Numbered from the stretch's first letter, positions 1 to 64,000 are shown. The stretch is DNA of 64,000 bases from a virus (IMGVR_UViG_3300025030_000095:1111-65110); one strand, 5' to 3'. Made by a program: numbers and translations. The notes: a model not told the origin generated them from the sequence alone.

Positions 1-62
1 CCCTGTCCAACCATGTGGGCATTCTCGGAGTTCGTTTGGGAATTTCATAAACAGCACACCTC

Positions 63-248
63 CTATGCTCTCGTATAGCATCCTGCCATTTTTTGATACT
101 CTTCAATTTCCTGTGCTTCTAGTTTTCTAACCGTTACGTAGTGATTATTACTCCTGAATATCAATAACCAATTTTCTCCGTTACCCATTCTCTTCCCGGC
201 CCACTTAACTCCATTGGCATCTGTTAATTCAAATAGCATTCCATTCAT
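63..248 (-). CDS. hypothetical phage protein
   Basis: ORF in co-directional phage operon with RBS-like GGGG. Confidence 0.55.
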   Translation of the reverse strand: MNGMLFELTDANGVKWAGKRMGNGENWLLIFRSNNHYVTVRKLEAQEIEEYQKMAGCYTRA

Positions 249-260
249 GACCCCACACCC

Positions 261-491
261 CTACTTAATATATTTTTCCCAAGGCGAACTAATCGTTATG
301 AAGAAGTGGATAAAGCATATTGCAACTGCAGATATAACTAATTCATAGACATAGAATATACCAATTGTTCCCCATGCCTTGAGATCAGAGAAGAATAACC
401 AAAGGATATGTTTTTGCGCCATTATCAAGAGGCAGAACAGGAACATGAAGCAACTTACCTTGCTTATCGTATCTAATATTCTGTAGATCAT
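261..491 (-). CDS. small membrane protein
   Basis: Two hydrophobic segments; overlaps the upstream stop. Confidence 0.55.
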   Translation of the reverse strand: MIYRILDTISKVSCFMFLFCLLIMAQKHILWLFFSDLKAWGTIGIFYVYELVISAVAICFIHFFITISSPWEKYIK

Positions 492-670
492 GAGTGAACA
501 CCCCTATTTTCATCAAGGAGCCCTTCCTCTTGCATATCCAGCCAAGTCCTCGCAACAGTAGCAATACATCTTTCTCCACATTTCACATCGTCAGGACATA
601 CCTTGCATTCCGATTCGCTAATGCACGCTCTGATGTAATCAATTAGTTTTTCCTTGGATAAGTTACTCAT
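488..670 (-). CDS. hypothetical protein (Cys-rich)
   Basis: GAGGAGG RBS, coupled to neighbours. Confidence 0.6.
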   Translation of the reverse strand: MSNLSKEKLIDYIRACISESECKVCPDDVKCGERCIATVARTWLDMQEEGLLDENRGVHS

Positions 671-1037
671 CGCTTAATTCCTCCTCATCCCTGGGCTCAA
701 CCTTCAACAACGAGACACTTCCTCGACTCTGCCTGTCCCTTCGCTTCACGACTCGTCTCAGAGTAATACTGTGCATCTTGCGATAGTGGTGGCGGTCGAT
801 TGTGTTGTACCATTTGGTGGGAGCAGGATATCCAACTCGTAACACATCTGCGAAAAAAGAGTTAAACACGTCAGCTGTCTTCAGGAATTCATCGTACATC
901 TCCTTGAATATTGATTGATCAAGGAGGCTAGCAATGGCAGCCGTCACTTCTTCGCTTTGTACGCCATACAGACTTCTCAGTACATCCTGTAATGATGATC
1001 CCGAGCCGACTATGGTAATTTGTTCAGTTGTATCCAA
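663..1037 (-). CDS. hypothetical protein
   Basis: AGGAG RBS before TTG; operon context. Confidence 0.6.
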   Translation of the reverse strand: MDTTEQITIVGSGSSLQDVLRSLYGVQSEEVTAAIASLLDQSIFKEMYDEFLKTADVFNSFFADVLRVGYPAPTKWYNTIDRHHYRKMHSITLRRVVKRRDRQSRGSVSLLKVEPRDEEELSDE

Positions 1038-1053
1038 TATCTATCTCCTCTCT

Positions 1054-1149
1054 CTACCTACACGGCGAATACCCACACGCCGGGCACCACTCGCATCCGC
1101 CCTCGTGTCGGAGTTGATTTCCGCATTCCGGACAACTATCGCTTAATAT
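1054..1149 (-). CDS. 31-aa zinc-ribbon micro-protein resembling the class II RNR C-terminal ribbon; ATA start
   Basis: Translates ILSDSCPECGNQLRHEGGCEWCPACGYSPCR*; fills the gap between two genes; no ATG/GTG/TTG in frame. Confidence 0.5.
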   Translation of the reverse strand: MLSDSCPECGNQLRHEGGCEWCPACGYSPCR

Positions 1150-1321
1150 ACTTCCACTTCCTCTTCACGTTACTCGGAAGGTCATTTCTGACCCTCCACT
1201 TCTGGACGTCCTGCCAGCGACACTTTAACTCTGTGGCTATCTGGGTATCGTTTTTTCCTAATGCGTAAAGAGTTGATGCCATGGATTCGTCAAATGCTTT
1301 CCGTGGTGCCCTAGTGTTCAT
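1136..1321 (-). CDS. small HTH-like DNA-binding protein
   Basis: GKNDTQIATELKCRWQDVQKWRVRNDLPSN is an HTH pattern. Confidence 0.6.
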   Translation of the reverse strand: MNTRAPRKAFDESMASTLYALGKNDTQIATELKCRWQDVQKWRVRNDLPSNVKRKWKYIKR

Positions 1322-1977
1322 TCGACTATTGCTTCTGCGTAATTCATCACAGGGAAATCCGTATCATACCCCATACTCCCGAATATCGGCGGCAACAACT
1401 CCTGCACCTTAAGCAGTAATGGTATGGCAACCTGTCTCATTTGTGGATGCGCTGCCTTTTGAGCGCGAACGCTGAAGAAGTGAAGCCACTCACGGATATT
1501 GGCGGTCATCCAGAGTTCGGATTTAAGTGAGTTCGGGAGAACGCTGCGAGCTTCTTGGGGTGTTGCATCACTGGACCTAGTCATCCTTAAGTATGATCTT
1601 TCGGCATAGTTACAAGCATCTTCCCATAATCCGTAGTCAACACTACCCTCTTCCCAAAAGAACGGCTCAATCACAGTAATCTCGTTCTCGTGACCATAAT
1701 TGCAATACCTCGTGCTCTCCTGAGAATAACTAGCCAACCTATGCCGGACAATCTCGTGCGATACGCCGCGGTCAACGATAAACTTAACGGATATCGAGGA
1801 GTGTTCTAGGACTGACATGTGCCCCCTGCGTGCTAAGGACGCGACGAAATCAACAGCCGACTCATCAGTGATTCTATCCTCTGATTTGTAGCAAACACGG
1901 CCTTTAGTTTCGATTCTCCGGAGTAGTTCTGACCAGTCTTGGTTTTCGATAATTACGGATGGTTGAATGATTTTCAT
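1318..1977 (-). CDS. thyX: FAD-dependent thymidylate synthase
   Basis: GHMSVLEH, RHRLASYSQESTRY (RHRX7S), EARSVLPNS and AHPQMR motifs. Confidence 0.97.
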   Translation of the reverse strand: MKIIQPSVIIENQDWSELLRRIETKGRVCYKSEDRITDESAVDFVASLARRGHMSVLEHSSISVKFIVDRGVSHEIVRHRLASYSQESTRYCNYGHENEITVIEPFFWEEGSVDYGLWEDACNYAERSYLRMTRSSDATPQEARSVLPNSLKSELWMTANIREWLHFFSVRAQKAAHPQMRQVAIPLLLKVQELLPPIFGSMGYDTDFPVMNYAEAIVE

Positions 1978-2210
1978 GCGGTTGCCTCCTTCGCTTTGAT
2001 AACCTCGATCCGCTTCAGTACGATACTCCCCCTCATAACCGAGCTAAGCACAGCCCCTAGAATGGTGTGGAGCGCATCTTGACTCCTGATGATTACCGCG
2101 TCGGCTCGGTCGTGAGATAGGTCCTTGCTCATCCCTGCATAGTACAGTCCGTTGATTAGCAGGAGTTTATTGACGAACTCGGTTTGGTTTTCTTGCCCGA
2201 CATCACTCAT
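1974..2210 (-). CDS. hypothetical protein
   Basis: Overlapping start/stop coupling on both sides. Confidence 0.6.
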   Translation of the reverse strand: MSDVGQENQTEFVNKLLLINGLYYAGMSKDLSHDRADAVIIRSQDALHTILGAVLSSVMRGSIVLKRIEVIKAKEATA

Positions 2211-2791
2211 TTATTCACCTTCTTCCGCACGAAATTACTTGGCCTACCCCATTCGCTATCCTCACATGTTTCGCATTTCGGATGTATATCATTACCGGTT
2301 TTCTGATTATCACAATTTTCGCAAACCATCCAAGATGGATCTATCCCGACGGTTTTCGGGATTAGCAGCTCAGCCTCCACGAGATAGCCCTTCGAAATGA
2401 GCTTGGATTCGTGTAACTCCCTCTGCTCATCAACCGCAATACCCCATTTATCCGCAATAGTATAAATCATTGTTACCGCACTTTGCGCAACGTCAAACGC
2501 TTCCTCGATTAACCTGAGAGGGTTGTTATCTCCAGTCTTTAATCTTGGCGTTTCTCCGCTTAACTTATTTCCCTTGCCGATGATTTGGAGTAGCTCGCCC
2601 AGCTCTTCGATGACCTTGAATGTGCAGGATTCGATTGTTGGCATTAACCCGTTACAGCGGTGGAACAGAATAACGTCCTGTTGTTCCTCGACTATCATTT
2701 TACGTATGGCGATCATCCCCATCGCCATGATTGGATTAAGTTCTTTGGCGATTTCAAGCTCCGCGTCGACGCGGTTTAATAGATTACTCAT
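2207..2791 (-). CDS. MazG-like nucleotide pyrophosphohydrolase domain protein
   Basis: EELGELLQ...EEAFDVAQS acidic ExxE/ExxD motifs; start reset to MSNLL after GGAGG. Confidence 0.75.
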   Translation of the reverse strand: MSNLLNRVDAELEIAKELNPIMAMGMIAIRKMIVEEQQDVILFHRCNGLMPTIESCTFKVIEELGELLQIIGKGNKLSGETPRLKTGDNNPLRLIEEAFDVAQSAVTMIYTIADKWGIAVDEQRELHESKLISKGYLVEAELLIPKTVGIDPSWMVCENCDNQKTGNDIHPKCETCEDSEWGRPSNFVRKKVNK

Positions 2792-2804
2792 ACCAAATCC
2801 TCCC

Positions 2805-3308
2805 CTATTCTTCATCCTCATCAACGTACTCATTCCACTTAGCTATTTTCCTGCCGCACTTCGGGTAGTAATGCACGTTATTCTCCTTCGGCCCTCCGTT
2901 GATAAAAGTCCATACAGAGTCACATTTCGAGCAACTCCAGATGCCATCTTCATCCTCGCTGTACTCGCAAGTCGCTTCCTTGATCCCGTCAGGATCCAAC
3001 CCTGTATCTTCATACCTACCGAGTTTACTTCTGAGTTCAGCATGACCTACCGCCATATGGTAAAAATAAGAAATTATGCAATCGCAATCCATGTATTCTC
3101 CGAACTCTTCTGCTGGAGGATTGTTCTCTAACTTAAATTCGCATTTTTCCTCACATTTCTTTCTGCAGAAATCTACAAGGCTTAAGTCTCGACCGTTATC
3201 GATGCCCCTTAGGTACACTTCTTTATCTGCGTTAATACCAGTCATATTGTGTAATTGTTGATAGTTTCCTTCTGGAGTTTCTGTTACTAATTTCATCTGC
3301 TTACTCAA
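2805..3308 (-). CDS. hypothetical Cys-rich phage protein
   Basis: LGRYEDTGLDP motif and C-terminal CxxC ribbon typical of Firmicute phage ORFs. Confidence 0.7.
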   Translation of the reverse strand: MSKQMKLVTETPEGNYQQLHNMTGINADKEVYLRGIDNGRDLSLVDFCRKKCEEKCEFKLENNPPAEEFGEYMDCDCIISYFYHMAVGHAELRSKLGRYEDTGLDPDGIKEATCEYSEDEDGIWSCSKCDSVWTFINGGPKENNVHYYPKCGRKIAKWNEYVDEDEE

Positions 3309-3446
3309 TTAACGCACACTCTCTTTCCTAACGGTTTACACTTCGCACAAGGCGGCTCCGACACGTGGTTGTAACGGTGTGGACATAATTTGCAGTTATT
3401 TTTTGTTAACTGCTTGTTTTTAAGGATTATTATCCACCAAGCGGTA

Positions 3447-3812
3447 TTACTCAACTTCCTTCCTCCTCTCAGTACAATCCTGACAGATACACCCAATGTT
3501 CATCCTCGTGCTGAACTCTCCACATTGAGCGCAGATCACCGAGATGTAATAAGGAACAACCATGGTATTACGCATTTCTCCATCACTAAGTTGCTCGACT
3601 TTGCATTTAAGCTCAAACACGCCTTCCATCTTGTGCTTAACAACTGTTACCTTGTCCCCATTCTTCCTCCTCGAAACACCGACATAAATATGATCTTTCG
3701 GACAATCCTCCCACCTTGGTAACTCGGTCCTGCGCTTGATCTCCTTGACGATCACAACCGCCGGAGTGTGTGCCCAGTAGGATTTAATTTTTTCCTCGAA
3801 ATCGTTAATCAT
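3447..3812 (-). CDS. hypothetical protein with C-terminal Cys cluster
   Basis: AGGAGG RBS, operon context. Confidence 0.6.
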   Translation of the reverse strand: MINDFEEKIKSYWAHTPAVVIVKEIKRRTELPRWEDCPKDHIYVGVSRRKNGDKVTVVKHKMEGVFELKCKVEQLSDGEMRNTMVVPYYISVICAQCGEFSTRMNIGCICQDCTERRKEVE

Positions 3813-3968
3813 TGGTTGCGCTCATCCTCCTTATATTTACACCAATCAAGCTTTCGACCATGGCATCTACTACATGGCCTCTCCTTGATTCTCGTCGTAT
3901 TCAGCGGGCAAGTTATTTAGTTGTTACACTTCCTGCATACGCAAGTTGCGCAGTCTGGGAATTTCAAC
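3809..3968 (-). pseudogene. probable degraded Cys-rich small gene
   Basis: LKFPDCATCVCRKCNN* then, in another frame, RPCSRCHGRKLDWCKYKEDERNQ*; RBS AAGGTG upstream. Confidence 0.3.
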
Positions 3969-3979
3969 CCTTGATCACC

Positions 3980-4900
3980 TTATTTTTCCTCCCTCCCCAC
4001 CCAATCATCATGACAAACATTTTCATCACCTAAAACTAGAGCCCTGTGACAATTGGCGCAAAACTCTGCCACTCTCGACCATGGCTTACCTGACAGACCA
4101 GAGAACTCCGGCAGACTCACGCTGTGTCTGAGTTGATACGACCCGACGAATAACTTTATCTGCTCATCGCTTGGATTATCTAACCATAGCTTAAGGTTAA
4201 ACCTACGCTCTAACGCGCTGTCGATCGATTCTGGTAAGTTAGTGGCTCCGATGATTATAGTTCCATCGGGAATACGGTCTAAGTTGGTTAACAGGCTATT
4301 GACGATGGAGTTACGCTCCTTATCTGCCGCCTCCGTACCTATGATTCTCTGTCCACCAAGACAATCCAACTCATCTAGAAAAACCAAGCAATTATTAAAC
4401 TGAGCATATTCGAAGATCCTACCCAATCTAGATGCGGTTTCTCCTAAATGCCCCTCAATCGTTTTGTGAAGCTTAATTGAGAGAAAAGGTAGTCCGAGTT
4501 CCTTGACCAACGCCTCGGCCAGTGATGTTTTTCCATTCCCCGGCGGCCCGGCGAGTAGGATTCTATTTCGTGGTGATAATCCTGCGTCCTTAAGTGCTTC
4601 CGTATTCACCCTCTCAAGGATGAATGACTGGACGGCACCGGATACTGACGGTTCGAGATATAACTCATCGAGGGAAAACTTAGGCTCCTCTGCCCATACA
4701 AGGTTCTGGACATTACTTGGTAATTCAACTGGCTTAGTATCTGTCCAGTTACGCAGGGAGTATTCGAGCTGTTTTGCCCCTCGCTCTCTCCCTGCTTGGC
4801 GCTCCTGTTCGACCATTTTTTCGACTGATGCTCTTGCGCGGATATACTCTTTAGCGCCAATCATTTGAACTAAGTAGGCGATGTCGTCTATTTTTGACAC
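3980..4900 (-). CDS. classical AAA+ ATPase (IetA-like)
   Basis: Walker A GPPGNGKTS, Walker B VFLDELD, GATN sensor and SALERRF Arg finger. Confidence 0.9.
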   Translation of the reverse strand: MSKIDDIAYLVQMIGAKEYIRARASVEKMVEQERQAGRERGAKQLEYSLRNWTDTKPVELPSNVQNLVWAEEPKFSLDELYLEPSVSGAVQSFILERVNTEALKDAGLSPRNRILLAGPPGNGKTSLAEALVKELGLPFLSIKLHKTIEGHLGETASRLGRIFEYAQFNNCLVFLDELDCLGGQRIIGTEAADKERNSIVNSLLTNLDRIPDGTIIIGATNLPESIDSALERRFNLKLWLDNPSDEQIKLFVGSYQLRHSVSLPEFSGLSGKPWSRVAEFCANCHRALVLGDENVCHDDWVGREEK

Positions 4901-4912
4901 GGTATCAACTCC

Positions 4913-5737
4913 TTAACTCCCCATCCTTACAAACACAGCCCTAGTCACGTTATTTTTACCAATCCTAAAGTGCTTTGTGTAATGCCTATTTCCCTTCTCT
5001 AAGATTCCGGCTCTACATAACGATGCCAACGACCTTATGCGATGTAATCCCCTTGCGTCTAACTCGCGATAAACTTGGTCCCTGTTCAACGCATACGATC
5101 CTCCTCCGAAATCTCGATGCACCCAACCGTTGGTGATTACAGCGTGGATGGCTTCGAGGATTAAGGTTAGGTCGATATTGTATTTACCTGTCGAGATCAT
5201 GACTGATGGAGCGGGTTGGAATTCGCTGAGATCGACGTTGTATTCGAGTTCTGTGATTTCGATGGCCTTTAATCTAGCTTGGTGCAACGGCATTCCCAGT
5301 GCGACGGCTATGTCGATACTGGCCTTGAGGGATTTGGCAATTTTAGAGAGATTGGGTTGCGATAGTGATTTGCGACTTGATTCAGACTCGACCGAATAAG
5401 ATCCTGTTTTACGGATGGAGGGAATAACATCATTGAAAACCCATTTTTCAAATACTTCAGCATTAGCCTTGATCTCTTCATTTTTACTTTGATCCGCCGC
5501 TTTAATAATCAGACGATAGATGTCTCCCTCGAAAATAATGTTAGTTTCTTGAATTCCGCCTTCTGAAGGTATCCCTAACTTACGGATACCTTTGCAATGA
5601 TCTATTACCGCTTGACTTGGTTTTGCATAACCAAGTGCTTTGGTAATATCTAAGCCGACCGCACCTGGTTTCCCATCAACTTCTACCCAGCGAACTTCAC
5701 CAAATAGTGGATGATTAAAAATCTGTAGGTCATTCAT
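4913..5737 (-). CDS. BRO-N domain antirepressor-like protein
   Basis: MNDLQIFNHPLFGEVR...ALGYAKPSQAVIDHCK...FEKWVFNDVIPSIRKTGSY; start reset after GAGGTGG. Confidence 0.9.
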   Translation of the reverse strand: MNDLQIFNHPLFGEVRWVEVDGKPGAVGLDITKALGYAKPSQAVIDHCKGIRKLGIPSEGGIQETNIIFEGDIYRLIIKAADQSKNEEIKANAEVFEKWVFNDVIPSIRKTGSYSVESESSRKSLSQPNLSKIAKSLKASIDIAVALGMPLHQARLKAIEITELEYNVDLSEFQPAPSVMISTGKYNIDLTLILEAIHAVITNGWVHRDFGGGSYALNRDQVYRELDARGLHRIRSLASLCRAGILEKGNRHYTKHFRIGKNNVTRAVFVRMGS

Positions 5738-5739
5738 GG

Positions 5740-6192
5740 TTATCCCACCTCTTCCAAGTTGTCGAATTGCTCCCACGCTTTGTCAGTATCTAGGATTTTA
5801 CAATGGCGGCTTGCTCCGCGTTGGGTCCAGAGCATTAACTCACTGGCGAACTTGAGGTTAGTATCTTCTAGATACTTGGCTTTGAATTCTTCGAGAGCTT
5901 CACCCTTAAGTAAAAAGTAATGTTTTCCCTCGATAAGAAAATTAAGTTCCAAGCATAAGACTTCCTGGGTTCCTCCGGCTGTAGGGAGTTGCATTTTTAC
6001 AATACCTTTTGAAAGCACAATGTCATCATTAATTTTCCGAGTTTGGTTTTGATACTGCCCATCGCTTAAACCAATGCCGGTGCAAACCCATTTGACCCCT
6101 ACGCGAATCTTTCTGTCATTACACTTGATAGTCATGATCTCTGCGCCATTAAAATTGACTAACTTTTGTTCAACCGGAATCAAATCATTCAT
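5740..6192 (-). CDS. chimeric antirepressor (P22 Ant N-terminal half fused to ORF6N C-terminal half)
   Basis: VNFNGAEI...LPTAGGTQEVLCL followed by IEGKHYFLLKG...LWTQRGASRHCKILDTDKAWEQFDNLEE. Confidence 0.75.
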   Translation of the reverse strand: MNDLIPVEQKLVNFNGAEIMTIKCNDRKIRVGVKWVCTGIGLSDGQYQNQTRKINDDIVLSKGIVKMQLPTAGGTQEVLCLELNFLIEGKHYFLLKGEALEEFKAKYLEDTNLKFASELMLWTQRGASRHCKILDTDKAWEQFDNLEEVG

Positions 6193-6380
6193 ACCGATAA
6201 ATCCTCCTTACGATCCTTGCTTATCTGACCAGAGTATTGAATATCGGCTAATTCCTTTCCCTTCCTGATAAGATAAACAATTTGATTTGATAACGAGCGC
6301 TCACAGTCTTTAGACATTTTCAAAACAGACTCAAGCAGTTCGTCGTCAATCGTGATCGTCATCCTTGATTTTTTAGACAT
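6189..6380 (-). CDS. Arc-like ribbon-helix-helix repressor
   Basis: RMTITIDDELL...ERSLSNQIVYLI. Confidence 0.85.
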   Translation of the reverse strand: MSKKSRMTITIDDELLESVLKMSKDCERSLSNQIVYLIRKGKELADIQYSGQISKDRKEDLSV

Positions 6381-6431
6381 CTTAAGTATCTCCTTTCTGA
6401 AATAAACCCTTATATTGTGCTAATTATATCA

Positions 6432-6484
6432 TCGTTACGCATACTATGCAATCGTAACGGTATACTATAGCTTCGTTACGCATA
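6432..6484. promoter_or_regulatory. operator repeats between divergent RHH genes
   Basis: TCGTTACGCATA at 6432 and 6473; inverted core CGTAACG at 6453. Confidence 0.65.
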
Positions 6485-6540
6485 TGTTTAATATGTTTTG
6501 AGCATATTATGTTATAATCAACACAATGGAGGTGGAAAAC

Positions 6541-6684
6541 GTGGCTAAGGTGAGAACAACTGTCACAATTGACGAAGAATTACTAAGAGAAGTTACCGAG
6601 TTAGCGGAAATAGAGGAACGTTCAATTAGCCAACAGATTGTATATTTCATAAAGTTGGGGTTAAAAACCCGAGAAGAAAAATAA
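6541..6684 (+). CDS. Arc/Mnt-like RHH repressor, 47 aa (not in ORF track)
   Basis: GGAGGTGG RBS, GTG start; MAKVRTTVTIDEELLREVTELAEIEERSISQQIVYFIKLGLKTREEK. Confidence 0.85.
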   Translation: MAKVRTTVTIDEELLREVTELAEIEERSISQQIVYFIKLGLKTREEK

Positions 6685-6700
6685 TCTTCTCGGGTTTTTT
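6663..6700. terminator. bidirectional intrinsic terminator
   Basis: AAAAACCCGAGAAGA-N7-TCTTCTCGGGTTTTT between convergent genes. Confidence 0.85.
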
Positions 6701-6704
6701 CGTC

Positions 6705-7049
6705 CTACACAATATCCACCCTCTCCCCTATCGACCTAACCCACCTCTCAAACCGTCCCTGATCCCTCTCTCGAAAGCTTAAATCAATCTCTGGCACCAT
6801 CGCTAGGCAAATCCTCTCTACGCCGTCCTGACCGTGCTTTCTGTCGATCTCCTGCAATATCTTGGTCAGTATCTCCATGTTAACTTCCGTGTCCCATGCC
6901 GGTAGAGGGTTGCTTATGCCATACTGAGCGATCTGGGAGATGAGTAGTTGGTATTCTTTGGCGTATTTTTGCCGGATCTCTGGTGGGAGAGCGTCGGCGG
7001 TTTGTTTGCGAGTTAATAGGGTTTGAATTTCCTGATTCGTAATAATCAC
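6705..7049 (-). CDS. hypothetical protein downstream of primase/ori
   Basis: 114-aa ORF in replication operon. Confidence 0.6.
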   Translation of the reverse strand: MIITNQEIQTLLTRKQTADALPPEIRQKYAKEYQLLISQIAQYGISNPLPAWDTEVNMEILTKILQEIDRKHGQDGVERICLAMVPEIDLSFRERDQGRFERWVRSIGERVDIV

Positions 7050-7055
7050 CCCTTA

Positions 7056-7383
7056 CCTAGACCACACTAGCTCACTGATTCTAGTGGTGGGCCAGTAGTG
7101 GTCTAAGCTACACTCCTACTCCCCCAAGGGTTTCATGGTAATTTAGACCACTAGACCACCAATTTAGAAATATAGTGCGTATAGAGATAAGTTAAATAAG
7201 AGATTTAAGAAATTATTAAATTTAGCTTCTATAAGGGAAATATGGTGGTCTAAGTGGTCTAAGTGGTCTAAGTATATGAAAAACATAGATAATAAGAGAT
7301 AATAAGAGATAATCAAATATTTACCTAGACCACTACCTAGACCACTACCTAGACCACTATCTAGACCACTACTAGACCACTAG
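7056..7383. repeat. iteron array with AT-rich core: putative replication origin
   Basis: More than 10 copies of TAGACCAC(T) in both orientations around AT-rich 7165-7240 and 7270-7320; adjoins primase-helicase 3' end. Confidence 0.8.
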
Positions 7384-10258
7384 GAATTTCTGGAAAAACA
7401 ATACACCTAACCTGCGTTCCTCCAATACTCTTCCTGTAGTCAAATCTATTTTTATCCCCATCCTTCCATGTTCTAATCTTCCCTTGTTCAGCCCAATCCT
7501 TAATGATCTTCTGAGCACTTGAATACTGGCTGAGAAATTTATCCACAACACTCCTAATTAAGTAAATATTCACTCCATCCTTCACGCCAATTCTCGACGA
7601 ATATGAATTACTGAGTTTGTCAGAATTTTCACCAACCCAATCCATAAACACTAACCAAGCGCGTTCCGACTCGCTAGACTCACATTGTCTAATTAATTTA
7701 CTGGCTATTTCCGCCCCTATCGCATATACTTCCGCCTTCGCCGCCCCTGCCTCCGTGCCAAACACCCAAACCGAGGCGAGATAGTCAGCCACCATCACAC
7801 ACGCCACAGCATCCAAGTGGCTGTCCAACTTGTCTGAATAATACTGTTTGAGCCATGCCTGTGCCTCGTGGTAAAGATCAATCAGATCACTTTTATTTAC
7901 CTTCATAAGCTCCTTGAGAAACACTATTCCAGATTGACCGTGACAGTTAGGTAAAAATTCGTAAAGGTAACGAGAGAGAACTTTGTTATTAACCAACGGA
8001 CCACCATCTAACTCAATCAAGCGATTCATAAACCCATCCATAGAACTTGCGTTAGTCAATGGACCCTCACCTGTAGTAATAATAATCGTTCTCCAAGTGT
8101 TTAGCTTTTGCAAACCGTTCTTACTGCCACGCCCCTTGCCCTTGCCCTCGGCCAGCATGTACACAATGGGTGAAATGTCTAATTTCTGCTGCTGACCCAA
8201 TACCTCTCGCTCATTAATACCGAATGGCAAATCTGAGAATAAACTAGCCCTGCGCTCCAGTGATGTCGGAGAGTTGTTAAAGCTTGCGATGACCGGATCT
8301 GGATCAGCCCAGATCGACAACGCCAGCCATAATACTGCCGTTTTTCCCCCACCTGATCCTCCATGATTATGAATAACAAAGTTCCGCTGTGAGAGTAATT
8401 TTAGTAATGGTGCCGCAAAACCAGCGGATAGGATAAATCTGGCATTGGAAGATGAATTACGAACCTGATTAGCAACGTTTATCCAATCGGATAGCTTGCC
8501 AAGTTCAGAAAACCCTTTCAATGCGTGCTTACTCTCGATATCATCAACGTCGATCTCAATATCTGGACAGAGTCCCGGGAAGACAAACTCCTTACCCCTC
8601 CAACCGAAATGGGAAACGGCTTTTTGGACAGGAATATTAGGATTACAGCACAGGTAGTCGTCGAAGTACTTAGACGCATAACGAGCGCTCTCTGAGCTAA
8701 CCGCGAGGCCGCGATCGGCTAGATTGATAATGAGCCGTGAGTTAACTGCCATTGACCTTGGGACAACCAAATCACGCCAGCAACCCATATGCCTGTAGGA
8801 TATTTTTAAGGATTCAGAATCCGTATCTTCGTTATACAGCCTAGCCTTAATATAAGCAGGACAACCACATGCTCGCGTAACGATAGGACCGTTCTCCGTG
8901 AACTTAATATGGTTAATCCCAGTAGGCGTAAGCTTAAATCCATCAGGAATGATGTCCTGCATGGCATCAGTGTCAAGTGAACGAGCAGGAATATCTATAG
9001 CCTCATCCGTCGATATCTCCCCAACCTCGGAGTTCGTGACCTCCTGAGCGTGCTGCTTAATCGCCTTATCGAGATCCCTGAGCGAAATACCAGACCCCTT
9101 GAGTTTGCCCCTCGTCTTGGCGAACAGAGTAGCGTCAGTCAGCTTAACAATACTGAGAGCCGTGAGCATGTCGGGAGTGAATACCTTATCCGCGCTCGGA
9201 ATACCGATCATCGACACCATAGCCCGGGCCTGATCGACGCGACTTAGCGAGAACGAAGAGGGGGACTTAACTCCGCATCCACCAGTAGGGCAAGGGAATC
9301 CGTGAGTAGCACGAATATATTCACAAGTCTGGGGCCCGTTCATGTTCAGCGCCTCGGATATCCTAAAGTCCGTCCCCTTCGGTGTGTAACGTCCCGTGTC
9401 TGGTCGTGATAGCTCATGGCACTTATCTATTCCATCTGTTCCCCTTACAACATTTGTAAGCATCGACAACCATTCGCCGTAGGTTATGGACGCGGCATTA
9501 ATCAAGCAGTGTCGCAGGAAGGAACAGTTACCGATCATTAGGTCGGAGCTCGCATCCGTTGGTCGTCGTTCGAACTTACCGTGACTCGTGATCTCAGCTC
9601 GGAAGTCGATATCAGGTATTAAGTCTTCCAACTCGGAAGGGTCGTACCTGATAGACTCATCGAACTGCGTAATCACAACCGGTTTAGGCTGACCAAGTTT
9701 ATGATTCAACGTCCCAGGCACCCTAAGAACGCGGGAGAGGTCTGGCGTAGAATCGAGTTTCCAGCCTCTCTCTTTTGCAAGAGACCTAATGAATGACTGC
9801 AGTCTGATCATGAGGTTCGAAGCGCGGATATTTTCCTCTTGTGATTCAAATACCCAAGCCTCCTTGAGAAGCCAGTACATGTGCAGGCCGTTTCCTGAGG
9901 ACACCGTGATCGAGGGAAAGAGGAACCCGGGCAGTATCGACAGAGCATCCTTAATCGTTGGTGGTAGATCCGTTTGCTTGTGCGCCGGACCGAGTATATC
10001 AATGTCCATCCAAAGGCATGTGATAAACGACACATTGTTAGACAGGAGACGCTTATTATCATTGATACCCTGCATTGACCCGCCAAGCCCAAAGTACACG
10101 TCTCGCTCGTCCTGTATCGCCGTGGCAGCGTTTGACATCATGCGTAGATCGGAGACGGCAAAGGACCACGTTTTATGATCGGGCAGCGTCCAAAGGTAAA
10201 CGTGCCCTTCGTCGAGATTGCCGTATAGTGAGTTTAAAAACTGAAGTGTATCGGACAC
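7361..10258 (-). CDS. primase-helicase (RepB-like primase N-terminus, DUF927 helicase C-terminus)
   Basis: WMDID, SGNGLHMYW, RVLRVPGTLNHK primase motifs; GGSGGGKT Walker A; GKGKGRG and IITTGE typical of DUF927. Confidence 0.88.
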   Translation of the reverse strand: MSDTLQFLNSLYGNLDEGHVYLWTLPDHKTWSFAVSDLRMMSNAATAIQDERDVYFGLGGSMQGINDNKRLLSNNVSFITCLWMDIDILGPAHKQTDLPPTIKDALSILPGFLFPSITVSSGNGLHMYWLLKEAWVFESQEENIRASNLMIRLQSFIRSLAKERGWKLDSTPDLSRVLRVPGTLNHKLGQPKPVVITQFDESIRYDPSELEDLIPDIDFRAEITSHGKFERRPTDASSDLMIGNCSFLRHCLINAASITYGEWLSMLTNVVRGTDGIDKCHELSRPDTGRYTPKGTDFRISEALNMNGPQTCEYIRATHGFPCPTGGCGVKSPSSFSLSRVDQARAMVSMIGIPSADKVFTPDMLTALSIVKLTDATLFAKTRGKLKGSGISLRDLDKAIKQHAQEVTNSEVGEISTDEAIDIPARSLDTDAMQDIIPDGFKLTPTGINHIKFTENGPIVTRACGCPAYIKARLYNEDTDSESLKISYRHMGCWRDLVVPRSMAVNSRLIINLADRGLAVSSESARYASKYFDDYLCCNPNIPVQKAVSHFGWRGKEFVFPGLCPDIEIDVDDIESKHALKGFSELGKLSDWINVANQVRNSSSNARFILSAGFAAPLLKLLSQRNFVIHNHGGSGGGKTAVLWLALSIWADPDPVIASFNNSPTSLERRASLFSDLPFGINEREVLGQQQKLDISPIVYMLAEGKGKGRGSKNGLQKLNTWRTIIITTGEGPLTNASSMDGFMNRLIELDGGPLVNNKVLSRYLYEFLPNCHGQSGIVFLKELMKVNKSDLIDLYHEAQAWLKQYYSDKLDSHLDAVACVMVADYLASVWVFGTEAGAAKAEVYAIGAEIASKLIRQCESSESERAWLVFMDWVGENSDKLSNSYSSRIGVKDGVNIYLIRSVVDKFLSQYSSAQKIIKDWAEQGKIRTWKDGDKNRFDYRKSIGGTQVRCIVFPEIPSGLVVV

Positions 10259-10282
10259 GTGCTATCCCTCTTCTCAGCCACC

Positions 10283-10687
10283 TTAGCCACCGTTGATAAT
10301 CTTGACCACATCCTCAAATGATCTAGCCACCCCAGATGGACACCCCAAGTCAGACATCTGTCTAAGGAAATTTACCTGCTCCTGAGTTGGTTTCCCGGTC
10401 TGTGTCTTAACTTCGATGAAACAAGCCATAGCAAGCTTCTTGCCAATCATATCCTGTGTAACAATAACTGGTACAACGACAAGTAGGTCAGAGAATCCCT
10501 TCAGGTTTTTGGTTTGAGATCCAAAAGTTGCAAATGGACGTGGGTTCATAATTGTTATCGATCCATTACTGTTCTTCGTGATCTTATTTCCAGTCCATCC
10601 AATACCTACATTAATACGAAATGATGTGCCGATATTGAGACTAGATATTCCCAATTGTATTTCCTTCTGGATATCTTGCTCTATCAT
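10283..10687 (-). CDS. VRR-NUC nuclease
   Basis: GFSDL...FIEVKTQTGKPTQEQVNFL...GVARS. Confidence 0.9.
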   Translation of the reverse strand: MIEQDIQKEIQLGISSLNIGTSFRINVGIGWTGNKITKNSNGSITIMNPRPFATFGSQTKNLKGFSDLLVVVPVIVTQDMIGKKLAMACFIEVKTQTGKPTQEQVNFLRQMSDLGCPSGVARSFEDVVKIINGG

Positions 10688-11319
10688 ACTGATCCCCTAG
10701 TAATTGGCACACTAATTGCTTCTTCTGGAGTCATTCCTATTTTTAGTCGATAGGTTAATGTCCCACGATTAATACCAGATTCGTTGGCTAAATCAGCCAT
10801 TATTTTATCCTCTCCATTTATTGTTACATGAAAGTTTTGGCTAGTATTTCTATTCTGCTCCGCATATGTTGCCCATTTGCAATTATCTGGAGAATAACCT
10901 TTATCGCTGTTAATACGTTCAAGGGTTAATCCCTCTTTGTAACCATTCTTTAATGCCCATTCAAAAAAAGTCATTCGGTCATTCAGCCATTCATCACAAA
11001 CCTTAATTCCTCTGTTGCCATAAATTTTGTATTTTTTGTTCTTACAGTTATGGCACCTGCTAACCATAGCCTTATATACTCCATAAATTTTTTTACTCGA
11101 AAGACCATGTTTTGTGCTGGTCTGTATTCTCATTTCGTCATTCAAACAACCACAACTTCTTGTCTTACCAGTCCTGGCACTAGCCCCGTCAGTAATTATT
11201 TGTTTGCCACAATCACACCTAAATAACCACCTAACGCGATCATCTCCGGTATTCGGAATGCGATTAATGGCCGTAAGTCTGCCATATTTTTTTCCGGTTA
11301 TGTCAATAAAACTACCCAT
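10684..11319 (-). CDS. HNH-type homing endonuclease
   Basis: DITGKKYGRLT, CDCG, SCGC, YGNRGIKVCDEW, LERINSDKGYSPDNCKWAT; own AAGGAG RBS. Confidence 0.88.
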   Translation of the reverse strand: MGSFIDITGKKYGRLTAINRIPNTGDDRVRWLFRCDCGKQIITDGASARTGKTRSCGCLNDEMRIQTSTKHGLSSKKIYGVYKAMVSRCHNCKNKKYKIYGNRGIKVCDEWLNDRMTFFEWALKNGYKEGLTLERINSDKGYSPDNCKWATYAEQNRNTSQNFHVTINGEDKIMADLANESGINRGTLTYRLKIGMTPEEAISVPITRGSV

Positions 11320-11501
11320 ATCATTATTCACTCCTTGCTTGCGCATAAATAAAACTGAACTGGTGATTTCGCGGGAGAAGTCGAGGCAGATGCTAGATTG
11401 GACGTCGTGTTCGTTACTCATGAAGTAGTACCACCGAGAAGTTCAGTATTCTCCCACGCATTCCCAATAACACGTGATACCTTAACCCAATAACCAAAGC
11501 G

Positions 11502-11705
11502 CTACCTCCCCTGCGCTCTATTCAATACCTCGATTGACCTCTCATATAACCCGCGCTCTCCAAGATGTATGTTATCCGCCAACTCCGTCCATTCGACAAG
11601 TGATTCGTATAAATCAGCGATAATCTTATCCTTTGAAGCCACCGTCACCCACGTGGCTATCGTGGCTGTCGCCCCACCGAGCAGTAAACCTAGTCCGAAT
11701 TGCAT
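11502..11705 (-). CDS. small membrane-anchored protein
   Basis: N-terminal hydrophobic helix, GGAGGTG RBS. Confidence 0.6.
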   Translation of the reverse strand: MQFGLGLLLGGATATIATWVTVASKDKIIADLYESLVEWTELADNIHLGERGLYERSIEVLNRAQGR

Positions 11706-11719
11706 TACGCTTCACCTCC

Positions 11720-12001
11720 TTACGGATTTCTCTTGCTCGCACTCGTCTTTTGCTTAGCGACCGGCATTTTGACATCTACTTTAGGCTTAGGCTTGGCCTC
11801 TGCTTTTGGTTGAGGTTGTAAAGATTTAACCTTGTACTTCTTTTTCTCGCCCCAATCGTCCATGTCCAGTACCTCATCAACGAACCAGCCCATTTCCTCA
11901 TCCTGTCTCTCTACCGGTTGCTGTACGGTTTGGACAGGATTTGATCCGCAACCAGTAAGGATAAACGCCGAGAGGACTAATGACGTGAGTAACTTTTTCA
12001 T
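11720..12001 (-). CDS. putative lipoprotein
   Basis: Signal peptide with LTGC lipobox. Confidence 0.7.
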   Translation of the reverse strand: MKKLLTSLVLSAFILTGCGSNPVQTVQQPVERQDEEMGWFVDEVLDMDDWGEKKKYKVKSLQPQPKAEAKPKPKVDVKMPVAKQKTSASKRNP

Positions 12002-12414
12002 TGTTGACCTCCTTGAGCCTTGAGCAAAACCCTATCAATAAGCGCTTTTCCTTCGTTGCAAATCCAAGCCACCGCTTTTCCAAGTTCCCCTTCCGTAGTG
12101 CAGGTTAAGGACCGATTAAGCTGTTCATTGAATTTCTCCAACGCCTCATACATCTCAGGTGCGCTTGCGATAAGATGAGCGTTTCCATCATCCTCATCCC
12201 TCTCACACGCGTCAAATCCAACGATAGGATCGAGTTGATGAAATGTTACGGCAATTAATTTACCAAGTTTTTCTGGCTGTTCATTACTCAGCATCCCGAA
12301 TGTTTCCCCGCCAAGAAATAGTCCTTTTGGGGCAATTATCGTCATACTCATACACAAGTTATCGTCTGTGTGGATTACTTCCCATGGTCCCGGCGTAAAC
12401 TTATACTTGCTCAT
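11998..12414 (-). CDS. conserved phage protein (TPGPW...NAHLIASAPEM family)
   Basis: Widespread phage motif pair. Confidence 0.75.
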   Translation of the reverse strand: MSKYKFTPGPWEVIHTDDNLCMSMTIIAPKGLFLGGETFGMLSNEQPEKLGKLIAVTFHQLDPIVGFDACERDEDDGNAHLIASAPEMYEALEKFNEQLNRSLTCTTEGELGKAVAWICNEGKALIDRVLLKAQGGQQ

Positions 12415-12854
12415 AAACTTACCTCCGTCGCCAAGAGCGCTGCCTTAACTATCCCCTCGGCATCACCCATCTTAGTTACGTAAATCCCAACTTCCTCATT
12501 TGATTTTTCGAGCAACCTGCGATAGTAAATGGTCTTTACGCCGAGCAGGTAACGCTCGATGGTGATGTACCAACCTTTTTGTTGCATCGCTTGAATGACT
12601 TCAAAGGATGCCGATATGTCGGTTGAGTAATGAGGCAAGAGGCCAATATAACCACCTGTGCAATCACAAACAGCATCATATCCTGTTCCGAAACCACTAA
12701 ATCCTGAACCCTTACACTTGTCGCACACTACTTTGTTGTCCTCAGACATGATACCCATCACCTTTTCAGCCACCAACTCGTCTAATTCCCTACCCGGTAT
12801 CATCGCTAAAATCTCTTCCCTCGTCATAAACCTCACTCCTCTCATCGTCTCCAC
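12411..12854 (-). CDS. phage ABA-sandwich-like protein with CxxC insert
   Basis: GRELDELVAEKVMG...PHYSTDISASFEVI...IVKAALLA. Confidence 0.65.
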   Translation of the reverse strand: METMRGVRFMTREEILAMIPGRELDELVAEKVMGIMSEDNKVVCDKCKGSGFSGFGTGYDAVCDCTGGYIGLLPHYSTDISASFEVIQAMQQKGWYITIERYLLGVKTIYYRRLLEKSNEEVGIYVTKMGDAEGIVKAALLATEVSL

Positions 12855-14206
12855 TTCTCCCTCAATTCCAACTGCACATTAACCCACCTCAGCGAGTACC
12901 CTCGTTTAATAGCGATAAACTCCAACTCCTCCCGAGTCCTCGCCCTTGTAACCTCCCGCTTATCCTCAGCTCTCTCCAACGCTTTTATCTGCAGGAGTTC
13001 GCCCTTCGTCTGCACTATCTCAGCCTGAGCCTTCACCGTATACACAAACCCGCACTTCGGACATTTCGGAGCCGGTAGATGCGCGTAATAACACTCCGGG
13101 CACTGCCTAACCGTTATCTCTGATGGATCGCGTTTTTTAACCTTACCCTCCAAACTCCACTCTCTGTCTTCATCTGGTAAACCATGGCGGTAGACGTTGC
13201 CAACGTGGTCTATTATGATCGCTCGCTTATCAGGATTCTCCGGGTCTGCTCTCATAGACCTCATAGCTTGCTGGATAAATAACGCCACGGACTGAGTTGG
13301 ACGGAGCAGGATAACTGCTTCCATGGACGGAACGTCGAACCCCTCTGAAACCAAACTTACGTTCGTTAATATCTTCACAACACCTGTTCTAAACTGTTCG
13401 ATTGCCAACCTACGAATCGCGTCCGGTGTCTTCCCGTCGATGTACGCCGTGGGTATCCCTGCCGCGTTAAACTCCCGAGCCACATGTTCAGCGTGCTCAC
13501 AACTCGCGCAGTAGGCTATCGCTCGTTTACCGTCCGCCAATTTACGATAAGTCGCTATGACATCCCCGATAATCTCTGACTTATCCATCTTCAATGCCAC
13601 ATCCGCCGACTGATAATCTCCGTATTTAATTTTTAAGTCTCCAAAATCAGCAACAACCGGAGGGGAGTAATACTCAAACGGAGATAGATTGCCCATGTCT
13701 ATTAGTTCGCGAACCGTTGGGCCCAGTGCTAGTGCTTGGAATATTACACCTAGCCCATCACCAGATAATCGTGCAGGGGTGGCGGTGAAACCAATAATCA
13801 AACTCGTGGGAAAATTATCAATAACCTTTTTCCATGTGCTAGCAACCGAGTGATGACCCTCGTCCATAATGATCAGGTCCGGCGGCTTCTTGAACTGAGA
13901 TAACCGTCTAGCTAAAGTGTAAACGCTCGCCACATGGACATTACAGGTATTAATATTCTTAGAATTCAGGATCTCGTGTGGGATATAAAACTTATCCAAG
14001 GTCTTCGATGTCTGCTCAATTAACTCTTGACGATGTACTACAATGAGGACTGTCTGTCCTCTCGCCCTAGCCTGCGCCGTCATCCATGAAAACAGAACCG
14101 TTTTACCAGCACCACACGGGGCCACTGCGCAGATCCGGAGGAGTCCGGCGAGAATTGAGTACCGGATCTCCTCAATTAGTTCGGCTTGGTAGTCGCGTAG
14201 TTGCAT
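12842..14206 (-). CDS. SF2 DEAD/DEAH-box helicase
   Basis: LRDYQ, PCGAGKT, DEGHH, GFTATP, EGFDVP, QAMRSMR; C-terminal Zn ribbon. Confidence 0.95.
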   Translation of the reverse strand: MQLRDYQAELIEEIRYSILAGLLRICAVAPCGAGKTVLFSWMTAQARARGQTVLIVVHRQELIEQTSKTLDKFYIPHEILNSKNINTCNVHVASVYTLARRLSQFKKPPDLIIMDEGHHSVASTWKKVIDNFPTSLIIGFTATPARLSGDGLGVIFQALALGPTVRELIDMGNLSPFEYYSPPVVADFGDLKIKYGDYQSADVALKMDKSEIIGDVIATYRKLADGKRAIAYCASCEHAEHVAREFNAAGIPTAYIDGKTPDAIRRLAIEQFRTGVVKILTNVSLVSEGFDVPSMEAVILLRPTQSVALFIQQAMRSMRADPENPDKRAIIIDHVGNVYRHGLPDEDREWSLEGKVKKRDPSEITVRQCPECYYAHLPAPKCPKCGFVYTVKAQAEIVQTKGELLQIKALERAEDKREVTRARTREELEFIAIKRGYSLRWVNVQLELREKWRR

Positions 14207-14237
14207 TTAAGCACCAACTAACTTATTTAGAATAATT

Positions 14238-14735
14238 TTAAAATGGGATGTCATCGTCTAGATTTACCTCGTGTCCATACGGACGCATGACCCCTCCCGG
14301 AGTTGGAGGCGCTCCCTGATACCCCGGAGGAGGCGGCATTGATCCCTGCTGCGGCTGGCGTTGTTTCTGTGCAGGAGGTTGTTGTGTCTGCGTCTGCCCT
14401 GACCCCGTACCACTATCCTTCGGACTCAAGAAATTACAATCTTCCACCATGATCTCCGTGACCCATCGTTTCTGCCCCTCTTTGTCGTTGTAGGTCCTAA
14501 CCTGTATTCTTCCCTCTACCGATACTAATTTTCCCTTCGTTTGGTATTCGGCTATGAGTTCCGCAAGTTGCTTAAACGCTACACAAGGGATAAAGTCCGT
14601 CTCCTTCTCGCCTTGAGCGTTCTTAAATTTGCGATCAACTGCGAGTGTAAAGTTAGTTACCGCAACACCTGACGGAGAGTAGCGTAATTCTGGATCCTTT
14701 GTTAAGCGGCCAATTAATACAACTCTGTTTAACAA
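14238..14735 (-). CDS. ssb: single-stranded DNA-binding protein
   Basis: MLNRVVLIGRLTKDPELR...DDDIPF. Confidence 0.97.
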   Translation of the reverse strand: MLNRVVLIGRLTKDPELRYSPSGVAVTNFTLAVDRKFKNAQGEKETDFIPCVAFKQLAELIAEYQTKGKLVSVEGRIQVRTYNDKEGQKRWVTEIMVEDCNFLSPKDSGTGSGQTQTQQPPAQKQRQPQQGSMPPPPGYQGAPPTPGGVMRPYGHEVNLDDDIPF

Positions 14736-14893
14736 TTCGAATCACCATTCCCCTCGTTATCTGCATCCGGTCCCTCTCCGTATTCCTCGGTACATCTTTT
14801 CGAATTAGGGGTTAAATACATGCAACCGCTACCACTTACTGAGCATTCATAACGACCGTCTTCCGGGTCGAATGTGGCACTTTTGCAACTCAT
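14729..14893 (-). CDS. 54-aa Cys-containing protein (not in ORF track)
   Basis: GGAG RBS; MSCKSATFDPEDGRYECSVSGSGCMYLTPNSKRC... Confidence 0.6.
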   Translation of the reverse strand: MSCKSATFDPEDGRYECSVSGSGCMYLTPNSKRCTEEYGEGPDADNEGNGDSNC

Positions 14894-14912
14894 TCGCTCC
14901 TACCCCCTTGTT

Positions 14913-15752
14913 TTAAATGTGGCAATCGACTACCGTTAGTGTCCATTCTGGATTGATGTTATCTATAAATCGTTCTTTGTATTTATCATCCCAAGACTCT
15001 TCTTTATTGAACACTGACGCGAACCATCCCATTTCACCCTTCTCATACCATTCACCATCAGGTATGAGTACCGCGAAAGTAAGAAACCTGTAAGACTGGT
15101 TTACGTATTCGTCATTTGTCATGCCAGGCTTAATTCCATATTGAAAACTTCTGATAAAATCATCCTTGCCTTGAGCTTCTTCCCAGCATCGAATACGATC
15201 TTCCTTTTCTCTTTGAGCCATAAGTTCCCATTGGATGTCCTTGAATTTTGCCGAATTTACCCATGAATACCCCTCTGTTTCCTCTCGTGCGGAACAATTC
15301 CATGATTCAGGATAACCTTTAGTCACGGCACTTTTTATTAGTAGTAAACCGCCATACCTACCGCCATCTGCCCACCAATCCCATTTGCTTTTTGGATTAT
15401 AAGTGGAGTAAACTTCTCCTTCGGGTCCAATTTCATCATCTTCGTAAGATTCGATTTCTTCGTTGTATACTTGCTCGTCTGACCAAGTTAATCTTTTAGG
15501 AAATTCATTTTCGATATAATCAAGATGATTATCATTCTTGCACTCATCTCGGTATTTCTGAGGATTTGTTAAATACTTGGCATACAAACCTTTCTTGTAA
15601 TCCTCGATTTCCTTACGTCCCTCTTCAATTAATTGAGATTTGGTATATTTCACGTATCTCGGCGTGTCTAGATTTTCATCATAAGGAGCAAGTAACTCCT
15701 CGACGGTTTTACCTCCATCTTGGGTAAATACAGCTACTGCAAAGTGACTCAT
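14913..15752 (-). CDS. conserved phage protein
   Basis: MSHFAVAV...YNPKSKWDWW...VVDCHI family pattern. Confidence 0.75.
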   Translation of the reverse strand: MSHFAVAVFTQDGGKTVEELLAPYDENLDTPRYVKYTKSQLIEEGRKEIEDYKKGLYAKYLTNPQKYRDECKNDNHLDYIENEFPKRLTWSDEQVYNEEIESYEDDEIGPEGEVYSTYNPKSKWDWWADGGRYGGLLLIKSAVTKGYPESWNCSAREETEGYSWVNSAKFKDIQWELMAQREKEDRIRCWEEAQGKDDFIRSFQYGIKPGMTNDEYVNQSYRFLTFAVLIPDGEWYEKGEMGWFASVFNKEESWDDKYKERFIDNINPEWTLTVVDCHI

Positions 15753-15800
15753 TTTGTATCCTCCTTCAATTTTCTGCTAATCACGGACATCCTCGAACAC

Positions 15801-16346
15801 TCAACCGTGCTCCTTCCTATACCCCTTCAACTCATCCCTAACAGCAGTCAACCTCACAATATCCGCGCTCTCGAACTCCCCACCAACTCGCTTGGTAATC
15901 CAATCCGGGAACTGAGCTTGATCCCATCTCCACAGGGCCTTAATCTCGTGCCTTAGCTTGTCCTCCGGAGTCTCGACAACGATCTGCGGTTCAGGAGCAA
16001 CATCCTGCACTACCTCCTGGGTTATCCCCAACGCCCCCAACCACGCTCTCTTTAGAGCCATCTCCTGCGCATTAACTACCGCCATGACTCCCGCGTCGAT
16101 ACCTGAACCAAGCGCGACATTCACAATCTCTTCACTGGACTCAATATCGATAATAACTAAACGACACGACACGGTTACAACCTGCCAAACAACTCCCTTA
16201 GCGTCCACTCTCTCGCTCGACCTAGTGAGCTCATATTCCGTCCTAGCGACAAGATTCTGCACAGCGAGAACTTCCCTCAGCTTGGGAAAATCCTGCTCGG
16301 TAGTGATTAACTTCATAACCTCGAATAGTTTGCTGGCTACACACAT
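15801..16346 (-). CDS. ERF-like recombination protein (divergent)
   Basis: ALGSGIDAGVMAVVNAQEMALKRAWLGALGI resembles the ERF GSG.D..DKA..KA motif. Confidence 0.55.
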   Translation of the reverse strand: MCVASKLFEVMKLITTEQDFPKLREVLAVQNLVARTEYELTRSSERVDAKGVVWQVVTVSCRLVIIDIESSEEIVNVALGSGIDAGVMAVVNAQEMALKRAWLGALGITQEVVQDVAPEPQIVVETPEDKLRHEIKALWRWDQAQFPDWITKRVGGEFESADIVRLTAVRDELKGYRKEHG

Positions 16347-16600
16347 GTTGGTACCTCCTCTCTCTCTCCTGATACAACCTCCAACTCAACAAACCCACAC
16401 GTCGTATTCGGCCTCTCCGTACACACCTCACACCGCATATCGCACGCCTCGTCCCTGCATATCAGCAGCGTTTTACCGAAGAATAGCTCCCGAGTTGTAT
16501 TCGCACATACAAGGCACTTACAAGGTTTCTTCGCCTTCGACTTAGAGTTCTTGCCCTTCCGATTCGGCATCACGACTATCTTTACGTGCTCCGTACCCAA
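16337..16600 (-). CDS. Cys-rich hypothetical protein
   Basis: Multiple CxxC; operon context. Confidence 0.5.
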   Translation of the reverse strand: MGTEHVKIVVMPNRKGKNSKSKAKKPCKCLVCANTTRELFFGKTLLICRDEACDMRCEVCTERPNTTCGFVELEVVSGEREEVPTCV

Positions 16601-16601
16601 C

Positions 16602-17378
16602 TCAACCCCTCACTTCGAGGAATAACCCGTGTAGACGGTCAAAGAACGACTTATCAGCATCCTGTGCGTATAATATCCTGAGCGTTGTGATGTCGCCTCG
16701 AAGGTCATTCCATACCTCTTCGTAGGGTTCGCGTTGGGGTTCTGGTTGTGGATCCGGGCAGATCGGTTCCGTAGGACGTTCGCTTAACTCTTCGATCTCA
16801 TCCTCCGTCAGTAGCGGTTCCTTGTCGTCCTGCTCCTGACCGTCAGGATCTAACCTTTGATCATCAGGCGTACATGTGCATGTATTAGCAACCTCCGATA
16901 GATCTGCGCCACCCTGCAATGGGTCGTCCGTGACACCGCCCGTCTCCTCTACCGTTGGCCCTGCCTCTAACTCACTGCTCGCCTTCCTAATCCCCCTAAT
17001 CTCCTGTAACCCATAGGACTTTACCCAATTACTGATCGTCGCAATCGAACATGCGTACTTCTCGGCGATCAACACCAGCGTCATGTCGGTCCTTAAATCT
17101 TTTTCCAACTCCGCCCTAGACGGTTTATTTTCCTTCGTTCTCAATCCTTTGCTCCTCCCCACCTTCGACCACTCGAGTTTTTTCTCGCCAGCTCTCATGC
17201 AGTTATACCGACAAAACCAATGCGTGCAACCCTTGACCTCAATTTTATATATCCACAAACCAACGTTACCGACAGTAAATCGTCGCCCACACTCCTCGCA
17301 TGTTCTCTCCTGGGGATTAGCGCCCGATACATCAGGAGCGACATCCGAAACTCTTAAGACAAACTCATCATTTTTCAC
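16602..17378 (-). CDS. Zn-finger plus HTH protein
   Basis: CEECG...FCRYNC and IAEKYACSIATISNWVKSYGL. Confidence 0.65.
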   Translation of the reverse strand: MKNDEFVLRVSDVAPDVSGANPQERTCEECGRRFTVGNVGLWIYKIEVKGCTHWFCRYNCMRAGEKKLEWSKVGRSKGLRTKENKPSRAELEKDLRTDMTLVLIAEKYACSIATISNWVKSYGLQEIRGIRKASSELEAGPTVEETGGVTDDPLQGGADLSEVANTCTCTPDDQRLDPDGQEQDDKEPLLTEDEIEELSERPTEPICPDPQPEPQREPYEEVWNDLRGDITTLRILYAQDADKSFFDRLHGLFLEVRG

Positions 17379-17393
17379 TGGTTACAACCCACC

Positions 17394-17630
17394 CTAGCTA
17401 ATCAGATACTTCGAGCAAACCATCTTCCCGGTAACGTGCTGGCTAACTCCCTCTATGCCTCCGCATAACACGCACCCTGGTTGGTATTTACGGAGTATGA
17501 TTTCCTCGCCGTTAGTAAATATTTCAAGCCCGTCTCCTTCATTTAGGGATAATGTTCGACGTAATTCGACTGGTAATACTACGCGTCCGAGCTCATCGAG
17601 TTTACGTACTACTCCTGTGGATTTTCTCAA
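17394..17630 (-). CDS. abrB: AbrB-family transition-state regulator
   Basis: KSTGVVRKLDELGRVVLPVELRRTL...IILRKYQPGCVLCG. Confidence 0.92.
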   Translation of the reverse strand: MRKSTGVVRKLDELGRVVLPVELRRTLSLNEGDGLEIFTNGEEIILRKYQPGCVLCGGIEGVSQHVTGKMVCSKYLIS

Positions 17631-17654
17631 AATAACTACCTCCCTTTATCAGAC

Positions 17655-17801
17655 CTAAAACTTCCGAATCTCCCGAGTCTCCTTATTGACAACCTCAAAA
17701 AAATCCGAACAATTTCTAACAACGAACCAATCATCAGGATTAAGACCCTCAGCCTCCAACCGTTCCTTCTGCTTACGACTTGGTGATACTCCGTGTTTCA
17801 T
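17655..17801 (-). CDS. 48-aa DUF6906-like phage protein (not in ORF track)
   Basis: MKHGVSPSRKQKERLEAEGLNPDDWFVV. Confidence 0.7.
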   Translation of the reverse strand: MKHGVSPSRKQKERLEAEGLNPDDWFVVRNCSDFFEVVNKETREIRKF

Positions 17802-17989
17802 TTTGACCACGCCTTTCGTTAATTTACGAAACTAGTTCTTCCTCCGCCATGTCCCGCATACACTGTAAAGATTGGCAACTTGTCCGAGGATTGGTTAAGA
17901 AAAATACGGGATGAATCTCCCACGTGTGCCTGGGTCGTGAGAACCGCACCCTACGCAATTCTCACCTTACTGCCCTACGCCCACCAAAA

Positions 17990-18730
17990 TTAAAACGGGC
18001 ATAATTCGAGTTTAATAGTCATCCCAACATCAGCAATCTCGACTTCCTTGTGAGTTAACTCTGAAATTTCACGAACCATTCTTTCCGAGTCTGAGTTACT
18101 ATCGGATAAGTGCAGGAGAACTATTTTATGAACACTCGACATATCATTCGCCGCCAAAAATTCCTTGACGTGCTCTAATGAGAAATGACTCCTTAATAAT
18201 CTATTCTTCATGCCCTGCGGTATATATCCAGCATCGATATTAGCGTCAAGCGAGTCCTTGCAGTAATTACACTCGACCAAGATGTAATTTAAGCTGGCAA
18301 AACGATGTCTAATATAGTACGTATCAGTTGCGAATAATAACTTCTCTCCAGTTGACTTATATTTGATCAAAAACCCCAACGGTTCAGAACAGTCATGCTC
18401 AGCCGTAAATGGTAAAACTATGAAATCACCCAACGTAAACTGACTCCCGGTACATACCGTGAATAGTCGATGACCGCTTAATCCGAGCGCCTTCGCTGTT
18501 CCGTTGCTCGTATAGACATCTATTCCGGCCTTCATAATATCCTCCACGCACTTGCAATGATCTTGATGTTCATGAGTAATTATGCATCCCTGAACACTTG
18601 CCAGATCAAAACATAGACCCTTCTGAATATCCTTAAACCTAACCCCGCATTCTAGAATCAGTGTCCCTGTTGGTGTTTGCAGGAGGTAGCAATTTCCACT
18701 CGAACTACTACCTAGGATTTTAAGCTTCAT
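17990..18730 (-). CDS. metallo-beta-lactamase-fold nuclease
   Basis: LGSSSSGNCY, THEHQDH, LLHLSD; adjacent to recT. Confidence 0.92.
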   Translation of the reverse strand: MKLKILGSSSSGNCYLLQTPTGTLILECGVRFKDIQKGLCFDLASVQGCIITHEHQDHCKCVEDIMKAGIDVYTSNGTAKALGLSGHRLFTVCTGSQFTLGDFIVLPFTAEHDCSEPLGFLIKYKSTGEKLLFATDTYYIRHRFASLNYILVECNYCKDSLDANIDAGYIPQGMKNRLLRSHFSLEHVKEFLAANDMSSVHKIVLLHLSDSNSDSERMVREISELTHKEVEIADVGMTIKLELCPF

Positions 18731-18731
18731 C

Positions 18732-19643
18732 CTAAAATCCTGGCCCATCATCCATTAGGGGAGCAGGGATCGCGGGAGGTTGTTTGGTAAACGTCGCCTG
18801 ATGATCAACGACAATATCTGAATTAATCTCTCCTGTTAAAAATTCGGGAGCAATATCAATCACATCACCGTTTGCATTCTCCGAAATTTCTAGTTCGACA
18901 CTTGCCTCAGTTACGCTGTCGCTAGTTTCATTGGCAAACTTTGAGACAATGCTGCGGTCATCAGACCCATTAATAACCATCTTGCACGCCTTATTTATGA
19001 CAGTCTTTAGGCACATATCGGCTGTAAACTTGTCGTGCGTACTTCCGGGTTTTACCTGACCGCTATCATTAACGGGATTCATTTTGCTTTGCTTCCATGC
19101 TTGCTTTATCTGTTCAAATGTCATTATGGTTGACTCTTCTTTTCCTGAGAAATACAGCAAAGTTGCATAAGCGGCAATTATTTTACTCTTGTTCACATTC
19201 TCAATCTTCTGAGTATGCCTAGTTACAACATTTTTTCCTCGAACTTTGCTATATTCGAAATCGTCACCATCGTACACAACATCACCGAATATATCTTCAA
19301 TATCCTCGTTGACCGATTTAGCGACAACCATGCTCCCGAAATAAGAACGCTGCATGAGTAACTTTTGACCATACGCAATGAAGTAGCATTGCTTTTTGTC
19401 GGGATTAAGTCCCTGTACAACCATACTTAGAAGGGAATTTGCGATACTATCCTTAGTGCAACTTTCAAGCACAGGTTTACCATCTCGATTGGTTGTTTCC
19501 TGCATTATCAACCACGCAGACTTCAGCGCGTTTTCGGGGATATAATTTGTAGGAAAAACCAATTCTCCGCTACCCTGAAAAAACTTAACCCGCTCAGCTA
19601 CAAAATCTACGGTTTCCTTTTTGATTGTTAGTGCGTTTGACAT
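18732..19643 (-). CDS. recT: RecT-family single-strand annealing recombinase
   Basis: GLNPDKKQCYFIAYG, QRSYFG, MCLKTVI. Confidence 0.9.
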   Translation of the reverse strand: MSNALTIKKETVDFVAERVKFFQGSGELVFPTNYIPENALKSAWLIMQETTNRDGKPVLESCTKDSIANSLLSMVVQGLNPDKKQCYFIAYGQKLLMQRSYFGSMVVAKSVNEDIEDIFGDVVYDGDDFEYSKVRGKNVVTRHTQKIENVNKSKIIAAYATLLYFSGKEESTIMTFEQIKQAWKQSKMNPVNDSGQVKPGSTHDKFTADMCLKTVINKACKMVINGSDDRSIVSKFANETSDSVTEASVELEISENANGDVIDIAPEFLTGEINSDIVVDHQATFTKQPPAIPAPLMDDGPGF

Positions 19644-21740
19644 TTACACTAATACCTCCACTCTCAATTTACTATTCCTCTCATCCCAATCCTTCTTAGC
19701 CGGATACATACCTCCGTATTTGTCGGTAAGTGATTCTATTACAACCTCATCCAATTGATCGAATGAAGGAGGTACGATAAGCTTAATGAGTTGAGCTTTC
19801 GTTTCAACGAAACTTGTCACGGACTCCGCATTATCCACAAACAATGGCAACGAAGCCCCATAGTATTCAGACAGGAAATTAATTATATCCAGCCCAGCGT
19901 TAATTTTTCCCCCATTATTCGCCCCATCAAACTCAACCCACGCACCGTTGGTATTAACTAGCGTCCGGCATATTTCTTTCTCGGTTCCATCATTCAGAGT
20001 GTCGAACATCTTAAATCTAACCGTTTTAAACCTTTTGTTAATGGAATCCTCAAGCATCTTCGCCTTGGCGCTTGTGAATTGCTTAATTAAGTAGTCATGG
20101 AACTCGTGAGAGCTAATTTCCCTAGCTAGATCACTTTCCTCGATCCTTAGTTCATCTACTCTTGCCTTTGCCTTCTTGACAATATCCTGATTATTCAAGG
20201 TTCTATTTAGAGAGTTGATCTGATCCATAACAATATTCTTTTGGTTAATAAGCTCGGTTGTCGTGTCAGCGATAGGTTTGCTTAGCTCCGACATCAGTGT
20301 TTGGTATTCCACGTTGAGTAAGGAGTACTTGGTATCCGCATCATAATTCACAACAGTAGATGTGCCGCGAATAGCTTCGATCTCATTTTCAAGCTCAGCC
20401 AATCTGATCTCCACCTGTTTTAATTCGGAATCATGAGTATTGAGAGAAGCACCTGACTCGTTCTGCTCGTAAACTAACCTTGACAATTCCTCTGATAACT
20501 CCTTGCCCTGCGCGCTTATCGCTACAAGAATTTGCCTCTTTGCCTTCTCGAAATTGTCTCTCATCCGAACAAGTTTGTGTTCCCTTTTATCCTCCGGTAA
20601 TGATTGCTCGCATGTTGGGCATGTAAAGCTATCCAGTCTTGGCTCAATGAATTGCTTGGCATCTTCTTCTTTCCATGATGCCCGAAGTTCAGCTAGTTTG
20701 GCATCAATTCTGTTGTATTCAATAACTCTCGACTCGGATTGACTATTAATCCTCGAAATATACGCACCTATGCGATATTTTTCGCTTTCCAAAAACGACT
20801 TCTCGTCAATTAACTTCTTGAATACAGCACCAGACTCGGCCTCTAATTTACCCTTGCGAACGTCAATTTCAGACCGTAATCCAAACGCTTTCTGCTGCTT
20901 CTGGCGATACAAATTAGCAACATTGGCACTCGTGGACAGTCTTATCTCTATGTCCAGTAATGCACTTTTTTGAACAGCTACGGACTCTTCTACGGCTACA
21001 TAATCCACTCCATCATCAACTATCGACCTCAGCTGCTCGTTAATTCGTGCAGGGATTGATTCGATCTTAGATTTGCATTGCTTAATCGCCTCAGCGATAA
21101 CCCTCTTGTGATTCTCAATCGTTCTCCCTGAGTTAATAACCATCTGAAGATCCAGCATGCTTTTATCCGTTACAGTCACACATGAATCAATAACATCCGA
21201 ATCGGATACGTCACCACATATCCCAAACAGTATCTTGCGCCGATCTTGCCATCCGAATCCCTTGTCGTTGGTATTAAAAAATAACGGATTAGTAAGTAAC
21301 TTAAAGATGTTTTCATTAATAATCGTATTGATTTCGATGATATATTCCTTAGCTTTAACCGGAACATCATTCACCCAATAGGATGTTTCATTGCCAGCGA
21401 ATTCCTTTGTTTGTAATCCTCGCTTACTTACCCATTTTTCAGACAGCATTCGCTTGAGCTTCAGGGTTTTACTATCAACAGACAAGATACCCTCAACAAT
21501 CGACTCAAGATTATGACGCTCGTTACCACTTTCATCCTGAGGCTTAATCTGGTAATCCGTCCTATTTAGCGAGTCCCGACCGAATAATAGCCATAAAAAC
21601 GAGTCATACAAGGTTGTTTTAGATGTGGCATTGCGTCCGAATATGTCAGCGTTTTTACCGTCAAGTATGAGCGTAAAATCCGTCACGCCTTTAAAGTTAG
21701 AAATACGAAGTGAGTGCAGAAGTATTTTAACTTTATCCAC
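19644..21740 (-). CDS. SMC/Rad50-like coiled-coil ATPase
   Basis: NFKG, GRNATSKTT Walker A, CPTC hook, LFVDNAES Walker B. Confidence 0.88.
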   Translation of the reverse strand: MDKVKILLHSLRISNFKGVTDFTLILDGKNADIFGRNATSKTTLYDSFLWLLFGRDSLNRTDYQIKPQDESGNERHNLESIVEGILSVDSKTLKLKRMLSEKWVSKRGLQTKEFAGNETSYWVNDVPVKAKEYIIEINTIINENIFKLLTNPLFFNTNDKGFGWQDRRKILFGICGDVSDSDVIDSCVTVTDKSMLDLQMVINSGRTIENHKRVIAEAIKQCKSKIESIPARINEQLRSIVDDGVDYVAVEESVAVQKSALLDIEIRLSTSANVANLYRQKQQKAFGLRSEIDVRKGKLEAESGAVFKKLIDEKSFLESEKYRIGAYISRINSQSESRVIEYNRIDAKLAELRASWKEEDAKQFIEPRLDSFTCPTCEQSLPEDKREHKLVRMRDNFEKAKRQILVAISAQGKELSEELSRLVYEQNESGASLNTHDSELKQVEIRLAELENEIEAIRGTSTVVNYDADTKYSLLNVEYQTLMSELSKPIADTTTELINQKNIVMDQINSLNRTLNNQDIVKKAKARVDELRIEESDLAREISSHEFHDYLIKQFTSAKAKMLEDSINKRFKTVRFKMFDTLNDGTEKEICRTLVNTNGAWVEFDGANNGGKINAGLDIINFLSEYYGASLPLFVDNAESVTSFVETKAQLIKLIVPPSFDQLDEVVIESLTDKYGGMYPAKKDWDERNSKLRVEVLV

Positions 21741-21741
21741 A

Positions 21742-22077
21742 CTACACTACCCCCTTCACGAGTTCCACGAGGGCTAGATTAATACGAAGTTCGGTCTGCA
21801 AATTCGCCAGCGTCATCTTCATACTCTCCAAAAAATCCTCCGCCTCCGCTACATTCTGTCGCTCAACCACCGTGCATCCATGCATTTGCGCCGCCCTGAT
21901 CTCAGCATTCTTTCCGTCGATAACCCCGCCAGCAATAAGTTTGTTTTCCTCGATTTTAAGTTCATCCTTAGCAGTTAATAGTTCACGAGCTGCCATATAT
22001 ACTTGCTCGTTAGCGGTTGGTATTGATATCTTCAAATCCTTTAAGTCGGCGATTAAATTTTCACGCATTTTCAACAC
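21742..22077 (-). CDS. hypothetical protein (GKNAEIRAA motif)
   Basis: Common phage coiled-coil family upstream of the SMC-like gene. Confidence 0.65.
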   Translation of the reverse strand: MLKMRENLIADLKDLKISIPTANEQVYMAARELLTAKDELKIEENKLIAGGVIDGKNAEIRAAQMHGCTVVERQNVAEAEDFLESMKMTLANLQTELRINLALVELVKGVV

Positions 22078-22432
22078 ACTCCTTATTCCTTAAATTTTCT
22101 TCCTTTTCCAACACTTCTTCCGCCCAAACGCGGTCCACTAATGGTTCAACTCTTGAGAGATCTATGATAAACTTAGGTCGAATAATTTCCCCTACGGTCC
22201 CCTCTGGCAAGGGGGCCTTTTTCACGTCATCCGGATACTCCACATCCCAAGACAACGACTTATCATCCATTACATCATGCATCGTTTCAATGATCTCTCC
22301 GATCAAAACCACTGTTTCTTCCGAAGTAAAACCACACTTAAGGGCTCCGACTATTGCCCCGACTGCGTAAGGATGAAGATCCTTGCGCCCGACTGATCTT
22401 GCGTGATTAACCATTAAGTCCTTTACTTCCAC
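22061..22432 (-). CDS. hypothetical protein
   Basis: GGGAGG RBS before GTG. Confidence 0.6.
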   Translation of the reverse strand: MEVKDLMVNHARSVGRKDLHPYAVGAIVGALKCGFTSEETVVLIGEIIETMHDVMDDKSLSWDVEYPDDVKKAPLPEGTVGEIIRPKFIIDLSRVEPLVDRVWAEEVLEKEENLRNKECVENA

Positions 22433-22492
22433 GCTACATTCCTCCCAAATTCACAAAACGACGGAACGTTATTCCTGCATACCTGCCCCCTA

Positions 22493-22828
22493 CTACTCAA
22501 CCATCCTAATCCTTACAGCCTCGTCCAACGCCGCCAGAAACTCCCCGTTCGGCATGGGCCCTGTCCTTCCTAGCTCTTTGACCCATATCGCTTCATCTAC
22601 CGTCGCTTGGCTTACTGCGTGGCGAATACCTCTCTCAACGCGGCTGGCTATTTTCTCGTCGCACGATTTTCCAGCCTCTGGATAGAGCTCCTTGGTTATG
22701 CGATAGATGGAGTTTGGATTTTCGCGAAGGTATTTAGTAGCCGAAATTATGAACCGATAACCTTTGATATGCGCTGGTATTCCGAGTTCGCGCAGGATAC
22801 TAATTGTTTCGAGTTCGAATTTATCCAA
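22493..22828 (-). CDS. Spo0A C-terminal DNA-binding domain protein (copy 2, no receiver)
   Basis: ELGIPAHIKGYRFI, ITKELYP, ASRVERGIRHAV, PNGEFLA; TTG start inferred from alignment with copy 1. Confidence 0.92.
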   Translation of the reverse strand: MDKFELETISILRELGIPAHIKGYRFIISATKYLRENPNSIYRITKELYPEAGKSCDEKIASRVERGIRHAVSQATVDEAIWVKELGRTGPMPNGEFLAALDEAVRIRMVE

Positions 22829-23219
22829 CCTGATCACCAACTCCTTTAATCCCTTTTTTGATCTCAAACAACTTGGCCCTAACCTCTATTTCCCTGATCA
22901 ATGCCGCTAAAAACTTTGTGTTTGTCAGATGCCCGGCTGTTCCAAGAATCCTATGCCACGTCACATCATCAGCCTTACTAGACCCTACTGCAGTCCTGAT
23001 TCCCTTTTCGATGCGACTCCCTCTGACATCCTCGCCGTGAATCTTGCTTACCCCTGGGTATAATTCTTTAGTCATGGCATTGATGGAGTCGGGGTTCTCC
23101 TTCAGGAATTTAACAGCAGTAATGATGTGTTGGTAGCCCTTAACATGTGTTGATATTCCAAGTTCGAGCAGGATGTCGATTAGTAGGGCGTTGATTATTT
23201 TTAGTTCGTATTTATCCAT
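22821..23219 (-). CDS. Spo0A C-terminal DNA-binding domain protein (copy 1, no receiver)
   Basis: ELGISTHVKGYQHI, MTKELYP, GSRIEKGIRTAV, TNTKFLA. Confidence 0.9.
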   Translation of the reverse strand: MDKYELKIINALLIDILLELGISTHVKGYQHIITAVKFLKENPDSINAMTKELYPGVSKIHGEDVRGSRIEKGIRTAVGSSKADDVTWHRILGTAGHLTNTKFLAALIREIEVRAKLFEIKKGIKGVGDQVG

Positions 23220-23234
23220 TTGCTTCTCCTTTCC

Positions 23235-23546
23235 TTATTTCAGCCATCCCCACTGAGTCGAATCCATGATCACTGGAGCAACATGCCTTTGCCTCATCAT
23301 CCTGCCATCCATATGATCCACTACAATCCCATCGTCAGATACGGTAGCCAACGTTCTGTGATCCGATTTTTCGGTACGGCTATCTCGCATGGTTTTACCC
23401 CAATCATCGCGGCTAATCTTCTCCCTTTGAATCAGTCGGTAAGCTTGCACTTCGCGCTTGATCCAATCGATTTTTAGCAGCCGCCGACGAACGAGTATGC
23501 CAATTCTTTTTAATAAGTAAGGGATTAGCTTCCTGCCTTTCGTCAT
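23235..23546 (-). CDS. hypothetical protein
   Basis: Coupled ORF in early operon. Confidence 0.5.
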   Translation of the reverse strand: MTKGRKLIPYLLKRIGILVRRRLLKIDWIKREVQAYRLIQREKISRDDWGKTMRDSRTEKSDHRTLATVSDDGIVVDHMDGRMMRQRHVAPVIMDSTQWGWLK

Positions 23547-23746
23547 TTCTTCCCAGCCTTTCTCCTCTTCCTAGTCTGTTTCTTAGGTCTTGCCACAAAT
23601 GGGGCAAATACAGATTGAGTGAACCAACAACCGCAGTTATCCACTTCCCAGACGGCTCCGCATCTACGGCAGACGGTTCGGACTTCACCTTCGGGAAACT
23701 TAGGCTTGTGACCACATGTGCAGGTTTGGAGTGATTGTTTGACCAT
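23543..23746 (-). CDS. small zinc-ribbon protein
   Basis: CTCGH...CRRCG; GGGAGG RBS. Confidence 0.65.
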   Translation of the reverse strand: MVKQSLQTCTCGHKPKFPEGEVRTVCRRCGAVWEVDNCGCWFTQSVFAPFVARPKKQTRKRRKAGKK

Positions 23747-23769
23747 AAAGCGTGCCTCCCCGATCCGTT

Positions 23770-24966
23770 TTATGCCTCAACTAAAGGCCTATACTCATCC
23801 TTACTCTTTCCAAAAGTCCAAGCAACGGCTGACCAAACATCTTTTATGTCAGATGGGATACATAAGGCATATTCGCGCCCGGTTGAGTGACAGGTTACCC
23901 CCACAAATTGCAAATACTCATTTGCTATGGAGTCTATTTCCCTTGTCCTCCACAGAACCGCTTCCTTGCGACTATCTCCAATCCCCACAATCCCACGATC
24001 AACCTCAATAACGTCCAAAAGTTTTATAAAGTCCGAGTCAAGCTTTTCCATCATTGCACGTCGTACTTCTGCATTTTCTTCACGCACTAGGTCTTCGCGG
24101 GTAAGTTGTTCTGGTGTTTCTACAATCTTTTGTGTAACCGATACACCATGCCAGAAATACTGTGCATATCCGTCCATCCAAAGGATTGCCGGTCCGTCTT
24201 CGCAATGCAAACGGTTAGACTCATCGCGCTTGATGTATTCAGGCCGACCACAAAGGATAGCGGCTCCCTTCAAAAAGATGGTGTAAAATATTCCGTTTTT
24301 AATGTGGCTCATATATTTAGTAAATCCGTCATGCTTCACAATCCCGATTCCGGAAAAATAATCATAAAAAGCTACCCATCCGTTGTCGGTCAAAACATTT
24401 TCTTCTGCCGGATAAAAATATTCTAATTCCTGATCCCTGACCTGACCCCCGACCTGATCCCAGACCTGATCCCAGACCTGATCCCTGACCTGATCCCAGA
24501 CCTGACCCCAGACCTGACCCCCGACCTGATCCCTGACCTGATCCAAGACCTGATCCCCGACCTGATCCCAGACCTGATCCCTGACCTGACCCCTGACCTG
24601 ATCCCCGACCTGATCCCAGACCTGATCCCAGACCTGATCCCAGACCTGATCCCTGACCTGATCCCAGACCTGATCCCAGACCTGATCCCTGACCTGACCC
24701 CTGACCTGATCCCCGACCTGACCCCCGACCTGATCCCTGACCTGACCTTTTAAAAAATTAGCACCTATTTGACAACCTCTTGGGCTATCTAGGATTATAA
24801 TTAATGGTGCAGCCAATCCGGCAAGAGAATAGAGCCATTTCACATCTTCTATCGCTTTTTGTTTGTCGAGAGGCAGCTTGCTTTTAAAGACAAAATCAAG
24901 CCATTCTTCACGAACTTGGATCATTAACGCTTCCTGTTCTGGTAAAAGCTTTTCTAATTTAGCCAT
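23770..24966 (-). CDS. DUF6745-like protein with tetrapeptide repeat tract
   Basis: RLHCEDGPAILWMDGYAQYFWHGV, EENAEVRR, CHSTGREYAL, AVAWTFG; central [WRG][DG]QV repeats. Confidence 0.82.
   Translation of the reverse strand: MAKLEKLLPEQEALMIQVREEWLDFVFKSKLPLDKQKAIEDVKWLYSLAGLAAPLIIILDSPRGCQIGANFLKGQVRDQVGGQVGDQVRGQVRDQVWDQVWDQVRDQVWDQVWDQVWDQVGDQVRGQVRDQVWDQVGDQVLDQVRDQVGGQVWGQVWDQVRDQVWDQVWDQVGGQVRDQELEYFYPAEENVLTDNGWVAFYDYFSGIGIVKHDGFTKYMSHIKNGIFYTIFLKGAAILCGRPEYIKRDESNRLHCEDGPAILWMDGYAQYFWHGVSVTQKIVETPEQLTREDLVREENAEVRRAMMEKLDSDFIKLLDVIEVDRGIVGIGDSRKEAVLWRTREIDSIANEYLQFVGVTCHSTGREYALCIPSDIKDVWSAVAWTFGKSKDEYRPLVEA
24427..24750 (-). repeat. 12-bp tandem repeat, about 27 units
   Basis: Units (T/A/G)GG G(A/G)T CAG GTC on the coding strand, one TTG variant. 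Confidence 0.95.
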
Positions 24967-25268
24967 TAGTCAAGTACCTCCCGTGCAGCTTTTTCGTATG
25001 GATCATATTCGACCTGACGAGTCACGACATAGTTGCCCTCTGGTAAGGTAATAGTGTTATGTTCCTCATGCGTAACCGTTGCTGTATCCGAGGCTTGGAG
25101 GTAAATAGTACCCTCTTTTTCGAGAACCAATCCGCCATTTAAAATATGGGAATGACCTGTTGCTGTACCATTAAGGATAACGTTAGACTTGCGCTGAATT
25201 GCGCCCTCGGGAATTATATCGATGGATTCTAGAAGTAAATCACCGTGGCGATACATAAGATTTTTCAT
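24966..25268 (-). CDS. His-rich beta-strand partner of the DUF6745-like protein
   Basis: YRHGDLLL, GTATGHSH, VTHEEH, LPEGNYVVTRQVEY; stop overlaps the partner start. Confidence 0.78.
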   Translation of the reverse strand: MKNLMYRHGDLLLESIDIIPEGAIQRKSNVILNGTATGHSHILNGGLVLEKEGTIYLQASDTATVTHEEHNTITLPEGNYVVTRQVEYDPYEKAAREVLD

Positions 25269-25293
25269 AATTCATCCTCCACATTCTTTCTTC

Positions 25294-25521
25294 TTAAGCT
25301 ACCCGTCCCCTCTGAAGTGCCACGAAACAACCTAACGCGATGTCAACCGCTTCCTTGGTGCTTGTCCTTCGCTTAAATGCGACTCGATTGACCTTTACAT
25401 CTGTTCTGACCAGGTCTAAGACTGTGGCGAATTCGGAGTTTGATAGCGGGCCGGTGAATGATTCTAGGATTTTACGGAGCATTATTTTCACTCCCATTCC
25501 TTGGATTCTTTCATTAGCCAT
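25294..25521 (-). CDS. hypothetical protein
   Basis: ORF in early operon. Confidence 0.6.
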   Translation of the reverse strand: MANERIQGMGVKIMLRKILESFTGPLSNSEFATVLDLVRTDVKVNRVAFKRRTSTKEAVDIALGCFVALQRGRVA

Positions 25522-25700
25522 TCAAGGCAACATAAGCAACAATTACGAGTATCCGACTTATCGCATTCAATCTCGGCCATCCCCGTATCGTTGGGGCACA
25601 TTATGGTTACGGCCAGTTCCTCGATAGACATGTTTTTCAGTAATTCGAAGTTAGTTATTTGATTTCGCCTCCTCCCTACACAATCCTCAACGGACACCAT
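25488..25700 (-). CDS. hypothetical protein (TNFE..K.MS.EELA family); true start likely ATA near 25660
   Basis: GGAGGAGG RBS precedes ATA ACT AAC TTC. Confidence 0.55.
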   Translation of the reverse strand: MVSVEDCVGRRRNQITNFELLKNMSIEELAVTIMCPNDTGMAEIECDKSDTRNCCLCCLEWLMKESKEWE

Positions 25701-25718
25701 TCGGGGCTTGTCCTAGTG

Positions 25719-25808
25719 TTAACTGATGGCGGTAGCGAGATCTTGCTGGGTTATGCCCTTTTCGGATCTGAGTTGCTTGAGCGTTGTGCCGAATGAGTTT
25801 TTAGCCAT
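25719..25808 (-). pseudogene. truncated XRE-HTH gene
   Basis: MAKNSFGTTLKQLRSEKGITQQDLATAIS* stops before the recognition helix. Confidence 0.7.
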
Positions 25809-26196
25809 CTCCCTCTCCAAACATGCTCCCCTGACCTGCTAATTCCAGCAGTCTCGAAGTAACCTTCTTTCTTCCCTTGCGAAGACCAAGATACTTATTC
25901 CGGAGTTGAGCACCGACGCTCTTTAGTGCTTCCACATTGCTGGTCGTATCCACATTGACGTACTTTGATTCACCCTGATCCGTGCAGTTGTAACAGGTTC
26001 TATCTCCCTTGTCGTCCTTGAATTGAGCCATAACACGATGAGCCTTACGGCGTATTTCTCGTTCTCTGGATTCAAACGGATCAAACATGAAGTGCGGTCT
26101 TATCAAGTCCATTACTGCTTCTGTAGTTAATTCACCAAGCTCTTCCATGCGACTCAAGATTACCTCTCTTGCTTTCTTGTTTAATGCTTTACTCAT
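25801..26196 (-). CDS. hypothetical protein
   Basis: AAGGAG RBS, coupled to upstream gene. Confidence 0.7.
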   Translation of the reverse strand: MSKALNKKAREVILSRMEELGELTTEAVMDLIRPHFMFDPFESREREIRRKAHRVMAQFKDDKGDRTCYNCTDQGESKYVNVDTTSNVEALKSVGAQLRNKYLGLRKGRKKVTSRLLELAGQGSMFGEGDG

Positions 26197-26966
26197 TTGA
26201 CTAACTCCTTAAGAAATCTTTGAATCTTCAATAGCTTGGGAACGCTTTCGCTGATCTGATCAATGTAGGTTTGGATCATATCTGGTTCGTCCAGAAACTC
26301 TTTCAGCGCGTTAAGATGCTTGTCGTCTGCCGCCAGCACATCCACTTGGTAGAGTACTTTATTGAAGTTCTTGGCAACCTTCGCACAGAAATCAATGTAA
26401 TCGTTGTAGCCTGGTGTCCCGGGTTCCTCGGGTTGTGGTCCTTCTTCCTCGCGCTTCTTACGTTGCTGGGCTAGGTCGAGGACGCGTGACCGGGTCGGAA
26501 TGTCATCGTTTTCCCTAGCTTCAGCCTTAACCTGTTCGACTAGGTCTTTGTTGTCAGCTAGGGTTTCGAAACGTTTCTGCTGATCGGGTGAAAACCCTAA
26601 ATCCTTAACAATCTCGGATTTTGGTTTCCCTAACCTTGGTGCAGCTGTGCACTGAGGTTCTTTTTCAAAAGGTGCACTGCTGCGTTTTTTGAAATCCTGA
26701 CTTTTCCTATCACCGCCGGATTGGATGGGTATCTGCTTTAGCAATTCTCCCAGTCGGACTTCTGCGTCCAATAACGCCTCAGAGAGCATCTTCGCCTCTT
26801 CAAATTTTTGGTCCCTAACCCCTTGTGCAAGATTCAGTCTGTCAATTGCTCTTATCTCAGCCCTGACGGAAACGAGTTTTTCTCGACCAATTAGGATAAA
26901 GCCACTGATGTCCTCTAATGTTGCTGGGAGTTGGTTGTCCTTGGCGGTCAGACTGTTCATTAGCAC
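26193..26966 (-). CDS. phage protein with N-terminal domain often fused to phage DNA methylases
   Basis: AEVRLGELLKQIP, GGDRKS; no methyltransferase motif seen. Confidence 0.65.
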   Translation of the reverse strand: MLMNSLTAKDNQLPATLEDISGFILIGREKLVSVRAEIRAIDRLNLAQGVRDQKFEEAKMLSEALLDAEVRLGELLKQIPIQSGGDRKSQDFKKRSSAPFEKEPQCTAAPRLGKPKSEIVKDLGFSPDQQKRFETLADNKDLVEQVKAEARENDDIPTRSRVLDLAQQRKKREEEGPQPEEPGTPGYNDYIDFCAKVAKNFNKVLYQVDVLAADDKHLNALKEFLDEPDMIQTYIDQISESVPKLLKIQRFLKELVK

Positions 26967-26992
26967 ACTTCCTTAATTAACCTTTTCACTAA

Positions 26993-27184
26993 CTAGTCAC
27001 CAAGCAAATGCTTGGCCTCCTTCCATATTTCTGAATTTGCTAGACTTCGTGTTCCCCAAGCGCATAAGAGTCTTAGTGCATCATCTACCTTACCTAGATC
27101 AACAAGTTGAGAGAGTAAACCCGGCAACTCAGACCGGATTGATGCTTGGAACTGGATTTTTTCTTGAAGCGTCAGATTAATCAC
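26993..27184 (-). CDS. hypothetical protein
   Basis: Coupled to cro-like gene. Confidence 0.6.
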   Translation of the reverse strand: MINLTLQEKIQFQASIRSELPGLLSQLVDLGKVDDALRLLCAWGTRSLANSEIWKEAKHLLGD

Positions 27185-27387
27185 TCCTGCTTAAATAAAT
27201 AATCTAGATCAATCCCAAGTGCTTCCGCTACTCTTCTTAGTGCCTTAATGCTCGGCATAGCCTTGTCGTTCTCTATATCCGACAATGTGCTTTTGGCAAG
27301 ATTCGCACGCTCTCCAAGTTCTCCTAGGCTCCATCCTTTTAAGTTTCTGTATTTACGAACTTGGCTACCAATAGACAATGTTTTCAC
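27181..27387 (-). CDS. Cro-like XRE HTH regulator
   Basis: IGSQVRKYRNLKGWSLGELGERANLAKSTLSDIEND; divergent from cI. Confidence 0.9.
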   Translation of the reverse strand: MKTLSIGSQVRKYRNLKGWSLGELGERANLAKSTLSDIENDKAMPSIKALRRVAEALGIDLDYLFKQE

Positions 27388-27395
27388 CTCTTTCC

Positions 27396-27562
27396 TTCGA
27401 ATATACCGAATTTATTGGGTAAAAAATATACCTGCGTTGCATTATTCTTGCGCAGGAATATTTGATTAACGTTAGTATATTCGAGAATACCGAATAAGTC
27501 AAGCGCATATAATGATATATTTCGATATTTTTAAAAAGGTATTCCATTCGCTAATATCGTAT
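27396..27562. promoter_or_regulatory. lysis/lysogeny switch: operators TTCG-N7-CG(A/T)A and lytic sigmaA promoter
   Basis: Operators at 27396-27410, 27479-27495, 27546-27562; minus-strand TTGACT(27497-27502)-17-TATACT(27474-27479) with one operator in the spacer. Confidence 0.78.
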
Positions 27563-27611
27563 ATATTTGGGTATACTATTAACTAATTCATATATAAAGG
27601 AATGGTGAATC

Positions 27612-28010
27612 ATGGATTATGGACAAAAAATAAGATATGTCAGGGAGAGAATAAGAGACATATCATTAACCGAGTTACATAACAGAACGGGCCTATCCCT
27701 TTCATACCTGTCCGATGCTGAAAACGGAAAATGCAATATGTCAATCAAGGCTTTGGAAAAGGTAGCTGATGCATTAAATGTAAGCTCATCTTACCTCTTA
27801 GATAAGCGCAGTATGACCTTAGAGCAGTTAGCGGATCTTAATAATGTCCAGTTGCCAGACAACGTGAAAGAATATGTAGCTAAGCAAAAGAGTCTACCTT
27901 ACATATCCTTAATTCAGGAGATTGACGAAAGGAATATTTTCTCGCTTGAATTTCTTAAGAATCTAATAGAGCTACATGAGAAAGAGGCTAAAAATACAAC
28001 TAAGACGTAG
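27612..28010 (+). CDS. CI-like immunity repressor (XRE HTH, no S24 peptidase domain)
   Basis: ISLTELHNRTGLSLSYLSDAENGK; divergent from cro, upstream of integrase. Confidence 0.9.
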   Translation: MDYGQKIRYVRERIRDISLTELHNRTGLSLSYLSDAENGKCNMSIKALEKVADALNVSSSYLLDKRSMTLEQLADLNNVQLPDNVKEYVAKQKSLPYISLIQEIDERNIFSLEFLKNLIELHEKEAKNTTKT

Positions 28011-28088
28011 GAATTTGTCGGAATTAAATGTCAAAATAAAAAAGGATATGCTTTCGTTGTTCGCGAACTATTATAGGCTAGTTATTGC

Positions 28089-28107
28089 AGAACTTATGTT
28101 CTATAAT
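28089..28107 (+). promoter_or_regulatory. LexA SOS box abutting a TATAAT -10 element
   Basis: AGAAC-TTAT-GTTCT matches Gram-positive GAAC-N4-GTTC. Confidence 0.75.
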
Positions 28108-28144
28108 AGCGTAATAGCTCCAATATTTGATAGGAGGACAGCGA

Positions 28145-28279
28145 ATGAAAGTTATCATCTGCGACCTAGTAGAGACTGGTGCACGTTGGTTATTCATCGG
28201 GGACAAAGTTCTTATTAGTCAAGGTTTTATTGATGATTTCGTAAAGGAACATCCAGAAATAAAAATGACGGCTAAATAG
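28145..28279 (+). CDS. 44-aa putatively SOS-inducible micro-protein (antirepressor or RDF candidate; not in ORF track)
   Basis: AGGAGG RBS; MKVIICDLVETGARWLFIGDKVLISQGFIDDFVKEHPEIKMTAK. Confidence 0.72.
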   Translation: MKVIICDLVETGARWLFIGDKVLISQGFIDDFVKEHPEIKMTAK

Positions 28280-28305
28280 CCGTTTTGACATCAAGGGGGT
28301 TACAG

Positions 28306-29844
28306 ATGGAATCTGTTGCAATTTATATACGAGTATCAACGAAAAGGCAAGTTGATAAATATTCCCCCCATGAACAGAAACGCGTATTAACAGAGTACGC
28401 AAACTCGCGGCAGTGGGGGATATTTGATTATTACTCTGACCTTGGGGAATCGGGAGCAGATTCAGATCGCGAAGAACTTGACAGGTTATTGGTTGACGCT
28501 GGTAAGAAACACTTCTCTAAGGTTTTATTATTTGAACAAGATAGATTATCTCGCCTTGAGCAATTAGACTGGGCATACCTAGCTAATTCGCTTGCTAAGA
28601 TGAACATAAAGCTTGTTACACCAACATCAGAGATTAACCTAGATAATGAAGAGGATCGGTTTCTTGCCGACCTCTTCAATCTTTTAGCAAATAGAGAAAT
28701 GAAGAAAATAAAGAAACGTACTTCTATGGGAAGAAAGGCAGCACACAAAGCTGGGACGTATTTTGCATCAGAGTCACCATTTGGTACGTTCTATGATCGT
28801 GAAACAAATACATGGAGCGTAATCCCCGAAGAAGCAAAGTTAGTAAAGATGATGTTTGAGTGGTATATAGGGGGCATGGGGTTTCCGTCTATCGGTAATA
28901 AGTTGAAATCACTTGGCTATAAAACAAGGAGGGGTAGTGGATTCGCCGGGAATGTTGTTTATAGAATTATGATGAACAAGGTGCACACAGGTTATTATGA
29001 ACAGACTATCGTTGGCGAAACCCTGTCACATAAAATCATTTGGAAGGAAGGGCATGGCCCATATATTACGGAAGAACAATTTAAGTGCATGAAGAGAATC
29101 GCAAATGAACGTTCTACTGGACAAGTAGAATATTTTCACGAATCGCGTTATCTCTTGTCTGGCTTGTTGGTCTGCGGGGAATGTAACAAGAAATTAAGAT
29201 TAGGAACAAAACGTTATATGGCTAAAGATGGAGAGCATGTTTATTTAACATACACCCATAAGCCGTATGACCCTGCTTGCAACGCTAGACATAAGGTGTC
29301 ATTAGTAGATAACAACGTAATAGGGGAGCTAATGAATATGGTTGGAAACGCCAACTATATCAAGGAACTCATGGAGAATAAGAATATACAAGAAACTGTT
29401 AAACCTTCTGAAGAAGACTTTTCAGAAATAAAGGTGCTGAGAGGAAAGCTGCTAAATAGAAAAAGCAAAATACTTGATCTTTATATGGATGAAGACTGGA
29501 CTAAGGAAGAATTATTGAAAAAGAAAAAAGAGATAGATACTGAGTTACAGGCGCTAGCTAATCGCGAAGAAGAATTTAACAATCGACTAAAATCCTCCGA
29601 AGAAAAGGATATTGACATTGATTATCTTGCAGACTCATTACAAATTATAAAAGTAATTGGAACGGGAGAAATCCCTCCGCGAGAAGAAAATAGTATTTTA
29701 AAGGATATCATTTCTGAAATAATCATTAGCAAGGATGGCATTGTTAAAATTAAATTAATGCCAAATAATGCAAACTTTTCTGACTCAAAGTATCACGCTC
29801 ATCAAGATGTATGGGTCACTTTGCCTCAAATTGCCGCAAGATAG
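28306..29844 (+). CDS. large serine recombinase (integrase)
   Basis: YIRVST catalytic Ser, DRLSR, recombinase domain, LSGLLVCGEC Zn ribbon and coiled coil. Confidence 0.97.
   Translation: MESVAIYIRVSTKRQVDKYSPHEQKRVLTEYANSRQWGIFDYYSDLGESGADSDREELDRLLVDAGKKHFSKVLLFEQDRLSRLEQLDWAYLANSLAKMNIKLVTPTSEINLDNEEDRFLADLFNLLANREMKKIKKRTSMGRKAAHKAGTYFASESPFGTFYDRETNTWSVIPEEAKLVKMMFEWYIGGMGFPSIGNKLKSLGYKTRRGSGFAGNVVYRIMMNKVHTGYYEQTIVGETLSHKIIWKEGHGPYITEEQFKCMKRIANERSTGQVEYFHESRYLLSGLLVCGECNKKLRLGTKRYMAKDGEHVYLTYTHKPYDPACNARHKVSLVDNNVIGELMNMVGNANYIKELMENKNIQETVKPSEEDFSEIKVLRGKLLNRKSKILDLYMDEDWTKEELLKKKKEIDTELQALANREEEFNNRLKSSEEKDIDIDYLADSLQIIKVIGTGEIPPREENSILKDIISEIIISKDGIVKIKLMPNNANFSDSKYHAHQDVWVTLPQIAAR
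29781..29828. other. putative attP inside integrase 3' end
   Basis: TGACTCAAAGT-N8-CATC-[AA]-GATG-N8-ACTTTGCCTCA: 48-bp imperfect palindrome with 23-bp arms and central dinucleotide. Confidence 0.7.
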
Positions 29845-29876
29845 TTTCACTAATTTTCCATTTGTTAGTTATTTAT

Positions 29877-29908
29877 GAACTTCTTTTTGATTAGAGAAGT
29901 TCTTTTTT
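29877..29908 (+). terminator. intrinsic terminator after integrase
   Basis: GAACTTCT/AGAAGTTC stem plus T6. Confidence 0.75.
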
Positions 29909-30013
29909 ATTATACCGAATAATATTATCTATCACACCCCGTAACACACTCACCCACGCCACAACACGCCCTGCCACCGTATCCCACAGCCTAACACAAA
30001 GAGAGGTGATCCC

Positions 30014-30217
30014 ATGGCATACAGATCCTTTCGAGACGATGAACAGATCGCCAAGAAACTTGACGCGATCCCCAAGAGCGAGAAGTCCACCATAATCCGC
30101 ATGGCACTACGCCAATACTTCGGCATCAGCGCAAGTAAGCCACCAGACCCCATCACTCCAGAAGTGGCACGCATGATGGCTAGAGAATTAATGAGCAACG
30201 TTACAAAAGGGGGTTAA
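30014..30217 (+). CDS. RHH DNA-binding protein
   Basis: SFRDDEQIAKKLDAIPKSEKSTIIRMALRQYF; GAGGTG RBS. Confidence 0.72.
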   Translation: MAYRSFRDDEQIAKKLDAIPKSEKSTIIRMALRQYFGISASKPPDPITPEVARMMARELMSNVTKGG

Positions 30218-30221
30218 TTAC

Positions 30222-31526
30222 ATGGCATCGGTTAAGGTTGATATCATCGGTTTATTTTCAGACGCTATCGTGCAGATCGGACGATTCGCTCTACGTAACA
30301 TCCCAAGGCACAGGGATTCTCACCCGGGACGTATCATGCTCAGCTGGAAGCGTAATGACGTATGTACCGAAACCAAAGAGCGCGGCAAGGATTATGTAAC
30401 GAAGGAATACCCGCGCCTCATCGAAAAGACTTGGAAGGGCCACAACCGAGTTTTCAAGTACAGGATTCCAACAGGCCTAAATCCGCAGAAAGTAATTAAA
30501 TCCCTCTACGACATCGAGTTCGATCTAAAGTCTGAAGTCCTTTTCAAGAGGCTTGAGAACGATCCGAAGGCGCACTTCTCCCTAACTATCCTCTCTGGTA
30601 AATTACTGGACCTCATCACTTACACTAACGAGGCTGAAACCATGCCAGACAAGAAAGGTCTATGGATACCCCTTGGATGGTCCAGGCGTGGACTGGAGCA
30701 ACTTAACCTAGCCTCCAGCAACAGTCCCCATCTAATGATCGGAGGGGCGACAGGAGGCGGTAAATCCATCCTTGGTAGGCTTATCCTAGCCACCCTACAC
30801 ATCAGATACACGCGCAATGAGTGCCGCCTATGGCTGTGTGATCTAAAACATGGCAATGGGACAGCAAGGCTAGGCAAAGATCCTCTCCTTGTAGACAGGA
30901 CTATTTCAGATCCCTCGGAGGTAGAACGGATGATGGATGACTTATCTGTAATAATTGGCGAGCGATATGATTTATTTAAGGCGTATGAATGCGATGATCT
31001 TGCGGCGTTTAATGAGGAGTATCCTGAAAAGCGATTACCGAGAATCGTGGTTTACTTCGACGAATATACGAAGATGGAAGGTAAAGAATTTTCGAAAGCT
31101 CGCGAGAAGGTTACTAAGGTTACAGGCGAATCCAGGGGGGCTGGCGTTCATTTTATAGTTTCTTGCCATCGCCCGACCGCTAATCTTATTTCCGGCACAA
31201 TGAAGAATAACATATCTGCGGTAGTAGCCTTCAATTGTAACGCTGTTTCTGCCCGGGTATTGCTCGGGGAAGATCCAGAGGACTACAAAGCAGCCGCCAT
31301 GATCGATCCTGATGTCGAGGGTCGAGCGTTATTCAAGTTCAAGGACGAGGTATTGCTGCAAGTACCTTTCATCGACAACAAGGTGATAAAGGAGATTATG
31401 GCTAATTATCAGAAAGCTGTAATTAAAGGTGTTGTTGAACCAGTCATACAGGCTGTAATTTCGACTAGGGTGGTCGAACACTCAACCAACCATTCACTCA
31501 ACCATGCTACCGACCACCCCCAGTGA
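30222..31526 (+). CDS. FtsK/SpoIIIE-family ATPase
   Basis: SPHLMIGGATGGGKS, DLKHG, VYFDEY, SRGAGVH, HRP, GRALF. Confidence 0.93.
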   Translation: MASVKVDIIGLFSDAIVQIGRFALRNIPRHRDSHPGRIMLSWKRNDVCTETKERGKDYVTKEYPRLIEKTWKGHNRVFKYRIPTGLNPQKVIKSLYDIEFDLKSEVLFKRLENDPKAHFSLTILSGKLLDLITYTNEAETMPDKKGLWIPLGWSRRGLEQLNLASSNSPHLMIGGATGGGKSILGRLILATLHIRYTRNECRLWLCDLKHGNGTARLGKDPLLVDRTISDPSEVERMMDDLSVIIGERYDLFKAYECDDLAAFNEEYPEKRLPRIVVYFDEYTKMEGKEFSKAREKVTKVTGESRGAGVHFIVSCHRPTANLISGTMKNNISAVVAFNCNAVSARVLLGEDPEDYKAAAMIDPDVEGRALFKFKDEVLLQVPFIDNKVIKEIMANYQKAVIKGVVEPVIQAVISTRVVEHSTNHSLNHATDHPQ

Positions 31527-31555
31527 TTGTACACAACGATTAAATGCGCATTGCA

Positions 31556-31592
31556 GGCTACGTATACGGGCCTTTCGGTCCGTATACGTGCC
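31556..31592. other. 13-bp hairpin between FtsK and relaxase (oriT candidate)
   Basis: ACGTATACGGGCC-TTTC-GGTCCGTATACGT; no adjacent U tract. Confidence 0.5.
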
Positions 31593-31648
31593 ATCCTATC
31601 ATTACTTTTTTATTTTTACATTATTTTATATTGTTTGGAGGCGATGTT

Positions 31649-32284
31649 GTGAACTTTGTGACATACGGGCAACAGCGCGATGAGCGTATATTGGAGCTAG
31701 TAGGCCAAGGAACGGCGTTTACGCGGAGTCAAATAGAACGGGTTATGTTTAGGCAGAAAGATGGTAAGCGTAAGGCTCAATTAAGGCTACAAGCGTTATC
31801 CGACTCCGGCAGACTAAGGAGAATCATACGCACCCCTCACGAACCAGCTATTTACTGCCTAAAAAAACCACGTAATATAGATCACTTCTTAATTATCAAC
31901 GAGGTGTATTGCGCTATCATGTCGCAGAAAAAGTCCCACTACATCGTTAAGTGGAAGTGGTCCTATCCCCTGTTTGACGGTAAACTATGGGCCGATGCCA
32001 TGATCGATATTTATGACCAACTAAATAAGCGAAGGCATGTGATATTTGTAGAGGTTGAACGATACGCGGATCGCAAGTTCGAGAAGGATAGGAAGTATTC
32101 TGAGATCGCTAAATTGAATTGGACCAAGGAGGAATGGGCCATTAAGGAACCGACAAGGATATTATTTCCTGCAATTCTAGTCGTTACTGAATGCAAGTTG
32201 GAGGTCAGGAGTGAGCTAGATTTCTTTGTCGCTTCGTTGGATCAAGTCAAGAAGGATATTTATTCTATTATTTTGAGGAGGTAG
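31649..32284 (+). CDS. replication-relaxation (Replic_Relax) family protein
   Basis: RDERIL wHTH, HFLIINEVY, ADAMI, FVEVER, KYSE, FPAILVVT; start reset to GTG after GGAGG. Confidence 0.8.
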   Translation: MNFVTYGQQRDERILELVGQGTAFTRSQIERVMFRQKDGKRKAQLRLQALSDSGRLRRIIRTPHEPAIYCLKKPRNIDHFLIINEVYCAIMSQKKSHYIVKWKWSYPLFDGKLWADAMIDIYDQLNKRRHVIFVEVERYADRKFEKDRKYSEIAKLNWTKEEWAIKEPTRILFPAILVVTECKLEVRSELDFFVASLDQVKKDIYSIILRR

Positions 32285-32286
32285 CT

Positions 32287-32505
32287 ATGAGCAAGCTAGG
32301 TAAAACAACCACAAAGGCAACATACGGGCTACTAAACCTAGTCATGAAACCAGTCTACGAGCAAATGAAAAAAGAGCGCAAGGAAGAAGTAAGGCGCTGG
32401 AACAAGTCTCTAAATGTAGCGTCTCAAGACGCAATGGCAGAGGCTAGGAGATTCGAGGTACATCAACCGTTTGATGCGATTATCCACCAACACAGACTAT
32501 GGTAA
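32287..32505 (+). CDS. hypothetical protein
   Basis: GAGGAGG RBS. Confidence 0.65.
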   Translation: MSKLGKTTTKATYGLLNLVMKPVYEQMKKERKEEVRRWNKSLNVASQDAMAEARRFEVHQPFDAIIHQHRLW

Positions 32506-32605
32506 TGTCGCAAAACCATTAATCCTGTCGAGTTGCAGGAAAATGGAATAGCGCGCGGAAATCCTAAATAGTTTTGATAAATTAAATTTAAGAGGAGAGA
32601 TTCGA

Positions 32606-33277
32606 ATGAGTAAGATCCCAGGGTTCAGATCCGGAAAGAGGTGGAAAAAGGTAATCGCAACACTCGCATATCTATTCATAGCGCTTGTTGTGTACGCGGC
32701 TGCAACTGGAGATCCGAAACCTAAAACAGTGACGACAGTACCAAGTTCGGCAGTCATTGCTCCGGTTGTTGAGAAGACTCCTGAACAAATTGCCCAAGAG
32801 AAAGCAGATGCTGAATTAAGAGCTAAGCAATTTGAGGAAGCTAGAGTGGTTACTGAAGCCAAGGTCAAGGCTGATGCCGAAGCAAAAGCAAAGCAAGACG
32901 CAGCAGACAAGGCGGTCGCTGATGTCAAAGCTGCGGCTGATGCAGAGGCTAGGAAGCCAAAGCATGTAGATTATAAAGACCTAGCCCGTAATCCTGATAA
33001 TTATATGGGCACTAATGTAATATTTACAGGTAAGGTCATTCAGGTTCAAGAGAGTGGTAAGTTAGTTAACCTTAGAGTCAACGTTACCAAAAATACCTAC
33101 GGGTATGAGAATACTGTCATGATTCAATATGACAAGGGTATCGTTAGTAGCCGGGTTCTAGAAGATGATATTATAACCTTTTCAGGGATGTCCATGGGAC
33201 TATTGACATATAAGACGGTTATGGGTGCAGAGATGACAATTCCTCAAGTATTAGCCACCAACGTAACGTTTCAATAA
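32606..33277 (+). CDS. membrane-anchored coiled-coil/OB-fold protein (TcdC-like architecture)
   Basis: TM helix, Ala/Lys coiled coil, YKDLARNPDNYMG...TGKVIQV...RVLEDDII. Confidence 0.72.
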   Translation: MSKIPGFRSGKRWKKVIATLAYLFIALVVYAAATGDPKPKTVTTVPSSAVIAPVVEKTPEQIAQEKADAELRAKQFEEARVVTEAKVKADAEAKAKQDAADKAVADVKAAADAEARKPKHVDYKDLARNPDNYMGTNVIFTGKVIQVQESGKLVNLRVNVTKNTYGYENTVMIQYDKGIVSSRVLEDDIITFSGMSMGLLTYKTVMGAEMTIPQVLATNVTFQ

Positions 33278-33297
33278 AAAGCGAAGTAATTACCATT

Positions 33298-33326
33298 GGT
33301 CCCTGGCGTAAGTCGGGGGCTGTTTT
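33298..33326 (+). terminator. intrinsic terminator
   Basis: GGTCCCTGGC-GTAA-GTCGGGGGCT then GTTTT. Confidence 0.7.
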
Positions 33327-33333
33327 ATGTAAG

Positions 33334-33387
33334 CTTGAAAATAAGTGTTGACTTTCATCTTGAAAAGCAGTATAATTATATCAAGAT
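33334..33387 (+). promoter_or_regulatory. near-consensus sigmaA promoter with operator repeats
   Basis: TTGACT(33348)-17-TATAAT(33371); ATCTTGA/TCAAGAT inverted repeat flanks the -10; CTTGAAAA twice. Confidence 0.85.
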
Positions 33388-33407
33388 AAAGAAAGGGGTT
33401 GCACGCA

Positions 33408-33905
33408 ATGACGAAGATTAAAATGAGCAAACGCGAAATGATGGTTGAAGCCCACAAGATGGCGCGTAGAATGGTTGGGGATTATGTGGCTAGACTAGCA
33501 TTGGCTCTTCGAACATTGTGGGCATCCGCTAAGAAAGGAGTAAAATCAGTGGAAAAACTCATTACCAATGAATTGGGCGATATTGAAGTCCTCTCTGTCG
33601 AAAGAGAGGAGCAAGTAGAAAAGACTGGAAGCTCAAAGGGTTGGATTGTATCAGTGAAGAAATTAGTCAGAATCGGAAAAAGTATCATCCTAGATACAGA
33701 GTACGACATTAAAATTGTTAGAGAAACCGAAAAGGCTATTCTCCTCAGTGTTACCGAAGTTGAAGATGATTACACAGTTGAAACTTGGGTACCAAAAAGT
33801 GTTTTTAACCAAACCGAACTAGGGATGGAGGTTGAGCCTTGGTTCGCGAAGAAAAATCGTATGGGTTGCGCGGTGAATATTACTCGGTACGCAAAGGAAG
33901 CGTAG
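33408..33905 (+). CDS. hypothetical protein, first gene of accessory operon
   Basis: AAAGGGG RBS; internal AGGAG RBS with in-frame GTG at 33549. Confidence 0.75.
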   Translation: MTKIKMSKREMMVEAHKMARRMVGDYVARLALALRTLWASAKKGVKSVEKLITNELGDIEVLSVEREEQVEKTGSSKGWIVSVKKLVRIGKSIILDTEYDIKIVRETEKAILLSVTEVEDDYTVETWVPKSVFNQTELGMEVEPWFAKKNRMGCAVNITRYAKEA

Positions 33906-33947
33906 TTAGGCCAGTCGGGGCCATACCGGCGTGAAGGAGGAAATGAC

Positions 33948-34265
33948 ATGAGCCACACTATCGAATTCAAGGTTATTACCGACATCCTTTCCGAGGAACT
34001 TTTCCAGACCCGTTACATCATCGGAAAAGTTGATACAAAACACTTCGTTTATGTCTGGTCTCAGAAAATGTCCGATGATGAAGTAGAAATTACTTCCGAA
34101 ATGCTGAACTATCCCAAAGGTGAACACGGAGCCATGATTGGAACAGCAAATGAAATATCTGACCACATCAAGATTTGTGTAGGACTGCACAGGGATGACT
34201 CCGATCCTATCACGGCTGAAGCTGCCACTGAGGTTGTGAATGAATTGATCGAAGGACTACAATAA
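33948..34265 (+). CDS. small acidic hypothetical protein
   Basis: AAGGAGG RBS. Confidence 0.75.
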   Translation: MSHTIEFKVITDILSEELFQTRYIIGKVDTKHFVYVWSQKMSDDEVEITSEMLNYPKGEHGAMIGTANEISDHIKICVGLHRDDSDPITAEAATEVVNELIEGLQ

Positions 34266-34269
34266 TCTT

Positions 34270-34815
34270 ATGGAAATTACTTTAGAAAACAAAAAGGAGA
34301 TACTAGTCTTTTTAAACAAGGGCCTTTGCCCCATATGCGGAAAAGGCCCTTACAAAAACCCTCTACTGCACATCTGGAAGCAACATGATATATCATCGCG
34401 TGAAATACGAGATATCCTACTAATTACAACTAGAGATACTTTTTGTTCTCCTGGGTTAAGAGAAATCATGAGTAATAAAGCGAAAGAATCAGATTCCCAC
34501 TTAATTGCAAATTCCGCCACAAGAGGAAAGAATTTTAAAAAGGAGCATAACCTAGTTCAAGAATCACGCATTAAGAATGATACTGAATACAAAGGTAAAT
34601 ACATGGTTTACTTACGTGAAGGTGCTAAAAAAGCAGCGGAAAGTAATAAAAAGCCAGTTTACAAGATTTTACCTGATGGAGAAAAAATTAGGTACAGCAG
34701 CATTACTGAAGCTGCTCAAGCCAATAGCGTAGATAAAGATTCTATCATCAACTGCCTAAAAGGAAGAACAAGGACATGCATTGGGTGTAAATGGATTTAT
34801 GAGTCCGTGCAATAA
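34270..34815 (+). CDS. Zn-finger/NUMOD1-like DNA-binding protein
   Basis: CPICG...H; KKPVY...YSSITEAA...IINCLKGRTRTCIGCKWIY. Confidence 0.7.
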   Translation: MEITLENKKEILVFLNKGLCPICGKGPYKNPLLHIWKQHDISSREIRDILLITTRDTFCSPGLREIMSNKAKESDSHLIANSATRGKNFKKEHNLVQESRIKNDTEYKGKYMVYLREGAKKAAESNKKPVYKILPDGEKIRYSSITEAAQANSVDKDSIINCLKGRTRTCIGCKWIYESVQ

Positions 34816-34877
34816 TTGCACATACTGAAAATTATACCCGACAGCTCGTAAGGAGCGGGGCGAGAGGAGTTTTTTGG

Positions 34878-35213
34878 ATGAAAAAATATATTTCTGCGTT
34901 TGCTCAATATAAAGTATGGGACTTCGGAAATAGAATTGCACCTTCGGTTATCGAAACCGAAAACGGAAGAACACAAGTTGTTCATAATATTGCACAGCCT
35001 CTGCCAACATTTTGGCACAAGGGAGGATGTGACGTGTTCATTGAATGCTACATTAATCCTCCTGAAGGAATTAATTCCTTCAGGAAAGGATTCACTCAGG
35101 ATAACGACTTGGTTTCTGGGGAAATACCCGTCGAAATGATATTCGACGGAAAGGGAATATATACGGATGAAGTTATTACTTGGGATGAATTTATGAAGAT
35201 AGAGGAGGAATAA
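34878..35213 (+). CDS. small acidic hypothetical protein
   Basis: GAGGAG RBS. Confidence 0.72.
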   Translation: MKKYISAFAQYKVWDFGNRIAPSVIETENGRTQVVHNIAQPLPTFWHKGGCDVFIECYINPPEGINSFRKGFTQDNDLVSGEIPVEMIFDGKGIYTDEVITWDEFMKIEEE

Positions 35214-35215
35214 TC

Positions 35216-35551
35216 ATGATATTTGAAAATTGGATGACCTGCGAAAAGTTAGTTGATGACGGCGACTACACAATCGGTTACGTTGACGGAAAGCCTGCTC
35301 AATGGGACGGTAAAAACGAATTACTTGAAGGTGAAGATTTCCGTCCAGCCAAAGAAGGAAATACATTCGGGGTTAATTTCCAAAATGATTACGTCGTCGA
35401 AAATGGCGTTTGGGTAGGGAATTCAGGGCACGGCGGAAAACGAGAAGGTTCTGGGCGCAAGCCTACTGGCCGAAAGCAAAGATCTATATGGCTCAATGAG
35501 GATGAACTTGACAAGGTAAGGGACTTTGTCAAAAGTCTGAGGGATGAATGA
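35216..35551 (+). CDS. acidic domain fused to C-terminal AT-hook/RHH-like DNA-binding tail
   Basis: HGGKREGSGRKPTGRKQRSIWLNEDELDKVRDFV. Confidence 0.7.
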   Translation: MIFENWMTCEKLVDDGDYTIGYVDGKPAQWDGKNELLEGEDFRPAKEGNTFGVNFQNDYVVENGVWVGNSGHGGKREGSGRKPTGRKQRSIWLNEDELDKVRDFVKSLRDE

Positions 35552-35580
35552 GGAAATTAAGTAATCTCCATGCCAAACGC

Positions 35581-35614
35581 AAAAAAGCCCCGAACCATTA
35601 CGGCCCGGGGCTTT
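35581..35614. terminator. bidirectional terminator at strand convergence
   Basis: AAAGCCCCG...CGGGGCTTT with A6 flank. Confidence 0.8.
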
Positions 35615-35623
35615 CGTCGTGCT

Positions 35624-35824
35624 CTACTTAATATTCTGCTCCGCCTTAACCCTTCCATAGATCGCCAACAATCCACCTATGGCAGTGCCGGTCACAACAG
35701 CCAACTCCGCGATCTGATCCTGCGTATCCGCATTAACTGCGATGCCACACGCGCCGGCAATGGCTGAGCCTACCGCGATTAGTCCCCCCCATATGGCTTT
35801 GGATTTGTACCATTCTTTTGGCAT
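35624..35824 (-). CDS. holin-like two-TM protein
   Basis: KEWYKSKAIWG...LAIYGRVKA. Confidence 0.72.
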   Translation of the reverse strand: MPKEWYKSKAIWGGLIAVGSAIAGACGIAVNADTQDQIAELAVVTGTAIGGLLAIYGRVKAEQNIK

Positions 35825-35849
35825 TTGATTATGCTCCTTTCGCTTTGGC

Positions 35850-36059
35850 TTATTCGCTCCTGGCTATTCCTGCATTAGTCCACATAACCGCTTCCTCAAT
35901 CTTGGTTATGGCTAGCGATTTTTCTCTTGAATCAGGACATAGGATATCAATTATTTCAACGAAGGCTTTACCCATGTCCCTGATTTCCTCGAACTTTTGT
36001 ACTTGACCACCCTTTGGGGCGTGATGGGTAAAACGTTTAGCCAGTTCTTTTTCATCCAC
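35850..36059 (-). CDS. Acb2/Tad1-like helical hairpin protein (putative immune-signal sponge)
   Basis: FTHHAPK...CPDSREKSLAITKIEEAVMWTNAGIAR; GTG start after AAAGGA. Confidence 0.65.
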   Translation of the reverse strand: MDEKELAKRFTHHAPKGGQVQKFEEIRDMGKAFVEIIDILCPDSREKSLAITKIEEAVMWTNAGIARSE

Positions 36060-36234
36060 ATTGATCATTCCTTTCGTTTTGGCAAGCGATTGCGAATTTA
36101 CCATTTGTACAGAAAATATTCCAAAAAATATTCCCTTTTTTCGGTTAAAAATATTCCATAATGCATTTACTTGATTTAATATGCCGAATCAACCACTTCG
36201 CTTGAATAGATAGACTCTTAAATTTTTGACTGTT

Positions 36235-36384
36235 TTAATAAAAATATTTCCCTCTCGATAATTTGTGGATCATCCATGTGAGCGGGCGCGAGGCGATGGC
36301 GAGTGCTATAACTGCCCAAAATAATATGCAAGTCATTATTCCGTCATCCCTAATGCTTGGGATAAAATCTCGCAAAGAAAACAT
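36235..36384 (-). CDS. 49-aa single-TM peptide (not in ORF track)
   Basis: GAAGGGA RBS; MFSLRDFIPSIRDDGIMTCILFWAVIALAIASRPLTWMIHKLSRGKYFY. Confidence 0.45.
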   Translation of the reverse strand: MFSLRDFIPSIRDDGIMTCILFWAVIALAIASRPLTWMIHKLSRGKYFY

Positions 36385-36398
36385 GTAATAATCCCTTC

Positions 36399-37139
36399 TT
36401 ACCCCAAATACTTTCCAACCACTGCAGCCGTATCAAACTTCGTCTTCCCCGACAGTAAAACCTCGTTCGCGTGCTCAGCGGTTGATCCTCCCACAACAAT
36501 CAACCGCTTCGCCGCCATGGCATCCTTCGGCACTGACTTATCCACCCCCCGCACAAACACTGCGCAGTTACCGTTCTTGGCAGCTACATCTGCTCCTGCC
36601 CAATAGTCTTCCTTTGTGTTTAATAAAACTGCTACCTCCAACACGTCGCCATCCCCTTTCAAATCTCTAAATAATCTGTCCCACGGAAACCCTGAACCAG
36701 GGCAGTTGGGACGGTTAACACTATCAACCCGGTAGTGCCCGATGATATGGTCTCTGTCTATCGGTATTCCGTATTTCCTAATCAGATCCTTGTGCAGCCA
36801 AAGCGTTGCTTGGTATTGCTCCTCTGTAAGCTCTTCCCCAGGCTGCCCCTCATGCTCTATACCGATGGTATACCTGTTTGGATTCGTACCATCATATAGG
36901 CTCCAATTAGGCCTGTTTACTATCCCGGCATGCCACGCCGTGTCACCTTCCCTGACGAGTTGATCTATCGTTCCAGCTCTTGAAACAACATAGTGAGCGC
37001 TGGCTTTAGATGCTGTATTTTGCATCCACTCCCTGCATCCTGGATAAGCTCCTGCGGTGATGTGGTCCACGATGGCAATTACCTTTCTACCTGCCCTGCC
37101 AGCACTAAAGTTTAGCGATGGTTCCCAGTCTATGTACAT
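36399..37139 (-). CDS. endolysin (Amidase_2 plus CTP1L/CD27L-type cell-wall domain)
   Basis: IVDHIT, ASAHYVV, AWHAG, IGIEHE, GH...CPG; C-terminal IVVGG...LSGKTKFDT. Confidence 0.93.
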   Translation of the reverse strand: MYIDWEPSLNFSAGRAGRKVIAIVDHITAGAYPGCREWMQNTASKASAHYVVSRAGTIDQLVREGDTAWHAGIVNRPNWSLYDGTNPNRYTIGIEHEGQPGEELTEEQYQATLWLHKDLIRKYGIPIDRDHIIGHYRVDSVNRPNCPGSGFPWDRLFRDLKGDGDVLEVAVLLNTKEDYWAGADVAAKNGNCAVFVRGVDKSVPKDAMAAKRLIVVGGSTAEHANEVLLSGKTKFDTAAVVGKYLG

Positions 37140-37141
37140 TT

Positions 37142-37540
37142 CTAATCCCCCTTCTCCTCCGTCTTACTCTTCAACTTATCTAAAGCCTGGAAAAACTGTT
37201 TCGGTATAGGTATCCCAATATGTCCTGCATTCTCAAGGATAGATATTGTCTCGTTCGTAATCAGGCTATAAATGATTGTATTGCGCATAAAATCATTTCC
37301 GCCGATAAGGAAGTCTATTTTTTCAGCGACCACCACAAGTGAGATCAAGGCGAGCTTTTTGACTATTCCGCGCAAACCTTTTTGACTACTGAGCTCTTTG
37401 TTTATCCATGCTTTTGCTAACCCTGTGGAATAGTCGATAACGATGAAGATAACTAAAATCTGGACTAGAGCATCGAAACCTCCGATAAGCCATGAGACGA
37501 ATGCCCCTATAGCGACTAAATAACCCCAATAATCACTCAT
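37142..37540 (-). CDS. holin (toxin secretion/phage lysis holin family)
   Basis: IVIDYSTG, SSQKGLRGIVKK, NETISILENA; start reset to MSDYW. Confidence 0.92.
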   Translation of the reverse strand: MSDYWGYLVAIGAFVSWLIGGFDALVQILVIFIVIDYSTGLAKAWINKELSSQKGLRGIVKKLALISLVVVAEKIDFLIGGNDFMRNTIIYSLITNETISILENAGHIGIPIPKQFFQALDKLKSKTEEKGD

Positions 37541-37573
37541 CTTTCGCCATCCTTTCATGAAACCCATAAAAAA

Positions 37574-37595
37574 TAATCGCCAACGTTGGCGATTA
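37574..37595 (-). terminator. perfect 22-bp palindrome, terminator upstream of holin
   Basis: TAATCGCCAACGTTGGCGATTA followed by T run on minus strand. Confidence 0.65.
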
Positions 37596-37612
37596 AAAAT
37601 AAACTGCAATAC

Positions 37613-37646
37613 GAAAGACGCCAAAGTTATACTCCGGCGTCTTTTT
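37613..37646. terminator. intrinsic terminator-like hairpin
   Basis: AAAGACGCC-N13-GGCGTCTTTTT. Confidence 0.6.
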
Positions 37647-37860
37647 GTTCACTCCATTTATCAGGCGACAATCTAAAATCTACTAATTCTTTAGCTTCTT
37701 CAACGGTTTCGACTAACTTAGTTCTTTTTGTTCCGAAATCAACACGATATCCGTTTTCTGCATCATATTGCAAAATTGAATAGCCTTTATAAATTTCGAT
37801 TACTTTTGGATTTATCTCAGAAAATTCTCTGAAACTTAATTTACATTCTTCTATTTCTAA
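37627..37860 (-). CDS. cryptic 77-codon ORF lacking a canonical start
   Basis: Open frame LEIEECKLSF...EQKDAGV* directly after GAGGAGG; first codons TTA GAA ATA. Confidence 0.4.
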   Translation of the reverse strand, partial: LEIEECKLSFREFSEINPKVIEIYKGYSILQYDAENGYRVDFGTKRTKLVETVEEAKELVDFRLSPDKWSEQKDAGV

Positions 37861-38077
37861 CCGCCCCCTCCTCAGCGTCTTTTTGGTGTTCCAACAATTC
37901 CGCTACTCCCACTTCCAGAAACGTACAAAGCTTATCCAATGTCTCAAAATTTGTTGCCTTTGACCTCCCGTGGTACATCTCCGCCACTGTATTGCGGGCA
38001 AGTCCGGTACCCTCAATCACGTCTGATATTTTCAAGCGTTTGCGTCCCATGACTTCACTTAGTTTATTCTCGATCAC
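37841..38077 (-). CDS. Cro/C1-type HTH regulator
   Basis: KLSEVMGRKRLKISDV...TGLARNTV...TLDKLC. Confidence 0.9.
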   Translation of the reverse strand: MIENKLSEVMGRKRLKISDVIEGTGLARNTVAEMYHGRSKATNFETLDKLCTFLEVGVAELLEHQKDAEEGAVRNRRM

Positions 38078-38143
38078 GTTATCACCTCTCTAAAAAGATG
38101 ATAACATATTTAATTAAAAATATCAACACTATGATTATAATAA

Positions 38144-38172
38144 TTGACTCATTGACTAATTTACTGTATACT
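38144..38172 (+). promoter_or_regulatory. sigmaA promoter
   Basis: TTGACT-17-TATACT divergent from HTH gene. Confidence 0.65.
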
Positions 38173-38227
38173 ATAATCATAAGGTTGATCAAATACATTA
38201 GAGAGTTGATAAGAATCAGAGGGGGGG

Positions 38228-38416
38228 ATGAAGATGAAACAACTAACCTGCACCTGTGGACACACGCCAAGGCAGCCCAAGGCTGACCAAAACTGCACCT
38301 GCCAAAAATGCGGGAAAGAATACTACTACTCGCGGTCGCTTAGAAAATGGATGTTTACTCATCGAACTCACGAAGTGAAAGGAGGGATGACCAGTGAAGA
38401 AAGAATGCGCGTTTGA
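38228..38416 (+). CDS. small zinc-ribbon protein
   Basis: CTCGH...CQKCG. Confidence 0.65.
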   Translation: MKMKQLTCTCGHTPRQPKADQNCTCQKCGKEYYYSRSLRKWMFTHRTHEVKGGMTSEERMRV

Positions 38417-38648
38417 GGATCTGCCCGAAAAACTCAGAAAAGTGGTTGCGTCTATGAAAGAGTGTGCGGTACCGCTTGAGATTATTCGATGCACATCTGA
38501 TCAGAACAAAGAAAACGCACGGTGTATAGTTCAAGACGGTACTGTATTCGGGATATTTGACCTAAGCAGAAAACGTGTGGCAACCACATGGATCGGAAGC
38601 CACGAAGTAATGATGCTAGCCAACGCAATAGAAAGCACCCGTCCCTAA
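38394..38648 (+). CDS. hypothetical protein
   Basis: GGAGGG RBS before GTG. Confidence 0.6.
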   Translation: MKKECAFEDLPEKLRKVVASMKECAVPLEIIRCTSDQNKENARCIVQDGTVFGIFDLSRKRVATTWIGSHEVMMLANAIESTRP

Positions 38649-38665
38649 GCCTGGCATCACAAAAG

Positions 38666-38694
38666 AAAGACACCCTTGGGAGGGTGTCTTTTTG
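38666..38694. terminator. bidirectional terminator
   Basis: AAAGACACCCT-TGGG-AGGGTGTCTTT. Confidence 0.8.
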
Positions 38695-38727
38695 TGTTGT
38701 GCGTATAATGCGTCTACTGCGCATAAA

Positions 38728-40821
38728 TTACAACGATGTAAACGATGCGTCAACTACACTTATAGTTTGTTTTTTCCATGTTGCCTTAACGTATACCATA
38801 GCAATGCTAGCGTTAGTTGTGTTCAATGCTTTGTTAACATAGAAACAGTTATTTGCTATATCCTTTTTAATGATTGTGTAAGTTACACTATTAATACTTA
38901 CAATGCCTCCGACGATAATACCGCCCGTTGTATTGGCATCGTTGCAAATAACCTTTCTTTTTCCATTTGTTACATTGACCAAATATGAATGTATTGCCTG
39001 ATCTTTATTCCACAAGCAACCACTCCCAGTACAGATATATTTAGTAATTGTTCCCGATGCCAAAGCAGACATATCATTGAATTCATTGTATTTATACCAA
39101 ATATCATTCGATGAATGCCCGACTTTCATCATAGTCGAAGCACCGTTTGTGCCAATACCTGCTAGGTTTAAACACTTGTTAGATGTATAAATACCCATTG
39201 TGTCATAAGGAATCGTGTTATAAATACATTTATCAAAGATGTTTCCAAAAATAACAGGGGCTGGTTCAGTAAACCATACTTCCACCGGATTATCTGGTGC
39301 TACATTTGTAACCATTTGAGTAAATCCGCTATATTTATTGCCCTTTAATCGGATACCTTCACCTACATCAGCTTGATAAATTTGACTATAATACGGGGAA
39401 TAAACATCTATTAATTCGTTGTTTTCTATGGACATAATACCTTGTTTCCACGATGCAGTTGTAGCTTGGATATTAATTCCTCGCCTTAGGTCTTTGATTT
39501 CGTTATTTGCTATAACGATGTCTTTTTCTGTTCTAACCGCAATTCCTTGAAGTCCGGCTGGTGTTAAATTATCAAAATCCAAAGGCGTTATGCCTTTTAA
39601 TTTATTCCCGGTGACTGTTGCATCCGATGCTCCGTACAGGCTTATTCCTGTAGCATTAGTGTTAATATCAGAGATCACGTTTCCGCTTATTAGGATTGCG
39701 TGATCTTTATAATTGATAGACTCCTCGTTATAATTTGTAGTTGCTCCAAAAATATTAATACCAGACCAATTAACCGAAGTATCATAACCGCATTTTTTAA
39801 GTATGTTGTCACTAATTATAATATTCTTTGGCTCTTCCCCATTATCCCAGGTAGCCATATATTCAAAGTGTATCCCATCATGGATTATATTTTCAAGGTT
39901 ATTCCCATAGATTTTTACACCCCTCGAACTCCCTGCAAATCCTATCCCTAATCCAGAGGAAGATCCCGTGTCGCTATAGTTTGCAATGTAATTATTGCAA
40001 ACAGTTATGTTTTCGGTATATTCATCTGATAGCCTTGTAGTTTTTATGTTTTCTAATGGAAAATCTGTCATTGCATGATGGTCATTATTAAACTCTATCG
40101 CATCATTTCTTTTTGCACCTAAGAACCTGTTTCCTTGGATAACGCCATTTTTACACCATCGGCAATCATTAGCATAAATAGCACCACCGTGGAGGTATAC
40201 ACCATCCGATGTTCTCGGTTCAATTTCCGCGATGCTTTCAAACTCACAATTTTCAACAAGAAACTTATCTACATAATCATCCAAGCAAACCGGATAATAA
40301 GTTCCTTTAAAAGTACAATCTTGAATTTCAAACGATGCAAGGTTATTGCGTTGCCCACTAATACAAATAAGAGAACCGCTATACATCTCTTTATAGGTGC
40401 ATTTTAAGGAAATACCCTTCATTTTAAAACTATGGTGGGCTAAAATTCCACTGGCCCAATGGTCGCCCCATTCCTGTGTTTTAAAGATAATTGTAGCATC
40501 TTTCTTGCTATATAAGAAAGAATTAGGGTACAGTTTTAATGCAAATGCTTTGTTATAAAGTATTAAATAATCAGGCACAACGTCGAACAATGCACAAAGG
40601 TATACGCCACTTGGAAAGAAAACTGGCACACTATTCGCATGTCCGTAATCAATAGCGTCTTGAATTGCGGATGTATCATCCGTTATTCCGTCACCCTTTG
40701 CCCCGAATCGCATAACACTTACACCCTGTTGCGTAGTTTCAGCCAACTGCGCATCAAACTGTGCCTGTGAAACGCCAATTATGCTTACCCCTGCTGACCT
40801 CGGGCTATCGTTGTATCCCAT
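38728..40821 (-). CDS. beta-helix tailspike / putative depolymerase
   Basis: FGAKGDGITDDTSAIQDAI...VFFPSGVY pectate_lyase_3-type start; repeated ISDN/ISGN/IANN beta-helix rungs. Confidence 0.85.
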   Translation of the reverse strand: MGYNDSPRSAGVSIIGVSQAQFDAQLAETTQQGVSVMRFGAKGDGITDDTSAIQDAIDYGHANSVPVFFPSGVYLCALFDVVPDYLILYNKAFALKLYPNSFLYSKKDATIIFKTQEWGDHWASGILAHHSFKMKGISLKCTYKEMYSGSLICISGQRNNLASFEIQDCTFKGTYYPVCLDDYVDKFLVENCEFESIAEIEPRTSDGVYLHGGAIYANDCRWCKNGVIQGNRFLGAKRNDAIEFNNDHHAMTDFPLENIKTTRLSDEYTENITVCNNYIANYSDTGSSSGLGIGFAGSSRGVKIYGNNLENIIHDGIHFEYMATWDNGEEPKNIIISDNILKKCGYDTSVNWSGINIFGATTNYNEESINYKDHAILISGNVISDINTNATGISLYGASDATVTGNKLKGITPLDFDNLTPAGLQGIAVRTEKDIVIANNEIKDLRRGINIQATTASWKQGIMSIENNELIDVYSPYYSQIYQADVGEGIRLKGNKYSGFTQMVTNVAPDNPVEVWFTEPAPVIFGNIFDKCIYNTIPYDTMGIYTSNKCLNLAGIGTNGASTMMKVGHSSNDIWYKYNEFNDMSALASGTITKYICTGSGCLWNKDQAIHSYLVNVTNGKRKVICNDANTTGGIIVGGIVSINSVTYTIIKKDIANNCFYVNKALNTTNASIAMVYVKATWKKQTISVVDASFTSL

Positions 40822-40832
40822 GTTTATTCCTC

Positions 40833-41486
40833 CTATACGTATCTTGATACGATGTAAGATGTGGCCCCTGTAACGAAAACTGTTGTGCTTGCATTGCCTC
40901 CCATGGGGGACATAAATGTTTTGCCAGGTGGGACGGTAATTGGAAGTCCATTAACGGTAAATACCCCTGTATTCACAGGGTCAGTATTATAAATCTCAAT
41001 TGCTCCAATGTTTGTTGAGAAAGTTAATACCCCAGCGACTGCGTTGGCCTGTGTTTTCTGCTCGACGAAGGTTTGATAGGGCATGCTGTCCGTAACCTTA
41101 ACTGGCTGGGAAATAGACCCAAAGGAGACGACATTTTGTCCTGCAGTTTGGTCGATACCAACCTTTCCGATTATTGCCGTGCTGGCTGCAAGAACCACCT
41201 TGGACAAGCGATCATATATACCACTCAGCCAACCGAGCTTTCCTGATCCCCCGGTTGGTACAGTTACTCCCGTTGCTCCACTTCCAGCATCACTGTCTTT
41301 TACGACATTTCGTCCTGCAGTTTGGTCAATACCAACTTCCCCCATAATGTTTGTCCCGGCCGGAAGGGGTGTTTTGACATTTACGTCAATCGCTCCACCT
41401 GCCCCCTTAGCTGCTTCAAATACGTTTGGAGTAGCTGTTTGGTATTGCGGTATTGGATTTCCGTTTTCGTCCCTTAATATTGCCAT
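40833..41486 (-). CDS. tail-associated structural protein
   Basis: LPAGTNIMG repeats; position in tail module. Confidence 0.65.
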   Translation of the reverse strand: MAILRDENGNPIPQYQTATPNVFEAAKGAGGAIDVNVKTPLPAGTNIMGEVGIDQTAGRNVVKDSDAGSGATGVTVPTGGSGKLGWLSGIYDRLSKVVLAASTAIIGKVGIDQTAGQNVVSFGSISQPVKVTDSMPYQTFVEQKTQANAVAGVLTFSTNIGAIEIYNTDPVNTGVFTVNGLPITVPPGKTFMSPMGGNASTTVFVTGATSYIVSRYV

Positions 41487-41496
41487 AGTGCACCTC

Positions 41497-41757
41497 CTAA
41501 ATTATTTTGCCAAGTATAACTAATCCACGTCCTACCACTGCCAACATAACTCGGTCATTAGCTGTCGGCGTATAGCTACTAAGATACGGGTATGTCCGGA
41601 CGCTAGCCACGCTCTCGCCATCGAACTTCACACTTGGCCTTCCGGAAGCATAATCCGCTGGTATTACGCCCAATTTAAAAACCAGGGAATTTGCTCCCTG
41701 GTTTTTCTGCGGCTTAACTATGCCCAAGAAATCCTCTGCGCTAATAAGCTTGCTCAA
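41497..41757 (-). CDS. small baseplate/tip protein
   Basis: GRPSVKFDGE...YTPTANDRV...VILGKI. Confidence 0.7.
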   Translation of the reverse strand: MSKLISAEDFLGIVKPQKNQGANSLVFKLGVIPADYASGRPSVKFDGESVASVRTYPYLSSYTPTANDRVMLAVVGRGLVILGKII

Positions 41758-42860
41758 ATGCTCACCACTTTTCTAATTCCGTGTTTCATTCTTGACCCGG
41801 CCTTCAGATCAAATCCCCAGGATATTTCCGAGTATTTATCGCTAATACCAAGCGCTGAAAACGTAAGAGTTAACATATCGTCGTCTGAATGCATGGGCAT
41901 TATAGCCGTTTCGAGCGTTACATCTTCGTATACTTGGCTTGCCTCATATGCCAACCTCTGAACCTTTGCGTCTAGTGTAGCCTGGTCAACACCTGATTCG
42001 GTGCCAAAGTCAACGATTGTTCTTCCCCTGTTCACCGTGCTCGTTGGGCTATCTATATTAGAGTTTGTGTAGGTGCTTGTTATCGCGGCTTGATCGGCCT
42101 CGGACACCACCCTTACCCATTTGTTAGGGATTCCAAACAAATCTAACGACTGTTCGACTTCCGGAAATATAACGCTCTGGTCATCGTCAACGTAAGTATA
42201 GTCACTAGCGCGGTTAGAAGGCAAAATATAAGGTTGAGCAACCGCTTGCCCAACCTCGTCAATGGTTATGGATTTGTAGTTTATTGCGCTCAAGAGATCG
42301 TTTATGATTTGCAACTTTGACGTTCCTGGGTCCCAATCTAAGTCAGTCGGTAAAATACTTTCGGTAGGAGTCAGATTTTGAGACGTAAGGCTCGCGCTAT
42401 CCAAAAGAGCCTTTACCGCCCCAATGTAATTAGCCCCTGATGTTACGGTATATCTACCCGTTACTTTATCGTCCACTAGGATCTGCAGGAGGTCGTAGGC
42501 GTCTACCTCTCGAATTACACTCCCGACTGTATTCGCTTTTCGCCTTGGGGAAGATAAAAGAAAAACACCCAACGGCCACGATATGAAGTCTCCGTCGGGC
42601 ATTTTCAACATGGTCCATGGCTGAATTCGATCACTTAAGAAATTAATAGTACTATCATCCAAAAGACTAAATTTTGCAGTACGCTTAATATTAGCCAGGG
42701 AGTTATTTTCTACGTGCCCATAGAGGACATTATTAAGCGTTCTTTTAAAAACGTTCGACCCGTCAAGTAGATCATACCTGAATCTAAGTTCCCTGTTCGC
42801 CGCGTGAAGGGATGCTTTTACCTGTGAGGCGGTATAAATACCTTGCTGTTTTTGCATCAT
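41754..42860 (-). CDS. tail hub (Tal-like) protein
   Basis: Position after the Dit-like gene; WPLGVFLLSSP, SPTSTVNRGRTI. Confidence 0.72.
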   Translation of the reverse strand: MMQKQQGIYTASQVKASLHAANRELRFRYDLLDGSNVFKRTLNNVLYGHVENNSLANIKRTAKFSLLDDSTINFLSDRIQPWTMLKMPDGDFISWPLGVFLLSSPRRKANTVGSVIREVDAYDLLQILVDDKVTGRYTVTSGANYIGAVKALLDSASLTSQNLTPTESILPTDLDWDPGTSKLQIINDLLSAINYKSITIDEVGQAVAQPYILPSNRASDYTYVDDDQSVIFPEVEQSLDLFGIPNKWVRVVSEADQAAITSTYTNSNIDSPTSTVNRGRTIVDFGTESGVDQATLDAKVQRLAYEASQVYEDVTLETAIMPMHSDDDMLTLTFSALGISDKYSEISWGFDLKAGSRMKHGIRKVVSI

Positions 42861-42893
42861 TACATATCATCCTCTATAACTAAAGCTTTACAT

Positions 42894-45770
42894 CTATACC
42901 ACCTCATTAAAGCTGTTTTCAGTGACCTCAATAGATGTGGTATATCCATAACGTTCATCAGACATTGGTAGTGTAGTAACAACTCCAAACATTTTCCTAC
43001 CGCGTCCGTCACGATAACAAAACGTTGGCTTTCTTCTTACAAGATACTGCAGCATTGCATAATCAAGATCACCACTTTTCATCTGCAGTTTCACTGATAT
43101 TTTATTCGTTTCCGACTCACCAAATTCTACTACAGTTTGCTTCCTTCCTGCGAATTGCATCAGCACAACTTCCGGCTGCCAGCTTACGTTTTTAAACCCG
43201 TCATACTGAAAATTATAGGCCGTGCCAACCGGATCTGTAACGTCGTGAAGCCATACACCCCTGAGCGTCACCACCCCTACAACTATAGGACTGTCGCTTT
43301 CTGTTCCGTTATCTCCTTTGGCTGTAGTTTTATACTCGTATAATTTTCCAGATGCCACGGAATAGTCTTTATAATAGCTTCCCATGCCCATGTAAACGGA
43401 GAAAAATGAAGTTATGAAGCTATTATATCCTGTAGATGACGCAACACCTGCAGAAATTCTAGTCCATGATGCTTCCCCTACTTCTCGGCGATATATATCG
43501 TTTGCCGTTACTGCCGGTTGGCTTCCTGATGGAGTTGGATTTGTACTCGTAACTCCAATATATCCGGTACCGGTGGAAACGGACAGTAGCGGGATAGCTG
43601 GCGGGGTGTAAGATACACTCACAGAGGTAGACCCATAATCACTCCATAATCCGTCTACATTTTTAATCCTGACTTTGATTGTGTAGTCCGACGAATTTGC
43701 GAGTAGAACGCCAAGCGTCCGTGCTAAATTTGTGCTGACTACTTCACCTGTATCCCAAATCACTGCGCTCGAACTATTTAAGGCTTGGATCTGATAAGAT
43801 GCCTGTCCAATGCTCGACCATTGAACAGTTGGACTTGCTGTTGCTATAGTCCCTGTTGGTGCGTAAACTGTCGGTGTGCTCGGTTTATTCCCAGCCAAGA
43901 AAGTAGCCTGGGAAGAATAGGCACTGCTCAATCCGGACGCATCATAGGTCCTGACCTTCCACAATATCGTCCCGTGAGCTAGAGTATTTGCAGGTACATC
44001 TAGGTATTGATTCGTTGTAGCTTGCGTTGTTGTTACCCAGTTCCCCCCAGAGTCACTGGAACGCATCAAATCAAATTGCGCCTGAGGATCTGCGTTAGGG
44101 TCGTTGTGTTGCCAAGATAATCTAGTGATTAATGATCTGTCGATAACTCCGCTAGATGGAGAGAGAAAAGTTGGGGCTGTGGGGGCTAGGTTGTGTTGGA
44201 TGGTGAATACGCCGTCTGATACATCCCAAGCCCCGTACAGCGCTCCGTCGTAAGCTCGTATGCGGATTAAGCAAGTAGAGGACTGAGGTATCGCAGAGAA
44301 GTCATGTAGTCTAGCTATATCTCCGGCGTCAGTTAGGCTCGCTATAGTGTAGGGGTAACTTGCCCCGCCATCTACAGACAACTCTATGTTGTACATCAAA
44401 TTAGCCGAGGCTGTTTCTGTATCTGTTGACGCTGTCCAGTATATCATCTCACTAGCGTTCCAAGTCTCTCCTCCATTAGGGTAAATTATAGTCGGTGCAG
44501 TAGGCGGTACATTGTAAATTACCGTCAGCTTAGGCCTTTGCGTGCTGTCCGAGTAATCGGATGACCTGAATGTTTTGCGTTCTGAAGCTGTTGTCTCCGG
44601 GGATTTGAGCATTACGCCGTAATTCGTAGAGGGGCTAGCAACGTGTAGGGATACTAGGCTTGTTATTGTAAAGTTGTACGTTGCACTTACCGCGCCCACG
44701 GCTGTTGTTCCCACAGCCTCCGTATGGTGACCAGGCTGTATATTCCAGTTAACCGCTGATTCATCCCACGAATCGGTTATCCTGTGAGTGGTTATGTTTA
44801 TGTCAATTGATGTAGACACAGAATACAAATACAAAGCTAATATGGCACTCGTTACGGATGAATTAGCAGGAATGCTGGCTAGATCAAACTGTAGCAGGGC
44901 TCGCCTCTGAGGATTCGTACTATCTGAACCTGCTGATATTACATCATCCGACCCATAATTAACAGTTGGGCTGAGTTCAGATATGTAGGTGTCTTTGCCG
45001 GATGTTGCGTCAGGCTGTATCTCCACGGTAGGGTCAACGATGACTGGAAACACAAGCCCTTCGACGTCTGCTATAAGATCGAGGTATACCCCTATATCCT
45101 CGCGCCTGACGGTTTGCAATACGTCCCTTCTTGCACCGTTTGCATCCTGCAGCCACGCCGGTTGGAGTTTTAAGGACCCGGATGTCAGGTCATCAGCTAG
45201 TTCACCGACGACTTCAAAGCTAAATATTGTGGGGGACTTGGACGTTTTTAGGGTTAATGTTTCCTTTAGACCATTTTCGGTAACCTCTAGAACAACATCC
45301 GTATCGTTCCATGCGTCCTGGTAATGTATACTAGTCTTCGTCTTCTCATCGAGTACGCCGACCGATGCTGACGCGCCAACAGGGATAAATATTAGCCGAG
45401 CGGAGTCTTTCCCTACCGTGTACCCCTTCTGCCAGTTACGGGGTAACTTAACAGCGAAGGGTAGCTTTAGAGCCTGAAAAGAGCATTTCTCACGGTCCAC
45501 GTTATCTACAGCGCGTACTTGCTTGATTATGCCTAATTTGTATTCAAAAAGGTCTTTGCCATCTGCGGCGATCGGAAAGTCGAAGAGGTCAAGTTCTGCT
45601 TCGTCATGCAGAATTAAATCCGAGTTTTGATAATTTCCGTTAATATCTAGATAATGAACGTCACCCTGAAAAATTACAGCTTGCTTGGAACCGTTTGCTA
45701 ATGCAAAATGCTTACTATTCTTAGTGCGTTTCCACACTTCTTCCCATAAAACTGTTTGATTAGTTGCCAA
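42894..45770 (-). CDS. multidomain distal-tail protein (RHS/WapA-like N-terminus, DNRLRE, Ig/FnIII repeats, Dit-like C-terminus)
   Basis: KRTKNSKHF, PVIVDPT, DTYISE...NYG, RALLQFDL, RPKLTVIY, YRDGRGRKMFG; TTG start after tape-measure stop. Confidence 0.72.
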   Translation of the reverse strand: MATNQTVLWEEVWKRTKNSKHFALANGSKQAVIFQGDVHYLDINGNYQNSDLILHDEAELDLFDFPIAADGKDLFEYKLGIIKQVRAVDNVDREKCSFQALKLPFAVKLPRNWQKGYTVGKDSARLIFIPVGASASVGVLDEKTKTSIHYQDAWNDTDVVLEVTENGLKETLTLKTSKSPTIFSFEVVGELADDLTSGSLKLQPAWLQDANGARRDVLQTVRREDIGVYLDLIADVEGLVFPVIVDPTVEIQPDATSGKDTYISELSPTVNYGSDDVISAGSDSTNPQRRALLQFDLASIPANSSVTSAILALYLYSVSTSIDINITTHRITDSWDESAVNWNIQPGHHTEAVGTTAVGAVSATYNFTITSLVSLHVASPSTNYGVMLKSPETTASERKTFRSSDYSDSTQRPKLTVIYNVPPTAPTIIYPNGGETWNASEMIYWTASTDTETASANLMYNIELSVDGGASYPYTIASLTDAGDIARLHDFSAIPQSSTCLIRIRAYDGALYGAWDVSDGVFTIQHNLAPTAPTFLSPSSGVIDRSLITRLSWQHNDPNADPQAQFDLMRSSDSGGNWVTTTQATTNQYLDVPANTLAHGTILWKVRTYDASGLSSAYSSQATFLAGNKPSTPTVYAPTGTIATASPTVQWSSIGQASYQIQALNSSSAVIWDTGEVVSTNLARTLGVLLANSSDYTIKVRIKNVDGLWSDYGSTSVSVSYTPPAIPLLSVSTGTGYIGVTSTNPTPSGSQPAVTANDIYRREVGEASWTRISAGVASSTGYNSFITSFFSVYMGMGSYYKDYSVASGKLYEYKTTAKGDNGTESDSPIVVGVVTLRGVWLHDVTDPVGTAYNFQYDGFKNVSWQPEVVLMQFAGRKQTVVEFGESETNKISVKLQMKSGDLDYAMLQYLVRRKPTFCYRDGRGRKMFGVVTTLPMSDERYGYTTSIEVTENSFNEVV

Positions 45771-45774
45771 TATT

Positions 45775-48700
45775 TCACCCCCCTGCCCGGGCAACTTGTG
45801 GTAATCTACGGAATAATTCCAGAACATCTCCGACTTGTTTTAAATCATCAGCTAGCACGTTTACATATATAGGGCCATTAAGATTAGTTCCACCATTACT
45901 ACTGGCTAAAACTCCCCTAGCAACCTCTTGTGCAGTCCTTAGTACCATTTCTTCGCTTGCTTCGTGGTTATAAATTCTTGATCCACCAGGAAGGTTATAG
46001 ACTTCATATCCATTTTCGTGCATAGTTGTTAGTCCACCACGAAAATTATTTGTTCCGCTTGCGTTATCATCTATATCTTCTCCGCCAGATGGCCCTGAAA
46101 TTTTTGTTGTTATCCATCTAACTATTGGATTATCCTTGAACCAATCTTTTAAGTTATCCCACCAAGTCTTTATTGTCCCATCCTGCTCATTTATTTGTTT
46201 AGCAACATCTTCGTTCTGTTGCTGTAGTTCATGCACTACCTTTTCGTGCGTGTCCTTTGCTTTTGCGATAGACGCGACTCTCGATCTTTCTGCAGCGTCA
46301 ATCATTTTTTGCGCCTGATCATCAGATGTTATTACTCCTTCGTTTCTCTGCCTCGTAATGGAGGCAACGGTCTTCTCATACTGGTCTTTAGCTAGTTTGA
46401 CTGTTTCATCACGTTGCTTCGCGCTGTTTTCAATTACTTCACCGGCCTGAAGGGTTGATATATTTTTTGCCTGCAATCTCATCCTAGTCAAGATATCATT
46501 CTGCTCTTTTTCAGAATTTGTCAGTGCTTCAATTGCCATCGCTGCCATTCGTGCTTTTATAACGGCGATTTCATCTTCTTCCTTTTGAGTTGTCGACCTG
46601 TTTTCAGCCGCCGCTTTAGCATATATTGCAGCTATATCTTTTACCAACTTATCTACCACAGAATTTCTATCGGCATGAGATTCCTTCATTCTAGCTAAGA
46701 CATTCTGGGCTTCCGTCATATCTAACATCCCCTGATCTTCGTAGAATTTAGTTAGATTTGCTAAGTCCTCAGCGTAATGCTTGTCTCTTCCAGCCTTGAT
46801 ATCGGTGCCCATTTTCTCAAACGTTGTTACCATTTCGGTTGCAATCGCTTTTGTTATCGTTGTGTTGTTTGCCTTGAAGGAGAGTAGGGAAACTCCTACT
46901 TTATTATCCAAATCCATGTATGCGGTTACTGATTTTTTCGTCGCATCGGATACTTCATTACCAAACAGATTCACCGCAGGGATGACCTCTTGATTAAGAA
47001 GATGGGCCGTTCCGACCGCAACCGATCCTACTCCTAAAATTCCTAATGTTATCGGGTTTAGCAGTAATGCCGCTGCCGCCGCTCCTACCCCTAATCCGCC
47101 TACCGCCGCGCCTGTACCTGCAGCAGCAACGCTCGCGGCTCCCATTGCTCCCGATATGCTCCCCATAACTCCAACAATAGCGCTACCTGCAGTTACCACC
47201 TTACCTGTAATCAGGATAATTGGTCCTAATGCCGCCGCTAGTGCCAATGATTTTACGATAGTTTCCTGTGTTTCAGGAGACAGAGCAGAAAATTTATTCG
47301 CAAGATTAGTAACACCTTCAGCAACCTTCGTGATAGATGGAGCCATTACTGTGCTCAACTTAATAGAAGCAGTTTCTATTGCCCCCTGCATCTCATCCAC
47401 GGACCCCTTGACATTCTCCTTCATGGTCTTAGCCATGGCCGCTGCCGCTCCGTCAGATCCCTGGAATGATTTCGTTAAGGTATCTATTTTCCCCCCGCCA
47501 GCCTCCATGAGTACCAGCATCCCCGAAAGGGCTTCCTTGCCGAATATAGTTGCTATGGCATCGGCTTTTTTCTCGTCAGTAAGATTCTTAGTTGAATTTT
47601 TCAGATTATCAATAACTTGACCAAAGGGTAATAATTTTCCTTGTGCGTCGAACGCCTTAAATCCCAGGTCCTTCATATACCCGGCTGCTTCTTTGCTCGG
47701 ACTTGTCAGGGAAACCAAGGAACTCCGTAACATCGCCCCCGCCATTTCTCCCTTTATGTTAGCATTACTCAATATACCAACAGCTGCAGCTGTGGTCTCT
47801 AGGCTTAATCCCAACGCTTGGGCAGGCGGAGCAGCATACTTCAGGGCTTCTCCCATGTCTGTGACTCCAGCGTTCGTATCTCCTGCTGCCTTCGCCAATA
47901 CATCCGCTACATGAGCACTCCGGGATGCGTCTAACGCAAAGCCCCTTAACGCACCAGCCGCAATCTCACTGGCCACCGCAATTTCAACGCCTCCAGAAGC
48001 TGCAAGATCAAGAACTCCGGGCATTGCAGCCATTGTTTCTACAACCGTAAATCCAGCGCTTGCCAAGTTTTCCATGCCCTGCGCTGCTTGGGAACTAGAA
48101 AAAGCGGTTGAACTCCCAAGTTCTAAAGCTTGGTCGTTAAGTATCTTGAACTCTTCGCCTGTAGCTCCAGAGATTGCCTTCACTCGGCTCATTTGCGCCT
48201 CAAAGTCCATACCAGTTTTTATTGCAGCAACGCCAATCCCAACGATTGGCATCGTTACCCCAACTGTGAGAGATTGTCCTGTTTTAGACATACTCTGTCC
48301 TGCGGCTCTCATTTGTGCAGACGCTGTAGTCAGTGTACGACTTGCGCTCAACCAACGACTTTCTTGTTGTGCAATCTCTGTATTTGTACGATTTAAAGCA
48401 CCTTGGACTCTGGTTAGTTCCGCCTGGGCACTATTGAGGCTCGTAGTGTAGTTGTTAACTTGGCGGGCATTTGTTTGGACGGTAGCGTCTGAACGCCTTA
48501 ATTCGTCAGTTAAGCTGACTGTTTCCTGGCGTGCTCGTATTGCCTCGATGGAATACCTGCCGTGCACTCGCACCGCTTCATCGAATGCTGTATTAGATGA
48601 GGCTAGGGACGCTCTGAGGCGACCATTTTCAGCCACATTTGTATCCATTCTTGTTGTTGCGGTTTGCAGGGATTGGCTGTAGATACCTACTCTGTTCGTA

Positions 48701-48903
48701 TGTAATTCAACCTGTCTTGATAGTGCCTCCTGCACTCCCCGAAGACGCTCGGAGTCTCGACCGAATGTTCCGACTCGTGCGGATGCAAGTTGAAGTTCGG
48801 AAGCTGCTATCCTCAGGTTATTATTTACGCCGCTAAGGGAGGCATTGAATGAGGTTGAGTCCAGCACCATTCTGGCAGTTATGCGTCTTTCCTCGTCGGC
48901 CAT
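45775..48903 (-). CDS. tape measure protein (TP901 family)
   Basis: FEAQMSRVKAISGATG, ADVLAKAA, IFGKEA; long helical protein after the chaperones. Confidence 0.95.
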   Translation of the reverse strand: MADEERRITARMVLDSTSFNASLSGVNNNLRIAASELQLASARVGTFGRDSERLRGVQEALSRQVELHTNRVGIYSQSLQTATTRMDTNVAENGRLRASLASSNTAFDEAVRVHGRYSIEAIRARQETVSLTDELRRSDATVQTNARQVNNYTTSLNSAQAELTRVQGALNRTNTEIAQQESRWLSASRTLTTASAQMRAAGQSMSKTGQSLTVGVTMPIVGIGVAAIKTGMDFEAQMSRVKAISGATGEEFKILNDQALELGSSTAFSSSQAAQGMENLASAGFTVVETMAAMPGVLDLAASGGVEIAVASEIAAGALRGFALDASRSAHVADVLAKAAGDTNAGVTDMGEALKYAAPPAQALGLSLETTAAAVGILSNANIKGEMAGAMLRSSLVSLTSPSKEAAGYMKDLGFKAFDAQGKLLPFGQVIDNLKNSTKNLTDEKKADAIATIFGKEALSGMLVLMEAGGGKIDTLTKSFQGSDGAAAAMAKTMKENVKGSVDEMQGAIETASIKLSTVMAPSITKVAEGVTNLANKFSALSPETQETIVKSLALAAALGPIILITGKVVTAGSAIVGVMGSISGAMGAASVAAAGTGAAVGGLGVGAAAAALLLNPITLGILGVGSVAVGTAHLLNQEVIPAVNLFGNEVSDATKKSVTAYMDLDNKVGVSLLSFKANNTTITKAIATEMVTTFEKMGTDIKAGRDKHYAEDLANLTKFYEDQGMLDMTEAQNVLARMKESHADRNSVVDKLVKDIAAIYAKAAAENRSTTQKEEDEIAVIKARMAAMAIEALTNSEKEQNDILTRMRLQAKNISTLQAGEVIENSAKQRDETVKLAKDQYEKTVASITRQRNEGVITSDDQAQKMIDAAERSRVASIAKAKDTHEKVVHELQQQNEDVAKQINEQDGTIKTWWDNLKDWFKDNPIVRWITTKISGPSGGEDIDDNASGTNNFRGGLTTMHENGYEVYNLPGGSRIYNHEASEEMVLRTAQEVARGVLASSNGGTNLNGPIYVNVLADDLKQVGDVLELFRRLPQVARAGG

Positions 48904-48951
48904 TTTCTCACCCCCTCCAAAAAAATAATTAAGACATAAGAAAAGCACCCA

Positions 48952-49677
48952 TTACATGAGTGCTAGTTGTTGGATACCATTTTTATACCCTAAGTATGAA
49001 AGTATCTCTTTTTCACGTTCCTCGCTATAGAACGGTTGCCTTGGATACCAATCAAGGAAGATGTTATCGCGCTTACTGCTATTACAAGCGCCACAAGCAG
49101 GTATAATATTATTATGAGTATACTCTCCACCTTTGCTTATTGGTACTAGGTGGTCCTGAGTGAGTGGTAGCTCTTTATTGCAGTAAGCACATTTCCTATT
49201 AAATCTTAACTTTATCAATTCCCATTGTGAAGTCGTTAAAGTATGAGGGAGACTTAATGTTCTCGCCTTGCGAGCTTGACTTTTTATCTTAAGTTCCTCC
49301 GCATGCTCTTTTCGATATATCTTTTCTGTTTCTCGACAACGCTCTATATGGTTTTTGCGATATCGTTTGGCTTGTTCCTTGACAGATTCCTTATTTGCAA
49401 TCGTCCATCTATTTATACATTCCCTGACTTTTTCTTTATTTCCTTGACGGTATATCTTGTGTTTTGCTTTGATTGTTTCCTCATGTTTGCGATAGCTCTT
49501 TTTATTAGTTTTAGATATTTTTTCTTTATTTTTTAGACGGTAAGTACTTTGAATATTAAGTTCACAAGCCTTGCATCTCGCCCTAAACTCATCCTTTCTC
49601 CCCCTGTTATCAACGTAATAATACTCACTTGTTGCTGGGAATTCTTCACCGCATTTGCTACAAATCTTTATTCTCAA
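48952..49677 (-). CDS. HNH endonuclease
   Basis: CAYC...QDHLVPISKGGE...NIIPACGACNSSK. Confidence 0.92.
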   Translation of the reverse strand: MRIKICSKCGEEFPATSEYYYVDNRGRKDEFRARCKACELNIQSTYRLKNKEKISKTNKKSYRKHEETIKAKHKIYRQGNKEKVRECINRWTIANKESVKEQAKRYRKNHIERCRETEKIYRKEHAEELKIKSQARKARTLSLPHTLTTSQWELIKLRFNRKCAYCNKELPLTQDHLVPISKGGEYTHNNIIPACGACNSSKRDNIFLDWYPRQPFYSEEREKEILSYLGYKNGIQQLALM

Positions 49678-49691
49678 CCCCCTCGCAATAC

Positions 49692-49743
49692 ATTATACCA
49701 TTATGGTATCGCTATTGCAACAATGTGATAACAATGATATAAT
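49692..49743. promoter_or_regulatory. back-to-back sigmaA promoters sharing one palindromic -35
   Basis: TTGCAA (49715-49720) with TGnTATAAT exactly 17 bp away on each strand. Confidence 0.8.
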
Positions 49744-49761
49744 ACTTTTGAGGTGATCAAT

Positions 49762-49917
49762 ATGTCAATAAGTGAAGAAAATACAAGGACTAACATCACG
49801 ATTCCAAAGGAATTAAAAAAACTGCTAGAAGAGATCGCAAAAAGTAAAAACAGGTCATTTAACAACTTGGTTATCACGATATTAATGGAATATGTGGAGG
49901 AGGAAAAACGAAAGTGA
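49762..49917 (+). CDS. Arc-like RHH protein, 51 aa (not in ORF track)
   Basis: GAGGTG RBS; TRTNITIPKELKKLLEEIAKSKNRSFNNLVITIL. Confidence 0.85.
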   Translation: MSISEENTRTNITIPKELKKLLEEIAKSKNRSFNNLVITILMEYVEEEKRK

Positions 49918-50342
49918 GATTTAGAGGCAAGAGAATCCACTTTGGAGAGTGGGCCTATGGGTATTACCACAAAAACACATTAGGTAATTCTTATATCACG
50001 GAGATTACACAAGATAATTCTGCACCATGTAGCCCAAAACCAAAGGATTCGAGAGAATATAAAGTTGATCCTCAAACAGTTAGCCAATACATCGGAGTTA
50101 AGGGATCAAATGGCTATGATATTTTTGTCGGAGATATTGTAAAAGATGATACAAACATAGCAATAGTTAAATTCGGAAAATATCAAGCCAATAATAACCG
50201 TTCATATAGCAACGAACGAGCATATGGATTCTACTTGGAATTCATATCTCACAAAGGGATAATCGATCATGCTACGAATTTGGAATATTACGAGGTAATC
50301 GGCAATATTCATGATAATCCGGAACTCTTAAAGGCAGATTAG
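49914..50342 (+). CDS. YopX-family protein
   Basis: RFRGKR...WAYG, VDPQTVSQYIG, IFVGDIV, EVIGNIHDNPELL. Confidence 0.92.
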   Translation: MRFRGKRIHFGEWAYGYYHKNTLGNSYITEITQDNSAPCSPKPKDSREYKVDPQTVSQYIGVKGSNGYDIFVGDIVKDDTNIAIVKFGKYQANNNRSYSNERAYGFYLEFISHKGIIDHATNLEYYEVIGNIHDNPELLKAD

Positions 50343-50343
50343 G

Positions 50344-50372
50344 AAAAAGGCTCTCAAGGGAGGGCCTTTTTT
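50344..50372. terminator. bidirectional terminator
   Basis: AAAAGGCTCTC-AAGG-GAGGGCCTTTT. Confidence 0.75.
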
Positions 50373-50380
50373 ATGCCTTC

Positions 50381-50608
50381 CTACAAAAACGGCACTTCGT
50401 CTATATGGTAAACTCTTTCGCCCTCATCTTCATCTTCCTTGCCCTTATCCCATCCATTGAAGCGACGATGGATTCTATAGAGTGCGTTTATTTTCCTTGG
50501 GGTACTTCGCCAGAATTCTTCCTCGGTCAAGCCCATGACTACTTTCCCAATGTAGAAAAAATAGTCAAAGTCCACAATGTCCGGACTTGACCGACTTACT
50601 CGTTTTTT
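50381..50608 (-). CDS. tail assembly chaperone extension, read via -1 frameshift
   Basis: Slippery A AAA AAC (50602-50608); -1 frame open into DFDYFFY...EFWRSTPRK. Confidence 0.8.
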   Translation of the reverse strand, partial: KKRVSRSSPDIVDFDYFFYIGKVVMGLTEEEFWRSTPRKINALYRIHRRFNGWDKGKEDEDEGERVYHIDEVPFL

Positions 50609-50988
50609 CCTTGCTGAGATCCTGCGCTTTCTTTCTCGCCCATTACTCCGTCAATTAATGCCATGGTAATCTCATCCATTACCGTCATTGTTTTAAAATT
50701 AAAGGGTAATGCTAATTTTAAATCACCTTCAGTAAAATCTTTTTCAGGGCATGAACAACTGAGAATTTTTACAATAGCTCCATATATATCCTTGTTTTGT
50801 AAAAAGTCGTTAAATATCCCCATGGCTCCAACTGTTTTACTTTCTTCTTCGCCATCGTTATTGACGGTGATCTCTTTGTAGTCTTTAAATTTATTATTAA
50901 ACTTTATAAGTGCTGCGAAATCCAAGCGAAATGTATACTCTTTACCGCCAATCTTAATCTTAAACTCTTTGACCTCTATATTTGCCAT
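50596..50988 (-). CDS. tail assembly chaperone
   Basis: Between major tail and tape measure; ends GKNE at slippery site. Confidence 0.85.
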   Translation of the reverse strand: MANIEVKEFKIKIGGKEYTFRLDFAALIKFNNKFKDYKEITVNNDGEEESKTVGAMGIFNDFLQNKDIYGAIVKILSCSCPEKDFTEGDLKLALPFNFKTMTVMDEITMALIDGVMGEKESAGSQQGKNE

Positions 50989-51051
50989 AGTTTTAGACCC
51001 TCCCTTAATTCCTAAAAACTGAGAGCAGGTTTTACCCCACCCTCAGTTCAC

Positions 51052-51936
51052 TTAGACCGTAAAGTTCACAATTACATTTGCCGCTAAAGGAATGCCGGCC
51101 GCGCTCTTGACAGAGTTAGTGCAGACCGCGATATATGCACCAGCAGATAGGTCAGCCGCGGGGTTTATGGTTACAATCCTATTCGTTGCATCAACAGTCA
51201 GCGCTGCAGCAATAAGAGCTCCATCAGCCTTAGCAAGGAATATATTACTGGCAGTGATCGTAGAAAGTTGGATTGCAATACTAAACGTAAATACTACATT
51301 CGCCGCAGTCGCAACTCCTATCGCTGCATCAAGAGGTACACTAGTAACAGTCGGAACAGTAGTATCTGCAGTTGGTACTATGACGCTTGCGAAAAATGTC
51401 GTTGCGATGTTTGCCGGACAATTCGGATCATCCTCATCGACTTTATAGAAACCCATACCGTTATTTTTCAGGTGTTGAAAAATTGAAGAAACCTTGTGAG
51501 TTTGGTAATCCGTTTTACCTTCTTTTCCCTTCGCAGATTCATCCGGCTCGGTAAATTTACCTTTGTAATACACACGATAAGCTTTCTTTCCGTTGCTTTT
51601 TGTAGCTACAAACAAAACTGCAACATAGGGTGCCTGATCTGTCTTTCCTGCGTATACACCACCCACTGTCGCTACCTGGTGCCCGAGGTAACTTGCGTAT
51701 TGGGCATTGGAAAGTTCAGCAAGGTCAATGTCGATTGTAATTTCTTCAAGTGTGTTTTCTTGCTCCCAAATTACACCCTCTGCGTAGAGTTTATCTTGAT
51801 TTGTCTTTGACTTTGCATCAATCTGCCTTACTCCAGGAATGTACTCAGGAGTTGCGAACACTAACCCTAGCTCATCATCTTGCGTTACCTTTGCCAAGTA
51901 AAGGCGATCGATATTTACTTTAGCGATGACAATCAT
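51052..51936 (-). CDS. major tail protein with C-terminal Ig-like domain
   Basis: KLYAEG, APYVAVLF, YYKGKF; DTTVPTVTS...VVFTFS Ig domain. Confidence 0.9.
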   Translation of the reverse strand: MIVIAKVNIDRLYLAKVTQDDELGLVFATPEYIPGVRQIDAKSKTNQDKLYAEGVIWEQENTLEEITIDIDLAELSNAQYASYLGHQVATVGGVYAGKTDQAPYVAVLFVATKSNGKKAYRVYYKGKFTEPDESAKGKEGKTDYQTHKVSSIFQHLKNNGMGFYKVDEDDPNCPANIATTFFASVIVPTADTTVPTVTSVPLDAAIGVATAANVVFTFSIAIQLSTITASNIFLAKADGALIAAALTVDATNRIVTINPAADLSAGAYIAVCTNSVKSAAGIPLAANVIVNFTV

Positions 51937-51965
51937 CCTCCTTTAAATTGTATTCGACGAATTAC

Positions 51966-52322
51966 CTAAACCGTATTTGAGGTATAAACAAAACGAATAG
52001 GCCTATGATGAAGCTCTACAGGCGCAGGTTCCCATAGGTACGCAGCGCCAATTCTCTCAAAGCCGACACTTAATAACTTATCCTTGACCGCTTCTTCTAG
52101 CGCGGTGTAATCTCCCTTTGAGAAGATGCTTACTTGAAGATAAAAATTTGTCGCTTTCTCCTCGCCCTCAGCCCATAATGCTCCATCTTCATCATATAAT
52201 TCGTATTCGATGTAAGGCGTAACTGGCAATGTGGCGTGCCCCAGGTGGACTGTCTTGCCGCCTGTCAGGTTAATTATTGTAGGGTCAAGAAGTGCCGCTC
52301 TCGTATAAGAAAAAATATTCAA
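51966..52322 (-). CDS. tail terminator/completion protein
   Basis: Synteny; PYIEY, LQVSIFSKGDY. Confidence 0.75.
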   Translation of the reverse strand: MNIFSYTRAALLDPTIINLTGGKTVHLGHATLPVTPYIEYELYDEDGALWAEGEEKATNFYLQVSIFSKGDYTALEEAVKDKLLSVGFERIGAAYLWEPAPVELHHRPIRFVYTSNTV

Positions 52323-52681
52323 GTGATCACCCCCAGTAGCTCCCTAGTTAGAATCGCAAGAGCCGCTCCTTCGGTTCTCCTAATCGTTGCATCGAAAAAT
52401 CCGACATGATGACGTTGCTGTGAGGTTCCATACTCCTGAAATGTCCCCCAGAATGCACCGAGTTTTAATATCCCTACCGTAGCAAATCCTTCTTTTTTGA
52501 CTGATGTTTTAATTACCCCAAGCTTTCCAGTTTTACCAGTTGGCGTGGATTGCTCAAGTCCTTCCTTAATGGGTATGATAGCCAGACGCATGGCTTTTTT
52601 TTCTTTCGCATCTGAGATTGTCATGTCGTGAAGAAGGTTTTCAAGCTCGGGGAAACCGCTTAGTTCGATTCTATTACTCAC
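52319..52681 (-). CDS. HK97 gp10-like neck protein
   Basis: FQEYGTS motif; synteny. Confidence 0.85.
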   Translation of the reverse strand: MSNRIELSGFPELENLLHDMTISDAKEKKAMRLAIIPIKEGLEQSTPTGKTGKLGVIKTSVKKEGFATVGILKLGAFWGTFQEYGTSQQRHHVGFFDATIRRTEGAALAILTRELLGVIT

Positions 52682-53013
52682 GAAACCAGCTCCAAGGTTT
52701 TAATAGTGACGAATGTTTTCCTGAATTCATAGTTATCGATGGAGGTGATGTTGTAAATCCTTGTTCCATGCTTAATCCGATAAGTCCTACTGTCCATGCT
52801 TTCAACAAACTGAGCATACCTAATACCGAATTCCACTGTATTTTCAGATTGCACAGCTTTAGCTGCCCAGAATTCTCTTCCGGAAAGATTACTTACCGAT
52901 GCCCAAACATTTGTTTTTAAATCTATCCAAACTTCAGTTTCGAACCCGTTCTCATTAGTCTCTGTGATCAGTTTTTGAATGGTTACTCTGTGTCGAAGGT
53001 CTCCGATTCTCAT
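52678..53013 (-). CDS. head closure (stopper) protein
   Basis: GDLRHRVTIQK, WASVSNLSGRE, IYNITSI. Confidence 0.9.
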   Translation of the reverse strand: MRIGDLRHRVTIQKLITETNENGFETEVWIDLKTNVWASVSNLSGREFWAAKAVQSENTVEFGIRYAQFVESMDSRTYRIKHGTRIYNITSIDNYEFRKTFVTIKTLELVS

Positions 53014-53948
53014 AGCGGCACCAGTCTTTCGAGGCTAAGCAAAGAGTGTACAGAAAACTCTATTTCGGAACTCACTTTACTCGGTCCGGTGGTTAATGCA
53101 GCTTCTCTGTTTTCGTGCCAATGACCGATTAGCAGTTTCATGGCATGCTTAACCTTCTCCGGTACACTGGCTGCTGTGCTGCCATAGCCTGCAGTGAACG
53201 TGATCACTATCGGGTCCAAGGGGAAAGCTGTAAACGATGGCCAGGATTTGCTGTATGCCGGAGCTAATCGCCCGAGTATCCCGCGTGTGCTGTAAATATA
53301 GTCTGTATTGTTTACGAGCGTTGTCTCAGTGCCGGAAGAGTCCTTATACTTCACACTGTCGATTGTCTGTAAATTTCCTTTTGGGATAACGATTTCGCTC
53401 GATGGAAACTCTCCAAGTGACATCTCCCACGCTTGAGTAATGTAAGCACGATTTTGATACCCTTCCGAATACTCTCTGGCAGCAGTAATGAGCGCACTAA
53501 TATAATCATCCTCAAACGTGTCAGACTGGTCAAGTATTACGTTTATAGCGAACTCACAGGCTGCACCAGCAATAGTAGCCACACCACGGATGTACCGTTT
53601 ATCTCCGGTATAAGCCTTCTCGTAATTCGCGTTATCGTTTGCCTCTGTTACCTGTGCAAATGACGCGTAATCGCTCCAAGTAGTGCCATCGTTGCTCTCT
53701 TGGATCTTAGCAGACACCGTGCCACCAGCCCCGTTTGTGCCGGATTCGAGGAAGACTGTAGTGGTGTAGCCTAGTACTTCGACTGAGGTACCAGTTATCG
53801 TGGATATCGCATGGCTACCAGGAGAGATTGATTGCGTTGATGTAAGACCTCCTGCGTCATCTGTTGTATCAATGCGGAGATGTTTTTTTGCCTCGCTTAG
53901 TGAGATTGGTTCGATTGCTGGCTTGGTTATCAGGGTTAATCTCTGCAT
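53010..53948 (-). CDS. head-tail connector (gp6-like) with inserted beta domain
   Basis: EPISLSEAKKHLRID ... EDDYISALITAARE ... LLIGHWHENRE, split by about 110 extra residues. Confidence 0.85.
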   Translation of the reverse strand: MQRLTLITKPAIEPISLSEAKKHLRIDTTDDAGGLTSTQSISPGSHAISTITGTSVEVLGYTTTVFLESGTNGAGGTVSAKIQESNDGTTWSDYASFAQVTEANDNANYEKAYTGDKRYIRGVATIAGAACEFAINVILDQSDTFEDDYISALITAAREYSEGYQNRAYITQAWEMSLGEFPSSEIVIPKGNLQTIDSVKYKDSSGTETTLVNNTDYIYSTRGILGRLAPAYSKSWPSFTAFPLDPIVITFTAGYGSTAASVPEKVKHAMKLLIGHWHENREAALTTGPSKVSSEIEFSVHSLLSLERLVPL

Positions 53949-54000
53949 TGTTATCACCTACTTTTTAGAGGACTATATGGCTAAGTATATTTTTTAAAAT

Positions 54001-54026
54001 TGATAGGAGCTTGACAGCCCCTATCA
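54001..54026. terminator. hairpin after the large head-module gene
   Basis: TGATAGGAGC...GCCCCTATCA. Confidence 0.55.
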
Positions 54027-54034
54027 TCCTGCAA

Positions 54035-56821
54035 TTAACTGACACTCAGGAACTTGTCAGTATATAACTTTCTAAACGGCGTAGTCTTGTAAGCGTGTCC
54101 AGCAGGAAGTAATGCCAACTGACCGTACTTAAACGCTAACCAACCCTCAAACTTGTTACGCTCTGCGTCTGTAAGAGCTTTGCTACATAAAATTACTTCC
54201 GCGATGTCTACAGGCGCGTATGTGTTGAAACTGTTAGACTCTCTACCTCCTACAGTAAAATTACTATTGTCCAGCGATACTGCTACTGGGGAGCCAGTTC
54301 CTCTCTGCACGCTATTTTCATACAGAGTCAATACATTTGTATCTTTTTTAGCTACGTTAATAATCCATCTGTTGAGCGTAGTAGAACTATAGACAGCGTC
54401 AGTCATATCTGCGCCCCACTGATAAAATCCTACATTAGACGCACCAGTCCGCTTTAATCCAAAGGCTTTTAAGCTAGCAGCAGCTCCATAGAAGAAATGA
54501 GTTGCGTCCGCAGGTGATGCAGTAGCTCTTGAGAACTCTATGAGTGTCTTGGAAGTATTACCGCCATATGTTGCTGCGGCAAGTGTACCTGTCATAATAT
54601 CATCAGTGCCATCAAAGTGAGGAATATTATATCCATTAAGTGTAGCACTCGCAACAGGTCGTTTACTGCTTGTTCCTTGCGTTACGTTTGACGCCACACC
54701 TTTGTTATTAGTCCACGTAGCTAATGAAGCACTAGAAGCTATACCGTCAGGACGTAACCATAACTGTACATATGTCTCAGAGGCAGGGTCCCATAACTGA
54801 TCCGCCCAAGCACTCTCGAACTGACTTACATTAGAGGCAGGCGTACCAGCACCGACAAGCTTAATTATCCCATTGCTTAACACCTGAGCATTTGTCTCGA
54901 TATCACAAACAGCTGTCCTGTTTGGAGAAGTTCCGGAAACAGAGTTTATCCTGAATAGCAAGTCAGCCCCTGTAGAATCCTTGAATCTGAACTCTCCTGA
55001 GTCATAAGCTGTAGGAGGAAACTCTACGGACTGACCTGAGACATGAAAGTTATACCCAGTGGAGTTAACAGTTTCTCCAACACTGACCCTTATCAAATCT
55101 CCTGCAACTAAACTTGAAGTTACGCCAGCCACTTCATGACTTGTGCTAACATTAACAGTTAAATTAAATAGCGTCGTGAAAGAGGGCCCTTCAACCCACG
55201 GCAACCAAATTCCGCTTGATGTTTTATGTTGTGCGTAAGACTTGTATTTAGTGGACCCTGTTAGAGCTGTAGCAGCTGATGCGCTAAGTCCAGTAGATTC
55301 ACCATTTGATACATACGAATTTTTAGCTAGGTCTTTAATCTTGATCCTTGTACTAGTTGGGTTATACCCGCCAAGTATGTCTACGTCACTGTTAAATATT
55401 TGGATGTCATACCCATCGAAGATTATAGTACCATCGGCTCCGGGTGAAACAAACAACTCGAATTCGTTGTCACCTGTTAAGTCAGATGTTGCAGCCTCGA
55501 CGGAAGCATTGCCGCCTGCAGCGCGAGCAACTATCCTCTGAGAGTTGGCAGTCAAGGCAAGAATTTCAAAATCGACCTGCCTGCGCCCTGTTGTAGATGG
55601 TAGCGTAACTTGACCGCTGGTTGATCCTAATCCTGCATATACTAGAGCACTAGAGTTTGCTGCAACGGTTTGATTGAAGTAGAACGTGCCAGTTAATTTT
55701 CCCTTTGTGCCCAGTACGTTTGCAGGCATTGCAATTGTTAGATAAGTGTCGGGACTAGTTATAGTTTGGTTCGGTGCACCGTGCCAGCTAGTTCTACGTG
55801 ACTGACCTAGCTCTGTAACTACAGTAGGTGTCAAGCTAACACCTGTTTCCCCATCCGTAGGGCTTGAGATACGCAAGTTAGGATACGCCGTATCCGCGGG
55901 AACAAGAGCTACGTGAGTGAACTTCTGGCGATCTATAGCCCTCCACGGTTGAGCATTTCCGGCATTAGTTACGACAGCTAATTTGCAAGTTGGGTCTGTT
56001 GAAACAAGCTCAGCAATAAAGTGTAGTTCTTCTCCTTCTGAATACACTATGTTATCAATATTAATCCAAATTTCAGAGTTAGCGGAGATTGTTTGTCCTG
56101 TCGCGGTAGCTTCTAGCGTTCCCATAGATTGATCATATATCTTTGTGCCAGCCTCGCTTGTACCTCTGTATATACGTATCCGCACGCGGCACGTAGCATC
56201 ATCCCAAACAAGACTAGGCCCAAGTTTATAATACAGTCTCTGCAATATATAGTTGTGCTGTGGTATAACGTTGTAGGTGTACGCAGTATTCGTATCACTA
56301 CTAACCCACTCCTGATCATATTTATCGACTGACTCAGGGTAAGCACCGTTTTTAGTCGCTCCCGACTTGTCTAACACTACGTTACGAGTCCAAGTAACAG
56401 TATTATCCACAACCGTACTGCCTACACCACTAGGCCATGTTGCTGGCTCGGTTGCGCCTGTAGTGCCTCCGACAGTAGCTATATAAACAAACCCTGTTGC
56501 CTTGGCATCTGTAGGTCTTACCCTATCACCTATGGCTACCGTCTTTACTGCTGTCCAAGCATCTGCTGAGTTACCATGTGTGATTACCCTTGTTTCCGAC
56601 GCCTCTTGCCGGCACTCTACCATCGGACCAGTGCCTGTGCTATCTACAGTTTGGCCGGGAATCATGAATCTAACGGAGTTGCCAACAACCTCAGATGTCA
56701 AATGATGACCACGAACACCAAGCTCAATCTTATCCTGCGTACCTAATGTTAATTTGCCATCGACTACGCCTGTGCCTGTTGCTGTGCTTGTGCCACCTTT
56801 TTGGAGGCTTAATCGTGCCAT
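54035..56821 (-). CDS. 928-aa multidomain virion appendage candidate (C-terminal LamG-like)
   Basis: Thr/Gly/Ser-rich beta domains; FDGTDDIM...IAEVIL...EGWLAFKYG; lies in the head module. Confidence 0.65.
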   Translation of the reverse strand: MARLSLQKGGTSTATGTGVVDGKLTLGTQDKIELGVRGHHLTSEVVGNSVRFMIPGQTVDSTGTGPMVECRQEASETRVITHGNSADAWTAVKTVAIGDRVRPTDAKATGFVYIATVGGTTGATEPATWPSGVGSTVVDNTVTWTRNVVLDKSGATKNGAYPESVDKYDQEWVSSDTNTAYTYNVIPQHNYILQRLYYKLGPSLVWDDATCRVRIRIYRGTSEAGTKIYDQSMGTLEATATGQTISANSEIWINIDNIVYSEGEELHFIAELVSTDPTCKLAVVTNAGNAQPWRAIDRQKFTHVALVPADTAYPNLRISSPTDGETGVSLTPTVVTELGQSRRTSWHGAPNQTITSPDTYLTIAMPANVLGTKGKLTGTFYFNQTVAANSSALVYAGLGSTSGQVTLPSTTGRRQVDFEILALTANSQRIVARAAGGNASVEAATSDLTGDNEFELFVSPGADGTIIFDGYDIQIFNSDVDILGGYNPTSTRIKIKDLAKNSYVSNGESTGLSASAATALTGSTKYKSYAQHKTSSGIWLPWVEGPSFTTLFNLTVNVSTSHEVAGVTSSLVAGDLIRVSVGETVNSTGYNFHVSGQSVEFPPTAYDSGEFRFKDSTGADLLFRINSVSGTSPNRTAVCDIETNAQVLSNGIIKLVGAGTPASNVSQFESAWADQLWDPASETYVQLWLRPDGIASSASLATWTNNKGVASNVTQGTSSKRPVASATLNGYNIPHFDGTDDIMTGTLAAATYGGNTSKTLIEFSRATASPADATHFFYGAAASLKAFGLKRTGASNVGFYQWGADMTDAVYSSTTLNRWIINVAKKDTNVLTLYENSVQRGTGSPVAVSLDNSNFTVGGRESNSFNTYAPVDIAEVILCSKALTDAERNKFEGWLAFKYGQLALLPAGHAYKTTPFRKLYTDKFLSVS

Positions 56822-56832
56822 GCTCTCATCTC

Positions 56833-57138
56833 CTAACGGTAGTGTATCGTCGCAGTGCCCGCAGCGCTAAATCGCAAGGTTATGTTCGTTCCGAATTGAA
56901 TCACTGCTTCTGAAAAATCATCTTCATCAGTTCCAACCAACGCTGGCCTTACCTGTGTTTCTCCGTCAACCAATGCTACTGTGACAGTTGATGTCTCCAC
57001 GTGGAGCAACGACACCACCCCAGCAGATCGCTTAATAATTATATCCTCGGCACTTGTTGCAGTGACTCGCTTAGGAGCAAAGGCTATGACATCGGATTGT
57101 ATTTGGTTTCCGTTTGTGTCTAGGTTTGTGTACACCAT
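56833..57138 (-). CDS. small structural protein
   Basis: Beta-rich; GAGGGTG RBS; head module. Confidence 0.65.
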   Translation of the reverse strand: MVYTNLDTNGNQIQSDVIAFAPKRVTATSAEDIIIKRSAGVVSLLHVETSTVTVALVDGETQVRPALVGTDEDDFSEAVIQFGTNITLRFSAAGTATIHYR

Positions 57139-57197
57139 AGTTTATCACCCTCTCGTTTGAAAATATATGTAGGAGAGGGACACTCGGCCCCTCTCAA

Positions 57198-57917
57198 TTA
57201 CGCAACAGTTGTCTTCGATGCCGCTACCATCTGCACCGGACTGTATCGGGCCTCGCCACGCTCAAGCACAGCCCCGGTCACGATAGCCGCGCTATTGGTC
57301 ACACGTAACGCCACGTGAGTAAAACCGTTGTTAATGTCCAAGAACGATGCGTCGCATTCCACATAACCTATTGCGCTCACGGTAGCTGCTGTAATCGTCG
57401 CGGCGGCTGCGGTAATAGTGATTGTGTACTCGCCCGGTTCTTTGGCCGTCAGGGTGATCACTGCGGCTGCTGATACTGCCTTGACTCCCGGCACACCTGC
57501 GGTCGAGTGGTTGATTGCTGCCGCCAAGCTCGCTGCGTCTGCTGTGTCATCTCCGGCTTGGTTAAACACTCGGTTTGGCAGGTCTGCTGCTGCGGCTGCG
57601 GTGTAGGTCAGGCCGTTGATTGTGACTGACTGGCCGACTGTTACCGTGGCAAGGGTGAGCGTTGCTGATGTTACGCCTGTGTTTGCTGTGATGGTTGCTG
57701 TGTTATTGGTGATGACTTTAGCGCTAGTGCCTAGGGCATCTTTGGCTTGCATTACTTGCAGGGCGCTTGTTGCTGCTGCTGCCATTGCGCCGAGGCTGGC
57801 GATGTAGAGGGCTTTGCCGTAGTTAGCGAGGGAGTGGTAGGCTCCTGTTGCAGCGCCATTTAAGCTCACAGAATTTAAGGCAATGTCCAATTTGTTTCTT
57901 TCAGAGAGTAGTTTCAT
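57198..57917 (-). CDS. putative head decoration protein
   Basis: Directly after capsid; Ala/Thr-rich; FTHVALRV...ARYSP. Confidence 0.7.
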   Translation of the reverse strand: MKLLSERNKLDIALNSVSLNGAATGAYHSLANYGKALYIASLGAMAAAATSALQVMQAKDALGTSAKVITNNTATITANTGVTSATLTLATVTVGQSVTINGLTYTAAAAADLPNRVFNQAGDDTADAASLAAAINHSTAGVPGVKAVSAAAVITLTAKEPGEYTITITAAAATITAATVSAIGYVECDASFLDINNGFTHVALRVTNSAAIVTGAVLERGEARYSPVQMVAASKTTVA

Positions 57918-57950
57918 TTTATTACCTCCATAATATTATTTTAAGTGATT

Positions 57951-57972
57951 AGAGGGGCGCTACGGCCCCTCG
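57951..57972 (-). terminator. hairpin after major capsid gene
   Basis: GAGGGGC-GCTACG-GCCCCTC. Confidence 0.55.
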
Positions 57973-57976
57973 TTGG

Positions 57977-59326
57977 TTATACTAGGGGCACCGACAAAAC
58001 GACTACGGGGCTAACCTGAGAAACCTTATCCTCCAAGGTCAATGGTTCTTTAACCCATAAATTTCCATCAACATTCCATACAATTTTTATAATAGTTTTA
58101 TTATTTTTAAAGTATACGTGTTCTGATGCTGCCATAAATGGGCCACTTCCATCTTTTATCAGGTAGTATGAAGCATCCACAAGGGAGAGGTCCCCGAGTT
58201 TTCCAATCGTCGAAGTCTTACCGGTAAACTTAATCGGAATACCTGATAGTGTTGCCGGAATGCCCTTAGTTGCATCGCCTTGGATAAAGATGTAATGACC
58301 TTCTGGGTCTTGCATAGTGGCAAGCTGTGGCAGCGTGCTCTGATTTGCAATCCACAAGGCATTACTAACAGATTCGGGCAGGAGTTTTGTTAGCATGTTT
58401 ACCGTATCGATGTAGTTGATTTGGTTCGCAGTAGATCGGTTAACCATAATTGTGCCAGGGGCGTTGTAAATCCCCTGCGGACGGGCTACACCGTTACCCA
58501 AAAGGAATGCCATATCTTCAGCGGCAGACATGGCTCCATTCAAAAGATCGGAGAGGAACGCATCGGAGGCAGCCCAGTTCCTTAAGAGCTTGTCGCTGAC
58601 TGTGACTAATGCGGAAACTTCTTTAGGGGATACCATGACCTCCTCAAGCTTACCGCCAGTCTCCTTAATCTCCTGCCCCTCACCAGTCCAATATACCTCT
58701 ACCCCACCATACACGCCCTTACTGCCTTGCGTAAACGCCGGGAAAGTGATAGAGCTATCTGGCGGATCACCGGCCGGGATAACCCGCGCTCTAGGACGCA
58801 CAATAGCTGTTTCTGAGTTGATTTTTAATATCTCGGTGCTTCTTTGCGCCGGTACCATGATGCCTCCTTCGCTTCCTGTACCAAAGGTAAACTCGTTTCT
58901 CAGGCTCGGCATGAATTGGCCCCTGAACGCTTCGGGAACAGCCTTGCCACCCTCTTGCCCGTTTTTATTATCGGCTAGCTCGTGCGTGCGCCCTTTAGCG
59001 TCACCAAATCTTAGGGCATAAATAAGCTCACCAAGATTCTTGAACCCGCCATCGTCTTTCTTGGCCGCCTGAGTGTCGAGCACTGCTGGAATACCACTAG
59101 GACGCATTGTGTTGCCCACCGGCGCATCAAGATATGCCGCGCGTCCCTGCACTGCCTCTGCCTTAGCGATGAGTGCCGCTTGACCGTCGATGTCCTTTTG
59201 CAAGTTATCAAACTCGGTGTTCTCTTCGTCGGTCATGCCTCTGTTTTCCGCGATAGCTTTATCTACTATGGCCTTCTGGGTGTCGCACAGTCCTGAGTAT
59301 TTTTGCTTTAGTTCAAGTAAATTCAT
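57977..59326 (-). CDS. HK97-fold major capsid protein
   Basis: N-terminal delta coiled coil, EGGIMVP, FLLGNGVARPQGI. Confidence 0.95.
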   Translation of the reverse strand: MNLLELKQKYSGLCDTQKAIVDKAIAENRGMTDEENTEFDNLQKDIDGQAALIAKAEAVQGRAAYLDAPVGNTMRPSGIPAVLDTQAAKKDDGGFKNLGELIYALRFGDAKGRTHELADNKNGQEGGKAVPEAFRGQFMPSLRNEFTFGTGSEGGIMVPAQRSTEILKINSETAIVRPRARVIPAGDPPDSSITFPAFTQGSKGVYGGVEVYWTGEGQEIKETGGKLEEVMVSPKEVSALVTVSDKLLRNWAASDAFLSDLLNGAMSAAEDMAFLLGNGVARPQGIYNAPGTIMVNRSTANQINYIDTVNMLTKLLPESVSNALWIANQSTLPQLATMQDPEGHYIFIQGDATKGIPATLSGIPIKFTGKTSTIGKLGDLSLVDASYYLIKDGSGPFMAASEHVYFKNNKTIIKIVWNVDGNLWVKEPLTLEDKVSQVSPVVVLSVPLV

Positions 59327-59327
59327 G

Positions 59328-60089
59328 TTAAATCACGCTCCTAATTTTGTTTTTGTTCGCTTTGGCTTTTCGTTGCAATGAAAAAAGCAGGTCCATGTGT
59401 TCCTGCTTGTCGGTTGGTGGGTCGATTGGTGGTGGGTCTGTTGGTGGTGGTTCAGATCCAGCACTAGGCGGTTCATGACTGTTCTTCAAGAACACACGCG
59501 TCTTGTCGATTACTTCTCTCGGGAGCATACGATTACCGACGCTCGCTACCAATTGCATTCCTTCATCGAAAAGTATTTCATCGACAAACTTATCTTTCAA
59601 AGCCTGTTGTGCGGGAAGCCACGTCTCGCGGTTCATTAGTCCTAAGATTTCGCTCTGAGACTTGCCAGTTTTGAGCATATAAGCATTTGCTATGCTTTTG
59701 TTCCAGCCTTTCAGGACATCTGCTTCATGCTCGAAGTCCCGGTAGTCCCCCATGGTCGCACTCCAAACGTTATGGAGCATGATCTGCGCTGTAGGCGATA
59801 TCGAGAGTTTCTTGATTGCCATAGCCGCAACACTGGCCGCGCTTGCGGCGATGCCGACAATGCGTCCGATTGTATTACCTTCGTAGCTTTTTATAGCTGT
59901 AAACATTTCTGAGCCAGCATACACGTCTCCCCCAGGGGAATTAATTTCGAAATCAAGTTCGTCGCCATTTGCAGCTTCGATCTCCAATCTTATATCCTTC
60001 GGGCTTACTGCCTCTATGCCAAAATAGTCATAGATAAACTTATCGTCGTTTGACACGATAACTCCCTTGATATTAATTTTCTTAGCCAT
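59328..60089 (-). CDS. ClpP-like prohead protease
   Basis: INSPGGDV, AASAASV, MLHN, ETWL. Confidence 0.95.
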   Translation of the reverse strand: MAKKINIKGVIVSNDDKFIYDYFGIEAVSPKDIRLEIEAANGDELDFEINSPGGDVYAGSEMFTAIKSYEGNTIGRIVGIAASAASVAAMAIKKLSISPTAQIMLHNVWSATMGDYRDFEHEADVLKGWNKSIANAYMLKTGKSQSEILGLMNRETWLPAQQALKDKFVDEILFDEGMQLVASVGNRMLPREVIDKTRVFLKNSHEPPSAGSEPPPTDPPPIDPPTDKQEHMDLLFSLQRKAKANKNKIRSVI

Positions 60090-61339
60090 TACTCACCGTC
60101 GCCTCCCGTTGTGCCCGTACTCCTTGGTTGCTGGGCTGCGGCTGTCTCAGTGCTAATCATTGCACCATTAACCAGATACGCCTGTCCAGCGGCCCCGCCG
60201 ATGGGGTTTTCATCGTCTAGAGCACGCCATTCATCAGCGTTTATAATTCCTGAACTTCTCTTTTTACTCAGGTACTCAGCTCTGGACTTGGAATCACCCC
60301 TCAGTAATGAATCTAAATTAAACTTGGTATAGTACCCTGCCGCGCGTTCTGCCGGTGTGAAAAGTTTCCAGTCTGCAGTTTTCTCAAAACGAGTGATAAG
60401 TGGCAGCATGGAATAAATAACATATTCAATTCCTTGATGCTCAATGTTATTATTTGTCGAACGCTGTAAATTTGCCACCATATGTGGCGGTACCCTGTAT
60501 AGACCGCAGATATCTTCTTTGTTTAACTGGATATTCTCGATAAACTGAGCATCAGATAAAGGCATTGGTATCCTGGCAAACTTTAAACCGCTATGCAATA
60601 TCAATGGCATCCATGAGTTAGCCAAGCCAGAGCCCTTCTCTAGGAGCTGTTCCCTCAGAGCGTCAACAGACTCCTGCGTCATCGAGTTGTCAGTCTGAAA
60701 CACAGACCCGACATTCATCCCTTGGCCGAAGAATCGACTAGAGAATTCCGACATAGCCAGTCCCATTCCGACTGCTTCCTGTGCCATCCTGATTATTGAG
60801 TACCCTTTTATACCGTCAAATCCCAACCCAGGAACATGAAATACTTTTTCGCTCGGCAGAATACTAACCTTACCACGATCATTTACATGGTACTCAACCT
60901 TCATGGTATCCTTATTTCGCTTCGGTTCAATGCTGTCCCACGGCCATGGATATAGCTCAGTTACTTGTCCCCGATTGTTATGGGTTATGATCGAGTAACA
61001 GTTGCCGGACAGGTCCAGGTGGGAATTCATGGTCTCGCGCCATGTCATCGTGTGCATGTCTGGGTTTGGCACATTGTGTAGCAGCTCATGCACCGGGTGG
61101 TCCGTTGCCTCATCCCGGCCATTTCCGTTTGGCCGTTTACGATAGACACTCAGGGGCAGTGAGGCAAACGATTCTGATCTGACCCGGACGCACGAATAAA
61201 CGGTGATGTGCCGGAGGGCTGTCTGCTCGTTCACATTTACGCCTGAGTGCGTTGGTCTGCCACCTATCCATGACTTTATGTCCTTGTCAAAGTCCCCCAT
61301 GGAGTAGTTTTTTAGGAGCAACTTACGTATTATGCTCAT
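60089..61339 (-). CDS. HK97-family portal protein
   Basis: VYSCVRV, PNPDM, DAQFIE, YRVPPH, NNIEHQ. Confidence 0.96.
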   Translation of the reverse strand: MSIIRKLLLKNYSMGDFDKDIKSWIGGRPTHSGVNVNEQTALRHITVYSCVRVRSESFASLPLSVYRKRPNGNGRDEATDHPVHELLHNVPNPDMHTMTWRETMNSHLDLSGNCYSIITHNNRGQVTELYPWPWDSIEPKRNKDTMKVEYHVNDRGKVSILPSEKVFHVPGLGFDGIKGYSIIRMAQEAVGMGLAMSEFSSRFFGQGMNVGSVFQTDNSMTQESVDALREQLLEKGSGLANSWMPLILHSGLKFARIPMPLSDAQFIENIQLNKEDICGLYRVPPHMVANLQRSTNNNIEHQGIEYVIYSMLPLITRFEKTADWKLFTPAERAAGYYTKFNLDSLLRGDSKSRAEYLSKKRSSGIINADEWRALDDENPIGGAAGQAYLVNGAMISTETAAAQQPRSTGTTGGDGE

Positions 61340-61593
61340 TTATTCGCCTGCCTTCCAGGAACCAGCAGCCAAAGTCCACCGATAATCCACATTATAGGCG
61401 GGTAAATAAGCCATAGGCCGTGTAGTAGCATGCCAAATCCCAGCACTAGGGCTAAGTCTTGGAGAGTATTTGAGGTTATTTTTAGAGAAGGTAAACGGAT
61501 CTTTGGTAGCTTGATCGGTAGTTTCAATGTAAGCAACTCCTTTAAAGGAAGATTATGCCGGGTTTCGGCTTCTTCGTTTGATCGTTTAGCCAA
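61336..61593 (-). CDS. small membrane protein between terminase and portal
   Basis: Two hydrophobic segments; start uncertain. Confidence 0.6.
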   Translation of the reverse strand: MAKRSNEEAETRHNLPLKELLTLKLPIKLPKIRLPSLKITSNTLQDLALVLGFGMLLHGLWLIYPPIMWIIGGLWLLVPGRQANK

Positions 61594-63332
61594 ATTCTAA
61601 CGTGCGAATTCATCAATGATGCTACCGGGTCGATCCTTTGAATGCACTTGGATTTATCAAGCATGAAGTTTTCATTTCTATCTCCCTTTTCACTAATTCC
61701 TACTGATTTTCCACCAGTGGTCACAGCATTACCCATAGCCCAATTCAAAACCGGGTTATTTTCGTGGATTATCTGCTTGTCATAAACCTTTACCCTGAAG
61801 TCCTTCGTTGGCTCTCCGAGTGTAGGGATGCCTTGCGGTATATCTATCACTGTATGCCCGTCTTCGATAAGCTCAGGCATTAGTCTATTTGCTAAATATC
61901 TGTCAAAACACAATTCCTTTTCAATAAGTTCGTGTTTTTCAATCCAGTCAATTGCCCATTTCATCATTACCTTATAATCAACCGAGGCCCCAGGAGTAAG
62001 TGTTATCCACTTCTCCTTCACCCATCTATCATATGGTATTTTATCGGACTTCATTTTTACAAAAAGAGTTTCCTCGGGCATAAAGGAATGGGAGAACACT
62101 GCAATTCTCCCATCAGGTAACGGTATTTCAAATCCAATGCTCGTTAGATCGATTATGACTGATAAGTCAAATCCAAGCGTCACCTCAAGCCCACGTATAC
62201 TAGGCATGGGATTTTCTTTTGAAGCTCCACACGCTTTCCATTTACCGATATTCATGTAGCCACAAGCTCTTTGATTTACCCAGACGTCCATTGTTTTCGT
62301 GAGGAAGTCTCGCATCTTTTCGGGCTTATCCTGCGCCACCATCAACTCATCGCGTATTGATTCAATACCCTCTTGTGTTTTACAAACTATTGGATTTGCC
62401 TTTGTCCAAACTGATTCATCCGAAATACTATCTAGTAGATTTCCTTCCTCATCCATATCCAACTCATTTATCATTACGAAATACCGGTCGTTATCTATTT
62501 CGCTATCAGGATTAAGTATACTTGACACGTACATGTACTCATCTTTATAGCAGGGGTGATTTAACTCAAACCCTGCTGTTGTTATGATTCCGAGTAAGGG
62601 TTGCTTCCGCATTTTCATGCCAGATGTGAGTATGTCGTAATACTCTGATGTTGGGTGGGCGTGGTATTCATCGAGCAGACCGGCTTGAGGGTTGCTACCA
62701 TCGCCTTTCCTCTTGTCCTCTTCGGTCATTCTGGCAAAAAATGAGTTGCTTTTAGGGTGCATTATTACTTTTGTTGCTAGATCATCATGATACTTGGTAA
62801 ATATCTTGCCGCTTAATTCCTTGCAATTTGCTGATATTGTTCTTGCTTCTCCCCAAACATACCTAGTCTGATCCTTTTTTGTTGCTGCAATATAAACCTC
62901 AGAGTACGGTTCGCCAAGTGCCGCCATTTCGTATAGCCCGACCATTGCTAGGTCTTGAGATTTGGCGTTCTTCCTACCGACTTGCCAGTAAAACTTACGA
63001 AACCTTCTAATACCAGTTTTCGCATGTACCCAGCCATATATATTGCCGAAAATAAATTTCTCAATCGGTTCAGGTATTTTGTTTTGACCGGCTAGTGGAC
63101 CCTTAGTATGCTTGAAAAACGGCATCCATCTGAGGAATTTATTTGCTTTATATATATCAAAAAAATAAGGAAAGTCTTTTTGACCTTCCTTATCTAAATC
63201 TTTAATAAACCTCTCACAGGACCACTTGTGTTTTTTGCAGGCTATTACATCGCCTGATATGACATCTTCGCAATATTGTATTAATTCGTCAACCGTAGCC
63301 TCAGCTTGAGTCCGCGCATCTTCTAAATTCAT
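61542..63332 (-). CDS. terL: terminase large subunit
   Basis: GRKNAKS Walker A, LDEYH, ITTAG, GFDLS, RIDP. Confidence 0.97.
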   Translation of the reverse strand: MNLEDARTQAEATVDELIQYCEDVISGDVIACKKHKWSCERFIKDLDKEGQKDFPYFFDIYKANKFLRWMPFFKHTKGPLAGQNKIPEPIEKFIFGNIYGWVHAKTGIRRFRKFYWQVGRKNAKSQDLAMVGLYEMAALGEPYSEVYIAATKKDQTRYVWGEARTISANCKELSGKIFTKYHDDLATKVIMHPKSNSFFARMTEEDKRKGDGSNPQAGLLDEYHAHPTSEYYDILTSGMKMRKQPLLGIITTAGFELNHPCYKDEYMYVSSILNPDSEIDNDRYFVMINELDMDEEGNLLDSISDESVWTKANPIVCKTQEGIESIRDELMVAQDKPEKMRDFLTKTMDVWVNQRACGYMNIGKWKACGASKENPMPSIRGLEVTLGFDLSVIIDLTSIGFEIPLPDGRIAVFSHSFMPEETLFVKMKSDKIPYDRWVKEKWITLTPGASVDYKVMMKWAIDWIEKHELIEKELCFDRYLANRLMPELIEDGHTVIDIPQGIPTLGEPTKDFRVKVYDKQIIHENNPVLNWAMGNAVTTGGKSVGISEKGDRNENFMLDKSKCIQRIDPVASLMNSHVRIWLNDQTKKPKPGIIFL

Positions 63333-63910
63333 ATATCATATTCTTCCTCCACAGGATTCTTTATTTTTTCCTTCTCGCGCTTAGGTACATTTTTAACCTT
63401 CGATAAGGGATTAAGAAAAAGTCTATCCTGCATCTTAATCAGCATGTCCATTTTTTTATTTATTGCTGTTTCGATTCTAAGTAAGCCATCAACTGCGATC
63501 ATACCCCTGAGTTGCTGTTTTATCTTATTATTAAATTCCTTAGCGCCCTCTATGTAATTTTCAAGCCCTTCGGAATCATAAGCGATTTTATCTATTGATT
63601 GATAGGATACTAAGAGTCGTTCGTAATCAGCATACGTTTTACAATACATCGCCAGCATACCTACATCCGATTTTCCCAGAACTTCAATACCCTGCTCTGC
63701 TGCTTCTTTGTACTCCTTCAAATGCTGTTTCCAGTATCGATATGCTATAACATCATTCCTAACAAATACCGGCGGCTTGAGTTTATCTAATTCAGTTTTA
63801 CCAAGTTTAATTTCAGAATTTTGTCTTGCTTCAATTTCAGCTTTTGTTAACCGATTCGGATTACCTTGGGCTACATGAAGCGCAACCGGTTTAGCGTTTC
63901 TACCGCCCAC
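63329..63910 (-). CDS. terS: terminase small subunit (P27 family)
   Basis: GRNAKPVALHVAQGNP, YCKTYA, LFLNPLSK. Confidence 0.88.
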   Translation of the reverse strand: MGGRNAKPVALHVAQGNPNRLTKAEIEARQNSEIKLGKTELDKLKPPVFVRNDVIAYRYWKQHLKEYKEAAEQGIEVLGKSDVGMLAMYCKTYADYERLLVSYQSIDKIAYDSEGLENYIEGAKEFNNKIKQQLRGMIAVDGLLRIETAINKKMDMLIKMQDRLFLNPLSKVKNVPKREKEKIKNPVEEEYDI

Positions 63911-64000
63911 AGGTATCACCATCCCCTCGTTGCATAATTATGCAGTTGTATACCGAAAACTCAAAAAAGACTAAAAAAACGAATTTTTTGTTTACGAAGG

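Follow-up and report, generated by a model that had tools for sequence, protein, structure and literature searches.

A cassette of an FtsK-type ATPase, a MOBC-family protein and a conserved intervening DNA site in a temperate phage of Desulfosporosinus type

A 'DNA translocation operon' has been described in phages of Bacillus and related hosts, with members in 0305phi8-36 (orf200/201), SPO1 (gp27.3/27.4), GBSV1 (orf42/43), Gamma and Wbeta; deletion of the operon from 0305phi8-36 is reported to leave growth unaffected (Pathria 2012, PMC3357382). Among conjugation proteins, the MOBC members TraX (pAD1) and MobC (CloDF13) combine a winged helix with a PD-(D/E)XK nuclease (PMC12857230 for TraX). 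TraX, in that account a winged helix joined to a restriction-endonuclease-like domain, binds five direct repeats at a distance of 70-120 bp from nic, and no covalent adduct is reported there for it (PMC12857230). CONJscan scores PF13814, the Replic_Relax family, as MOBC (Coluzzi 2017, PMC5357655), while MOBL relaxases are HUH-type and, as described by Ramachandran 2017 (PMC5313138), no MOBL signature is seen in MOBC members. The same Replic_Relax family was listed as a predicted transcriptional regulator in a 2012 survey (PMC3424549). DNA export by a single FtsK/HerA-type hexamer without a T4SS is known from Streptomyces TraB/clt and from the 'transjugation' protein TdtA of Thermus; TraB recognises short clt repeats and tdtA adjoins nuclease genes (PMC5365140).

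The DNA analysed here (the window, 64,000 nucleotides) comes from a temperate siphovirus of 65,110 bp that carries replication genes of its own. Terminase, portal, protease, capsid, tail, tape measure, holin and endolysin genes were all found, in agreement with the original prediction of a complete virion-forming phage, and the Spo0A/AbrB cargo named there is encoded as two Spo0A_C-only proteins and one AbrB-fold protein. In this temperate phage of spore-forming anaerobes the cassette combines a predicted DNA pump and a relaxase-like nuclease, with the conserved DNA site lying between the two (Table 1), and is similar to the part of a conjugation system that processes DNA. It lies in the accessory arm, beside the lysogeny genes and on the repressor strand, apart from the separately encoded primase-helicase, helicase, SSB and RecT. 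The large serine recombinase upstream is context outside the conserved core, and both the type of integrase (serine or tyrosine) and its position vary among related loci. The hairpin and T-run that follow the integrase gene suggest that the cassette is transcribed as a unit of its own; a search of 29903-30013 gave no sigma-70-like promoter.

Table 1. Features of the cassette and its surroundings, in window coordinates.
Feature	Position	Strand	Evidence
Large serine recombinase (phage integrase)	28285..29844	+	Resolvase, Recombinase and Zn_ribbon_recom domains; phrog_95 integrase 3.6e-82
Terminator-like hairpin and T-run after int	29877..29902	+	Terminator scan: 10 pairs, then TTTTTT
Small RHH-like protein, 67 aa	30014..30217	+	AF2 model; five homologues
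FtsK/SpoIIIE/TcpA-like ATPase, 434 aa	30222..31526	+	PF01580; phrog_1358 6.7e-47
Conserved ~195-bp cis element, candidate oriT-like or loading site	31448..31642	-	Alignment of 23 elements
Array of 4-5 short direct repeats, 12-nt register	31469..31518	-	Overlaps ftsK 3' end
Core GTACAATCAC	31523..31532	-	Only exact copy in window; invariant columns of 23-element alignment
Hairpin with 13-bp arms and two CGTATACG palindromes	31560..31589		Fold, copy count, alignment
T-rich tract (A-tract in element orientation)	31596..31632		Nearly invariant A columns, 23-element alignment
Rel, MOBC-family (Replic_Relax), 211 aa	31649..32284	+	PF13814; AF2 model pLDDT 92.3
Conserved 72-aa protein, third core gene	32287..32505	+	Alignment; 36/38 related loci

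Close relatives of the cassette were found in Desulfosporosinus genomes and phage contigs. The genes for the ATPase (ftsK), Rel and the 72-aa protein are kept together in every related Desulfosporosinus-type phage locus that has sufficient flanking DNA: ftsK precedes rel in 34 of the 38 loci, in the other four the DNA available ahead of rel is shorter than 200 nt, and in the two loci without the 72-aa gene the DNA ends no more than about 530 nt downstream of rel. The 72-aa protein has no Pfam match and belongs to no known family. Similar gene pairs do occur in Bacillus phages, as had been stated. This Bacillus-type pair was present in 26 phage records, 23 of them from Bacillus, Geobacillus or Cytobacillus, two labelled Staphylococcus and one Stenotrophomonas; the matches with the last two labels are identical to Bacillus cereus-group phages. 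The partner proteins of GBSV1, BtCS33, Leo2 and PK2 all match PF13814. Rel itself gave no tblastn match at E 1e-3 in 50,697 phage records.

The ATPase matches PF01580 (48 bits, cut-off 24; E 1.4e-12), and its Walker A (G174-S182) and Walker B (D280/E281) motifs are invariant in all 11 homologues. EssC, FtsK and the pCW3 coupling protein TcpA are the best solved relatives of the motor domain. The earlier view of an FtsK-type ATPase without a TM segment holds: averaged over 19 residues, Kyte-Doolittle hydropathy in the N-terminus peaks at 1.40, with N-terminal maxima between 0.79 and 1.47 across the 11 family members, and judged by this hydropathy test the N-terminal membrane anchor of FtsK, SpoIIIE and TcpA is absent from every one of them. 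A C-terminal gamma domain, which reads polar DNA motifs, is likewise absent from the ATPase in the Pfam scan, which gave PF01580 alone; in the same kind of search a host FtsK (L052) returned alpha, motor and gamma domains.

The assignment of the downstream protein to Replic_Relax proved sound, with a PF13814 match of 29.8 bits (cut-off 25.3, E 7.7e-07, residues 69-157) that rises to 30.4 bits in a genome search with neighbouring stretches. Two of its attributes had to be revised. The gene does not start at ATG 31544 but at GTG 31649, which has GGAGG 7 nt upstream and yields 211 aa; all 31 aligned homologues (204-222 aa) start at this position or at most 17 residues away. Moreover, PF13814 corresponds to MOBC and not, as had been proposed, to MOBL, and the PF13814 protein of pTEF1 is MOBC in PLSDB typing. 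Rel did not match the Rep_trans domain (MOBT, the type of Tn916 Orf20), the Pfam scan giving PF13814 only. Since Rel is MOBC rather than MOBL, the covalent-adduct assay proposed earlier may be negative even if Rel nicks DNA.

In the AF2 model, residues 1-74 of Rel form a winged helix (Z 8-9), followed by a PD-(D/E)XK-like domain that matches Can1 (6sce) weakly, at Z 7.4 over 139 residues; Foldseek placed Can2, Card1, McrC and FokI at E 0.03-0.3. D78, H79, D116, E135, E137, R138 and K146 are invariant in the 31 homologues. Compared by profile, Rel and its pTEF1 counterpart match weakly (E 0.0053, probability 6.9%), and the hhalign alignment spans the N-terminal half only.

The original prediction had placed a candidate site in the 122-bp spacer between ftsK and rel, correctly located at 31527-31648. 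The spacer is indeed part of a conserved element, but the conserved DNA extends into the 3' end of ftsK (31448-31526), which had been omitted, and the second site put forward, 29910-30013, has no match to the element profile. Sequence comparison supports the assignment of the spacer to a conserved, putatively cis-acting element between the genes of a coupling-protein-like ATPase and a relaxase-family protein. In the alignment of 23 non-redundant loci the element consists of an A-tract, the core and 4-5 direct repeats in a 12-nt register; the core is its most conserved part and spans the ftsK stop codon. An nhmmer search with the element profile gave a single significant copy in the window (31449-31642, E 3.6e-36). 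Here the element is inverted relative to 19 of the 23 relatives, an arrangement typical of the clade of this phage, and the last ~19 ftsK codons are read from it. Aligned to locus L018 on the minus strand, it is identical at 54 of 64 positions. The element is kept inside the C-terminal extension of FtsK, as non-coding DNA, and inverted, and this conservation irrespective of coding context and orientation points to a site acting at the DNA level.

The repeat profile matched at 31469-31517, and in 19 of the 23 loci the repeats lie directly upstream of rel. Mean autocorrelation at lag 12 over the 23 elements was 0.464, compared with 0.29 in shuffled sequences; 12 was the best lag in 16 of them, while the element of the window had its best lag at 4. 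Divergence of the repeats follows that of Rel (rho 0.81) more than that of FtsK (rho 0.42), a co-variation that could reflect linkage alone, as the loci are not phylogenetically independent. Two loci illustrate the pattern: L014 shares 93% identity in FtsK, only 48% in Rel and 41% in the repeats, and L018 shares 76% in Rel and 83% in the repeats with the element in the opposite orientation. No co-variation was observed between the repeats and the type of RHH-like protein.

The hairpin described in the spacer is present, with arms at 31560-31572 and 31577-31589, 12 Watson-Crick pairs plus one G-T pair, and a 4-nt loop. The spacer folds at -39.2 kcal/mol (z -3.84), a value equalled by none of 200 shuffles. 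The palindrome CGTATACG has two copies in the 64 kb, both in the hairpin arms and 20 bp apart, against a chance expectation of 0.45, and at least two copies arose in 7 of 100 shuffles. Conservation of the hairpin in homologous modules, which had been suggested as a check, was not found: the CGTATACG hairpin is specific to this phage and RNAalifold returned 0 conserved pairs across the 23 elements. The three closest relatives have different, imperfect stem-loops at the same position, and only the right arm aligns with a GGCAC-TTTACGG segment of the relatives. The hairpin is a lineage-specific elaboration of a conserved element segment.

For the 67-aa protein, the RHH label stands only as compatible with structure. 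It had no Pfam match even at E 10, and an NCBIfam hit, ParR at E 0.0098, is far under the cut-off of that model; the three helices of the AF2 monomer (residues 6-17, 23-36 and 49-65; pLDDT 67.5, N-terminus unstructured) would fit an RHH fold and are no proof of it. The five homologues fall into two N-terminal types with a common C-terminal tail; the gene is accessory and variable, and the C-terminal helix of its product is conserved.

We read the cassette as the 'DNA translocation operon' of a Desulfosporosinus phage, in which a relaxosome-like site, a nickase and a pump would act on the phage's own DNA, and we place this reading about midway between doubt and acceptance. The observations behind it are the domain identities, the three-gene synteny, a conserved element that occurs in both orientations, repeats that co-vary with Rel, and a likeness to the pTEF1 region. 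From these we infer binding and cleavage by Rel, recruitment of the pump and a destination for the DNA. The winged helix of Rel would bind the 12-nt direct repeats of the ~195-bp element, and its PD-(D/E)XK domain would nick or cut near them; by analogy with pAD1 TraX, the cut would lie some tens of bp away from the repeats, within the core or the hairpin part, and would probably proceed without a covalent adduct. The membrane-less FtsK/TcpA-like hexamer, with no DNA-reading gamma domain of its own, would be recruited to the element and pump the DNA, with the 72-aa protein and, through its conserved C-terminal helix, the RHH-like protein as putative accessory factors.

Within this reading, a T4SS-independent route (across a division or sporulation septum, in partition of non-integrated genomes, or as a push into a neighbour cell) falls a little short of an even chance, hitch-hiking on a resident conjugation pore is a possible but less probable destination, and any other is rather unlikely. 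Against the reading as a whole stand the TM-less ATPase, the lack of nearby mating-pore genes and, in the complete lysogen chromosome, of four T4SS marker families, the weak nuclease-fold match and the weak pTEF1 profile match, the unimpaired growth reported for the 0305phi8-36 deletion (PMC3357382), as well as virulent carriers such as Leo2, for which conjugative transfer would be of no obvious use. It is improbable, in our view, that the cassette belongs to a T4SS-free device common to phages and plasmids of endospore-forming Bacillota, in which a repeat-bound MOBC nickase would load a soluble FtsK pump for virion-free movement of DNA across the septum or into a neighbour cell. If it did, pumping in this clade would run with the opposite polarity relative to the genome, owing to the inverted ~195-bp site.

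One special case of the preferred reading, already put forward in the original prediction, is that the excised phage is nicked at the element and mobilised in the manner of an IME through a co-resident conjugative channel, with the FtsK-like protein as coupling protein. We regard it as unlikely, if worth some weight: a MOBC protein, an FtsK/TcpA-type ATPase, an RHH-like gene and an integrase together have the make-up of a compact IME (compare IME_Class_8, PMC5357655), the layout of the element parallels that of the pTEF1 region, and among 347 plasmids with the Bacillus-type pair 52 are typed conjugative and 68 mobilizable. However, the remaining 227 are typed non-mobilizable, the pair is also present in virulent phages, and the absence of a membrane segment from all 11 ATPase family members leaves docking to a pore unexplained. 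The stated lack of mating-pore genes was confirmed, with no T4SS gene among the annotated ORFs of the window, none within 8 kb in eight close loci and none within about 10 kb in two distant loci annotated. Above cut-off, AAA_10, TcpE and CagE_TrbE_VirB were found in none of three carrier genomes and T4SS-DNA_transf in one, so that a VirD4-type gene is available in one of the three; mobilisation is further weakened because the complete lysogen chromosome (G001) has none of the four T4SS marker families searched. A further reading takes up the forespore pumping suggested earlier, or a wider septal form of it: as a septum closes at division or sporulation, the pump would move non-integrated phage DNA through it or partition that DNA, leaving spores or daughter cells with the phage, and Rel and the repeats would provide the sequence recognition missing from the ATPase. 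Such a pump would make a T4SS unnecessary and would suit a pair so common on plasmids typed non-mobilizable. The hosts met in the searches are endospore-forming Bacillota apart from the two oddly labelled exceptions (plasmids in Bacillus, Priestia, Geobacillus, Paenibacillus and similar genera, close relatives in Desulfosporosinus), and the Spo0A_C-only and AbrB-fold proteins of the phage fit the same setting. This host range may nevertheless mirror tblastn detection, as PF13814 is spread more widely, to Enterococcus, Streptococcus and Actinobacteria. The ATPase lacks an anchor to membrane or divisome, a prophage that is integrated has no need of such a device, and partition would need no nuclease domain with invariant acidic residues. 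A septal role is improbable as well, and slightly more so than mobilisation.

A plasmid-type replication or maintenance module, with Rel as initiator on iterons by an A+T-rich stretch and the ATPase aiding unwinding or segregation of an episome, has a slim chance of being correct. Repeats next to an A-tract are also the layout of iteron origins, the pair is common on plasmids, and PHROGs and RefSeq call the relatives 'replication initiation protein', names behind which no experiment was found. Iteron initiators, however, differ in architecture from Rel, which has one winged helix and a nuclease-like domain. Both the Pfam name and the 2012 survey refer back to a plasmid replication protein (PMC3424549), and the trio has been linked to plasmid prophages (Skorynina et al. 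2022, PMC9658697); against this, the operon deletion in 0305phi8-36 is described as free of a growth defect (PMC3357382). This phage and BtCS33, the latter with O-like and DnaC-like genes, each carry a complete replication module of their own plus an integrase, and the cassette is therefore not the phage's replication machinery. A prophage defence or exclusion pair, in which incoming DNA would be the target of an FtsK/HerA-like ATPase together with a PD-(D/E)XK nuclease, seems very unlikely. It would agree with the position in the accessory arm beside the lysogeny genes on the repressor strand, with the PADLOC matches of the ATPase domain to the defence proteins SspH and mad8, and with the lack of a laboratory phenotype on operon deletion (PMC3357382); yet Rel fits no PADLOC model and is a MOBC family member, and one would not expect a defence nuclease to have a cognate DNA site that is conserved and co-varies with it, as the site here does with Rel. 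Little credence, finally, is given to the hairpin alone acting as an RNA attenuator or processing site between ftsK and rel, with Rel as a mere operator-binding autoregulator. All four members of the inverted clade have a stem-loop followed by a T-rich tract in the sense transcript, built from different sequences, the repeats directly precede rel in most loci, and the family is a predicted transcriptional regulator in the 2012 survey (PMC3424549). Yet about 14 nt separate the stem from the T-run, the hairpin is missing from the output of the terminator scan, and Rfam gave no match. Retention of the element in either orientation does not fit a promoter or leader, and the nuclease-domain residues of Rel are invariant.

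In Tn916, the order is orf21 (FtsK-like), oriT, orf20. Like the phage cassette, Tn916 has a site flanked by an FtsK-family coupling gene and a relaxase gene. It also brings mating-pore genes of its own, of which the phage window holds none. As a model for the cassette, the role Tn916 had been given, pAD1/pTEF1 is closer, the Tn916 relaxase being MOBT/Rep_trans (PMC12857230) and Rel having no Rep_trans match. In the pAD1-type transfer module of Enterococcus plasmids, oriT goes with the coupling protein TraW and the relaxase TraX; the pAD1-like pTEF1, on which this module was examined, has the same order as here, namely a coupling ATPase gene, repeats in a 12-nt register, an inverted repeat, a PF13814/MOBC gene and a small ORF. 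Six repeats at exact 12-nt spacing lie beside its coupling-protein gene, and nested inverted repeats with arms of 25 nt and 18 nt precede the replication-relaxation gene; pAD1 TraX also shares with Rel the architecture of a winged helix and a PD-(D/E)XK-like domain. The pTEF1 coupling protein, in contrast, is VirD4-like (TraM-recognition domain, 737 aa) with a full T4SS adjoining, whereas the phage ATPase is FtsK-type and TM-less and stands without a T4SS, and the pTEF1 inverted repeat lies in a ~700-bp intergenic region, compared with a non-conserved hairpin of 13-nt arms and a whole site of ~195 bp here. A T4SS pore and a VirD4-type coupling protein, as would be expected with a MOBC relaxase, are lacking here: no T4SS gene was seen in the window or in the ten related loci annotated, and the partner is FtsK-type. 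The streptococcal IME_Class_8 elements are comparable in their compact set of serine integrase, coupling protein and PF13814/MOBC relaxase and differ in having a VirD4 coupling protein on a small island, whereas the phage module sits inside a complete phage (PMC5357655).

Among T4SS-free exporters, TraB reads clt with its own C-terminal domain and needs no nuclease, and TdtA is membrane-localised (PMC5365140); neither system has a MOBC partner, unlike the cassette, and no homology to TraB was shown beyond the ATPase domain (NCBIfam plasmid_TraB, 53.7 bits against a cut-off of 800). The phage 'DNA translocation operons' share with the present locus a MobC-like relaxase gene beside that of a TM-less translocase ATPase (PMC3357382), here adjacent to each other and apart from the replication module, and their temperate members lie near integration genes, as does this cassette. 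In the four Bacillus/Geobacillus phages inspected the two genes overlap, with repeat arrays outside the pair in two of them (BtCS33 and GBSV1; in BtCS33 a 12-nt array beside the cassette), whereas in this phage the site is inverted and placed between the two genes. The host lineage is of Desulfosporosinus type as opposed to Bacillus and Geobacillus. The type of cassette is thus already in print (2012, Bacillus phages), and what is new here is its member in a Desulfosporosinus-type phage.

The cassette joins an FtsK/SpoIIIE-type ATPase to a Replic_Relax protein (Rel), and both identities hold at the family level: the ATPase matches PF01580 (1.4e-12) and phrog_1358 (6.7e-47), while Rel matches PF13814 with 29.8 bits against a cut-off of 25.3. 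The rel gene starts at a GTG at position 31649 behind GGAGG, matching the start of its homologues. Apart from two labels, the original prediction describes a real arrangement; of these labels the ribbon-helix-helix (RHH) assignment of the first gene is unconfirmed, and the link of Rel to MOBL relaxases is wrong. PF13814 corresponds to MOBC, as counted by CONJscan (Coluzzi et al. 2017, PMC5357655), and the pAD1-like plasmid pTEF1, which encodes a 'replication-relaxation family protein', is typed MOBC in PLSDB. MOBL (RelLS20) is described in PMC5313138 as HUH-type, with MOBL signatures missing from the MOBC members treated there.

Steczkiewicz et al. 2012 (PMC3424549) placed PF13814 in the PD-(D/E)XK superfamily. 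In the AlphaFold2 model of Rel (pLDDT 92.3), residues 1-74 form a winged helix (Z 8-9) and the alpha/beta C-domain matches PD-(D/E)XK-class nucleases, weakly, in a structure search. The same architecture, an N-terminal winged helix followed by a nuclease-like domain, is outlined for TraX in a 2025 review (PMC12857230). All 31 Rel homologues compared (46-100% identity) keep residues D78, H79, D116, E135, E137, R138 and K146 unchanged. At the sequence level, the Rel profile had no match to PDB sequences at E up to 1, and its hhalign comparison with the pTEF1 protein gave E 0.0053 at a probability of 6.9%, over the N-terminal half only. With thresholds of E 1e-3 for phages and E 1e-2 for plasmids, tblastn of Rel gave no match in either collection, and megablast of 27500-35600 gave none among phages.

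The Walker A and B motifs of the ATPase are invariant across 11 homologues, and the solved structures nearest to it are those of EssC, FtsK and TcpA, the coupling protein of pCW3. As predicted, it has no convincing membrane segment (peak N-terminal hydropathy 1.40; range 0.79-1.47 in 11/11 homologues). Pfam detected no gamma domain in it, whereas the full-length host FtsK at L052, a locus on the complete chromosome of the Desulfosporosinus paludis lysogen G001 (4643000-4662999), consists of alpha, motor and gamma domains. Complex prediction for FtsK, Rel and the 72-aa protein returned no answer (score 0.00), which counts neither way. The gene 3' of the cassette, from which no predicted terminator separates it, encodes a 223-aa protein with one N-terminal membrane helix and is not conserved among related loci; a downstream membrane anchor was rejected as a consistent feature, since a TM protein follows the cassette only in the window and at L041.

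The window covers 64,000 of the 65,110 bases of the virus record, and its gene content is collected in the table. The products of the two adjacent, overlapping Spo0A_C-only genes lack the receiver domain and represent phage-borne versions of the effector domain found in the master regulator of sporulation; the AbrB cargo named originally is present as a 78-aa protein. An Acb2/Tad1 hairpin-domain protein is, judged by its domain, a candidate sponge for cyclic-nucleotide defence signals. One of three homing-endonuclease-like genes sits between the tape-measure and tail-chaperone genes.

Features of the window and of compared loci (plain coordinates refer to the window, prefixed ones to the named locus or plasmid)
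Feature	Coordinates	Strand	Details
Siphovirus late region, complete	63.9 to 36.4 kb	-	Terminases (small, large), portal, protease, major capsid, connectors
Siphovirus late region, rest	63.9 to 36.4 kb	-	Major tail protein, tape measure, tail proteins, holin, endolysin
Cro-like gene and early genes	27.4 kb downwards	-	Including SbcC-like, RecT, SSB, helicase
Primase-helicase, 965 aa	early region	-	DUF927 and Cch HTH domains
Lysogeny/accessory block	27.6-35.5 kb	+	Xre-type repressor, serine integrase, cassette, several small accessory genes
Large serine integrase	28285-29844	+	Within lysogeny/accessory block
Small gene 5' of ftsK	30014-30217; L008:6324-6557; L018:6341-6574; L041:6024-6281		Two-type comparison
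ftsK	30222-31526	+	434 aa
Conserved element	31448-31642
Repeats	31469-31518
Element-encoded FtsK tail	31470-31526		Window clade
Element-encoded FtsK extension	L006:7757-7960		L006 group
Hairpin	31560-31589
rel	31649-32284	+	211 aa
72-aa gene	32287-32505	+
TM protein, 223 aa	32606-33277	+	N-terminal membrane helix (hydropathy 2.24), TolA-like charged stretch, C-terminal phrog_5319 domain
Next terminator-like site	33297-33322
Spo0A_C-only proteins	22493-22867; 22821-23219	-	PF08769, E 9.5e-18 and 6.6e-16
DUF6745 protein, 398 aa	23770-24966	-	Early; E 2.4e-25; adjoins Spo0A_C genes
AbrB/MazE/SpoVT-fold protein	17394-17630	-	PF04014, E 6e-11
Acb2/Tad1 hairpin-domain protein, 84 aa	35850-36104	-	PF24729, E 3.8e-20
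HNH or NUMOD-type homing-endonuclease-like genes	34270-34815 (+); 48952-49677 (-); 10684-11421 (-)
Second FtsK-Rel pair, D. paludis	L052:8842-10620		Distant; genes overlapping
Host ftsK, full length	L052:17363-19387
BtCS33 repeat array	L002:3278-3434		In 460-bp gap upstream of cassette
GBSV1 repeat array	L003:5941-6177		Downstream of cassette
pTEF1 direct repeats	pTEF1:19658-19735
pTEF1 nested inverted repeats	pTEF1:19498-19639		Arms 18 and 25 nt

A protein search returned 33 Rel homologues, one of them from a Desulfosporosinus MAG, and locus searches identified 38 loci on two genomes (a Desulfosporosinus MAG and the D. paludis chromosome), nine viral contigs and 27 metagenome contigs; many are duplicated between collections and, by the 263 nt upstream of rel, they represent 22 distinct loci plus the window. 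An ftsK homologue lies 5' of rel in 34 of the 38 loci, the remaining four having less than 200 nt of upstream DNA, and the 72-aa gene lies 3' of rel in 36, the other two ending within ~530 nt downstream. At all eight annotated loci the cassette is located between phage lysogeny-control and lysis genes, with a serine or tyrosine integrase annotated in the flanks of five. Furthermore, a Rel homologue occurs in 13 of 69 host-family genomes (three close, ten distant); at the two distant loci inspected it is again paired with an FtsK-type gene, with prophage genes adjoining. The second pair on the D. paludis chromosome follows a tape-measure gene, and host genes, the host ftsK among them, lie a few kb away. 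Matches to the window ATPase occur in 382 phage records (254 from Bacillus), and the predicted occurrence of similar pairs in Bacillus phages is borne out by a Bacillus-type Rel in 26 phage records, each time beside the ATPase; Listeria phage LIS04 has the ATPase with no annotated Rel adjoining. Bacillus-group plasmids (n=347) carry the Bacillus-type pair as well, the matched plasmids being typed non-mobilizable (227), mobilizable (68) or conjugative (52). FtsK and Replic_Relax cassettes are thus widespread on phages and plasmids.

The 122-bp ftsK-rel spacer and its hairpin, with 13-nt arms and a 4-nt loop, are real: the spacer fold has a z-score of -3.84, with as-good folds in 0/200 shuffles, and the two CGTATACG palindromes are the only copies in the 64 kb. 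Among relatives, spacer length ranges from 16 to 183 nt, and a window-like spacer is restricted to the three closest loci (L005, L008, L021), each of which folds a different, imperfect stem-loop at the hairpin position. Conservation of the hairpin in homologous modules did not hold, as RNAalifold found 0 pairs over 23 aligned elements, and the idea of a family-wide hairpin was therefore dropped. Rfam gave 0 matches on 29800-32700 at E up to 1.

Conservation was found in the DNA of a ~195-bp element that spans the 3' end of ftsK and the spacer. Of 64 nt at the 3' end of the window ftsK, 54 match the L018 spacer when the latter is read on the other strand, and reverse-complementing the window clade brings ~195 nt of all 23 elements into alignment. 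In element orientation, an A-tract is followed by a GGCAC-TTTACGG segment (the right arm of the hairpin in the window), a segment that closes with G(T/G)ACAA(T/C)C, a core of near-invariant sequence, and a G-rich stretch with a 12-nt period. The mean autocorrelation of this stretch over the 23 elements is 0.464 at lag 12 compared with 0.29 after shuffling, with no signal at lags 3, 6 or 9; the best lag is 12 in 16 of the 23 elements and 4, 8 or 24 in the remaining seven, among them the window (lag 4).

The element is conserved as non-coding DNA in L018, L023-L030 and L009, inside a C-terminal ftsK extension in the L006 group, and inverted in the window, L005, L008 and L021, where the repeats are read as the last ~19 ftsK codons. 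It thereby encodes the FtsK tail in two ways: the window clade reads the inverted repeats, giving the tail VEHSTNHSLNHATDHPQ, and the L006 group reads through the element in direct orientation, giving an extension of ~60 residues, whereas in L018 and the L023-L030 group ftsK stops 5' of the element. Because it is conserved whatever its orientation or coding status, the element is best read as a DNA-level protein-binding site. Searches with nhmmer profiles of the repeats, core and full element detected no second significant copy within the window; the C-rich stretch at 29930-30013, 5' of the RHH-like gene, which lies within the second site put forward originally (29910-30013), does not match these profiles, and GKTGAGTG, present five times in the window, is not above chance (20/100 shuffles).

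A live invertible switch was set aside, because all four clade members share one orientation and ftsK reads through the inverted part; no inverted repeats were seen flanking the element, with boundaries read by eye. A role as attP was rejected as well, given that ftsK, element and rel remain uninterrupted at the chromosomal locus L006 and that integrase type varies among relatives. The sequencing runs listed comprised four DNA runs of a single study, two of them possible sources of the window DNA, and none of RNA. Neither joints nor an inversion appeared in the contigs of runs X1 and X3. Two contigs from X3, a near-identical population, end at 31538 and 31541, at the core-hairpin junction, which may be an assembly effect only and proves nothing.

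At the 19 loci whose genes are full-length, the repeat block diverges in step with Rel (Spearman 0.81) far more than with FtsK (0.42). Relative to the window, L014 has an FtsK 93% identical, a Rel 48% identical and repeats 41% identical, whereas for L018, in opposite orientation, identity is 76% in Rel and 83% in the repeats. The type of the small RHH-like gene does not follow the repeats: L008, with 82% identity to the window in Rel and 80% in the repeats, differs in this type, while L014 shares the type and not the repeats. These comparisons fit the Rel winged helix as putative reader of the repeats, although linkage and shared ancestry could also yield the co-variation. As for the RHH label, Pfam gives no family support and a low-confidence AF2 model, compatible with the label, is too uncertain for a fold search (pLDDT 67.5). 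The gene is variable, with two unrelated N-terminal types among five homologues and a common C-terminal helix (consensus PITPDxARLVARELM). By sequence, its product resembles a conserved tail for partner binding on which the DNA-binding head has been exchanged.

Taken together, Rel would bind the repeats and nick or cut near the core or hairpin; a soluble FtsK-type hexamer would be recruited at the element, because it has no DNA-reading domain of its own, and would pump phage DNA; and the 72-aa and RHH-like proteins would act as accessories. We give this predicted scheme, as a whole, an even chance of being right. The oriT-like idea of the original prediction is supported in part, through the conserved, inverted 195-bp element between the ATPase and MOBC genes and not through the hairpin.

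Where the pumped DNA would go can be answered in two main ways. Conjugative hitch-hiking of phage DNA, as proposed originally, fits the family memberships of the cassette proteins, but the ATPase has no membrane anchor, no inspected locus, the eight annotated close ones included, has type IV secretion system (T4SS) genes, and G001 has no above-cut-off match for AAA_10, TcpE, CagE_TrbE_VirB or T4SS-DNA_transf, four families that do match control genomes. A VirD4-type gene was found in one carrier MAG, G002. The missing anchor and the absence of a T4SS, at the loci and in G001, therefore make a T4SS-independent route, whether septal or forespore-directed, in partition, or as a push to a neighbouring cell, at least as likely as hitch-hiking. 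A septal or forespore role would also fit the spore-former host range of the matches and the Spo0A_C and AbrB-fold cargo.

Readings that leave DNA movement aside rank lower. One is a replication origin with its initiator; the early region encodes replication genes, so the phage owns replication machinery, and the cassette is located in the lysogeny/accessory arm. A defence pair likewise ranks lower; in PADLOC, FtsK gave generic ATPase-domain matches only and Rel none. The same lower rank applies to a site with a regulatory role alone, its hairpin acting as a terminator.

Should phage DNA be moved by the cassette independently of virions, this would represent a transfer or persistence route missing from host-range and transduction models. 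The family offers an unusually clean handle, with a compact ~195-bp candidate site between two genes, separable repeats, core, hairpin and A-tract, natural variants in both orientations, and recombinants that uncouple FtsK from Rel; its function is therefore reducible to a few binding, nicking and transfer assays.

This kind of cassette has been known since 2012 and is found here in Desulfosporosinus-type phages. Pathria et al. 2012 (PMC3357382) describe a 'DNA translocation operon' of phage 0305phi8-36, comprising a MobC-like relaxase and a TM-less translocase with integration genes adjoining, list homologues in SPO1, GBSV1, BV1, Gamma and Wbeta phages, report deletion without growth defect and propose propagation by translocation. 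Later genome papers, in the passages concerned, annotate or speculate only (PMC9658697, PMC11526630); in the literature found, statements on the phage pair comprise annotation, the 2012 deletion and speculation, with no tested function. What is new here is the delimited cis site, the 12-nt repeats co-varying with Rel, the natural inversion and a layout matching the pAD1-type origin region. Repeat arrays also accompany other phage cassettes: Bacillus phage BtCS33 has at least seven copies of the 12-nt unit TACCAnGGTAGn in 12-nt register, and in Geobacillus phage GBSV1 a 10-nt unit is repeated four times, partly with 11-nt spacing, while none were found in the scanned regions of Leo2 and PK2. 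For the pump, Streptomyces TraB and Thermus TdtA provide a T4SS-independent model in which DNA is pushed to a neighbouring cell, as presented in PMC5365140. The closest parallel in layout is pTEF1, where six direct repeats with exact 12-nt spacing lie between a VirD4-type coupling-protein gene and the replication-relaxation gene, followed 19 bp beyond by nested perfect inverted repeats, a small ORF and the relaxase-family gene. For pAD1, TraX is reported to bind five direct repeats 70-120 bp from nic, with a covalent intermediate described as not detectable (PMC12857230). The window has the same order as pTEF1: ATPase gene, repeats, core, hairpin and rel.
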